64,000 nt of DNA from Octopus vulgaris (taxonomy: Eukaryota), in the NCBI GenBank assembly GCA_951406725.2, contig OX597838.1, positions 3,720,001 through 3,784,000 on the forward strand, in the 5' to 3' direction. The notes under the pieces are model-generated. The model worked only from the letters and a program-made list of their open reading frames with translations, did no database searches and was not told the DNA's origin. The stretch's first letter is position 1; every line of letters starts with the position of its first letter. The position numbers and the translations under genes were made by a program. Of this stretch, positions 1-64,000 are shown piece after piece.

Positions 1-904
1 CGTGGTCGTTCGTGAATGTAACGTCTTTGTCAGAAGATGATGCAAGATTACTAATATGATATATAGAACTAACTGGAAGAGGTTATGGCGGTGTGGCGGC
101 GTCGGGACGGAGGTGGTGGTGGTGGAGGGGGGGACAATGAGGTGATGGTCGATGGAGGTCACAGATGTCAAACAATGACGTCATTATAACCACGTGATAA
201 CGTTCTTTCTCTTCTTTTTTTTTCTATCGTAATTCGTCTTCACTTGTTGATGTAGACATTTTAAAAAGTTTTTCTTGTGAATTTTTATTTTCCTTGGATC
301 GGATTTAATGTTGTTGTTGTTTTCGCTGTTGCTAATGTCATTTTTTTTCTTCTTGTCGTTGCTATTGCTGTTTTTTACTACTACTGATGATGATGATGAT
401 CTTGTTTCGAGATCAAGTTAACAAAGTCAACCCTGTTCAAGCAGACCCTTAATGAAAGTTGCTTCCGGACATGGCCATCCAGTATTTTATTCAGATATAG
501 CTTGTCTAAAATTATATGTATGTGAGAGTATATACATGCATAAACGCGTACACACACACATACACACACACGCACACACACAGGCATATGCTCGTGCACA
601 CACACGTACACGCATGCATTTCTGTTAACTTTTTTCAGTGTTGGTTTTACACTTAAAGAAGGGGAGGGGGGGGGGTCTAAAACATCAAATTGGACTTAGC
701 TACTGCTGCCACCACCAACACCACCGCTTCAACCATCACCACCATCATCACCACCACCACCACCACCCTCACCCTCACCCCTCTCACCCCGGTAGCCCCT
801 GTCTGCTCTGCCAGTGTTCCCAAGAGATATAACTCAGTAATTAATTACACTAAGTCAAAACAGTTAATCAATTTCAGCGACAGGTAACAACGTGTGCGTG
901 GGAA

Positions 905-915
905 TAGTAGTTGTG

Positions 916-980
<65 letters not shown>

Positions 981-993
981 TGTTGTTGTTGTT

Positions 994-1034
<41 letters not shown>

Positions 1035-1100
1035 TGTTGTTGTTGTTGTTGTTGTTGTTGTAGTAGTAGTAGTAGTTGTTGTAATAGTTGTTGTTGTGTT

Positions 1101-1144
<44 letters not shown>

Positions 1145-1157
1145 TGTTGTTGTTGTT

Positions 1158-1198
<41 letters not shown>

Positions 1199-1270
1199 TG
1201 TTGTAGTAGTAGTAGTAGTAGTAGTAGTAGTTGTAGTAGTGGTAGTAGCAGCAGCAGCAGCAGCAACTGT
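905..1270. repeat. compound (TAG)n/(TTG)n microsatellite
   Basis: Long uninterrupted gtagta/gttgtt tracts, directly visible. Confidence 0.97.
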
Positions 1271-2029
1271 AGCAGCAGTAGTGGTAGTAAAAAGATGGTG
1301 ATCGTAGTATTGGTCGTAGTGGTAACGGTGGTGGTGGTGGTGGCGCGTGTGTACGGTAGGCAGGGTGATGGTGATGTTAATGGTGATGATGGTAGCAGTT
1401 ATGGAGGTAGTATTATCTGCGTGTCTGTGATGGTGGTGATGGCGATGGTAATGGTGGGGGTGGGGGCGATGGATGTTGTGATGGTGGAAATGTGGAAGTG
1501 ACGGTGACGGTGGTAGTGGGGGATGATGGAGATGGTGGAAGTGATGGTCGTAGTGATGACGGTAGCGGTGGATGTGTTGGTAGTGGTGATGCTGGTGATG
1601 GTGATGGTGGTGATGATGGTGGTGATGATGGAGGTGATGATTGTTGTTGTTGTTGTTGGTAGTAATGGTGATGGTGGTGGTGGTGATATTAACACTAGTG
1701 GTAGAGATGGTTGTAGTGATGGTTGCAGTGTTGGTTGCAGTGGTGGTTGCAGTGATGGCGGTGGTGATGTCTGTGTGTCTGTGGCGTTGGTGTTGGTGAT
1801 GAAGAATTGAGCCTGTCTGCGTCCGTTGTGTGTGTTCTTTTGTTGTTTTTTGACCCCGTGTCCTATATTTGGATCAACGTGAAGCGCAGTGGGATTGAAC
1901 TCCTAGCTTCTTTGCCACACCGTCATGCACTCGCGACACACACAAGTTTTATTGTCAGTTTTATTCATTTGCGTTAAGCTTCATTCTAAAGTAAACCACG
2001 CCCATATCGAAATAGCAAAATAGTTTCAC

Positions 2030-2434
2030 ATCCCACCAAAATATTCCCACGTCCATCACAATATTGGCACGTTCCCACTAAAGTATGGTCACACAACACC
2101 GAAATTTTTTCCACGTCCCACCAGAATATTGTCACACCCTGGGAATGTTAGCACGTTGCCACCAAAGTACTGGCATATTCCCACCGAAATATTGCCTTGT
2201 TGCCACCGAAGTACTGGCATATTCCCACCAAAATATTGTCTTGCTGTCGACAACGTACCTTCATATTCCCACCAAAATATTGCCTTGTTGCCACCAAAGT
2301 ACTGGCATATTCCCACCAAAATATTGTCTTGCTGTCGACAACGTACCTTCATATTCCCACCAAAATATTGCCTTGTTGCCACCAAAGTACTGGCATATTC
2401 CCACCAAAATATTGTCTTGCTGTCGACAACGTAC
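2030..2434. repeat. minisatellite with 22/44/88-bp higher-order structure
   Basis: atattcccacc(a/g)aaatattg recurs at 2175, 2219, 2263, 2307, 2351 and 2395 (44-bp period) with alternating A/B second halves; degenerate ~22-bp monomers lie upstream. Confidence 0.93.
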
Positions 2435-2459
2435 ATGTTCAACCTTGACCACTACTGGA

Positions 2460-3147
2460 CAGGCGTGTATATATTAGAAGTTGGTGTGTCTATTATGTGA
2501 AGAGGTGTGTCCATATTAGAAGCTGGTGTGTCTATATGATGAGGTGTGTCTACATGAGTAGGAGGTGTGTCTATATGAGAAGGGAGTATGTCTTTATGAC
2601 TGTTCTGTCCATATGAGTCTATAAAAGGCGGTGTTGTGCATCTGATTGAGGAGGTACTTCTGTATGCGGAGGTGTGGCTATATGAGAAGAGGGCGTCTCT
2701 ATATAAGAAGGAGGCGTGTCTATATGAGAAGTTGGTGTGTCTATTATGTGAACAGGTGTGTCCATATTAGAAGCTAGTGTGTCTATATGAGGAGGTGTGT
2801 CTACATGTGTAGGAGGTGTGTCTATATGAAAATGGAGTATATCTTTATGAGATGCTCTGTCCATATGAGCAGGGGGTACATCTATACCATAAAGAGGTGT
2901 GTCTGCTTAAGGAGAAGTTTTACCTGAGGCGGTGTTTGGTCCGTACGAAGAGGATGTCTTGTTTGTATAAGTAGGTGTCTGTATGAGAAGGAGGTGTATC
3001 TGTATGTTTGTGTATGCGTGTGTCAGTGTCTGTGTGTGCATCTGTGCGTGTATGAGTGTATGGAGAAGGTATGTTTGTTTGAGAAGCAGGGGGTGTGTCT
3101 GAACGAATAAGAGGCGGTGTGTCTGTATGAACAAGAGGTGTGCGTGT

Positions 3148-3179
<32 letters not shown>

Positions 3180-3350
3180 GGGGAGAAAAGGTATGTATGA
3201 GGAGCAAGGTGTGTGACTGAACATATAAGTGGTATGTCCGTATGAGCAAGAGACGAGTGTGTGTGTGTGTGTGTGTGTGTGTTTTTGATGAACGTCTCTG
3301 CAAAGGAAGAGAGGTGTGTTTGATAAGGGGGCGTGTCCGTGTGAGACGGA
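2460..3350. repeat. degenerate ~21-bp minisatellite (aggaggtgtgtctatatgaga)
   Basis: Recurrent gaggtgtgtctatatga units; a ~140-bp block at 2477 is repeated at 2728. Confidence 0.85.
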
Positions 3351-3964
3351 AGCGTTTTTTTTCTGTACGTGGAGAAGGTGGAGGAGGAGGAAGTGGAGGG
3401 CGGAGGAAAGAGAGGTTGTAGGACCAGTTTTATCAAAATAACGATGGATGTCGTTCGTTTCTTTTTTCTCTATTTTTCTCTTTAATCGTTGACTCATCAC
3501 CGCCGTTCACCATCATCAGCCAATCATAAGCAAACATAAACATCATTTCATCATCATCATCATCATCATCACAGTGTCACCGTTATCCTCATCATCAGCA
3601 TCCCCATCTTCCTCCTCCTATTAATCATCCTCATCATCATCATCATCACTTTTTCTATCGTCACCATCATCTTTTACATGCATCATGATAATCATCTTTC
3701 ACTGCCTCCCTCCGCTCCTCCCCTCCCCTCCCCAATCCTCCTTTTCTCCCTTCCCCTTCACATCCTCACCATCATCGTCATTATCGCCACCATCGTCGTA
3801 GTCGTTGTCGTCAATAACCACTACCACCATCACCACCACCATCACCACACACACACACATATATACATATATGTATATATATATACATACATACACAGAC
3901 ACATATATATATACATACATATATACATACATGCACACACACACATATAGATAGATATGTATTT

Positions 3965-4170
3965 GCGTGTCTATGTTTGTCCCCGCTTGACAACGATTGT
4001 TGGTGTGTTTACGTCCTCGTAACCTGGCGGTTCGGTAAAAGCGACCGATAGGATAAGCACTAGGCTTACAAAGAATAAGTCCTGGGGTCGATTTGTTCGA
4101 CTAAAGGCGGTGCTCCAGCATGGCCGCAGTCAAATGACTGAAACTTATAAAAAGAATAAAAAATAAAAAG
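3965..4170 (+). mobile_element. tRNA-SINE family A, 3' half
   Basis: Matches the 3' part of full copies at 37059 and 50655 (gaataagtcctggggtcgatttgttcgactaaaggcggtgctccagcatggccgcagtcaaatgactgaaac). Confidence 0.9.
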
Positions 4171-4229
4171 AATATATATATATACATATGTATGTATGTA
4201 TGCATCCATGTATGTATGTATATTTTTAT

Positions 4230-4648
4230 ATCTTTTACCTGTTTCAGTCATTGGACTGCGGCCATGCTGAGGCATCATTCTGAAAAACTAGTGGTCAAAT
4301 GTATCGACCCCAGTACTTTTTTCTTAAAAGCTGGCGTTTATTCCATCGGTCACTTTTTACCGAACCGCTAAGTTACGGGGACGTAAACAAACTAACACCA
4401 GTTGTCAAGTCGATGGTGGGAGGACAAACAATGACACAAAGGCAGACACGCATCTATATATATTTATATATATACGACATATATACGACGGGCTTCTTTC
4501 AGTTTCCGTCTACCAAATCCACTCACAAGGCTTTGGTCGGCCTGAGGCTATAGAAGAAAACACTTGCCCAAAGTGCCGCGTAGTGGGACTGAACTCGGAA
4601 CCATGTGTCCAGGAAGCAAGCTTCTTACCACACAGTCACGCCTGCACC
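4230..4648 (-). mobile_element. tRNA-SINE family A, near full length
   Basis: Reverse complement of the family A head and tail, with internal (TA)n. Confidence 0.88.
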
Positions 4649-4751
4649 AACGGATTGTCCATATAATTCTTACAATAATGTTATATTCGCCAGCTTTCTT
4701 TCGCCGAAGGTGTTAGTGCCATACAGATGTTGGCGTGGTGGGAACGTCTGA

Positions 4752-4822
4752 GACGAGCAGACGACACAAACGAGCAGACGACACAAACGAACAGATGACA
4801 TTAACGAGCAGACGACAACGAG
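4752..4822. repeat. 17-bp tandem repeat (acgagcagacgacacaa) x4
   Basis: Directly visible. Confidence 0.85.
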
Positions 4823-5399
4823 TTTTGTTTCTTTTATTTGTTCAAGATATTTTTTAGTTGTTGTTTGGCCATGATCAGCATTGATCGAATAGAAATATGA
4901 TTGAAGGTATTCCAGCCGAAACTGTCCCGTCTTTATCTAATGTGTCCTTTTATATGACGGTAAAGGTGTAATTTGAGGGAGATTTTGCTGTTGTTTCTTG
5001 CAAGAAAAGTGACCACATAGAGACTCCTGCATAGTATATACCTGGTCTATAGTGCACACTCGTGCGTGTGTGTGTGACAGAGAGAGAGAGAGAGGGGGAG
5101 AGAGAGAGAGGGAGAGCGGGGGATTGAGTTTGTGTGTGTGCATGTGTGTGTGTGTGTGTATGCGTAGGTTTTAATAAAATACCTTTTGCGTGCGCAGTAA
5201 TGTATATAAGTGTATGAGGTATATATGTGTGTGTATATATGTGTGAGTGTGTATGCATGTATATGTGTGTGCATATATATATATATATATATATGTATAT
5301 GTATATATATGTATATATGTATATATATATGTATATATATATGTATATATATATATGTATATATATATATACACATATATATATGTATATATATATATG

Positions 5400-5476
<77 letters not shown>

Positions 5477-5889
5477 ATCTAGATGTGTGCGTATTTCTGT
5501 GTCTGTGCGCGCGTATGCATGTATGCGAATTTAAACATACATATATGCATACACACAGACTTGTGTATGTATGTATGTATGTATGTATGTATGTATGTAT
5601 ATGTATATGTGTATATATATGTGTGTGTGTATGTGCGTGTTTGCACGTGTGTGTATCTGTATGTAGTTGTACTATCACTTGTGTAAATCCTAACCTTCTT
5701 CCTCTCTCTCTCTCTGCTGACAAGTTTTTATTTCTTAGGCAAGGTTTTTAATTACGTTTTTGCATGTGTTTTTTTTCGTTTTCGTTTTTGTGCATTTGTG
5801 TGCATTTGTTGAATCTGTTCAGTTTGTTTGTCTTAACCAATGACTAACGGAGTAATGTTTTTGATTCAACCAGAAATACCGGACTCTGC

Positions 5890-5922
<33 letters not shown>

Positions 5923-6155
5923 AAAAAAGACAATTGCTGGTCGGGGGGAGAGAAACGAGAGAAAGAAGATCGTACTGTATAATAACGGAAGGATCGGGGG
6001 GAAAAAAGCAACTGTGAGGCGATAGAGTGATGTAATGAGAGAGAGAGAGAGGGAAAGAGAGAGACAGACAGATTGACAGAGCGTGTGTGTAAGAAGGGCA
6101 TGTATATTTAAGTCTCTATGTATATATGTATATATGTATGCATGTATGTTTGTGT

Positions 6156-6219
<64 letters not shown>

Positions 6220-6525
6220 GTATCTGTGTGTGTGTGCGCGCGTGCATGCTTATTATCAGAAGGTTACATTATCATATTACAATTTTTAGCGTTCCCCACT
6301 CCATGGCCCGTCGCGTAAGCAGGAGAAGACTTTCTGAATATTTATTTATGTAGTGACAGGTTATTATTACTACATCATCATCATCATCATCTTCATCTTC
6401 ATCATCATCATCATCATCCTCATTATTATTATTATTAAAAGTTACCTTTAAATTCTCAGTCGTAATACTCCCAAAGTGAAAAGTTTCGTAGATAATGGCG
6501 CTTGTGGGAGCACGAAGTAATTAAT

Positions 6526-7160
6526 TCAATGTTTATTCAATGTCCGATCGTTGTATATCAGCATAAGTTTTTCTAATATACATAAATACGAGAAAGAAAC
6601 CGATTGATGGTAAGGACTAGCGGAGTGTAAGAGACGCTCTGAAATATTGTAGGGTGAATTCTTTATTTTCAAATACCAACTGTATCTTGTAAGATTTGTA
6701 TCGAATCTTCCTATTATATTATGAAAGTATAAAGATGGTGATGACATCTTTGTTTGAATGGACCTATTGTTACACCGATATAACAAGTGCTATTCGGATT
6801 AAGATTTGATTTGAGTGTGGTTGAGTAAATAATAAATTTTTCAAGACAATTTCTCTTGCCCGAGCATGTTGAGGCATTGTGACTATTCGGGCAATGACGA
6901 TTGATATTATTTATCATTTTCTTATTGCTAGCAGTTTGCAAATTTTAACGAAGCTTGTTAATGTTGCCTAATTGAGGTTAAGCGATTTTAGACTGAAGAT
7001 TTTTCTGCACACAATACGAGGTTAAATTTGTTTCATTGTTGTAGAGCTGCTTCTAATGTGCAATTCGAAAAATTCCTGCTTATTCGGTGCCAATGCAAAT
7101 CAGCATAGAAGTGACAATGTGGGTTTAACGGTTGCCAGCTGAAGATTCGAAAGCAGGGTT
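6526..7160 (-). pseudogene. decayed Penelope-like element ORF 3' end (linker + GIY-YIG endonuclease)
   Basis: Frameshifted minus-strand translation gives RKIFSLKSLNL ... NCLEKFIIYSTTL ... CYIGVTIGPFKQR.H ... TNLTRYSWYLKIKNSPYNI ... ASPY ... LCILEKLMLIY..RTLNKH, which fits the C-terminal GIY-YIG domain of PLEs (Naiad-like layout). Confidence 0.8.
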
Positions 7161-7245
7161 CAACGACGGCTGTAATGGAGACGGTACTGAATCGTAGTAC
7201 ATTCGTATAGTGGAAGAGGTACTCTACCAAAGGCCCGTCATCCAA

Positions 7246-7465
7246 CAGCGTAGCTAGAGTGAATGCCGCCCGGGGCAGTCCTTACTTTGCTTCTCCCAGA
7301 CCCCACAAAAAACACATATTGCCTACAACAGACCCAAAAGTGCCGCTCGGGGAGGCCCTTCCGTTTGCTATCCCAGACCCCACAAAAAACACATATTGCC
7401 TACAACAGACCCAAAAGTGCCGCCCGGGGCGGACCGCCCCTACGACCCCTTTAACTAGGCTAGTG
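7246..7465. mobile_element. hAT/Harbinger-like MITE with an internal tandem duplication
   Basis: Degenerate ends cagcgtagcta ... actaggctagtg, subterminal gcccggggc motifs, and a ~53-bp block (cccagaccccacaaaaaacacatattgcctacaacagacccaaaagtgccgc) present twice, 77 bp apart. Confidence 0.55.
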
Positions 7466-7535
7466 CCACCACCAGACTTTGATGCCTTGTGGTGCTTCAG
7501 AATATAATTTATTCTTCAGAAAGATTTTTGTAAAC

Positions 7536-7718
7536 TGTATTTTCTAAATCTGTGGGTGCACCATTGAATAATGAGAGCTTAGTGCCACCCAGTTCACCCC
7601 CTTAGCGACGGGCATCCGAGTCAGACTTCAAGAAAGTGTATTTTCTAAATATTAGGGTGCACCATTGACTAATGAGAGGGTAGCGCCGTTCAGTACAGCC
7701 CCTCAACGACGGGCATGC
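7536..7718. repeat. ~100-bp imperfect tandem duplication (probable MITE ends)
   Basis: tgtattttctaaat..gggtgcaccattga.taatgagag...cccct.a.cgacgggcat occurs twice. Confidence 0.75.
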
Positions 7719-8397
7719 TCTACCAACACGTGTAATTTGAACAATATACGTCAGGTAATAAACATGCTTCGTCCATATTTGCATCACTTTCGGTACAACC
7801 TTCTCATCTTATTACACCTAATTTCTCACCTAAACAACTCTTACATTCACGATATCTGTTATTCAACCTTTTTTTCTCCATATTTTTTCGCTCTCCCTTA
7901 CTCTCCCTCCCGCAAAACAAACGCACAGACACACACACACACACTATCGGTATATCTCACTCATTAATCACAACACTCACCTTCCCTCCACTCCTCCTCC
8001 TCCTCCTCCTCCTCCTCCCCCTCTTCCGTTTTCTTCCTCCTCTGTTTATCTATCTAAATAGCCTCTCTACCCCTCTCACGGCCAAAAGAGCCCAGCTTTT
8101 TCTACACAATGCACCAAATCAGTGGTTTCCTTCCATTCGCCCCACAAACTCCAGCCAGGTTTCTGCACTCCTACCTCTGGCTCCGTTCGCACACTCATGC
8201 CCCCACCCGCCACGCCGGCTTTATTCAAACCCCCCCTTCCCGGCCACATACATTCCGTTCCAATGATTCACAGATTTTCGTTTGCCGCTTCCGCTGTGCT
8301 GGACACCTCGGACTTAAAAACGCCGCCATACACCGCTCAGCATCCCCTGCGCTCCACACACACTTTCTCCTTTTCCCCTTTCTCTTCACACACGCAC

Positions 8398-8428
<31 letters not shown>

Positions 8429-8637
8429 AACACACACACATACACACACTCGCACAAAGACAAACATGCGCACTTACACAAGCATCACACACATACAAAC
8501 ACACACAAACATACATACACACACACGTACACACAAACACATACACACACACATACACACGCACACACACAAACACACATACAAATACACACACACACGT
8601 ACAAATACACACACACACGTAGAAACAAACACATACA

Positions 8638-8686
<49 letters not shown>

Positions 8687-9131
8687 ACAAACATACACAC
8701 ATATTCACCAGCGCACAAACACACACACTCAAACACAAACGCGCGCATACACTTATGCACACATACAAATACATACATACACACACACACGCACGCGTAG
8801 ACACAAACACACACCTGCGCAAACACGAACACACACAAACATACACATAAATACGAACACAGACACACCAATACACACACACACACACAGTGCAATAAAC
8901 ACAAGCTCAAAATGAATTCTTCATGTGGTCTTTCGACTCGCTAAACATAGCAGCCAATTTAACTCAAAATAAAGGCCATTGGATAATATGCAAGGTAGAC
9001 AAAACGAAAGGATGGTCACCATTGGACAACATCTGATTATATATCACATACACAGATACACACTGACGAATCTGTATGTAATTCTTTCACCTCCAGCCCC
9101 CTAATCTTTAATTTAATCATTTAATCATTGG

Positions 9132-9513
9132 TAGGGAAATGTAACGGTTTTTAGGGAAATGTAACGGTTTTTAGGGAAATGTAACGGTTTTTAGGGAAAT
9201 GTAACGGTTTTAGGGAAATGTAACGGTTTTTAGGGAAATGTAACGGTTTTTAGGGAAATGTAACGGTTTTTAGGGAAATGTAACGGTTTTTAAGGAAATG
9301 TAACGGTTTTAGGGAAATGTAACGGTTTTTAAGGAAATGTAACGGTTTTTAGGGAAATGTAACGGTTTTTAGGGAAATGTAACGGTTTTTAAGGAAATGT
9401 AACGGTTTTTAGGGAAATGTAACGGTTTTTAGGGAAATGTAACGGTTTTTAGGGAAATGAAACGGTTTTTGGGAAATGTAACGGTTTTTAAGGAAATGTA
9501 ACGGTTTTTAGGG
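9132..9513. repeat. 20-bp minisatellite (tagggaaatgtaacggtttt) x~19
   Basis: Near-perfect tandem array with tagg/taag variants and occasional 1-nt T-run loss. Confidence 0.97.
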
Positions 9514-9776
9514 AGGCTTGTCTTGCCCAATGTTCATTGCATCCATACTGCTGCATATTGTGATGAACTACATCTACCAACATTATTATGGATCTCAACA
9601 CCCCAGAAACAGCTGTTGAACTTATAACACCTTTCTTCAGCCCCTTCAATTTTCTCTGTCGTTTGTACTCTGTGGAAGTTGGGCCTATTTATATAAATAT
9701 CCATACAGTTGTACTTAAAAAATTAATCATCTGAAAATCCCCACTCCTTGCCTTCTCTCGTTTTGTGTATATACGT

Positions 9777-10140
9777 CTATACATATAAAGCTGAAGTTGT
9801 GTGTGTGGCAGATTTGGTGGCCTTCAACTAACACTATTTCCTCCGAGACCCTGCGGCTCAAGTCGACCAAAATTGAGAGTATGATAGAAGAAGGCTTGCT
9901 CTTCATTCCGTAGAAGAAAAAATTCAAATCGGACTATGTTAAGACCAAAAATTATTTACATCAAAAAGGTGTTTTGTTTTTTTATCTATGAAAATCCTTA
10001 TGTTTTACGATTTTTTGACTGCTGTGTCGCCATTTTTCGGTGTATTTCAACCATAAAAATGTTCACTTAAAGAGAATAACAAGCTACATAATGCAAAATT
10101 ATTACTTTTCAAAAAAGATTGAAACTATGTCAAAACTTTG
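9777..10140 (+). mobile_element. possible non-autonomous Helitron-like fragment
   Basis: Starts TCTATACATATAAAGCTG followed by (TG)n and ctccgagaccctg...gaccaaaattg, resembling invertebrate Helitron 5' ends; no 3' CTRR/hairpin found. Confidence 0.35.
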
Positions 10141-10151
10141 TTAACACGACA

Positions 10152-10498
10152 TCTTCGGAAGACTAAATACCGGAAAATTAATCTCTTTGTCTGTCCTTGT
10201 TTGTCCCTCTATGTTTAGCCCTCTTGTGGGCAATAAACAAATAGATATATTTACTGTGTCTAATTTGTTTATCCGCATAACTGCCTCTTGCTCTCTATTT
10301 ATGGCTTTTGAATATAAACTCAGCAACTTAAACTGGTTCGCGGTGTAGAAACAACTGTTGTGAGCTACTATTAAAACATGTTACTCTCTATCCTCATTAA
10401 CCTTATATATATATATATATAATAATATATGTCGTACACACACACACATATATATATGTGTGTACAATAATTTCTGTCTCTGTCTGTCTGTCTGTATG

Positions 10499-10570
<72 letters not shown>

Positions 10571-10894
10571 CATACGTACGACAATCCAGCTTCCAGCTTC
10601 TCTGACTCTCTTTCTCCCCTTCGCTCGCCCATTCATACACCTAAGCGAGTCCTGTAGCTATATTTGAAAACCTTCCCATATCAATAACGGCTGAACAGAT
10701 TCTGGAAAAGAACTGATAACAAGCCTTAATCTATAATCATAAGTAGTTATCATAATAATAATAATTGCAAAGAAACTACACACGATGTCTGTTGCCGCGC
10801 ATGCACCACGGAATCCATCTCTTTCTTTCGGTCGTTCGCCGTTCACTTTTCAATGGAACCAAATGACGTTTTCCGGTATTTAGTCTTCCGAAGA
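10152..10894. mobile_element. MITE-like element bounded by perfect 26-bp inverted repeats
   Basis: tcttcggaagactaaataccggaaaa (10152-10177) is the exact reverse complement of 10869-10894. Confidence 0.7.
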
Positions 10895-11206
10895 ATGAAT
10901 AAAAAGAGTTTCGTCAGATAATATCAGGTTTCAGAATTCTTATTTAATAAGCTAGAGTTAATTTATATCGGAAACAATTTATTATAGATTGCTCGCTTGT
11001 TGAAAGGAACAGACGACAAACGTATTATAGTGACTCATGGTGATTTTATGTGGACCTTCGCTTCGCAGATTGAAATAACCAGACCCTTGCACGTCATCAA
11101 CGTCAATCCACCAACCTGCTTCGCTGCCTGGCGCCCATACCATTCACTTAAGTTGGTTGAGTAATAATTTGTGTGGAGAAGCCATTATTTTCTTGATATT
11201 GTGTGT

Positions 11207-11244
<38 letters not shown>

Positions 11245-11455
11245 GGAGGCGAGCTGGCAGAAACGTTAGCACGCCGGGCGAAATGCGTAGCCGTATTTCA
11301 TCTGCCGTTACGTTCTGAGTTCAAATTCCGCCGAGGTCGACTTTGCCTTTCATCCTTTCAGGGTTGATAAATTAAGCACCAGTTGCGTACTGGGGTCGAT
11401 CTAATCGACTGGCCCCCTTGCCCAAAATTTCGGGCTTTGTACCTGCAGTAGAAGA
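11245..11455 (+). mobile_element. tRNA-SINE family B (Meta-domain-like core)
   Basis: A-box-like tggcagaaacg, B box gttcaaattcc, and core gcctttcatcctttc.gggt.gataaattaag.accag. Confidence 0.88.
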
Positions 11456-11513
11456 GGATAAGAGTTGTTTTGACTCTTACTTCTAGCCTTGTATATATGT
11501 ATATATGTATATA

Positions 11514-11551
<38 letters not shown>

Positions 11552-11789
11552 AGTTATTAGTATTATATCGTTTAAATCGTATATGTGTGTGTAAGTGTCA
11601 CTGCAGAAAGATGAAGATATCAATATAGCACAAGTTTATGTAAATACTCCTTACAGCCGTTTCAATGCCGTACTGTTTCGAACGACATTTGATATAAACT
11701 TTTATGCGTGACGGAATATACAGTGTCTGTGGAAATTTACACAACTTATCAGAGTATGCACGTATGCATGTATAATATCACACACACAG

Positions 11790-11820
<31 letters not shown>

Positions 11821-12052
11821 AACACACACACACATATATATATATAAGTAAAAAAATGCAAAGTAAATACACAGGCAAAAACGGATACAGAATGGTAAGT
11901 TAAAAACAAACTGTTTTCCGTTCGTCTATGCATTTACTGTATCTCTTTTAACTTGCCATTCTGTGTCCGTTTTCTGTTTGTGCATTCACTATACATTTTT
12001 TCACTTATTAAGTAACAGAACGCAACGCACCCTGGTTTTTATTCACAGTAAG

Positions 12053-12099
<47 letters not shown>

Positions 12100-12102
<3 letters not shown>

Positions 12103-12226
12103 CACACTTATTGCAGCGGTCCTGCAGCTTTCCGAAGTCTTGTAAAAGAACTGCAAAGGTTGGGTCTCCAGCCATGCCTTTTGCGACATCCTTAAAGCCA
12201 GGAACTTTTCACCCCCACCCCCAGTA
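12100..12226. mobile_element. mariner-type MITE terminus
   Basis: Ends ccaggaacttttcaccccca...gTA, a mariner-like TIR followed by TA. Confidence 0.45.
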
Positions 12227-12238
12227 TATATACATAAG

Positions 12239-12312
<74 letters not shown>

Positions 12313-12829
12313 TACATGCATATTTATATAAATGCACGCACCCCTCCCCCGCAACCACACACAACATACAAAAATTCGTCTGCCGTGAGTTAGGGAAGAA
12401 ATCTAACCTTTCCAGGAGGTTCTTTCGTTCGATGGAAAAATGAGGTGGCAAGATTGGGAGGCAGTCGAGGTAGGCGTACGCTGCCTGGCTGGATGGCTGG
12501 TGGGATGGCTGGCTGACGGGCAAGATGGCCGTAAATAGGACGGAAGCATGTAGGAAAAATGTAACGCGGAAGCGGAAGGGGACAAATAACAAATCAGAGA
12601 GAACGGTGGCAGAAGGTTATAAGAGTTTCCCCCAATAGAAAAAGTAAAAAAAAGTAAAAGAAAACGAAGCACGAAGTGAGAAAAATAATGAAAGCGAAAA
12701 TAATGAGGGGCCATAACTACACTCCCCGGATTCCAATGTTTTCTTCTGTTTCTTTTATAAGCAGGTTACAACATACTGCCGTCAAAAAATATAATAATAT
12801 ATAACGTCCGAGGGGTGAAATATTTCACC

Positions 12830-12850
12830 ATGGAAAGAATAAATGTAGCG
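12830..12850 (+). CDS. candidate first coding segment MERINVA in an 86-nt exon (12765-12850)
   Basis: Polypyrimidine tract + gcag acceptor at 12764, Kozak caccATGG, consensus phase-0 donor GCG|gtaagt; unique non-repetitive context. Confidence 0.5.
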
Positions 12851-13152
12851 GTAAGTTTGTTTGTTGAATTGTGAGCCAGGATGTGACTTGTGTCTAAGGA
12901 TACACATTATCTTCAGACATCGACGCTTCTTCGTGGAAAACGGGACAAATATTCCAGACAAGCAATCAAATAAATGAACGATTATTCTAGAGGAAACCGT
13001 GATGGTTATTTTTCATCCAGTTCGTTGGGACATTGTAATTTCCTTTCTATGAATTGGTGGGGGTGATTGGAATGATATGTGGGTTGGAGATACAAAGAAG
13101 GAATATATAATAACAAATCCGTGATACATACATACATACATATATACATACA

Positions 13153-13183
<31 letters not shown>

Positions 13184-13241
13184 CATACATACATACATAC
13201 ATACATTTATATATATATGTATGCGTATATATATATTCATA

Positions 13242-13247
<6 letters not shown>

Positions 13248-13287
<40 letters not shown>

Positions 13288-13303
13288 CTCATATATATAT
13301 ATA

Positions 13304-13363
<60 letters not shown>

Positions 13364-13379
13364 TATATATATATATGAG

Positions 13380-13433
<54 letters not shown>

Positions 13434-13470
13434 CTCATATATATATATATTCATATATATATATATATAT
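13248..13470. repeat. palindromic AT-rich repeat (inverted triplication)
   Basis: gtatatactc(at)nattc at 13281 and 13427, with its reverse complement at 13361. Confidence 0.85.
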
Positions 13471-13523
13471 ATAGTTATTTTTATAAAATTACATACATAT
13501 AAATGCCTGAATATAGATATATA

Positions 13524-13554
<31 letters not shown>

Positions 13555-13586
13555 ATGTATATATATACATATATATATATACATAC

Positions 13587-13631
<45 letters not shown>

Positions 13632-14285
13632 ATATATACGTATATGCATATCTATATATGTATGTATATATATATGCATATAGCATATATTATATATACA
13701 TACACACTCACTTACACACACACACACGTATATATATATGTAGGTATTAGGTGTACGCGTGTGTAAATCTGTGTGCGTGCGTGTGTGTGTTTACTCTAAG
13801 CCTAACTTACTCCATTGCCTTTGTTGTGCGCTGTTCTTGTGTTATTTGCCCTGGACACTAAAGATGTTTGATGACATCTTACGTGCAGGAAGTAACAAGC
13901 GTACATAGTATTAAAGAACCGCATCAATAACAAAGAATAACTCCGAAGTCAGTCGGTAGGAATATTAGTTTCGAATTTTGGCACAAGGCCAGCAGCTTTG
14001 GGGAAGGGGCTAAGGCGATTAAATCGACCCCAGTGCGTAACTGGTACTTATTTTATCGACCCCGAACAGATGAATCTTACGTTCTCGGCATACCTACACC
14101 CCTGCTCTGACTTTGCCTGCCCGTAACTTTTGAGGAAATTTTAAAGAAATACCTTTCAATATGTATAGATTCCATTTATATTGGAGTTTAATGTGAAAAA
14201 AGAGAAAGAATCGATGAATGCGCAATGGACCGAAGATGCAGGTGAGGTAAAACAAGGTAGAAATAGACTGAGGTAAAGAGCAACG

Positions 14286-14712
<427 letters not shown>

Positions 14713-14764
14713 TGTTTGTGTGAGTGTGTGTAGCAGACGGATAGAAAGACATAAAAAGAGAGAA

Positions 14765-14800
<36 letters not shown>

Positions 14801-15595
14801 AGCAAAGAAAGGAAGTGGTAGAGGAGAGAGAAAAGCAGAGAGAAAGAGAGGAACACACACACACACACATGCACACACGCACACACACGCGCACGCACAC
14901 ATACATGCACACACGCATGCACAGAGAGAGAAGTAGAGAGACGAAGAGGCGGCGGGTGGAGCGATACGAAAGCGAAGAGGGACAACAATTTCAGAGACGG
15001 AAAGAAAGAGACATGGCAAGAAAAAGAGACTCCTTCTAGTTTTTAATCTGTCAATTTATCTGTGGGTAATGTTTACTTTTGTTCGTCTTCTCTTCGCTTC
15101 TTCACAATTCCACAAAGAGATTTGTTTGCATTAGATAAACTTCCTTTTGCTAATTGAACAAAATAGTCGCTATAGTAACCGGTTGCAAGTAAATAAAAGG
15201 AAAAAGAGGTGAGTCAAGACGAAGTCCTCGCTTTCGTCTGTTGAGAGGCCCTTATGGTGCAAGTTACACTGTGTATTACGTCACAGTCTGTTGACCTGGA
15301 AACACCGTTCAATCTTGAAGTATCTTATGGCTTTCAGTTTTACGCATCCGTAAACATAAAAACACGTGTCTGCATATGGTACGCAATCTGTATATGTCTG
15401 CCTGTTGGTTGCGAAGATTACTCAATACAGTTTTGAAGTATAAAAGGGGATCTTAAAAATATATTCAGAAGAGCAAGAAGTTATAAAATCTTTTACCAGG
15501 ATGTTACTAAACTTTTTCGAAGAAGTTTTTTTTTTCCTAGTGTGTGTGTGAGCGCTTTCGGTTAACTTTTTCAAGTCCTATTCGATTACTATTTT

Positions 15596-15660
<65 letters not shown>

Positions 15661-15665
<5 letters not shown>

Positions 15666-15816
15666 CGGGATTCTTTCAGTTTCCATCAGCCAAATCCACT
15701 CACAAGGCTTTGGTCGGCCCGAGGCTATAGTAGAAGACACTTGCCCAAGGTGCCACGCAGTGGGACTGAACCCGGAACCATGTGGTTCGTAAGCAAGCTA
15801 TTTTACCACACAGCCT
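15661..15816 (-). mobile_element. tRNA-SINE family A, 5' half
   Basis: Reverse complement of the family A head. Confidence 0.88.
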
Positions 15817-16263
15817 ATATATATATATATATATATATATATCAATATATATATATATATATCAATATATATGCATATATATATATATGTTTGTATATAT
15901 ATATATATATATATATCAATATATATGTATATATATATGTTTGTATATATATATATATATCAATATATATGTATATATATATGTTTGTATATATATATAT
16001 ATATATATACAAACATACATATATATGAAAGTATGTATGTTTGCACGTGTGCACGCATGCGTTAATGCCTGTGTGTGTGTATGTGTGTATATGGGTGAGC
16101 GCTTTAGTGTGTAGTTGTTTGATTGTACCTACACGTCCGTGTGCATGTGTTGGTATGCATTTACGTGCGTGTGTGTGCGCGTCGGTATGAGTATGTGTGT
16201 CGGTGTGTATATGTATGTCGGTATGTATGTACGTGCGCCGGTGTGTGTGTGTGTATGTGTGTC

Positions 16264-16298
<35 letters not shown>

Positions 16299-16447
16299 GC
16301 CAACATGACTAAGCTTTATATTTTTAAAAAATTTATTACTTTTTTTTATTTTTCCTATTTTCTTTTAATCTTTTATGTTTGGAACAATGGATTTCCGATC
16401 GCTATCGGCGTTTCACGAATTTCCAGGTTAGTTGCAGCAGCAGCAAC

Positions 16448-16552
<105 letters not shown>

Positions 16553-16624
16553 GGTGGTGGTGTTTGCAGTTGTTGTTAAGCCCTGGATCAAGCCTTGGGT
16601 TATCCCCGAAAGTATAAAAAAAAG

Positions 16625-16739
16625 ACAAAGTCGACATCGGCGGAATTTGAACTGAGAACGCACCCCCCTCCCCCACAAAATGGACGAAATGCCGCTAAGT
16701 ACTTTTCCCGGCGTGCTAACGATTCCGCCAGCTCGCCGC

Positions 16740-16740
<1 letters not shown>
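16625..16740 (-). mobile_element. tRNA-SINE family B head
   Basis: Reverse complement of gcggcgagctggcggaatcgttagcacgccggg...gttcaaattccgccga.gtcgacttt. Confidence 0.8.
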
Positions 16741-16824
<84 letters not shown>

Positions 16825-17018
16825 GTGATGATGACGACGACGACGCTAACGACAAAAAGAATATCAACAATTTCTTTGCAGAAGGGTTAGTTAATAGCGG
16901 TTGCTAGATTAAAACTAGTTCTTCGTTACAGAAAGAGCAGTTAAATGAACGGTCAGAAGAAAATGAAGTCCAGTGATAGAGAATGAGAAGCAAGCACCAC
17001 CATTTCTGTGATTCTCGA

Positions 17019-17058
<40 letters not shown>

Positions 17059-17299
17059 TCATAAATGAGGGTGAACAATTAGATATTAATTTAATAATAC
17101 CACCAGTTTAACACCAAGTGGCCTAGCACATAAAAACCAGGGAGACAGTACAAATTTATACGTAAATATAAGAGAGTTAACGTTAAGTGGTTAACTCTAG
17201 TGCTAGAAATAGCTCCTTATTCTGGTATAGCCACCGAAGTTGTTTCCACAAAAGAAATAACATTACCTTCAACGTAAAGAAAGCGTCTCTTATATTTAC

Positions 17300-17349
<50 letters not shown>

Positions 17350-18119
17350 AAAGAAAGAAAGAAAGAAAAAAGAAAAAGAAAAGAAACAAGTCAAAGTGAC
17401 AAAGTCATCGTCTCTACAAAGATTTTTGTCCTGATAATGCGACTGAGATGGTCGCAAAGTCTTGAAACGATGATGGTTCTTAGAAATTTAATATTTCTAA
17501 ACCAAGATTAAAGAAACAATAAAGAAATATGAAGAATTTTGTTTCTTTTATAAAAGTCTCCAACTTAAAGCATAATCATATTTTTTTATAAAATATTAAA
17601 GAGAAAACCATTCTCAATTGAAAATGCAGATAATTCAGTAAGAATGTACCTTTTGGAATAGAAGTCCCAATAGGTTAAAGAATTGTTACGGAACACTGAA
17701 GATAAGGCTAAGGTTACATTTAAAGACAAAGTTCCAGAAAAGAAAATACTGAAAAAAAAAAAAAAATGGCCAGTCGTGCATTTGTAGCGTTAGCGGAGAA
17801 TGTACCGGGTTTGGCCTTATACGGCGGCCATTAGAAAACAGATGTAATCCATTTGAACTGCTTAAATATTTTGTAACTTTCCGTATCGTGGTTTATATGA
17901 AAAACAGCGCTTATGCATCCTGGTTTGTGTGAAAATTGTTTCCACTGTCGGTAAAAAAAAGTGTAAACGCACTAAGTCAGTCCGGAGCATCACCTGCCCA
18001 CATCGATGGATGCATGCATTTCGGGGTGGTTATCTCTTCTTCAGCGGCGAACACTGGAGGGGGATGCGCTGTGAACTGACTACGAGAGTCCAAATCTACC
18101 TGTCTGTCTGTCTGTCTGC

Positions 18120-18187
<68 letters not shown>

Positions 18188-18558
18188 CTATCTATCTATC
18201 TACCTACCTACTTACCCATCTATCTATTTACTCACACGCACACATTCACTCACACACACACACATTCACTCACACACACACACACACATTCACTCTCTCT
18301 CTCTCACACACACACACAATATGAATAAAGTTTCTTTCAACCAACTCAGTTTTCATACATTCATAAATGAAAAAAAAAAAAAGAGAAAAAAAACAGAAAA
18401 AAAAAAAGGGAAAAATCCCCAAAAAGATAAACAACGATATTTCTTTATTCCGGAAAATGTTCGTTTATTCTTTACTGCAATAAAATATTAATTTTAATAA
18501 CTTTTCAGTCAGCATAGAGCATGTTTTGATAAACTCCTACCTCACCCCTACCTCTCTG

Positions 18559-18624
<66 letters not shown>

Positions 18625-18644
18625 ACTCTTTTTCTCTCTCCCTC

Positions 18645-18760
<116 letters not shown>

Positions 18761-21285
18761 CTCGCTGACTCCTTCTTTCTCTCTCTCTTTCTGTCTTTCT
18801 CTGTCTCTCCCTCAATGTTTCCCCCCACCTGTCTCCCTCTCTCGCTAGTTTTGCTTATCTGTCTCTCTCTGTCTCTTTCTGTCTCTCTCTATCTATCTTC
18901 CCTCTCATCTCTCCCTTTCCGTCCTTCTTTCTTTCCCCTATCCCCCCTCTCTCTCTCCCTATCAACATCTGTATTTCCTATTACACGGTGAAATTAAGTG
19001 TATTCTTCATATGATACACCTTCTTTCGTATTGAACCGTTCCGTCCATGCCCTTCATCACTTTTGGGCTTGTGACGGTTTCTATAGGACTGATGCCAAGA
19101 AGTGGATCGTAGTTCGCTCACCCCTTGTGGATTTCTTGGTAACAAGGGTCACCGTACAGTGATATATCTGGGACGAGGGTCGATCCATCACGGGGACATT
19201 TTTATGGGGTGGCACTTTTGGCTCTGCTATATAAGCTTGTATTGGGGCAGCGGAAATCTTGAGGGATGACCCGTGCGGCACACACTCTTATCTACACCAC
19301 TAGCACCGTGACAGGTCTTCCACGTGCCCATCCGTTTGTAATGTGGTCGATTCTGAAAATGAGAGAGGGAGAGAAGGGGAGACAGACAGACAGACAGATA
19401 GAAAAGGAGAGTGAGCGAGAGAAAGAGAGAGAAAGAGAGAGTGAGCGAGAGAAAGAGAGAGTGAGCGAGAGAAAGAGAGAGTAAGCGAGAGAAAGAGAGA
19501 GTGAGCGAGAGAAAGAGAGAGAGAGAGATAGACATAGAAGGAAAGAAGGAGCGAGAGAGAAAGAAAAAGAGAGACAGATAGACAGGCAGACAGAAAAGGG
19601 AAATAGAGAGTAAGAGAGAGGAGCGAACTGATCCCATTACTTGTCTGGTGCTTTATATATATATATATATATCGACTCCGAAAGAATGAAAGGCAAAGTT
19701 GGCCCACGGCAGGATTTGAACACAGAATGTAAAGAGTCCATAATAACTGCTACAAAGCATTCGCCCGGTTTTCAGCTGGAGGGGCGAGCTGGGATGAAAT
19801 AACGACATCAACAGCTGAGATACCTGATGCAGACCCCTGGGGTTAGATGGTCTGCTCTTTGAGCTTAACGCCTACATGCCAAACTTGTCCTGCCACCTCT
19901 AGGCAGACGTCTATGCAACTGGCAGCAAAAAGGGGAGAATTTCCTAGCTCTGTGAGCCGAGGAGTGGTGGCGCTGCTATGAAAGAATACAAAGGGTTTTT
20001 TTTTATCGATAATATTCGACAATGTCCACCTCATGCAACGCATCAGAGAGGCGAGGGGAGGGAGGGAGTTGAGGGGGTAAAAATGAAGACTGATTAATCT
20101 GAAAGTTTTCGATATGGTGGGCCCATCGTTACTTGGCAGTTGTCCTCATGGCTCGCGCTGTGTCAGTCTCTGAACATCGCTGATGCGCGCAGTTATGTTT
20201 GTGCGACTGCTTTCGCGTTTAAATCGGATCTAGCTATCGGCTGAGCTCATTGTTAGGGGTCACATCGGTGATTTTCCTTTGGCCGGGGAGGATAGGCAGT
20301 TTTTATCAGTATGTAGTTGACAAGTTGTGCTGTCAAGACTGAAAAGGGCTGGAAAATAATACTTTCCCCTTCGGACAAGCCATCATCGACTTTTTCATGA
20401 TTCACTTGGAAAAGATAGTGAGGGCGGAAAGCGAAGCGCTGTCACCCAGTAAATTTGATAAAAGATAGGGGTGAGTAGTGCATGTGGCCCTAAACATGAG
20501 CCCTTCTCCCTTCTCTTTTTCTCTCTCTCTCTTCACTCTTTTTTCTCACACTCTTATCTCTCTCTGCTTCACATTCTCTCTCTCTCTCTCTCCTTTGTTC
20601 TCTTTCTCTCTCTCTCTTTCTCTTCTCTCCTCATCTTCCCCCTCTTTCTTTCACCCTCACCCTCCTTGTTCTTTCTCTTTCTCTTTCTCTCTCCCCTCTA
20701 CCCATCTCTCTCCGCCTCCCTTTCTTTCACTCCGAGTGTTTAAAAACAATAACGCAAGCCCTCAAATCCATAAACGGGTGGTGATAGATTCATCTGAAAG
20801 GAACCCAGTTTATTACAGGTACAAATATAATCGACTCCTCACCTTTTCCCACCCAAGCCGCAAAATGGACGCAACAGGAAACATACATCAAAAATGGCAT
20901 CTGGCGGTATTTCAATACAGACCTTAACAGACGTGCTACAGCATGGCCACCACACCCTCCCATTCCGGATGGAACCAGTGAAATAATAAATAAATAAATA
21001 AATAAATAAATAAAAGGCGGATGGATAAAAGGAAATACCGCGGTTGCTGGGTTTGACAGTCATCGCTTACTCACCCCCGATCGTCGTCTTTTCCGCCCCC
21101 CCCCATGCACGCACACACGCACACACATATATTTACATAGACGTAGGCAAATATATATTTACACATATACACACACATACACATTCTCGCGCTGACACAC
21201 AATTCCTAGTGAAGGAAACGGGGCGATTTTAATATACACACGTATATATCAAATTTACATATACATATATATATATATATGTATA

Positions 21286-21325
<40 letters not shown>

Positions 21326-21511
21326 TGTGTGTATATGTGTGTGTGTATGTTTATATAAATTCGCATACCTGTGTGTAATTTATTTGAAAGGAATACACGC
21401 TTACTGGCTGTATTATAACAATATAACACTATGATTAATAATGGATAAACGACATTCATATCATATTCCTATATGTATGCATACGTGTGCAATATATGTG
21501 CATGCGTGTGC

Positions 21512-21550
<39 letters not shown>

Positions 21551-21577
21551 CATGTGCATTTATATATGTATAAATAC

Positions 21578-21651
<74 letters not shown>

Positions 21652-21713
21652 TTATATGTATATATACATATATGCATGTATGTTTATTCATGCATATTCC
21701 TATAAATATATAA

Positions 21714-22088
21714 GCGCAGAAGTGGCTGTGTGGTAAGTAGCTTGCTTACCAACCACATGGTTCCGGGTTCAGTCCCACTGCGTGGCTCCTTGTGCGAGTG
21801 CGTTTTACTATAGCCTCTGGCCGACCAAAGCCTTGTGAGTGGATTTGGTAGATGGAAACTGAAAGAAGCCCGTCGTATATTTAAATATTATATATATATA
21901 TATATATATATGAATATGTGCTTGTGTGTCTGTGTTTGTCTCCCCAACATCGCTTGACAACCGATGGTGGTGTGTTTACATCCCCTTACATTAGCGGTTC
22001 GGCAAAAGACTAGGCTTACAATGAATAATTCCTGGGGTCCACTCGTTCGATTAAAAGGCGGTGCTCCAGTATGGCCGCAGTCAAAAGA
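21714..22088 (+). mobile_element. tRNA-SINE family A
   Basis: A box tggctgtgtgg, B-box-like ggttcagtccc, internal (TA)n and family tail. Confidence 0.9.
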
Positions 22089-22094
22089 ATTTAT

Positions 22095-22155
<61 letters not shown>

Positions 22156-23039
22156 CATATATACATATATGTTTGCGTGTATGTGTGTGTGTGTGTGCGT
22201 GTGTGTGTATGTGTGCGCTGAGAGGAGAGGCGCTAATGACGGATGAATGAGTATTCATTCGATCGTAAAACAAATCAGTGATGTGTTTGTTTTTCTTTTT
22301 GTTTTTCTTTCCTTTTCCCTCCTTCAATGTTGTCAGAGTTGAGTCATGCTGCCTCCTCGCCGCCGTCCCTCTTCATTCCTCCCTCCCTCATCTGTCTGTC
22401 TCTATCTCTCTCTCTCTCTCTTTCTCTCCTTCTCTCCACTCATACACACAGGCAGCATCATACTTTACAAAAATTAAATAAACAAATAAAAACCGTCCAA
22501 CAGGTTTTGTCGGGTCTGGTGAACTTTGAAAAAACACAAGAAACATACAGGATAAAAGTTTATAAATATATAAATAAATAAAAACATACACACATACTTA
22601 CATATCCATACATACAGGCATACACACATACATACACATACATAGACACATAAATTCATACATACATACAAACACATATATACATACATACATTTATACA
22701 TACATACATTTATACATACATACACACATAGATACATACATTTATACATACATGCTTACATACATACATACACACTCATACACACATTCATACATACATT
22801 CATACATGCATACATGCATACATACACACATACAAACATACATACATTCATATATATATATACGTACATACACAATATATATACAGACACACATACATAC
22901 ACACACATGTGTATATGCATCGTGATCATTTGTCGCATATGAATTAAGGATTTACGTTCTCTCTCCAAGAACCTCAGTTTTGTCATATTTTGGCTTCAGC
23001 AGGCTGGTGCTTGTTATGTTGCTTCAATAATAAGAAATA

Positions 23040-23225
23040 TGAAGCTGAAAGTGTACTTGGGTACAGGATTTTCAACAAATGTAATACTGACACACTTCAT
23101 ACAGAGATAACCAAAGGAAAATTCAAGACAAGTTATTATAGCCATATATATAACTTCAGAAATATCAAAAGACGTAACAGCACTAAAACCTCGAGTTATA
23201 ACTGGTCTTTAAAAGACAACCTCTA
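23040..23225 (+). pseudogene. second PLE GIY-YIG fragment
   Basis: Translation ITKGKFKTSYYSHIYNFRNIKRRNSTKTSSYNWSLKDN fits the PLE endonuclease pattern G.T...FK.RY..H...F......T.LS.YIW.LK. Confidence 0.65.
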
Positions 23226-23243
23226 CTTACGGCACTTGATAAC

Positions 23244-23335
<92 letters not shown>

Positions 23336-23338
23336 GAC

Positions 23339-23379
<41 letters not shown>

Positions 23380-23477
23380 GATTTGTGGATAGAGCGATAC
23401 TGTAACCAGTTGAATATATTTTGAACCCAGAACATAAAAAAAAAACAGAATAAATGCTGCTAAGCATATTGTCCGGT

Positions 23478-23540
<63 letters not shown>

Positions 23541-23541
23541 A

Positions 23542-23610
<69 letters not shown>

Positions 23611-23785
23611 ATCAGCAAACGAATCAACAAAAAGAAAATAAACAGGTCTGCTACTATCGCTTGCCATTTTTGTGCTTGTTTTCACAGCAGGTTATATACA
23701 CATGGATGTATATAACGTGTACTTTCTACGTAGCAGTGTTCGTAACAATATACACATGGCCATGCATCTATATGCATATACATAC

Positions 23786-23864
<79 letters not shown>

Positions 23865-24039
23865 GGTATGTATATTGGGGGTGTATGTATGAAATAGAAC
23901 ACTGTGTGCCAAAGCGTGTTGTTGTACATAGGTACTTAGGGACTGGAAACGATCGTACGCAATGTAGGGAGCTGATGACGTCATTATGTTCCCCACTGTA
24001 GACCCACACATGTTAGTATTTGTGTAAGATCCTGCAAGT

Positions 24040-24101
24040 AACAATAAATAATAATAATAAAAATTACAATAATAATGATAATAATAATGATAATAATAAT
24101 G

Positions 24102-24132
<31 letters not shown>

Positions 24133-24148
24133 CAACAACAATAATAAT

Positions 24149-24203
<55 letters not shown>

Positions 24204-24212
24204 TTGATAATG

Positions 24213-24294
<82 letters not shown>

Positions 24295-24311
24295 TAATGA
24301 TAATAATAATG

Positions 24312-24363
<52 letters not shown>

Positions 24364-24467
24364 TAATAATAATAGTGATGATGATAATAATGATTATAAT
24401 AATAATAATAAAAATAATAATAATAATAATGATAATAATAATAATGATAATAATAATAGTGATGATG

Positions 24468-24519
<52 letters not shown>

Positions 24520-24573
24520 TAATAATAATAATGATAATAATAATAGTGATGATGATAATAATGATTATAATAA

Positions 24574-24633
<60 letters not shown>

Positions 24634-24803
24634 TAATAATAATAGTGATGATGATAATAATGATTATAATAATAATAATAAAAATAATAATAATAATAAT
24701 GATAATAATAATAATGATAATAATAATAATGATAATAATAATAATAATAATAATGATAATAATAATAGTGATGATGATAATAATGATTATAATAATAATG
24801 ATG
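24040..24803. repeat. (AAT)n microsatellite with higher-order interruptions
   Basis: The block aatagtgatgatgataataatgattat recurs several times. Confidence 0.95.
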
Positions 24804-25354
24804 AAAACCGTTTTTGCCCCTTGATATCCTGCATCGGGTGTAAAAGTCTTTCAACTCCACCTACGAACAAGTGCTACCCTCTTCCGTTTACCTCCGACAT
24901 CATTAGAAAGCAACGACTTCTGCAGTTCTCCCTTCGTTATCATTGCAAAACACACTCCCCTGCAGCATCAGACGACATTCCAGCCTCATGCTTCCTGCCG
25001 AACTTAACGGTGCCAATTCCCCAAAGACTCAATACCAAACAGCGCGCATTCACTTTATCTCTTCTGGGACACTTTTTTTTGGTTTGTTTATTTGTCTGTT
25101 TTATTTCGTTCCGATCCGTTGCTTTGTTAAACAGAATGAACATCGTTAAAGAATTCCTTGTGAGGCTTTGTCGGCTGTTGAGATTCTGCTGAAGAATTTG
25201 TATCTGTGTTGGCAAACCTAGAGATGATGACACGGCAGTGCTAGCCTTTGTTTTCTACACCATTCCATGCATTCCGAACACGCACGCACACACACACACA
25301 CATACACACATACATACATGTATATGTAATACATATATATATATATATATATAT

Positions 25355-25931
25355 CTTAATCCTTTTTGCCCCTTGTGGAGCATAGGGCCTCAACAGTTGT
25401 TTTCCACTTCTTGCGGTCGTTGGCGTGTTTCTTGGTTGCTTCCCATGTCAGGCCGTTGGTCCTGAGCTCGTCCAAAATGCTCCCCTTCTATGTCTGCTTC
25501 GGGCGTCTTCGCTTCCTTTGCCCCTGCGGGTTCCAGTTCAGTGCTTGTCGTGTCACATTTGAGGGTTCTTTCCGCAGTGTGTCCCCGATCCATCTCTATT
25601 TCCTTCGTCTAATTTGAACATGTATGGGCTCCTGGTTGGCCCTTTCCCACAGGTCGGTGTTTGGCACTCTGTCGAACCACTTCAGATGGAGGATCTGCCG
25701 GAGACATTTGTTGATGAAGGTCTGGATCTTCTTGTAGTTGCTGCACGTGGCCCTCCATGTTTCAGAGCCTTACAAAAGCACAGATTTTACGTTTGAACTA
25801 AATAAGCGGGATTTAGTTCGAGTTGAGATGGCAGTGGACTTCCATACCGACCGAAGAATAGCGAAGGCTTGCTATGCCTTCTTGCTTCTTGGCAGCAAGA
25901 TCAGCAAATCAGGTGGATCAGACGAGGATAT
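25355..25931 (-). mobile_element. 5'-truncated RTE-clade LINE (RT C-terminus) with 5' inversion
   Basis: Minus strand: AFAILRSVWKSTAISTRTKSRLFSSNVKSVLL*GSETW...IQTFINKCLRQILHLKW...RWIGDTLRK...[20 protein letters not shown]...DRKKWKTTVEALC; the upstream motif LGSKISKSGGSDEDI lies on the + strand at 25886-25931. Confidence 0.9.
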
Positions 25932-26348
25932 ATATATACACATATATATATACATACCCACACACACATACATACATACATACATACATACATGCATACA
26001 TACTTACATATACACTTACATACACATACATGCATACATACATACATATATAAATGCATGCATGCATACATACATACATACATACATACATAAATGAATT
26101 CGTACATACATACATACATACATACATACATACATACTTACATACTTACATACATACATACATACATACTTACATACATACATATATATATGCATACATA
26201 CATACATATATACATACATACATACATACATATATATATACATACATACATACATATATACATACATATATATATATAAAAATGCATGCATACATACATA
26301 CATACATACATACATACATACATACATACGCACGCACGCACACATGCA

Positions 26349-26382
<34 letters not shown>

Positions 26383-26781
26383 TGTGTGTGTGTAAATGCA
26401 TATGTATACGTAACGTATATGAGCATCAGATAAATAGAGAGATAGACAGATAGTGAGAGAGAAAGACAGCTAGATAGCTGGATGGATTAGAGATAGATAT
26501 AGATACATACATACATACACATAAACACACACACACACACACACACACTCACACACATACACACACATTTATATATGTATCTATGCATCTCTCTGTCTGT
26601 TTGTCTCCCTATACACAAATACACACACACACGCACAGACACACACACACACGTGTGTGTGTTTATTACGCATTGGTGTCATAACTACGGGTCAGGTCGT
26701 ATATCAGAAGAGCGAGATTGTTACGCACATAGAAACGTGCAAGCGTGTTTGCGTATGCGTTCTATGTAAATGCATGTATGT

Positions 26782-26826
<45 letters not shown>

Positions 26827-27644
26827 TGTGTGTGTGTGTGTGTCTGTGTGTGTGTGTCTGTGTGCGTGTGTGCCTGTGTGTGTGTGTCTCTGTGTGTGTG
26901 TGTGTGTGTGTCTGTGTGTGTGTGTCTGTGTGCGTGTGTGTCTGTGTGTGTGTGTCTCTGTGTGTGTGTGTGTGTCTGTGTGTGTGTGTGTCTGTGTGTG
27001 TGTGTGTGTCTGTGTGTGTGTGTGTCTGTGTGTGTGTGTCTGTGTGTGTGTGTTTGTGCGTGTGCGTATGCGTATTTGTGCGTGAGCCTGAGAAAGCGTG
27101 ACTTTATGCATTCACAGACACACACACATATATATATACGTATGTATATGTATGTATATATACATATATGTATATATATGTGTATATATAATATCGTATG
27201 GCATCCTGGTTCATCATAGTTCATCAGATGTCTCCATTCCGAAGCTTAATCCAATATCCATAATTACATAAGGACTGCTGAGCCGAATGTTAACCCGGCG
27301 CTTACGTCACATAAATCACCGGTTTATCTCGCCAACGGCGATAACGTTTATGAGTACGTGTTTTTGTAGTAGTAGTAGTAGTGGTGGTGGTGGTGGTGGT
27401 GGTGGTCGGTAGATGTCTTTATTAAATATTTGTTAAAAGGTCCCGTAAATATTGACTATGTCGAAATATGTCGGCTATTTTAATGAAGTCGTGATGGTGT
27501 GTCTAAGACCGTCGGGTATAGATATATGCGCGGCGCGTATTATATAATATATACATATATATATATCCACGTAGATATATGTGTGTGTATGTATATGTAC
27601 AGATATATATATATACATACATATATATACTTGTTTTTTTTTTT

Positions 27645-27724
<80 letters not shown>

Positions 27725-27802
27725 TTATATACATACAGATATACGTACTTGCATACATACTCTCTCTCTCTCTCTCTCCATATATATATATATATATATA
27801 TA

Positions 27803-27838
<36 letters not shown>

Positions 27839-28453
27839 TTAAAATGAAAGTAAGAGGAAAAGAAAGACTGAAAAAGGTGAGAGAGAGGGACAGAGAGAGA
27901 GTGAGAGAGAGAGAGAGAGAGAGAAAGGAAGAGAGAGAGAGAGAGTGTGGGTTTCCTTGTATTTTTCTTTTATTTATCAAATCGGAAGTAAAGTGCGCAT
28001 GACCTTGCAAAGCCTCTGAGACAATTGGGTAGAAGGGCGGAAGTTATGGACTGACCAGAGGCTTGGTCAGTATGTTTGCAAGAGAGAGAGAGAGAAAGAG
28101 AGAGGACTATGTTGTTTCACTGGGGGTCAAGCGAGCGGTGGGGGAGGGGGCGGTAAGCAATGGAGGCGGATGGGGTGGGGGCTGCGTTTGCTCGTAACTA
28201 CATGGACACCTAATAAAAATAAGGGGATCAGGTCGAAGACATGCCGAATGAGAGAGAAGGGGTTTTCGCCTACCAAATTATTCTCGACTGTGAATGAATG
28301 CCAATATATATATACAGACATACATACATACATACATATACACACACACATATATATATATATATATATGCACATATATTGCACACGTATGCATACATAT
28401 ATATATATATATATACATATATACATACATATATATACATATATATGTATGTA

Positions 28454-28515
<62 letters not shown>

Positions 28516-28545
28516 ATAAAATATTGCACACAGCTGTCTCTATTA

Positions 28546-28581
<36 letters not shown>

Positions 28582-28829
28582 GCGTATTATGTGTGTATGT
28601 ATGTGTATAATCTAGTCTATTTGCACACTGCCTTGCTGCTTTTTCCAGGTCTACGCTTCTAATTCTTTATGTGGTTCCATTGACGGGAAGACTGAATAAT
28701 TCCTTATTAATTATGTAAGAAATTATGTGACCTTAAGGGAAAAAAAATCGAATAAAATGTATCATCGGTCTACAGTATGGCAGCAACTTGTCTGAAAAAG
28801 AAGCGTTCGGACTACAATAATGGACGAAG

Positions 28830-29060
28830 CCTATCACACCGTCGGTTACAATGACGAGTGTTCCATTTGAGTCGATCAACGGAACAGCCTGCTCGGGAAA
28901 TTAACGAGCAAGTGGCTGAGAACTCCACGGATACGATTACACTTAATGTTGTTCCCAGAGAGATTCAGCGAGATTTAGAATGTGATAGGCTGGCTCTTTG
29001 AATTACAGATACCGCTCATTATTGCCCAACGTCTAGGCCATGCGCCCTAACCATGAGGCC
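28830..29060 (-). mobile_element. decayed SINE family C fragment
   Basis: Similar to 60690-60870 (gatcaacggaacagc.tgctcg.gaaattaacg..caagtggctgag). Confidence 0.75.
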
Positions 29061-29709
29061 TTCACTAATGTCGATGAAGACATCTCTTATAAATGTTATG
29101 ATGCACGGCGTAAAATACGAAATAATTGATTATGGAGCTCTATAATGAGTTGTATGTATGCTACGACATTATAATTTATGATATCAATGAAATACATCTT
29201 GTTTCAATACAAAATTGTCATATCATCCGGCTATATATTTTCTAGTATTTGGACTCACGTGGACTGGTTTCTCGACTGGCATTATATACATACATATATA
29301 CGTACACATATATACATTCATATATATATATTCACACATACGCATACATACATATATATGTACATACATACATACATACATACATACATTCATGCATGCA
29401 TGCATACGTACGTACGTACGTACATACATATACATGCATGCATGCATGCATACATACATGCATGCATGCATATACATACATACATACATACATACATACA
29501 TACATACATACACACACATACCCTTCCTATTAATATCTAAATAAAACCAATCCAAGTTGTTCAGATCTGCACACCAACAACCTAACAACATGCACTGTTA
29601 TGGATCCCTATGTTCTTAAACTGTCGCACCTTGTTTTTCCTTGTCCCTTTTTTTCTTCTATCATCTAACTGTCTGGATGTTTTGCGCTCTTGCTCCATTT
29701 TTTGTATTC

Positions 29710-29812
<103 letters not shown>

Positions 29813-29854
29813 AATGTATGTATGTATGTATGTATGTATGTGTGTGTATATAGA

Positions 29855-30020
29855 TATGCGACGGGCTTCCTTCAGTCTCTGTCTACCAAATTCACTCACA
29901 AAGATTTGGTCTGCCCGAGCCTATTGCAGACGACATTTGTCCAAGGTGCCTCGCCGTAAGACCGAACCCGAAACCATGTGATTGGGAAGCAAACTTCTTA
30001 CTACTCAGCTACGCCTGCGC
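29855..30020 (-). mobile_element. tRNA-SINE family A, 5' half, diverged
   Basis: Reverse complement of the family A head. Confidence 0.8.
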
Positions 30021-31934
30021 TCCACCTCCTCCTCCTCCTCCTCTTCTATTTCTCACTACATACATACACAAGACATACACACACACACACATATGAGGGA
30101 AAGACAGAGAGAGAAGGAGGAGAAAGAGGGAGAGAAATGGGTCGGTCGATAGAATGCTAAGTCATATCGTGGAAAGATGGCGTTGTTATGCGTGTACTAG
30201 TATGTACGTATGTGTGTGTGCGTCCACGCCTAATGTGTACGTGTCTGTGTATGTGTATGCGTGTATGCGTGTGTGTGTGTGTGCGTGTATGTTAGTGTGA
30301 GTATGCGCATGCGTGTAATTTCGTTATACCTTTCATTATGTCACCGAGCCTTTTTTTCCAGCCTCTGAAATCACGCCAAATGAATATTCGTGGACAGGAT
30401 AAATTCATTGGAGTTCAAGCCATTGGAATTCACGGATCGTGTCCTGACAGTCATCGACTATATTTGATTCAATTACTCATATTTTTATCGTTCATATCAC
30501 AGGTTAAACGGCTGTTGGAACAGCTATCTCCTTCCCCTTTACAAACATTAGGGTGATTTCGTTTGTTTTATTTCGCCTCTGATTTGTTGTTTTTTTTTAT
30601 TTTGCCCTACCCTATTTGTCTCCCTTGTTTTTATGGCCATTTTTTTTTCTTTCAGCCACTTCTGTCTTCTGGCGGCGGCGGCGGCGGCGGCGGCGGTTTG
30701 CATCAGGGGCGTCGTCAAGGGGCGGCGGCGAGGTTTGGTGCGTGAGTTGAGGTGGGAACGGATGGATATTAATGCTTCTGTGTTTGTGTATGTATGCAGA
30801 TGTCAAGAAGTATGTGTATATATGAGACTTCGTGTGTGTGTGTGTGTGTGTATGTATCATTAGGTATATATGTGTGTCTGTATGAGTATTTTTGTGTATG
30901 TGTGTATATATATGCATTTATGTATACACGAATCTATAGACATTTACAGATATGTGTTTGAATATGTACATGTATATATATGTGTGTATGTGTGTATGAA
31001 ATGCGTATGTATACGTGTGCATGTATGCGATATATGTAAGCATATGTGTGTGTGTGTGTGTGTGTGCACGATTGAGCGTTATATGTGTCCGTCCATGTAT
31101 GTGTATATATGTGTTTATATGTATATATTTTTATATATACACACACACACGCATTTGTGAGTATGTATATGCATGTATGTGCATGTATGTATGTGTGATA
31201 TATGTGCTTATACGTGTGTGCCTGTGTGTGTAGTATATATAAGTATATGTGTATGTATTGTATGTGCGTATGTGTTAAATATATTAACGAAATCTCGTTC
31301 ACTATTAATCACGTCACGACGGTCGCCATGTCTAAATAAATATTAAGAAATCTATTGAGGTATAGGCGGTAGTAGAGAGGGTTGTTGCAGTAGTGGAGGC
31401 TCTTGTTTTTATTATTATTATAGAAGATGTTGTCGGTGTTTTCATGAGGTGTAGCAGTGACAGTGGTGGTGGTTGTGATGGCTCTGTTGTTGCTGGTGTT
31501 GTTGTTGCTGGTGTTGTATGCCTGGTGGTGTTGGTGTTGTTAGAGATGATGGTGGTTGTTTTGGTGGAGTTTGTGGTTGTGGTGGTGATTGTATTGGTGG
31601 TAGTTGTCGAGGTGGTGGTGGTTGCATCAATGGCTGTGGAGGTGGTGATTGCATTATTGGTAGTTGTGGTGGTGGTGGTGTTTGTGTCAATGGAGGTGGT
31701 GGTTGTATTGGTAGTGGTTGTGGTAGTGATGGTGGTGGTGGTGGTGGTGGTGGTGGTGGTGGTGGTGGTGGTGGTGGTGGTAGAGGTGATTGCGTTGGTG
31801 GTGATCGTGCTGGTGGTAGCTCTGATGGTGGTGGTGGTTGTGTTGGCAGTGGTTGTATCGATGGCGGTTGTGGTGATAGTTGTTGTTGTTGTTGTGGTGG
31901 TGGTGGTGCCGCTGTCGCTCCCCACCAGATACAC

Positions 31935-32012
31935 AAGATGCCAATGCCCTCGTTTGTCTCTAAGAAATGACGTCACATCTGCCTTACGTCTGCATGATTG
32001 GTCATGTGACAG
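31935..32012. promoter_or_regulatory. CRE + CCAAT + M-box motif cluster
   Basis: TGACGTCA 31968-31975, GCCAAT 31940, GATTGG 31996, GTCATGTGAC 32001-32010, TGACAG 32007. Confidence 0.3.
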
Positions 32013-32350
32013 ACGGGGGGGGGAGGAGACATATTTCACACACACACATCTATAAATGCATATACACACTCACAAACATCCACATACATAGTAGCATATA
32101 CGCTTACACATAACTGAATACACGCGTACAGTCATACATACATACGTACATACATACATACATACATACATACATACATACATACATACATACATACATA
32201 GGTAACATACGAACGTACGCACGAACGCATAGGCGAGCGGTCGCACATGCAGACATACGCGTGTACACACTCCAGCAAAAACATTCGCACATACAAAAAA
32301 AGAAACCTTCGTACGTATATACATTCACACACAAACACACACGCACACAA

Positions 32351-32426
<76 letters not shown>

Positions 32427-32771
32427 GCGCACATAGTTCCGCACGCTCCATAGAATATGCGCATGTACACACTCACACAAACACACATATACGAACACAT
32501 GAACATACATTCACATATGGTACTTTTAACGAATTGAAGAATTCTCTATAATGAAGAATTCCCTACAATAAATTTGCTATTATTAAGCGGGTGACTTAAT
32601 CTAAATTAACGGGAGATTTTAATGGAAGGTTTTAAGCCAGAGTACTCTTATATAGGAAGTTTGTATCATAGAATAGGTTGGAATCAAAACGGTTTCTGCT
32701 GAAATACATTGCTTTTGTTTCAAATAGTTTTTTTTAACGAAGAATTTTGTACAATAATTTTGTCAAGTTAT

Positions 32772-32975
32772 AAAGGGCAACAACCCTGAAACATGTCTGC
32801 AGATGTCTGACTAGCAAGGTGAAGCGGCTGACCTCCCCTGTTCGAAGGTTTGTAATGGACGCAGGTTCGTGTGTCAAATAGCTAGCTAGAGGCGATGGCC
32901 TCTTGGAGCTAATCAGCGACAGCTTTAGTCTTATATTTTTAGACTACCATATTAGTATGGCGATAACTATTAATA
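32772..32975. mobile_element. 204-bp structured insertion with 13-bp target-site duplication
   Basis: tttgtcaagttat at 32759-32771 and 32976-32988 flanks the insert. Confidence 0.6.
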
Positions 32976-33189
32976 TTTGTCAAGTTATTATTTTGAGAAT
33001 AAATTAACATTAAAATTTGATGCAAAGTTTTTATCTTGATCACGTTAATTCTTTTGTTACCATTATATATGTTGAAATACACTGCTTTTGTGACAATTAA
33101 TTCTGAAAATAATGAAGGATTTAGTAAAATAACATTGTCTGGTGATAGGGAATAAATTGTTATGAAAATTCTATGGAATATATTAAATT

Positions 33190-33440
33190 ACCACTGCGCC
33201 ATATGCCCGTGGACATATGGCGTAGTGGTTACGAGCGCGGGCTACTAACCCCAAGATTCCGAGTTCGATTCCAAGCAGGGACCTGAACAACAACAACACC
33301 GAAAAATACCTTAGGAATGAGAACCCAGGTTCGAAATTTTCCCAAGATACCTGAAGAAGGCTGGAGGGTATATCAGTCGAAACGTTGTGTTAACAACAAA
33401 CAAGACGAGGACAAATATCCGTCGAATGTAAATAATGAAT
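33190..33440 (+). mobile_element. tRNA-headed element with hammerhead-bearing tail
   Basis: A box tggcgtagtgg, B box gttcgattcc, an inverted head fragment upstream, and a hammerhead motif at 33345-33391; the tail is shared with 62572-62712. Confidence 0.8.
33345..33391 (+). ncRNA. minimal type I hammerhead ribozyme motif
   Basis: GAUAC-CUGAAGA-A-GGCUGG(agggtata)UCAGUC-GAAAC-GUU-GUGUU; stems I and II pair, stem III is the palindrome AACGUU. Confidence 0.65.
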
Positions 33441-34074
33441 ATATTATATGTAGATCACTTTATAACGGAGTTTGTAATAGAAACAACGTCAGTCACAAGA
33501 GGGTTGGCATCAAAATGTTTAAACACGACTTGTGCTGTGTTAGATTCTACGAGATCAAGGGATTTTTAGGTATATTGACCTTAAAAAAAATGGAACATAC
33601 ACACACTGCGAGCTGTGTGTTCTTGATACGCCGCGTTGTTAACAATATATGTGGCTGCCATTTTGTTGTATATGTAACGGCTGTAGTGTATGTCAGTAGA
33701 TGTTACGCCATCACCGCTGTCACGCTGTACTTGAGACACGGCAAAAGAATTGAATAATAAAAGCAGAGAGTGTTAATGTGTCGAGCCTTGAATGTTGTTT
33801 TGTTTCAACTTCAATGAAAGATGGAAAATATAATGTCATCGACGTTTACCACTCATCAAAAACAAGCACAGAGGGGTGGCCGTGGATTTATAGTGATGAT
33901 CGCTAGGGACAACAACAATATGGAAAACAATAACGACATGAAGAACCTCCAACTACTTCGCTATAAAATTATTATTGTGTTTGCTTCAAAAGGTTTCTAT
34001 ACACGCGTCTCTACACTTTCGTCTACGCACTGATACAGTATATTTGGATAAATACATTAAAACATGCACTCTTG

Positions 34075-34120
<46 letters not shown>

Positions 34121-34183
34121 ACATACACCACATACGCACATACATTTGCATACATATTGATATATGCATATGTATATACATAT

Positions 34184-34219
<36 letters not shown>

Positions 34220-34222
<3 letters not shown>

Positions 34223-34490
34223 GGCGCAATGAGCCAGTGGTTAGGGCAGCGGACTCGCGGTCGGAGGATCGCGGTTTCGATTCCCAGACCGGGCGTTGTG
34301 TGTGTTTATTGAGCGAAAACACCCAAAGCTGTACTCTTTCGCCTCGACTTTCTCTCACTCTTTCTTCCTGTTTCTTAAGTAACGCTGCGATGGACTGGCG
34401 TCCCGTCCAGCTGAAATGGGGGGGGGGGGGGGCATAAGCCACAGAAACCGGGAAAAGGGCCCATGAGCTAGGCTTGATAAGGGCGCATAA
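34220..34490 (+). mobile_element. tRNA-SINE family C, variant with a V-domain-like 3' part
   Basis: Head shared with 61076(-); gctgcgatggactggcgtcccgtccag...cagaaaccggga resembles the V-SINE domain. Confidence 0.75.
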
Positions 34491-35221
34491 ATAAATTATA
34501 TATATATGTATATATATATATATATATAGTGTTTATAAAGTGTCATTTGTGTGTGTTTACATATATATTTATAACTGTATGTATTTATTTGCATTGTCTT
34601 TTGTCTTTGAACTTTTAACACACAAAATCATTGTACTGCGGCCATGCTGGGGCAGACAGCTTGGTGGTGGTGGTGGTGGTGGTGGTCGTCGTCGTCGTCA
34701 TCGTCATCGTGGTGGAGGAGACGGTTGTGTTTTCTGAAACACATTTTTTTCAATTTCAAGCTAAAAGAATTCTTTCACTTGCAAACGAGAGACAAAATTT
34801 TCGACGTAATTGAACTTGGCCGATTTCAGTAATTTCACTTTCTGCTTCATAAAACGAAAAAGAACAAAAACGACGACGAAGATGGCGGCAACCGAAGACG
34901 GCGCATTCTAAACAGAGGTTAATGCGTTGGTGCTTGCCGAAGGTCTATTATTTTATTCGGTTTGTTTAATAAACACACACACTACAACAACAAAACAACA
35001 ACAACAACTAAAGCAAAAACAACTGCGACAATTTCGCCATAAATTATATTTTATTTGCTTGAAACGGTTTCTATACACGCGTCTATAAACATTTTGTCTA
35101 CGCAATAACAAACTATATTTGGATAAATATAATTGCATTATTAAGCTCTGTAAGCATACATACACACATACGTATTCATATTTCTCTATCTATCTAGCTC
35201 TCAAACTCTCTCTCTTATATA

Positions 35222-35263
<42 letters not shown>

Positions 35264-35375
35264 TATAGATACATGTGTATATATATACATATATATATGT
35301 GTATATATATATATATGCATACATATATATACACGTACAAATATATATATACATGTATATATATATATATAATAC

Positions 35376-35408
<33 letters not shown>

Positions 35409-35433
35409 CTATATATATAACGATATATATACA

Positions 35434-35517
<84 letters not shown>

Positions 35518-35644
35518 TATACATATATGTATGTGTATTTTATGCACATATATAGATAGATATACACATATATAATCGTATATGTAAATGATATATATTT
35601 CTATACGTATATACACATACTCTCACACTCACACACAAACACAC

Positions 35645-35687
<43 letters not shown>

Positions 35688-36119
35688 TACTACGTGGACT
35701 ATGCTTCGTTACGCGTACACGAAATGACAACGACGAGGAGGACGAGTACGACAATGATGATGATGAGGATGAGGGTGACAACGATGACGGTGGGGACGAT
35801 GATGATGATGACGGCGACGATTACAAACGTGTGGGCGGGGTTGAGTTTCTTTCACTTTCTACCGAGACACTCGGACTCATCCGGATGAGAGGTATTACTC
35901 AACGCAGTGTACAGCACACACACACACACACACACACAGAGACTATGAACATCATGCATACATAGAGTGGGTGTGTACACACATACACACACATATAAAT
36001 ACATACATATATATATATTCATATACATACATATATATATATATATTTATATATATATATATATATATATCATTCATATACACACATATATATACATATA
36101 TATATACATATATATACAT

Positions 36120-36175
<56 letters not shown>

Positions 36176-36176
36176 T

Positions 36177-36208
<32 letters not shown>

Positions 36209-36409
36209 AATATATATATATATATATTGTTGTGTCTGGTGAGAGTCATTCCGTTTTAATGTCTTAACACACTCACCGGTTCAATATCCACTCATTTATT
36301 ATAATATATACATATATATTATATACATATGATATATATAAAATATACTAATATATATGTAATAAACAAATATGCATTATCTATCTTTGTGTCTGTCAGT
36401 CTGTCTGTC

Positions 36410-36478
<69 letters not shown>

Positions 36479-36758
36479 GTATGTCTATTTCTTCAGATAC
36501 ATATATGGTATCCATAAATACATGAATGCATGCCTGTATACATACATACACACATACATACATACATACATACATGCATACATACATGCATACATGCATA
36601 CATACATACATACATACACATACATGCATGCGTGTGTATGTGTGCGTATGTGGGTTAGTGACACAGTCATCGCGTACTGGATCCTGGGTCCCATGTGAAT
36701 GTTGGGTGGTATGTGATAACAGCTATCGGAGCGTAATGTTTTGATTGAAGTATTCAGA

Positions 36759-36826
<68 letters not shown>

Positions 36827-36965
36827 GCAAGCATACAGACTGACAGACAGACAGGGTAAAAAACAAGAGTGTGTAAAAAATCTGGGTGGATGGAAGAGAG
36901 AAAATATAACGCTCGGTGCAAGAGTCAGAAAGTACAACCTTTATGCGCGGACCCAGGTGACCTCC

Positions 36966-37050
<85 letters not shown>

Positions 37051-37058
37051 TATATATA

Positions 37059-37432
37059 GGCGCAGGAGTGGCTGTGTGGTAAGTAGCTTGCTTACCGACC
37101 ACATGGTTCTGGGTTCAGTCCCACTGCGTGGCAGCTTGGGCAAGTGTCTTCTACTATAGCCTCGGGCCGACCAAAGCCCTGTGAGTGAATTTGGTAGATG
37201 GAAACTGAAAGAATCCCGTCGTATATGTTTGGGTCTGTGTTTCTCCCCCTAACATCGCTTGACAACCGATGCTGGTGTGTTTACGTCCCCGTAACTTAAC
37301 GGTTCGGCAAAAGAGACAGATAGAATAAGTACTAGGCTTACAAAGAATAAGTCCGGGGGTCACCTTGTTCGACTAAAGGCGGTGCTCCAGCATGGCCGCA
37401 GTCAAATGACTGAAACAAGTAAAAGAATAAAA

Positions 37433-37436
<4 letters not shown>
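37059..37436 (+). mobile_element. tRNA-SINE family A, full length
   Basis: Complete head, body and (taaaagaa) tail. Confidence 0.93.
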
Positions 37437-37482
<46 letters not shown>

Positions 37483-37639
37483 GCATGTGGTTATCCCTAA
37501 ATATATCCCTAGTGGCTATCCCTAAATATACACTTGTATTGTAATGTATTCGGATTTTTCAGATTCTTCTATATGCTAGGCTACTGGTTTTAAATTGATA
37601 TAAATTAAATTAATATTCAATTTATCACCCTCGTAATTC

Positions 37640-37712
<73 letters not shown>

Positions 37713-38177
37713 AGCCCATGCTAGCATGAAAAGTGGACGTTAAACGATGATGATGATTATATATATATATATATATGTAGACATAAATGTATATATATAC
37801 ACTCATAGATACATACATACATGCATGCATACATACATGCATACACACATACATACATACATACATACATACATACATACATACATACATACATACATAC
37901 ATACATGCATACACACATACATACATACATACATACATACATACATACATACATACATACATACATACATACATACACACATGCATATAAGTGTTCGCTA
38001 CCCCCTAATACGTTTAACATAACAACCGCCAGGGGGCCATGGAACAATAAGGTATCAACAGCTGGAGTGATATATTTTAGGTTAGAGATAGCTTGAGGCT
38101 TGCGTTGTCTTGTATTGGTGTCTGCGAGGAGGAGGCTAGAATAGTGTTTGGTCAGCGATTCAGTTCTTCTTCTTCTT

Positions 38178-38208
<31 letters not shown>

Positions 38209-38211
38209 TTC

Positions 38212-38278
<67 letters not shown>

Positions 38279-39702
38279 CATTATTATTATTGTTATTATT
38301 ATTATTATTATCATCATCATCATCATCATCATCATTATTATTCCTTGAGTAGGACTTGATCTGAGATGGTAAAAAAACTGCAAGGCGCACAACTCAAGGC
38401 TTTATCTTTGACGATCGAAAGACCCCCGCCAACCTGCTGCTCTCTCGATGGAAAAGTCAGGCAGTTTTCCTCTGTCCGCTGCTCATAGGCAAAGAACCTG
38501 TCCTGTCGCTTGAAGGACTTTCTTCTTAGAACAAATATTCATACTCCCTCCTCCTTCCCCCCCTCCTCAACATCATCATCATTATCGTCATCATCTTCTT
38601 CATTACCGTCATCACCACCATCATCATCGTTATCATCATAGTCATCCTCATCATTTTCATTATTATTACCACCACCACCACCATCATCATCTGCCTCTTC
38701 CTCTTCTATTTCCTCCTCCTTCTCACCATGATCATCATCATGGTCAACATCGTCATCATTATGATGCTGATCCTCACCACCACCACCAACATCATCATCT
38801 CGCCGTCGTCGTCACCAACACCACCGTCATCATTATGACGATAATCGTCACCATCACCACTACCACACACTCATACACACACACATACACACACACACAC
38901 ACACCACCACCACCACCACCACCACCACCATCAGCATCATCAACATCATTACCGAATGATGAACCGTGTGAAGACGGTGACATTTTCTTCAGTTTTTCTT
39001 GCACTTTAATAACCCTAAACCTTATAATATTCCCCCACCCCTATCTACCTCACTTCCCTCCCTTTAAGTAAAGCCATTCTTCTTCAGGAGAGAAACAGCG
39101 CCATCTGTTGACGTAGGTACAAAAATATATTATAAAATACTGGAAAAGGCGACATTTTGTCTGATACGCAGGGTTTGTTTTAATAAGTATTTAACCCACA
39201 AAATTCTAAACGCAAATTCACTGCAGTTATCATGGAGGAAAATTTCTCTCTTACAGTAAAATCGCCATATCTGTCGAGTGCTTCCTGCTAGCAGATTCCT
39301 AGACGACCATTTCTGCCCAGGGTTATATCTTTTCGGTATTTCCCATTAAGATATGGTGGTTTTACACCTTAATGGAGATATTACATCATTAGAAAAGAAA
39401 AACCGTTTTCGTCAGGTGTATACATGAACGACAACATTGAAGAACCAATGGGATGTACGTCTTCATGGCTCTGGGTTCGGTGCCACTGTGTGGAAGTTTG
39501 GGCAAGAGTCTTCTACTATAGCCTAGAGCAGACCAAAGCCTTGTGAGTGAATTTCGTAGATGGAAGCTGAACGAAGCCCTTGCTATATGTGTGTGTGTAT
39601 GTGTTTGTCCCCCACCATCACTTGACAACATTGTGCTCATGACTTAGTGTTTGCTTCTTCCACGGGTATAAGTAAGTATTTCATTTATTTCTTTGCCGCA
39701 TT

Positions 39703-39756
39703 TATCACTGACGAAGAGAAGGTTCTTATGAACTAACTCTGAAATCGGGTCCGATA
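39703..39756 (+). ncRNA. minimal type I hammerhead ribozyme motif
   Basis: UAUCA-CUGACGA-AGAG..GUUC(uuau)GAAC..CUCU-GAAAU-cgg-GUC-CGAUA. Confidence 0.55.
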
Positions 39757-39970
39757 TGGTAATAACGGAATTTTTTAGAAATTTCTGTCGGCTTCCTTCG
39801 AGTAACGAGCTTATTGCGATATGGTTATGGACAACGTGTCTAGTTTCGGCATATTTGGCATTAGAAATTTTTTTCTTTTGCCCTTGTTTATAAATTTAAC
39901 CTTTAATGGCATTTTGTAATATGCTGGCCATTGATAAAATTTTTTTCGAAAAATTCTATCCTATATTAGA

Positions 39971-40021
<51 letters not shown>

Positions 40022-40170
40022 GCATATATACATGTATATATATAGTAAATAGGGTAATAAAATAAATTCACTGGTAATAATAATTTATTTTATTACCCTA
40101 TTTAATATGTATATATATATATGCATATACATATGTGCATGTATATATGCAAGCAAATCCATGCACCCAT

Positions 40171-40218
<48 letters not shown>

Positions 40219-40234
40219 CCACCCGCACACATTC

Positions 40235-40270
<36 letters not shown>

Positions 40271-40879
40271 TGAGAGCTGGGTGAGAAAGAGCAGCAGAAA
40301 AGCACGAAAGTTTCTCGTTGCTGGTTGAGCCGTGAAATTCCTGTCACGCAAGAATTTCACTGGAATTTACATTGGCTCCTGTTGTGAACGTTTCAATCGA
40401 ATGGCTTTTTAAAGCAGCAACAGCAACAACAACAACGACAACAACAACAACGATAACAACGACAACAGCTGCAGCAACAACAGGAGATGCAGCAACAAGA
40501 CGAGAACAACAGCAACAATAACAACAACGGTATAATGGCGACGGGATTAACAAGAATGATGGCGTAAACAATAAAAGCAGTGGTTATAACACCACCACCA
40601 CCACCACTACCACCACCACCACCACTACCACCACCACCACTACCACCACCACCACTACCACCACCACCACCGCCACCAACACCACCACTATCACTACCAC
40701 TCCGAATCGCCAGCAACCACCATCATAACAACCATGACCATCACCACCACTATTACCACTACCACCACCACCTCCAGCACAACTACCACCTCATATATGC
40801 ACTCAACACCACTACAATCACAACCATCACTAAGACCACCACCACCACCACAACTGCCATGACCACCACCATCAAATTT

Positions 40880-41440
40880 TGGTATAGCCCCAACGATTTC
40901 GAAAGAGTAAGTCAACTTGGTCGACTCCAGCGTTGGACTGGTAATTATTTTATGGGCCCCGAAAAAAATGAAAAACTAAGTCGATCTCGGTGGTGTTTGA
41001 ACGCGGGACTTAAGCCGGAAGAAATACATATTTCTTTACTACCCACAAGGGGCTGAACACAGAGGGGACAAACAAGGACAGACAAACGGATTAAGTCGAT
41101 TATATTAACCCCAGTGCGTAACTGGTACTTATTTAATCGACCCCGAAAGGATGAAAAGCAAAGTCGACCTCAGCGGAATTTGAACTCAGAACGTGAAGAC
41201 GGACGAAACACCGTCAAACATTTCGCCCGGCACGGTAACAATTCTACCTGGTCGCCGCCTTCTTACCTGTCGGTAATATTAACAAATGCGGTGACATGTA
41301 CAAATGCAACGAACAGTTAGCATGCCGGACCAAATACTTTGCGGCATTTCATTCGTTTTTTCCTTCGTCAATCGCTACGTTCTGAGTTCAAATTCCGCCG
41401 AGGTCGACTTTACTTTTCATCCATTCGGGGTCAATAAAAT
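40880..41440. mobile_element. cluster of family B SINE copies (two minus, one plus)
   Basis: 41025-41260 is a reverse-complement full copy; 41316-41440 is a forward copy; 40880-41020 is decayed. Confidence 0.85.
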
Positions 41441-41827
41441 ACACACGAACCGGAAATCCCTGACCTTGAACCAAGATTTGCAAGCAACATTACCATGTAT
41501 ACTTTAATACCATATACCTGTTATCTAATCCCAGAAATTACTAGATTTTTTTTTCTTTTTCTGTGCCGTCTTCCCTAAAGACATTCAAAGAAATGGTTTT
41601 GGGAATATTTGAATATATTCGTCAGCAGCATATTCCAAATTTCCATTAACCGGATTATTATTTATTCTATGGAAAAGTTAAGTGCCGCACCGATACCACA
41701 AACTACTTCGAATATTTGACCAGTGGATTTTCCTAATCGGATTAATTTCTCACAGGGAAAGCGAAAGAGAACGATACTAACAATTTTAACGTTACATACG
41801 CTTTACTTTCATTGTTTGGTGAGCTAA

Positions 41828-42146
41828 GGGGGCGCGTTGGTAGAATCATTGGAGCGTCAGAAAAAAGGTTTTGCCATAAAAGTTCCGGTTCTCTATTTTC
41901 TGAGTTCAAATCCCGCCGGGGTCGACTTTGTCTTTTGAGCGATAATAAAGTAAAGTACCAGGAGTGACTGTGTAGTACGTAGCTTGCTTACGAACCGCAT
42001 GGTTCCGGGTTCAGTCCCACTGCGTGACACCTTGGACAAGTGTCTTCTACTATAGCCTCGGGCCGACCAAAGCCTTGTGAGTGGATTTGGTAGACGGAAA
42101 CTGAAAGAAGCCCTACGTATATATGTATATGTATATATATATATGT

Positions 42147-42183
<37 letters not shown>

Positions 42184-42205
42184 TGTCCCCCCCCAACATC
42201 GCTTC
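41828..42205 (+). mobile_element. family B fragment fused to a family A 5' half
   Basis: ttctgagttcaaatcccgccggggtcgacttt followed directly by caggagtgactgtg...gaagccctacgtat. Confidence 0.82.
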
Positions 42206-42585
42206 TCCACCGACGGAGAACCACCATTTAATAAGATTCTGAAATTTGAAAAACCTAGATTCTTCATGTTAGTATAACATTTTCCAGATTATTCTTTTTT
42301 CTCTCTTTCCGCCAATGGGTTTCCAAAGAACCGTCATAACACTTGTCACCCCTACAGCACATAGATTGATCCATGAATGGGAACGCTATTATATAATCAA
42401 ATATGTGAAGGGGAATGTGTTTCTATTATTCACCATGGGGGAGCAAGTGTCACAGGGAAAAATGCCTCTGGCTGCAACTCTAATTATTTCAAACGTTGTT
42501 TAGTTTTTATTTCTTTCTTTTATTTTATTAATATATATTTCATATAATTTAAGTTTGTTGTACAGTAAATATATCTGTACGTATC

Positions 42586-42693
<108 letters not shown>

Positions 42694-42766
42694 TATATAT
42701 GTATGTATGTGTGTGTATATATGTACATGTATATACATGTATATATATGTACATGCATATATGCAC

Positions 42767-42809
<43 letters not shown>

Positions 42810-42816
42810 TAATTAT

Positions 42817-42855
<39 letters not shown>

Positions 42856-44892
42856 CTATATAAATATATGCATATATACATACATATGTGTACATACCTA
42901 TATATATATGTATATATACATGCGTATATGGGTACAGAACATCGAAAAAGCGTTGATATATATACATATATATATATATGTATGCAAGTATGTATGCACA
43001 TACATATGTATACACACACACACACGCACATACATCACTCACTCACACACACACACACACACACGCACATACATCACTCACTCACACACATACAGGTACA
43101 CACATATGCTCGCGCATGCACTCTTGTTCTCGTCAATGCAATACAGATTCTTTTAAAAATAAAAACGATATGTCGAGGGAAGAATGTATAATTAGACAAC
43201 AAGCGTAGATGACAGATTCTAGCATCAGTACAAGATGTCTGTAAATAACTGTTGTTGTAAATTCGCTATTTAAGTAATTAACCGAGAAACATTGCCGAAA
43301 TGAAAAGTAAGATTTGGTTTAAAGAAAAAAGATACCGGAAAATGGCGGATAAAAAGTAAGCAAGAAAATGAAAACGAGGTAAGAATGAAAAGGAGGCTTG
43401 GTATGTTTAGGTAGAGCTAAAGGCATCACGTTTTGATACAATACAATGAAGGAAGAGAAGTTGGATGTCAGACCAATTAGGTATAAATAGTCCCCTTGGC
43501 TATACACTCTCCCCCACATACACACATGTGCACGCATCGCACACACATACACATGTGCGTACATACATACATACATACATATATACATATATATATACAC
43601 ACCCAAACACATATACATATATATGTATGCATATAGATAGATAGATAAGAGTCAAGATACTTAAAACATATACAGACCCATGCATGCATACACACACATA
43701 AATACACATAACATGCACATACATACGTACACATATACAAACACACTGACACACTGACACAGACACACAAATATATTTATACCAAGGCGCACACATACAT
43801 ACATACATGCATAGATACATATACATATTGCTTACATACATATATACATGCATACTTACATTCATATATACATACATTCATACTAGCATACATACATACA
43901 TACGTACATACTTGCATACATACACACACATACATAAATTCATACGAGCATACATACATAGATAGATGCATATTTGCATACATACATACATACATAAATA
44001 CATGCATACATACATACATACATACATACATACATACATACATACATAAATACATACATACATACATACATACATACATACATACATACATACATGCATA
44101 CATACATAAATACATACATACATACATATATACATACATATATACATACATATATGCAGGTGGTTGATTTACTGTGATAACAGTAAGCAGAGAAACGAGA
44201 AAACCGATAAACCGGTGCTCATAAAGTAAAAAGTAAAAAAACGAAAAAAAAAAATATCATGTTGCATTTGTTCCGCCCGAGTTACTTTCCGACCGACACT
44301 CCATCGCCACTGCGACCATTCTAAAATGTAGTGAACCACTGAAAGATCGGTCTGCTGGAAATCTATAAGCAACAACCAAACACATCTGCACCAATCGAGA
44401 TATAAAATTTTTTCAAAAAATGAATAACTGAGCTCTGGGATTGATCTGAGGACCCCCACCACTTCCTTCGCTCGCCTCATCGAGGTATCAAGTGATGCTC
44501 GTGAACGCCTCAGCCTCGCTATCGCCTTAGCCTCGCTATCGCCTGTGGTAATGCTTGGACCGTGCTAGGAGGTGTCAGTAGGTTTCGTTAAACCTCGTGG
44601 TGTGCGATGGTTTCAATACAGTTTTAACAGAAAGATTTGGAAGAATTAAATGAAACTTCTCCAGTAATTTCCTTTCATGTAAATAAATTTAAAATCTTTA
44701 CAGTGACATTTTCATATGACACTGCAAATTGTTGTTGACAAAATACGGCAGATATTGTATTCACCTCAATACACGTCAGTGATTGGTTGAAATTGCGAAA
44801 TGCAATAAATTAAACAAAAAATTAGCTTACAAACTACAGAATTTTCTCGAGAAAGCCAAGAGAAAAAGATGCTTTATAAACACATTCTACCA

Positions 44893-44964
<72 letters not shown>

Positions 44965-44966
44965 AA

Positions 44967-45119
44967 GGCGCAGGAGTGGAAGTGTGGTGAGTAGCTTGCT
45001 TACCAGCCACATGGTTCCGGGTTCAGTCTCACTGCGTGGCACCGTGGGCAGGTGTCTTCTGCTATAGCCTCGGGCCGAGTTGATTTAGTAGACGGAAACT
45101 GAAAGAAGCCCGTCATATA

Positions 45120-45187
<68 letters not shown>

Positions 45188-45353
45188 TATGTATGTGTGT
45201 GTATATGTTTGTGTGTCTGTGTTCGGCAAAAGAGACCGATATAAATAAGTACTAGGCTTACAAAGAATAAGTCCTGGGGGCGATTTGTTCGACTAAAGGT
45301 GGTGGTCCAGCATGGCCGCAGTCAAATGACTGAAACAAGTAAAAGAGTAAAAA

Positions 45354-45355
<2 letters not shown>
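44967..45355 (+). mobile_element. tRNA-SINE family A
   Basis: Head and tail present, with small internal deletions. Confidence 0.9.
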
Positions 45356-45445
<90 letters not shown>

Positions 45446-45498
45446 CAGAATAAGATAAAAATCCAAAGCCGTGAAAGATTTCAGAACATTTATAAAGA

Positions 45499-45550
45499 GG
45501 TCTTACAGCTGTTTCTGGGATATTTTATAAATCCCTTCATCGGAGACGGT
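45499..45550 (-). ncRNA. minimal hammerhead motif (CCGAUGA core variant)
   Basis: Minus strand GUCU-CCGAUGA-AGGGAU(uuauaaaau)AUCCCA-GAAAC-AGCU-GUA-AGAC; stem III is the palindrome ACAGCUGU. Confidence 0.6.
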
Positions 45551-46060
45551 GCGAGAAGATGGTCAAGCGATAGTTATTCTAGAGAAGATATGCTATTCTT
45601 TAGAATAACTATTGCATGACTACATTATCCATTTAACATCCCTCCCTCCTCATCCGGATATCCACCTCACGCACATCACAGAAAACAACACACGTCCTGT
45701 ATTTTTATATGTGGATACTTGAAACCGCTGCACAAACAATGGTTTTATTATTTTATCAATTGCTGTTATCGTTTAAGTAATTTCATTGACAGGAAACTGT
45801 AAGAATTAATATTGTTATTTTTCGGGACAGTCATTTTTTACCCCAAATAAACACACGCACTGTATATTAGTTCTTTCGTTGCGTAACTCCTTCAGCGACG
45901 CTTTCTGTTGTTGTGTAAAGTGTTGTTGAAGAGTTCACAGATGTTAAAAGAATTTTAATACGTTTACAAGCACTATGACTATGAAAGTACATATTGCGCA
46001 ATAACTCTGCTACTCGCATGAACTTATATCCATTAGTGGTGTGATACTTGAAGCGCTTAA

Positions 46061-46289
46061 GGCGGCGAGCTGGCAGAAACGTTAGCACGCCGGGCGAAAT
46101 GCTTAGCGGTATTTCGTCTGCCGCTACGTTCTGAGTTCAAATTCCCCCGAGGTCGACTTTGCCTTTCATCCTTTCGGGGTCGATTAAATAAGTACAATTT
46201 ACACACTGGGGTCGATGTAATCGATTAAATCACTTTGTCTGTCCTTGTTCGTCCTCTCTGTGTTTAGCCCCTTGTGGGTAGTAAAGAAA
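46061..46289 (+). mobile_element. tRNA-SINE family B, full length
   Basis: Head, Meta-like core and tail gtttagccccttgtgggtagtaaagaaa. Confidence 0.92.
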
Positions 46290-46291
46290 CA

Positions 46292-47900
46292 GCGGGCAGT
46301 AGCTACACCATCACCATCATCATCGTCGTCGTTGTCATCATCGTCAACATCATCACCATCGTCCTCAGCAAGGTGTTATGGGTCAGGATCGAACCTTTCA
46401 ATGAACGATGGAGAGAGTCTGAGTAAATTGATTCTTCCTGGTCAATGCTCATAGGTTACAGGCAATGACAAAGATAAATATGAGTTTATCAGTAATCAAA
46501 TTCAAAGTAAATAGAAAATGGAGAAATATTGATCAACAACATTTAACTAACATTAAGTATTATTTTTTAATACAAATAGACTAACAGCTGTTTCTACTTC
46601 CAATGTCCTACGGTATTGCCATTGAACATTCTGAAAATAATATTCATCATATTTGGTAATACATCCGATCTGGAACATGGAGCTTCATCAGGGAGAATAA
46701 TAATACTTACATAAGAGAAAAGAAAAGGAAAAAAAGAAGAACCTCGAGAAGAAGATGAAAGCTTGATATATTCAAATCATACAATTTTGGGTATGTGTCG
46801 CCTCGGGATGTTGAGTAAGTGACTGAACTTAAAATAGTAATTGGTGGGTTAATTTTTCTATGGGGGCAACAGGGTGAATAAGTGATAAAAAAAAGTCGAC
46901 CACACCCAAATCCCTTCGCAAGGCACTGGCCGACCAGGAGCTATCGTACAAGACACTTGCCCAAGATACTGCGCAGTGGGACTGAACCCAAGACCATATG
47001 GTTGAGAAGCTAGCCTTCTCAACCACACAGCCACGGCCGCTCCTATAAAACATAGCTTTACGTATGCACATAACAATGCGTATAAGTGGAATGCATGCCA
47101 TAACTAAATGTAATGTGTGTAATAATAGAGGAAGGAGGAATGGTGGAGCACTCGTGACCAACCATTTTTCTGAGAACCATCCTGGAAAATTCCTTACATC
47201 AGAGAACAGTGACCTTCCGTTCGCGAATGATCTGCAGATATATTTTGAGCTAAATCTCAAGTACCAGTTATTACTTGGGATGGACAGTCAGTCATGACAG
47301 GAAGGAGGAAAGTGGAGAAAGGCGTTTCTGGTGGAAAAGAGAGAGAATGGAGAAAGAAAGAGGAAAGAGAGAGAACGAAGAGAGAAAGAAAGAGAAAGAG
47401 ACAGAGAGAGTAAGAGAATAAAGGAGAGAGACAGAGAGAGGAAAATGTATAGAAGATGGTCACATATGCATCTATATATATATATATATGCACTTATGGA
47501 TGTATATACGTGCATGTAATCATGTATGTATGCATGTATGTATATATGATGTTCTTTCTAATTTTGGAACAAAGTCAGCAGGTTTGAGGAGAGGAGAATT
47601 TGAACTCAGAACGTAGCAGCAGACAAAATACCGCAAAGCATTTCGCCCGACGTGCTAACGTCTCTGCCAGCTCGCCGCCTTCGTTTGTTATTATTGAGTG
47701 CCATCCATCATTGGTGAATATAGCTTTGACCAGGAAGAATCGATCATTGGAGAGTTCGATCCTGACCCATAATACCTTGCTGAAGACGATGGTGATGATG
47801 TTGATGACGATGACAACGACGACGACGATGATGATGACGACGACGACGAGACGACGATGACGATGATGATGATGATGGTGATGGTGTAGCTGCTGCCCGC
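46292..47900. repeat. inverted duplication (46292-46450 vs 47722-47900)
   Basis: gcgggcag.agctacaccatcacc...cagcaaggt.ttatgggtcaggatcgaac...gattcttcctggtcaa is present on opposite strands. Confidence 0.9.
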
Positions 47901-47954
47901 AGAAGCTGTGCTATTGCAGCTAATGATAATGATGATGATGATGATGATGATGAA

Positions 47955-47990
<36 letters not shown>

Positions 47991-48278
47991 GATGATCATG
48001 ATCATGATAATGATGATGACGATGATGATGACGATGATGATGACGATGATGATCATGATGATGATGATGATGACGATGATGATCATGATGATGATGATGA
48101 TTATGATGATGATCATGATGATGATGATGACGATGATGATGATGACGACAACGACGGCGATAACGATTTCTCATTTCTCACATTGGCACAGAGCCACGAA
48201 TGTACTTATACAAGTTGAATTCAGAAAAAAATGTAACAAAATTATTTCCACGCATGCACGCACACGCACACACACACA

Positions 48279-48322
<44 letters not shown>

Positions 48323-48664
48323 TGCACTCAGTCACAGACATTCTCGCAGACTCACGCATTACGTATAAACCTACGTGGTTTCCATTGTTGAACAAAGATT
48401 ATCATAAAAAATTAACGCAAACAGCAAAAAAAAAAAATGAATATATTAGCACAAAATAAGTAATAAATGAATAATTGAACAATAATATGTATCCCTCTAG
48501 AAGGCCCTTCGAGCGACAATCTACTTAATTAATCAATTGAAAGCCCTACTAATTACATTCGGATACCTGCTTACAATGGCCCCATATATATATATATCGT
48601 TCTTTCCCTTTCCTTCTAACTTCAAGGCGAATTCGCCAGGGAAGACAACCCCCTACCTCGCTGA

Positions 48665-49645
<981 letters not shown>

Positions 49646-49867
49646 GAAAGCAATAAAGCAAGTGCAAAAACAACAACAACAACAATAACAATGGTTTCAA
49701 GTTTTGGCTGCAGCCCAGAAAGTTTGGGGTAAGGTTTCGGTGAATTACATCGACCCCAGTTCTTGACCCGTACTTAATTCACCGAAGGCTAAAAGGATGG
49801 AGGGCAAAGTCTCGACGTTAGCGGAATTTGAACTCAGAACAGAAAGACACACGAAGTGAAGCAAAGT

Positions 49868-49913
<46 letters not shown>

Positions 49914-49986
49914 TAAAACGGTAAGATAACAAAAGAAAGAAAGAGACCTCAATATTTATCTTGACTATCGAGTAATGTAACATATT

Positions 49987-50034
<48 letters not shown>

Positions 50035-50137
50035 TATGTATATATATATATGCATATGTATATATATATATGTATATATATATGTATGTATATATATATT
50101 ATATAAATATATATATGCATATGTATATATATATATG

Positions 50138-50172
<35 letters not shown>

Positions 50173-50195
50173 ATTAAGGGTTTAAGTAATACTAA

Positions 50196-50300
<105 letters not shown>

Positions 50301-50303
50301 TAC

Positions 50304-50340
<37 letters not shown>

Positions 50341-50374
50341 TATGTATATATATATATGTTTGTATATATATATA

Positions 50375-50431
<57 letters not shown>

Positions 50432-50654
50432 ATAAGATAAAAGAAAGGAAAAACAATTCCTTCAAAGGGATGTAAAATATTCAGTTCACAGGTGGCAGCA
50501 GTTGAATACCACAGAGAAAAGTGGGGAATAATTACAAATACTAATATTAAATGAATTAGAGAAACACAACTGATAAACTAATAATTTATTTACATTATAA
50601 TATAATATAAAAAAATATAATATAACAGCAAAATTTAAAAACAAAGCACATATA

Positions 50655-51072
50655 GGCGCAGGAGTGGCTGTGTGGTAAGTAGATTGCTAACCAACCACAT
50701 GGTTCCGGGTTCAGTCCCACTGCGGGGCACCTTGGGCGAGTGTCTTCTGCTATAGCCCTGGGCCGACCAATGCCTTGTGAGTGGATTTGGTAGACGGAAA
50801 CTGAAAGAAGCCTGTCGTATATATGTATATATATATACGTATGTGTGTTTGTTTGTGTGTCTGTGTTTGTCCGCCTAGCATTGCTTGACAACCGATGCTG
50901 GTGTGTTTATGTCCCTGTTACTTAGCGGTTCGGCAAAAGAGGCCGATAGAATAAGTACTGGGCTTACAAAAAGAATGAGTTCCGGGGTCGATTTGCTCGA
51001 TTAAAGGCGGTGCTCCAGCATGGCCGCAGTCAAATGACTGAAACAAGTAAAAGAGTAAAAGAGTAAAGAGTA
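50655..51072 (+). mobile_element. tRNA-SINE family A, full length, young
   Basis: Complete copy with (gtaaaaga)n tail; highly similar to 61838-62252(-). Confidence 0.93.
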
Positions 51073-51329
51073 AATAGAGCCAAAAATTTGCTTCGACCTT
51101 ATATAGATTAGTTGATTTATAGAAACTTCTATCTATGTATACAAGTCTCTTCGGGGCCTTGGTTCAAAAGACAGGCGAAATTCTATGTAAATGAGAGCCG
51201 AATTGCAAATATATACTGGTTCAAAATCGTACCTATGTTTAGCAGCGTGAGCGTTAGAATTCAAATAATTCATCATTGCTACTTTATACGATTTAGAATA
51301 ACTAAGTATTTGTATATGAATATATACTC

Positions 51330-51505
51330 CTTACTCTTTTACTTGTTTCAGTCATTTGACTGCGGCCATGCTGGAGCATCACCTTTAGTCGAGCAAATCG
51401 ACCCTAGGACTTATTTCTTGAAAGCCTTTGCCGAATCGCTAAGTTACGAGGACGTAAACACACCAGCATTGGTTGTCAATCAAGCGACTTCTTACCACAC
51501 AGCCA
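51330..51505 (-). mobile_element. tRNA-SINE family A, internally deleted
   Basis: Reverse complement of the tail plus a short head remnant. Confidence 0.8.
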
Positions 51506-51796
51506 AGCCTTCGACCGTTTTTGTTTTTGTTTTTGTCTTTTAGTTCCACATTTAGAACAGCGCAATTCCTTAGATTCTTTTTTCGCGTCGTTTCTACACC
51601 GCATTTTAAGAGGTGTCTGTCATCAGCGGAAGGAATATGGCTTGATAATGTGTTCTATGCTAATTGTTTTAGGGGTCTTGTGTAGTCAGTCGAAAGCAGA
51701 CGAAGGCTCCCGTCCTCACGGCTTTTCTACTGCTTTAATCTTGCGGAAGAAACATTCAGAATTTGACAGCTGGAGAGAGAGAGGGGGGGGAGAAAA

Positions 51797-51834
<38 letters not shown>

Positions 51835-52449
51835 GGGAACGGCCCCAGTCATGGACCTCTAATATTGTTATCATCACTGAAGTGATAAAGAATAAAGTTG
51901 GCGCGATTTGAGGGAAGGTGAGAGATGGAAAGAGAGAGCGAAAGAGCGAGAGAGAGAGAGACATGCAGAGAGACGAAGAGAGAGAAAGGGAAAGAGACAG
52001 ACAGTCGGACATAGAGAGCGAGAGGACGACGCAGAGAGAGCGAGAGAGAGACAGATAGACAGACAGGCAAAGACCCAGGGGTGACGCAGAGAGAGAGAGT
52101 TAGAGAGTTAGAGATAAAGATAGAGAGAGAGATGGAGAGAAAGAAACAGACAGACAGACAGACAGACAGAGTTAGAGACCGAAAGGATGACGCAAAGAGA
52201 AGGAAAGAGGGGGAAGAAAGGGAGCTGTACCAAGACCAAGCTGTACAACTTCTTTTAACTGAACAAACAGGAGCAACGTTAATAAAGTGCCTTTTTAAGG
52301 GACAGAAACTGTGGAACGGTCCGAGGGATTGAACCCACCATATCATGACCATGAACCAAACCGTCTTACCCACTAGACCACTCTATGTCGATAGCAGTAA
52401 CTGCACTAAAGTCATTCTTGAAATAGAGAATGAGGTCAGACGTCTCAGA

Positions 52450-52770
52450 TCATATCCGCCCGGACAAGAAGGTTCCAAAGTATTTTGATATGGTCATATC
52501 CGAATAAAAGTGGAGTTTTCCTATGACTGTCAGAGAGCGCTTGACCTCAGCGGCTCGGTTTACATAAAGTACCTTATTACGTGATTGTATTTGTCCTGAA
52601 TCACTCTTGGACATCCTGATCCAAAGAGGTGGGTTGCCTCGCGATGCACAACTCCACAAGAGACATTCGTGGCCTGTAGCGTCGGAGTGGATATTCCGTT
52701 TTAGAATATCCTGTTCCTTTATAGACACTGTTGCTTTTGTGGCATCACAGACACCAAACTTGTTCACCAA
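52450..52770 (-). pseudogene. possible decayed Tc1 transposase N-terminal HTH region
   Basis: Frameshifted pieces MVNKFGVCDATKATV.IKEQ..., NVSCGVVHR, GSGCPRVIQDKYNHVIRYF..TEPLRSS and TISKYF resemble the Tc1 paired-HTH/GRPR layout. Confidence 0.4.
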
Positions 52771-53074
52771 GGTCAGCGAAGTTCAACTCTCAAACGGCGG
52801 GAAATGGTTACTTGAATGTGGACGTGCAAAACGGACGTAAAACAAAAAAAAAAAAAAAAAATCTTTTTTTTTTGTCTTCGGAGTGATTTTTATTCTTACG
52901 AGGTACATTCCAGAGATTTTGAGATTTTTGATTGAGAAGGGAAAGTTATGTTTCACTTAGATTATTGTAATTTTACTATATCTATGAAAAATGTTTTGAA
53001 GCACCAAATGATGCCGTCCGCTGTTGTCGAATGAGACACCAACGGATAATATCCGCTGTTTAAAGGTTAAATTA

Positions 53075-53377
53075 TTGGTTGTCCGGAAAGTTCGTGCTGA
53101 TTTACAGTAGTTTACCTTTCGACTTATTTTAGAACATGCTTGAGTCCATAAAATAGGATTTCACTACACCTCCATTTAGTTTAAGCTATCTTTTCGTGGA
53201 AGAAGGTTTATGTTCCTATAACTTATGTTAATTCTGTAACCCTTTAAAATGGAAGAAAAGAAAGTTCATTTTCGGCACTTGATGCTTTGGGAACCAGACA
53301 AAAATTGCTGCAGCTCGGCTGGGATGAGTTACCCCACCCTCCATATTCACCAGATATTGCTCCTTCGAATTTCCACA
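53075..53377 (+). mobile_element. internally deleted mariner element
   Basis: TA + TIR ttggttgtccggaaagttc; MEEKKVHFRHLMLWE from 53249 is joined to RQKLLQLGWDELPHPPYSPDIAPSNFH (mariner YSPDLAP motif). Confidence 0.9.
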
Positions 53378-53665
53378 TGTACTGGGGGTCAATGCAATCG
53401 ACTAGCCTCCATCCATCCACCTAACCTGCCAGCCCTGTCAACAACAATCCTCTCAACCATAAGCACAAAGCCTGAAATTTCGGGGGAGGGGGTAGGTCGG
53501 TTACATCGACACCAGTGTCTCACTGGTACTTATTTCATCGACACCCGAAAGGATAAAAGGCAAAGTCGACCCCGACGGTATTTGAACTCAGAACGTGAAG
53601 ACGGACGAAATGAAGCTAAGCAATTTTGTCCGGAGCGTTGGCGATTCTGCCTGCTCGCTGCCTTG
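53378..53665. mobile_element. family B SINE fragments, tail to tail
   Basis: actgggggtc.atg.aatcgact forward, then a reverse copy ending gctcgctgcc. Confidence 0.78.
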
Positions 53666-54319
53666 AAATGATATCAGAATTACTGGGATAAAAGAAAGAA
53701 AAAAAAGAAGAAAAAAAGTTAAATTGCATTTTAAGTTTGGAATGTGGCCATAAAATAATTAATGTAACCTTGAAATTTCCCATTAAAGACACGAGGAAGT
53801 GTGGTGTGATGGTTTCTCATGGTAGTGGTGGTGGTGGTGGTGGTGGTGGAGTTAATGACGGCAACGGCGGTGTTGGTGGTTGTGGTGGTACTGATACTTG
53901 TAACAGTGGTAATGGTGGTGGTGGTGGTGGTGGTGATGATGGCAGTGTTGTTAATGGTGGTGTTGATGGTGATGGTAGTGGTGGTGTTGATGGTAGTGTT
54001 GTTAATGGTGGTGATGGATGGTGATGGTGGTGATGGTGGTATTGGAGGGCAGTGATGATAATGGTGAGGGTAGTGTAGGTGGTGGTGATGACAGTGATGG
54101 TGGCCGTGGTGGTGGTGGTGGTAGCAGTGGTGGTGATGGTGGTGATGGTCGTGGTGGTGGTGATGGTGGTGGTGGTGTTAATGGTGTTGTTCTGGTTGTT
54201 GTTGTTGTTGTTAATAGATTACTTCACCTTGTCCCTCGATCACTTCAGGCAATCTATTCCAAGTCGACAAAATTGAAAATTTTCACACAATTTCTTTTGT
54301 CCTTCAACATCAGCGAATC

Positions 54320-54536
54320 TCTCCCTCCTTCCCATCTTTCCTTCTTCCCACCCTCCATTCCTTCCTTCCTCCCACCCTCCCTTCCTTCCTTCCTTTCTTT
54401 CTTTCTTTCTTTGTTTCTTTCTTCTTTCCTTCCATTCTTTCTTTCTTTCTTTCTTTCTTTCCTTATTTCTTCCGTCCTTCCGTCCTTCCTCTCTGCCTTC
54501 CTTCCTTCCTTCCTTCCTTCCTTCCTTCCTTCCTTC

Positions 54537-54572
<36 letters not shown>

Positions 54573-54905
54573 TTTCCTTCCATTCTTTCTTTCTTTCTTT
54601 CTTTCTTCTTCATTTCTTTCTTTCCTTATTTCTTCCTTCCTTTCTTCCTTCCTTCCTGTATTATTTCTCTATTTCTTTGTTTTCATCCTCTCCTTTCTTT
54701 TCTCCTTCCTTCCTTTCTTCCTCCCCTCCTTCTTTCCTTCCTCTATTCTCTCTCTATTTCTCTCTTGTTTTTTTTTCTTTCTTCAATCTTTCCTTTCCTT
54801 CATTTAATCTTTCTTTCCTATTTTGTCTTTCTTTTTTCTTTCTTTTTCATTCATTCTCTTTTTCTATTTCTTACGTCTTTCTTATTTTCTTTCTTTCTTT
54901 CTTTC
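54320..54905. repeat. polypyrimidine (CTTC/CTTT)n tract
   Basis: ~580 bp nearly free of purines on the + strand. Confidence 0.9.
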
Positions 54906-55930
54906 CACCGAGGTCGACTTTGCCTTTCTTCCTTTCAGGGGCAATAAAATAGATACCAGTTGAATACTGGGGTCGATGTAACTGTCCAGCCTCCCGTCCC
55001 CAAACTTCGGGTCTTACATCTATAATAGAAAGAAAGAATTATCATTATCATCTTAAGGTGACGAGTCGCTGGAGCGTCGAACAAAAGTTCAAATCCCGAC
55101 GAGGTCAGCTTGACCGGACGCTTCATCGACCCCAGTCTTTCGGTGGTATTTTATTTTGCCCAACCTTCAGAAATATGAAAGAGAAAGTCAATCACGCTAT
55201 GTCCTTCCTGTTTTTAAGGAGAGAAAAGTGTGAGCGGGGAGGGATTTCGCTAATATTTCTACCAGGTCACGGTCGTGGTGGTGGTGGTGGTGGTGGTGGT
55301 GGTGGATGGTGGTGATGATGGTGGTGGTGGTGGTGGTGGTGTTAGTTGTGGTGATGATAATGGTAGATGTTGCGGTGGTAGTGGTAGTGTTGTTGTTGTT
55401 GCTGTTGGTGATGGATGGTGGTGATGATGATGATAATGATGGTGGTGGTTGTGGTGTTGGTGATTGTGGTGGTGGTGGCGGCGGTGGTAGCGGTGGATAG
55501 TGGTGATGATGATGATAGCGATGGCGGTGGTTATGGGGTTGGTGATAGTGATAGTGGGGTGTGGTGATTGTGGTGTTGGTGGTAGCGATGGTAGCGGTGG
55601 TGACACTAGTTGTAGATGGTGGTAGATGGTGGTGGTAATGATGATGATAACAGCGGTAAAACGAGCGATGGTGGTGGTGGTGGTGGTGGTGGTGGTGACA
55701 CTGGCTGTGATGATGATGATGCTGGTAGCCATGGTAGCAGTGGTAGTAGTAATGGAGATTATAGTAGAGGTGGTGCTGGTTGTGGTGGGGGTGTTGGTGA
55801 CATAAGCAACACGAATTATATGAAGGCCTCTTCACCTAATTAAGCAATTACATCATCATCTGATTAGCTAGATACTGACATTAGATATCATTAACATAAA
55901 CTACTACTGCTGCGGCCGCTGCTGCTGCTA

Positions 55931-56320
55931 CTGGCAGAAACGTTAGCACGCCGGACGAAATGCGTAGCCGTATTTCGTTTGCCGTTACGTTCTGAGTTCA
56001 AATTTCGCCGAGGTCGACTTTGCCTTCCATCCTTCCGGGGTCGATTAAATAAGTACCAGTTATGCACTGGGGTTGATATAATCGACTTAATCCGTTTGTC
56101 TGTCCTTGTTTGTCCTCTCTGTGTTTAGCCCCTTGTGGGTAGTAAAGAAATAGGTATTTCGTCTGCCGTTACGTTCTGAGTTCAAATTCCGCCGAGGTCG
56201 ACTTTGCCTTTCATCCTTCCGGAGTCGATTAAATAAGTACCAGTTATGCACTGGGGTCGATATAATCGACTTAATCCCTTTGTCTGTCCTTGTTTGTCCT
56301 CTCTGTGTTTAGCCCCGCGT
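55931..56320 (+). mobile_element. family B SINE with tandemly duplicated 3' ~180 bp
   Basis: gtatttcgt.tgccgttacgttctgag...gtgtttagcccc occurs at 55970 and again at 56154. Confidence 0.92.
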
Positions 56321-56378
56321 GGGGGGCCGGGTGTCAGCCATTATCCCTCAATCATTCTCTACCCTTCAGTGTGTCGAC

Positions 56379-56883
56379 ATGCTAACCATTGATGAACGTC
56401 CATTTTTAGTTGAATGGATGTTTCGAGCTGGAAACAAATACACATATACTGTGAAACAGAAATTCAGTGAAACTCTTCCAAATACTGTTTGTTCCACATC
56501 GTGACACTATGTGAGGGATTTGATAAGAAAATTTAGAAACACAGGAGGCTCAGTGGAAGACGCAGCAAGAAGCGGTAGGCCTACTTTTCTTTCAGACGAA
56601 ACCACTCTCCAATATTTCTGAAAAACTGTTGGCAAAACCGGGAAAGTCCTTACGTAAATTGTCACCGGAAACGGAAATCAGCCTAGGAAGTGCTCACACG
56701 GCAGTAAGGAAGAAATTAAATTTTATGTATTGAAAACGAAGGACGACACTTTCAACGCTTCTTATAAAGTTTTTTTTTTTTTTTTTTTAAGTCTTGTAAA
56801 GTCTAATATTCTTTTATAGTCTTATACCACCTTAGAAATATTTATTGTGCAATAAAATACTGTGAGAGACTTTTTGAACACTC

Positions 56884-56887
<4 letters not shown>
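56379..56887 (+). mobile_element. internally deleted Tc1/mariner-superfamily element (DUF4817-type HTH N-terminus)
   Basis: MLTIDERPFLVE...KFSETLPN..PHRDT.VRDLIRKFRNTGGSVEDAARSGRP...PGKSLRKLSPETEISLGSAHTAVRKKL joined to the C-terminal CIENEGRHFQRFL*; 3' TIR gagactttttgaacactctgTA. Confidence 0.85.
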
Positions 56888-56975
<88 letters not shown>

Positions 56976-57210
56976 CGCACACATACACACGGTCTGTTAA
57001 AACCATTATTGTGGTTGCTAAGGATTTGAGACAGTTTCCATGGTAACCGTTTCTAATTAGTTTGTAAGTGTTGCTCACCTCTCCCCATCCACCATCGACA
57101 TGACGACGATGACGACAACCACCACCACCACCACATCCCCCTCCACCAATACCATAACAACATACAGCAACAACATAACCTACACCCACAATTTGGGTAT
57201 ACCACCTGCA

Positions 57211-57253
<43 letters not shown>

Positions 57254-57521
57254 TGCGTGTGTGTGCTCGCGGAGACGAGGTGTGTAAATGCGCATGAGTA
57301 ACCATACTTTTAGTTCACACATGCACATGTACACACACACACATATAAAAATTTGCGTGTGTATGTGTTTGTGCGTATATATATATATACATATATATAT
57401 ATACATACATATATACTTTATTTAAAAGCATATTACTCTACCCCTGGTATTTGAGTACTCTTTTTTCCACCTCGTTTCACATTTATGTGTTTACTCCGGT
57501 ACATACATATATATATATATA

Positions 57522-57617
<96 letters not shown>

Positions 57618-57779
57618 TTATACCTATACATATATAATATATATACATATGCATAGAAGTTTCTACACGAAATACTTACAACAAAGTGAAAAACGTTGCT
57701 GGGAGCAACCAAAGACCATTTTATGATGGTCGTTGAATTTGAAAGAATGGATGAAAATTACTTGGAATTTAAGCAAAGT

Positions 57780-57935
57780 CGATCATTTCGAAATACAAAA
57801 TCGTCTCCACATGAATTCACTAACAACAGGACTCAGATTAACGGCTTAATCCTCGAGATGAGATCAGAGTGTTGGCACTCTAGATACATTTTCAAAAACT
57901 AAGCTGTCACCACACCTAAAGGAAATTTGATAACT
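57780..57935 (+). mobile_element. possible CR1/L2 LINE 3' remnant
   Basis: TLDTFSKTKLSPHLKEI resembles the ..FK..L..HL C-terminus of CR1/L2 ORF2; very decayed. Confidence 0.25.
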
Positions 57936-59097
57936 TTTGGGATTTATATATAAATAAATAAATAAATAAATAAATAAATATCTATATATATATATATATG
58001 AAACTGGGGAATATTCTAGTTACAAAGAGCTGCGTGACTTCCGACAAGGAAGCCATCGTCATGACAAGCCTTGCATTGTGATATGACATGACACTCTGGT
58101 AATCTACACCACCCTGGGCCGATTTGTTTGTTTTGTGTTTTGCATAGAAATTTAAACAATCATAATGTCGGAGCCACCACGTGTGTACTCAGCCTGCTAG
58201 ATATAGCAACCAAATCTTCCTCGAGTCACACCTTATTGCCTTAGGAGGTAATTGGGTTGGCTTGAGACCAGACAACAGCTACAACAACCACATCAATAAA
58301 AACAACAACCACACCAATAACAACAACAACGACAGTAAGAACAACAACAACAACTACCGCTGCCATCACTGCCACCACCGCCTCCTCCGCCGCCGTCACC
58401 GCCGCCGCCACCGCCGCTACTTCTGCCATCTCCATCCACTGCAACAACCAACAGAGGGATAAATTTCCAAACACTAACACTTCTATCTCCACCCTCACTA
58501 CCATTCCGTGAATTGCCCACCACCACTACTACCACCACCACCACCACTGCCACCGCCGCCGCCATCGTCAAATATCACCAACTCCACCAGGTATCCACAC
58601 CCTATCCGTAACTATTAAAAAGAAATCTCCTAATAGATAAAAAAAAATCTCCTAATAGTTTTGCACCAGTAGTAGGTTGTACAGATATATATCTACCAAG
58701 TCTTCGAGACCATTTCCTATCTACGTAGATTGTCTACTTAGAGATATATGGATAGATCAACGTAGATTAAGCCACTTGAAGAGATAAAGATAGGTATACC
58801 AACCAACTACCATTTGAAGCCTGACCGTCTGAGAACGCCTTTAACTCTAAGGTACAAACATCCGGTTTTGAAGTGATCAAAATTAAAAACTTCCGTGACA
58901 TGTTAATTTATGCTCGAAAAATGCTACCAGTTGATAAGCACACGGCTATTTTACAGAATTCTTCACTATTTTCTAAATTAAGTGGCTCTGTGGTAAGTAG
59001 CTCGCTTACGAACCGCATGGTTCCGGGCTCAGTCCCACTGCGTGGCTCCTTGGGGCCAATGTCTTCTACTATAGCCTCGGGCCAACCAAAGCTTTGA

Positions 59098-59192
59098 ATC
59101 AAAACGGTTTGATTCAAGTGCGTTGGTACTCGTGAGTTTCAAGCGTGATGCTTGTCGTCAGTCATTTTCAATTTGAATCAAACCGTTTTGAT
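59098..59192. repeat. 95-bp element with 20-bp perfect inverted ends
   Basis: atcaaaacggtttgattcaa (59098-59117) and ttgaatcaaaccgttttgat (59173-59192). Confidence 0.8.
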
Positions 59193-59203
59193 ACATATAT
59201 ATA

Positions 59204-59314
<111 letters not shown>

Positions 59315-59317
59315 TGC

Positions 59318-59361
<44 letters not shown>

Positions 59362-59655
59362 TTATTAATTATTGTAATTATTATTATTATTCATATTATA
59401 TATATATCGCTTACTTGTTTCTGCCATTTTATTGCGGCCTTGCTGGGGCATTACCTTGAACGGTTTTAGTGGAATGGATTGACGTCAGTATTTATTTTGA
59501 AAATTCACTCAGCCTTTTTTTATATTTCTTTGCTGCACTGTTATTTGACGGGGCCGTAAACAAACCAACATCAGTTGTGAAACGTTATTTTGGAGACAAA
59601 CACAGAGACAATGATATACTTATGAACATACTTACATTCAGATATATGTATTTAT

Positions 59656-59696
<41 letters not shown>

Positions 59697-60403
59697 TATA
59701 TATATTCGTTGAGTTTTGACTTATTTCCCGCCTATCAAATTCAGGGTATTGGTCCGCTCGGAATTAGAGTAGAAGACATTTGCTAGATAGATAGATAGAT
59801 AGATAGAGAGAGAAAGAGAGAAAGATAGATAGATAGATAGATAAATAATTAGATTATCTACTTACATGTGTGTGTGTGTGTGTGTGTGTTACTCGTTTGC
59901 CTGAAAAATGAGATATGGTGGCTATAATATTAGATGTTTTATACATACATATATATGTGTGTTTGTGTGTGGGTTTACATATATGTGTATATACATATAC
60001 ATACATAAAATAAACACGTGCACACACACTCATATGTATATATGTATGTATATTATCTAATTAAGTATATATATAGATAGCTATTTCAATATATTTTCAT
60101 ATCTTATCAGGGTAGATCCCAAACTGTTTTTAGGTCAATTTCTTACAGTCAATACGCCTCTCCCAACACGCCTACCTCCATTGCTACCACTACAAAATAC
60201 TTTTCGCTTCCAGTTCCCTGTTTTTTCTCACCCCTTTATTCTAACCCGCAAAAGAAACCTTCACAACCCACTTTTTCTTCCCCCACCATCCAACACTCTC
60301 TTTATATATGTGTAAAAGAGCACATATGAGATGGTTTTACAAAGTTTCCCGCCCGGGCCTCACAAAAGTACACCAGTACTCTAGTATATATTTGTATGTA
60401 TGT

Positions 60404-60446
<43 letters not shown>

Positions 60447-60550
60447 TAAAGTTAATCCAAACATGAAAACACAAAGAAAAACACAACAACGCGAGGACGT
60501 GGAACAAGTATAGTATTATTGGACGCTCAGGAAAGAAGGAAAGAAGGAAG

Positions 60551-60585
60551 ATTTAACGTTTCGAGCGGAGCTCTTCGTCGGAAAC
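60551..60585 (-). ncRNA. minimal hammerhead motif (CCGACGA core variant) in a (TA)n-flanked element at 60448-60662
   Basis: Minus strand GUUU-CCGACGA-A-GAGC(ucc)GCUC-GAAAC-GUU-AAAU. Confidence 0.55.
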
Positions 60586-60687
60586 ATAGGAGAAGGAAAG
60601 ATCCAAAGAAGGGAAGACAGAGGAAAAAAATCGCCAACGGTACACACGCGGTCACATTTTGAATATATATATGTATATGTATATATG

Positions 60688-61076
60688 TGGAAGCACTCCG
60701 TCGGTTACGACGACGAGGGTTCCGGTTGATCCGAATCAACGGAACAGCTTGCTCGTGAAATTAACGTGTAAGTGGCTGAGCACTCCAGAGACACGTGTAC
60801 CCTTAACGTAGTTCTCAGGGATATTCAGCGTGACACAGAGAATGACAGGGCCGGCCCCTTGAAATACAGGTACAACAGAAACAGGAAGTAAGAGTGGAGT
60901 GAGAGAAAGTTGAGGCGAAAGAGTACAACAGGGGTCGCCACCACCCCCTGCCGGAGCCTCGTGGAGCTTTAGGTGTTTTCGCTCAATAAACACACACAAC
61001 GCCCGGTCTGGGAATCGAAACCGCGATCCTATGACCGCGAGTCCGCTGCCCTAACCACTGGGCCATTGCGCCTCCA
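60688..61076 (-). mobile_element. tRNA-SINE family C, full length
   Basis: Head ggaggcgcaatggcccagtggttagggc...ggtttcgattccc on the minus strand. Confidence 0.88.
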
Positions 61077-61099
61077 CATATGTATATATATATAGAGAG

Positions 61100-61152
<53 letters not shown>

Positions 61153-61554
61153 TATATATATATATACACACCTGCAGACACACACATGGATTCACGCATA
61201 CCACACACATACAAATATATGATACACACACGTGTATATTTTTACGTATCAGCTGCCAGCAAAGTGTTTCTGATGTCAATTGTTCTATGCAATAATGTTA
61301 CGTCGCTAATCTTGGGTTCGTATTTAAGCAATGCGTTCGTGTATGGTTGACGGGGTTGATGGAATGCTGATGAAAGAACAATAACTGCTCAGATATGCAC
61401 ATCCACCCATCACCTAGTTTTCTTTTTCTGTATCTTCGATTGCATTGTTTAGATAAAAGGCATTCGTATACGAAACATCGCAACTCACAGAGTGACTCTG
61501 AATTCTATAGATAATCTGAAGAGATAAACTGACAAATTATATATATATATATAC

Positions 61555-61760
61555 ATACGACGGGCTTCTTTCAGTTACCGTCAACCAAATCCACTCACAA
61601 GGCTTTGGTCGGCTCGAGGCTATAGTAGAAGACACTTGTCGAAGGTGCCATGCAGTGCGAGTGAACCCAGAACCACGAAGTTGTTGGTAAGCAAGCTACT
61701 TACCACACAGCCACTCCTCCGCTTATATATATGTATGTATACATATATATATATATATGT

Positions 61761-61827
<67 letters not shown>

Positions 61828-62252
61828 AATATATATATACTCTTTTACTCTTTTACTTGTTTCAGTCATTTGACTGCGGCCATGCTGGAGGACCGCCTTT
61901 AGTCGAGCAAATCGACCCCGGGATTTATTCTTTTGTAAGCCCAGTACTTATTCTATCGGTCTCTTTTTGCCGAACCGCTAAGTGACGGGGACATAAACAC
62001 ACCAGCATCGGTTGTCAAGCAATGCTAGGGGGACAAATACAGACACACAAACATACACGCACACACATACATATATATATACATATATACGACAGGCTTC
62101 TTTTAGTTTCCGTCTACCAAATCCACTCACAAGGCATTGGTCGGCCCGGGGCCATAGCAGAAGACACTTGCCCAAGATGCCACGCAGTGGGACTGAACCC
62201 GGAACCATGTGGTTGGTAAGCAAGCTACTTACCACGCAGCCACTCCTGCGCC
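61555..62252 (-). mobile_element. two family A SINEs (5' half at 61555-61723; full copy at 61838-62252)
   Basis: Reverse complements of family A. Confidence 0.92.
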
Positions 62253-62355
<103 letters not shown>

Positions 62356-62401
62356 GGAAAAAGGCAAGGTAGAAAATGCTAAAATAATTTTTAAAACAAC
62401 A

Positions 62402-62443
62402 TTCCAGTACCGGTTTCCGTCATTGAAACTTCTTCAACTGAAA
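62402..62443 (-). ncRNA. minimal hammerhead motif (UUGAAGA core variant)
   Basis: Minus strand UUCAG-UUGAAGA-AGUU(ucaau)GACG-GAAAC-CG-GUA-CUGGA; stem III is the palindrome ACCGGU. Confidence 0.55.
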
Positions 62444-62709
62444 GCATGGAAAACAAGACTTTTAAAAGAATATTTGCATATCATTCGAATACAATGGGCA
62501 TTTTCCTTGTTTCTAGCTGTCTTTGTCTCTCAACCCACAAGAGTGAACAAGAGAGACAGAGAAATTCTCTAAGGAACAAGAACCCAGGTTCGAAATTTCC
62601 CCTAGAAACGTTGTGTTAACAACAAACAAAACGAGGACAAATAACCGCCGAATGTAAATAATGTAAATAATGTAAATAATGTAGATAATTCCTCATCTCT
62701 TAAATATAG

Positions 62710-62757
<48 letters not shown>

Positions 62758-62963
62758 TTAATCACATATGTTTCGTATATTTCGTGTATGTATGTATTTG
62801 TTTGTCTGTGTTTGTTCCCCACCATCGCTTGATAACCGATGTTGGTGTATTTGCATCCCCGTAATAGCGGTTTGGTAAAAGAGACCAACAGAATCGGAAC
62901 TAGGTTTACAAAGAATAAGTCCTGGGGTCGATTTGTTCGACTAAAGGCTGTGCTCTAGCATAC

Positions 62964-63220
62964 TCCCGCGATAGATGAAAATCCGCGAAGTAGAAACAGT
63001 ACACTACTGTATTTTTTTTAACATTATTTTTATAATTTGCATATATTTATTTTATTATGAATGCAAAACAACACTACGAAGGAATCGGCGTAAACTTAAA
63101 CGATAGGTGAACCGCGATAGATGAACCGCGATAGATGAACCACGATACGTGAACCGCGATATATGAACCACGATAGGTAAACCGAGAAGATGGCTCGCGA
63201 TATAGCGAGGGATTACTGTA
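62964..63220. mobile_element. pogo/Tigger-like MITE 3' end with a 14-bp subterminal tandem repeat
   Basis: TIR cgcgatatagcgagggattactgTA; gatagatgaaccgc units at 63102-63185. Confidence 0.75.
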
Positions 63221-63813
63221 TACATGTGTGTGTGTGCGTGTGCGTGTGTGTGTGTGTGCGTGTGTGCGTGTGTGTGCGTGTGTGTGTCTGTGTGTGTGCG
63301 TACGTGTGTGTGTGTGTGTGTGCGTGCGTGTGTGTGTGTGTGTGTGCGTGCGTGTGTGTGTGAGTGTGTGTGTCTGTGTGTGTGTGCGTGTGTGTGTGTG
63401 CGTGCGTGTGTATGTGCGTGTGTGTGTGTGTGCGTGTGTGTGTGTCTGTGTGCGTGCGTGTGTGTGTGTGTGTGTGTGCACGTGTGTGTGTGTGTGCACG
63501 TGTGTGTGTGTGTAGATACATGTATATCCGTATGAATATATTTATGCATGTGTGTGTGCGTGGTTCTACATATGAACGTATGGCGCACTTTTGCATATTT
63601 TTCTACGAATTTCACGCTGACGTTTTTATTGATGGTCTTGTTGTTGTTGTTGTTGTTGTTGTTGCTGCTGTTGTTGCTGTCGTTTCGAGTGTTGTGCATG
63701 TCTATGCGCGCCCATTTACTCATTGAGGTTTGTGTATGTGAATGTATGCGTATAAGTGTGTATGTGTGTGTATTTGCATATTCGTGTATGGATGTATATA
63801 TATGTCGGTGTGT

Positions 63814-63896
<83 letters not shown>

Positions 63897-63914
63897 TGTG
63901 TGTGTGTATGGATG

Positions 63915-63947
<33 letters not shown>

Positions 63948-64000
63948 CTGTGTGTGTGTGTGTGTGTGTTTGTGTGTCTATGTGTGTCTGTGTGTGTGTG
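63221..64000. repeat. (TG)n/(TGCG)n microsatellites
   Basis: Directly visible. Confidence 0.9.

What the first reader, a model, noticed from the sequence alone, without database searches (positions are those of the whole stretch)
33190..33440. tRNA-promoter head + inverted head copy + hammerhead tail: a candidate Penelope-mobilised ribozyme SINE
Seen: accactgcgccatatgccc-gt-ggacatatggcgtagtggt is a ~19-bp foldback, so the element begins with an inverted copy of its own A-box end. An intact B box (gttcgattcc) follows, then a (CAA)n linker, a second B-box-like ggttcgaaattt, a fully pairable minimal hammerhead (33345-33391) and an (aatgtaaat) tail. Known: SINEs normally borrow LINE 3' ends, inverted 5' duplications and minimal HHRs are PLE hallmarks, and Schistosoma Sm-alpha is a precedent for a tRNA-related repeat with an HHR. 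Inference: a Pol III-driven, self-cleaving non-autonomous element using PLE machinery, possibly transcribed in both directions from head-to-head promoters.
Basis: partly seen in the sequence, partly recalled or inferred. Interest (0 to 1): 0.8.

Follow-up and report, generated by a model that had tools for sequence, protein, structure and literature searches.

The report
Penelope retrotransposon with tRNA-type promoter
This is a short leftover copy of the end-repeat of a protein-coding Penelope-type jumping gene that carries a tRNA-style promoter, and that element is likely transcribed in full by RNA polymerase III, which normally makes only short non-coding RNAs.

Summary
The parts are real, but this is not a separate SINE. 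The 251-bp insertion (33186-33436, 10-bp target duplication) is the pseudo-LTR of an autonomous Penelope/Poseidon-type element with an RT + GIY-YIG ORF of about 830 aa. The tRNA-like head sits about 33 nt behind the ORF's stop codon. Insertions show the Penelope hallmarks: an inverted upstream arm in 43 of 85, and an extra 'tail' at exactly one end in 38 of 42 two-armed insertions. What is unusual: only about 130-155 nt separate stop and next start codon, half of it intact A/B boxes; about 85% of heads stop within a few bases of the expected Pol III start; and the 2.7-kb sense strand has no TTTT run, whereas other Penelope-like families in this genome do. Most likely the whole coding element was transcribed by Pol III, and the SINE-like copies are by-products of internal RT priming on its RNA. 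Pol III use is inferred, not shown; the T-run test alone is modest (P about 0.003-0.14 by null). The family appears dead (median 6% divergence).

The parts
33186..33436 (+). whole insertion: ORF-less copy of the pseudo-LTR of a Penelope/Poseidon-type element
   Evidence: bounded by 10-bp target duplication; same sequence lies behind and in front of the ORF elsewhere
33176..33185 (+). left target-site duplication GAATATATTA
33437..33446 (+). right target-site duplication GAATATATTA
33190..33210 (-). short inverted arm (first 19 nt of the head, A box only) plus GT centre; fold-back at the element's natural TGCCC-AC-GGGCA hairpin
   Evidence: 17 of 19 matches; ORF-linked copies read AC here, mostly; arm lengths vary among loci
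33211..33286 (+). tRNA-derived head with A box (33218-33228) and B box (33263-33271); stems no longer pair as a tRNA
   Evidence: sequence; boxes are the column majority over 261 arms; no ARAGORN or Rfam call; one weak match to a phage tRNA, E 0.05
33287..33299 (+). (AAC/AAT)n linker, very variable in length among copies
33317..33436 (+). first 40 codons of the element's ORF (MRTQVRNF...PSNVNN), overlapping the hammerhead
   Evidence: translation; same frame runs on into the ORF in L212, L202, L218; PDxG..PKRCVNN motif also at the N-terminus of P0001 (E 0.003 pairwise)
33346..33391 (+). minimal type I hammerhead; predicted cut 33386/33387; predicted to need a dimer
   Evidence: descriptor from PMC4209133
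33337..33340 (+). TTTT in this copy only (family has TTT); would stop Pol III before the hammerhead
   Evidence: sequence against family majority
33426..33436 (+). 3' end at the first of two family-wide end points (ORF +120); the ~28-nt longer 'tail' end is absent here
62546..62713 (+). second, 5'-truncated copy of the family; hammerhead core deleted, tail present

Best explanation
The insertion is an ORF-less copy of the end-repeat (pLTR) of a protein-coding Penelope/Poseidon-type retrotransposon whose pLTR contains a tRNA-derived A/B-box head, and that head likely served as a Pol III promoter for the whole element. Shown: the unit is head - linker - ATG - hammerhead - rest of ORF (RT, GIY-YIG) - stop - 33-nt spacer - head again, in tandem. 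Inferred: Pol III starts about 6-7 nt before the head and, meeting no TTTT, reads through the 2.7-kb unit into the next repeat. By analogy with the lizard Poseidon enzyme (PMC11167929), RT primes inside the RNA at two sites near ORF +120 and +148, on both strands of the cut target. Priming at the first pLTR copies only about 260 nt before running off the RNA's 5' end, which gives the abundant SINE-like solos; priming at the second gives ORF-bearing copies. At the RNA's 5' end the new cDNA can fold back on its own GCCC/GGGC hairpin or join the second arm, which gives the inverted head and the two-armed insertions. The hammerhead is probably uncut in these templates, since copies run straight across the cut site.
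For: [quoted passage not shown] Head behind the ORF in 25 of 30 and 22 of 30 loci; pLTR body directly in front of the ORF in 26 of 30, with the head too in 7, and 4 true ORF-head-body-ORF tandems. Inverted tail arm in 43 of 85 insertions; extra tail at one end in 38 of 42, both ends in 0; duplications of 9 nt or more in 22 of 40 (flank-only 17 against 0.47 in shuffled pairings). RNA start: of 42 copies that reach the head's start, 35 end between -14 and +12, none between -30 and -14, 7 run into the ORF; base by base, native sequence stops at -7 or less in all but 8 of 54 heads (one of the 8 by eye); genome-wide 246 of 2,521 exact heads carry the native upstream 7-mer, about 15% after allowing for 6% decay. 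Stop-to-ATG distance 129-156 nt in 4 tandems. No T4+ run in 2,685 nt of majority sense strand at depth 26 or more or in natural copy L202; observed/expected T4+ 0.17 in decayed copies against 1.4-3.5 in 12 of 13 other PLE groups, and 26 runs in 7,089 nt of five other families' majorities.
Against: No direct evidence of Pol III use. The T-run result depends on the null: P 0.003 (base shuffle), 0.03-0.04 (synonymous codons), 0.14 (order-2 Markov). G4+ runs are also absent (3.2 expected), although these are scarce in other families too. One other group (L031/L033) also has none, in 807 nt. Most of the control families look Neptune-type (seen for L037) and no same-clade control DNA was found. A weak TATAAG lies about 28 nt upstream of the inferred start, so Pol II could start at the same place. 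The head hairpin is among the strongest short hairpins of the unit (only 2 RNA windows and 4 cDNA windows in the ORF are as strong), so it may stall RT by itself. How an uncapped RNA would be translated is unexplained. The priming model is borrowed from a protein only 35% identical in kind.
Confidence: 0.6

Rival explanations
1. Same structure, but Pol II makes the coding RNA, starting at about the same place from a weak TATA at the ORF's stop codon or from an internal promoter; the tRNA head is a captured relic, or drives only the short RNAs.
For: TATAAG at -34 to -29 from the head; Drosophila Penelope uses an internal TATA-less promoter like those of LINEs (PMC2377424, passages); all autonomous retroelements are held to use Pol II (PMC10886601); the T-run P values are modest.
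Against: Does not explain zero T4 runs in 2.7 kb, nor intact A and B boxes with broken tRNA stems placed 14 nt behind the RNA start; little room for another promoter in 129-156 non-coding nt, whereas the L037 family has about 1 kb with repeated CCAAT and TGACGT boxes.
Confidence: 0.22
2. The pile-up of 5' ends marks an RT stop and fold-back at the small hairpin, not an RNA start; the head is a passively carried old SINE piece and solos are ordinary truncated PLE copies.
For: The hairpin is locally strong (-5.4 kcal/mol as RNA); fold-back junctions sit exactly on it (14 of 54 heads; 579 pattern hits, most loci counted twice).
Against: 33 of 54 heads end at or within the hairpin with little or no fold-back; an 85% stop is much for a 4-5-bp stem; no arm stopped within about 35 nt of the equally strong cDNA hairpin at -1534, which 12 arms passed (small and selected sample); leaves the T-run absence unexplained.
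Confidence: 0.1
3. One reading: solos form a true non-autonomous Pol III SINE family that amplifies itself using the PLE's protein.
For: Solos outnumber ORF-linked heads about 5 to 1 and keep A box, B box and tail; L224 and L245 share a rearranged palindromic core at unrelated loci.
Against: All three common non-CpG variants occur in both 57 ORF-linked and 204 solo arms; the head is part of the autonomous element; solos hold only 120-148 nt of ORF, less than the 172 nt the lizard enzyme needs (PMC11167929).
Confidence: 0.08

Closest known systems
Penelope/Poseidon clade PLEs, e.g. PAc of Anolis carolinensis (PMC11167929; parts 1-2 of 4 read)
   Same: Single RT + C-terminal GIY-YIG ORF, tandem pLTRs, ORF start overlapping a minimal hammerhead, two end points about 30 nt apart near ORF +120 that define the optional tail, arms on both strands.
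   Different: A tRNA-derived A/B-box head fills the pLTR; most copies are solos ending at its start; no T4 run in the sense strand. No such head is mentioned in the parts read.
tRNA-derived SINEs (SINE2), including the octopus families named in PMC4758252
   Same: tRNA-like head with A and B boxes, about 250 bp, thousands of dispersed copies with target duplications.
   Different: The head belongs to the autonomous element; the 'body' is coding sequence; ends come from internal priming, not a LINE tail. The sequences of the named octopus SINEs were not available for comparison.
Schistosoma Sm-alpha / Sj-alpha and non-LTR retrozymes (PMC6765202 and PMC7229834 passages; bioRxiv 10.64898/2026.07.22.740005 part 1 and passages)
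   Same: Pol III-type promoter followed by a type I hammerhead (Sm-alpha); derivation from PLE pLTRs (retrozymes).
   Different: Those are non-coding tandem repeats; here ORF-less copies are single or head-to-head, the hammerhead is the minimal type, and the same unit flanks a full ORF.
TRIMp3 elements Cassandra, Helenus, Ajax (PMC10886601 passages)
   Same: A small-RNA-derived Pol III promoter inside a terminal repeat.
   Different: Those are non-autonomous LTR elements of 0.3-1.3 kb, and that paper argues their autonomous partners must use Pol II; here the promoter sits in an autonomous PLE of 2.7 kb.

Membership tests
EN+ Penelope-like element | single ORF with RT and C-terminal GIY-YIG endonuclease | tested here: met
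   The local Pfam scan found nothing on two short C-terminal pieces; the assignment rests on motifs and homologs.
EN+ Penelope-like element | partial-tandem pseudo-LTRs flanking the ORF | tested here: met
   pLTR body before the ORF in 26 of 30 loci, 4 full tandems; head after the ORF in 25 of 30 and 22 of 30
EN+ Penelope-like element | inverted 5'-truncated upstream copy | tested here: met
   43 of 85 pattern-anchored insertions
EN+ Penelope-like element | 30-40-bp tail at one end only | tested here: met
   38 of 42 one end, 4 neither, 0 both; the tail is about 28 nt here and continues in frame into the ORF
EN+ Penelope-like element | minimal hammerhead in the pLTR | tested here: met
   both core strands intact in 125 of 251 arms, the commonest losses at CpG sites
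Penelope/Poseidon clade | no Zn-finger-like linker between RT and EN | tested here: met
   read from translations of L202, L203
Penelope/Poseidon clade | RT phylogeny places it in the clade | not tested
   no tree built; 35% identity to an Anolis protein (P0014)
tRNA-derived SINE | tRNA-like head with A and B boxes | tested here: met
   source tRNA not identified
tRNA-derived SINE | non-autonomous family with its own lineage, separate from the partner | tested here: not met
   head is part of the autonomous element; variants shared by ORF-linked and solo arms
tRNA-derived SINE | 3' tail from a LINE | tested here: not met
   3' part is the PLE's own ORF start
tRNA-derived SINE | transcribed by Pol III | not testable with these tools
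   indirect only: 5'-end pile-up and no T4 runs
non-LTR retrozyme | head-to-tail tandem of non-coding units, each with a hammerhead | tested here: not met
   none seen among 88 anchored loci (read by eye); one 150-bp array on C2 not examined
active hammerhead ribozyme | self-cleavage as monomer, dimer or with protein help | not testable with these tools
   the designed double-hammerhead dimer is not the lowest-energy fold (-15.1 against -21.4 kcal/mol for this copy; -24.3 against -31.2 for L097)

The most novel reading that the evidence does not exclude
An autonomous, protein-coding retrotransposon that swapped its Pol II promoter for a tRNA-derived Pol III promoter, purged its 2.5-kb reading frame of Pol III terminators, and mass-produces SINE look-alikes from its own RNA: a LINE-SINE pair in one element.
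Probability: 0.5. Interest if true: 0.88.

Novelty: new variant of a known kind. Interest (0 to 1): 0.72.

Why it matters
SINEs are held to use Pol III and coding retrotransposons Pol II (PMC10886601, PMC5786205 passages). A natural 2.7-kb Pol III transcript that encodes an RT-endonuclease would break that split and raise how such an RNA is translated. The thousands of solos also act as a natural 5'-end map of a PLE RNA and match, in a genome, the internal two-site priming shown in vitro for a lizard element. Practically, some repeats annotated as tRNA SINEs in such genomes may be PLE end-repeats. No paper describing a tRNA head in a PLE pLTR came up in nine full-text searches (most hits seen only as listings). 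Repbase, Dfam, SINEBase and the repeat library supplied with PMC13282606 were not seen and may already hold the family.

Tried and rejected
Rfam and ARAGORN: no call. First partner hunt by PF01541: 50 loci (L031-L080), none carried the tail; they are other PLE families and one probable SLX1-like exon. The partner was found from flanks of anchored copies instead. Source tRNA: only one weak phage tRNA match. RNA: no RNA holder listed; two RNA-seq runs of a related label laid on L271 gave equal strands, depth following copy number, and no begin/end peak at the head or the cut site, which is uninformative. Same-clade control DNA: viral and metagenome scans found no relative; all 30 loci from an RT search and 3 more fetched were the same family. 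Independent SINE lineage: looked for solo-only variants, none. Clusters of ORF deletion ends near 255 and 398 nt have different junction partners and were set aside as likely selection effects. RNase P cutting at the head's start was considered and dropped because acceptor and T stems do not pair (by eye). Earlier findings: none. The original Sm-alpha paper and the PLE-hammerhead dimer paper could not be read. Rows dropped before counts: of 90 anchored loci, 2 overlapping ones, then 2 second arms and 1 segmental duplicate, leaving 85; 2 of 42 lacked enough flank for the duplication test; overlapping duplicate loci were left out, but not out of the pooled rates. The column majority inherited a 10-nt gap from its starting copy in the downstream pLTR; the missing letters hold no T.

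Full report
Setting. The window lies in a 2.80-Gb, 227-contig, microsatellite-rich animal genome. An octopus is my inference from size and repeat landscape; it was not tested.

The observation. The hammerhead has the features that PMC4209133 (parts 1-2 of 4 read) lists for metazoan PLE motifs: an extra base before G10.1-C11.1, a short helix I and a palindromic, loop-less helix III, predicted to need a dimer. The insertion spans 33186-33436 between copies of GAATATATTA. It is a large family: one 21-mer occurs 6,909 times with 0 control hits; 24 of 73 independently found arms carry it exactly, so roughly 21,000 arms.

Finding the partner. Fifty GIY-YIG loci from a Pfam search did not carry the tail. 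Among 85 insertions taken in genome order by the 21-mer, 7 instead ran upstream into the coding end of a different PLE. Searching with that end gave 3,757 first-look candidates; in 25 of the 30 loci fetched the tRNA head follows the stop codon after about 33 nt (one of the 30 is the query). An independent RT search gave 22 of 30; in seven of the other eight the match stops short of the ORF's end or jumps to the pLTR body, and one is interrupted by an insertion. Searching with the N-terminus gave 442 candidates; 26 of 30 loci have the pLTR body directly in front of the ORF, 7 with the head as well, and 4 are ORF-head-body-ORF tandems. The column majority has one open frame of 797 codons, about 830 with the part inside the pLTR; homologs carry the same three Pfam domains. 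The window copy itself translates to the first 40 codons, and the PDxG..PKRCVNN stretch recurs at the start of the 55%-identical P0001. Copies are 3.7-9.6% from the majority, median 6%, and the longest open frame listed in the two C-terminal searches is 569 codons: the family looks inactive.

PLE hallmarks. An inverted tail arm lies upstream in 43 of 85 insertions. Of 42 two-armed insertions, 38 have the longer end on one side only, none on both; 22 of 40 have duplications of 9 nt or more around the whole unit. PMC8557442 (passages) describes both features. PMC11167929 explains them for a lizard Poseidon: RT starts at two internal sites, one 111-118 nt into the ORF, extends both target strands, does not need hammerhead cleavage, and needs the first 172 nt of the ORF. 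Here the two ends lie at about ORF +120 and +148.

The foldback. ORF-linked copies have a natural hairpin TGCCC-AC-GGGCA at the head's start (406 exact hits, centre mostly AC or its CpG decay). Palindromic heads are about as common (579 hits, most loci twice). Arms range from about 10 nt to complete, either side can be the short one, and short arms often jump by microhomology to the inverted tail. The foldback is therefore made at insertion, not inherited.

What is unusual. (a) Only 129-156 nt separate stop and next ATG (4 tandems), and 76 of them are the head, with intact boxes but unpaired stems. (b) 5' ends pile up at the head's start: 35 of 42 copies that reach it end there, none in the next 16 nt; native sequence stops at -7 or less in 46 of 54 heads; genome-wide 246 of 2,521 heads keep the upstream 7-mer. 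That is 14 nt before the A box, where Pol III would start (recalled knowledge). (c) The sense strand has no run of four T in 2,685 nt, against 26 in 7,089 nt for five other PLE families; decayed copies have 0.36 per kb against 2.1-5.9 per kb. Four T's end Pol III transcription in vertebrates (recalled; not known for this animal).

Against. The T-run P value ranges from 0.003 to 0.14 by null model, G runs are absent too, one small control group also has none, and no same-clade control was obtained. A weak TATAAG sits about 28 nt before the inferred start, which suits Pol II or Pol III. The hairpin is locally strong and may stall RT. RNA-seq said nothing on start, cut or strand. Translation of an uncapped RNA is unexplained; the A-rich linker before the ATG could help, which is speculation.

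Is it a SINE? It works like one in having a tRNA head and thousands of short copies, but it fails membership: the head belongs to the autonomous element, and the three common variants are shared by 57 ORF-linked and 204 solo arms (30 of the loci were chosen by likeness to the window copy). One shared rearranged core (L224, L245) hints at occasional secondary copying. This copy has a TTTT at 33337-33340 and only 120 nt of ORF, so it is likely a dead end.

Verdict. PLE pLTR identity about 0.95; RNA start set by the tRNA-type promoter about 0.65-0.7; Pol III reading the whole coding unit about 0.5. New variant of a known kind; interest 0.72.

Noticed in passing
window 32768-32860: A decayed minimal hammerhead of the U3-A8 type belonging to another repeat family; the same sequence lies in the flank of L049.
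   Followed up: no
window 62546-62713: Second copy of the family with the hammerhead core cleanly deleted and the tail present.
   Followed up: partly
L037 (G000:C16:20837296-20840559) and kin: A different, young PLE family with many intact 781-codon frames, a Zn-finger-like linker, a U3-A8 hammerhead and about 1 kb of 3' region with repeated CCAAT and TGACGT boxes and a TATA-like site; used as the Pol II-type contrast.
   Followed up: partly
L224 (C1:22.13 Mb) and L245 (C1:126.7 Mb): Two loci with unrelated flanks share the same rearranged head palindrome and derived letters in both arms; route of copying unexplained.
   Followed up: partly
G000:C2:16238319-16238940: Four hits of spacer plus head at 150-bp spacing (one gap of 299), an apparent small tandem array.
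   Followed up: no
P0001: An 847-aa homolog (55%) on a 2,758-nt contig keeps the hammerhead-overlapping N-terminal peptide, has equally low Phe (2.2%) and equally little non-coding room; its DNA could not be seen.
   Followed up: partly
hammerhead core position 7 (window 33355): One of only three common non-CpG variant sites in the pLTR is the free N of CUGANGA (T in 137, A in 65 of 251 arms).
   Followed up: partly
window 34221-34300 and 62190-62255: Two other tRNA-like SINE heads, unrelated in body to this family.
   Followed up: no
L230: Both arms are followed by the same flank, so the palindrome extends into host DNA: a larger inverted duplication.
   Followed up: no
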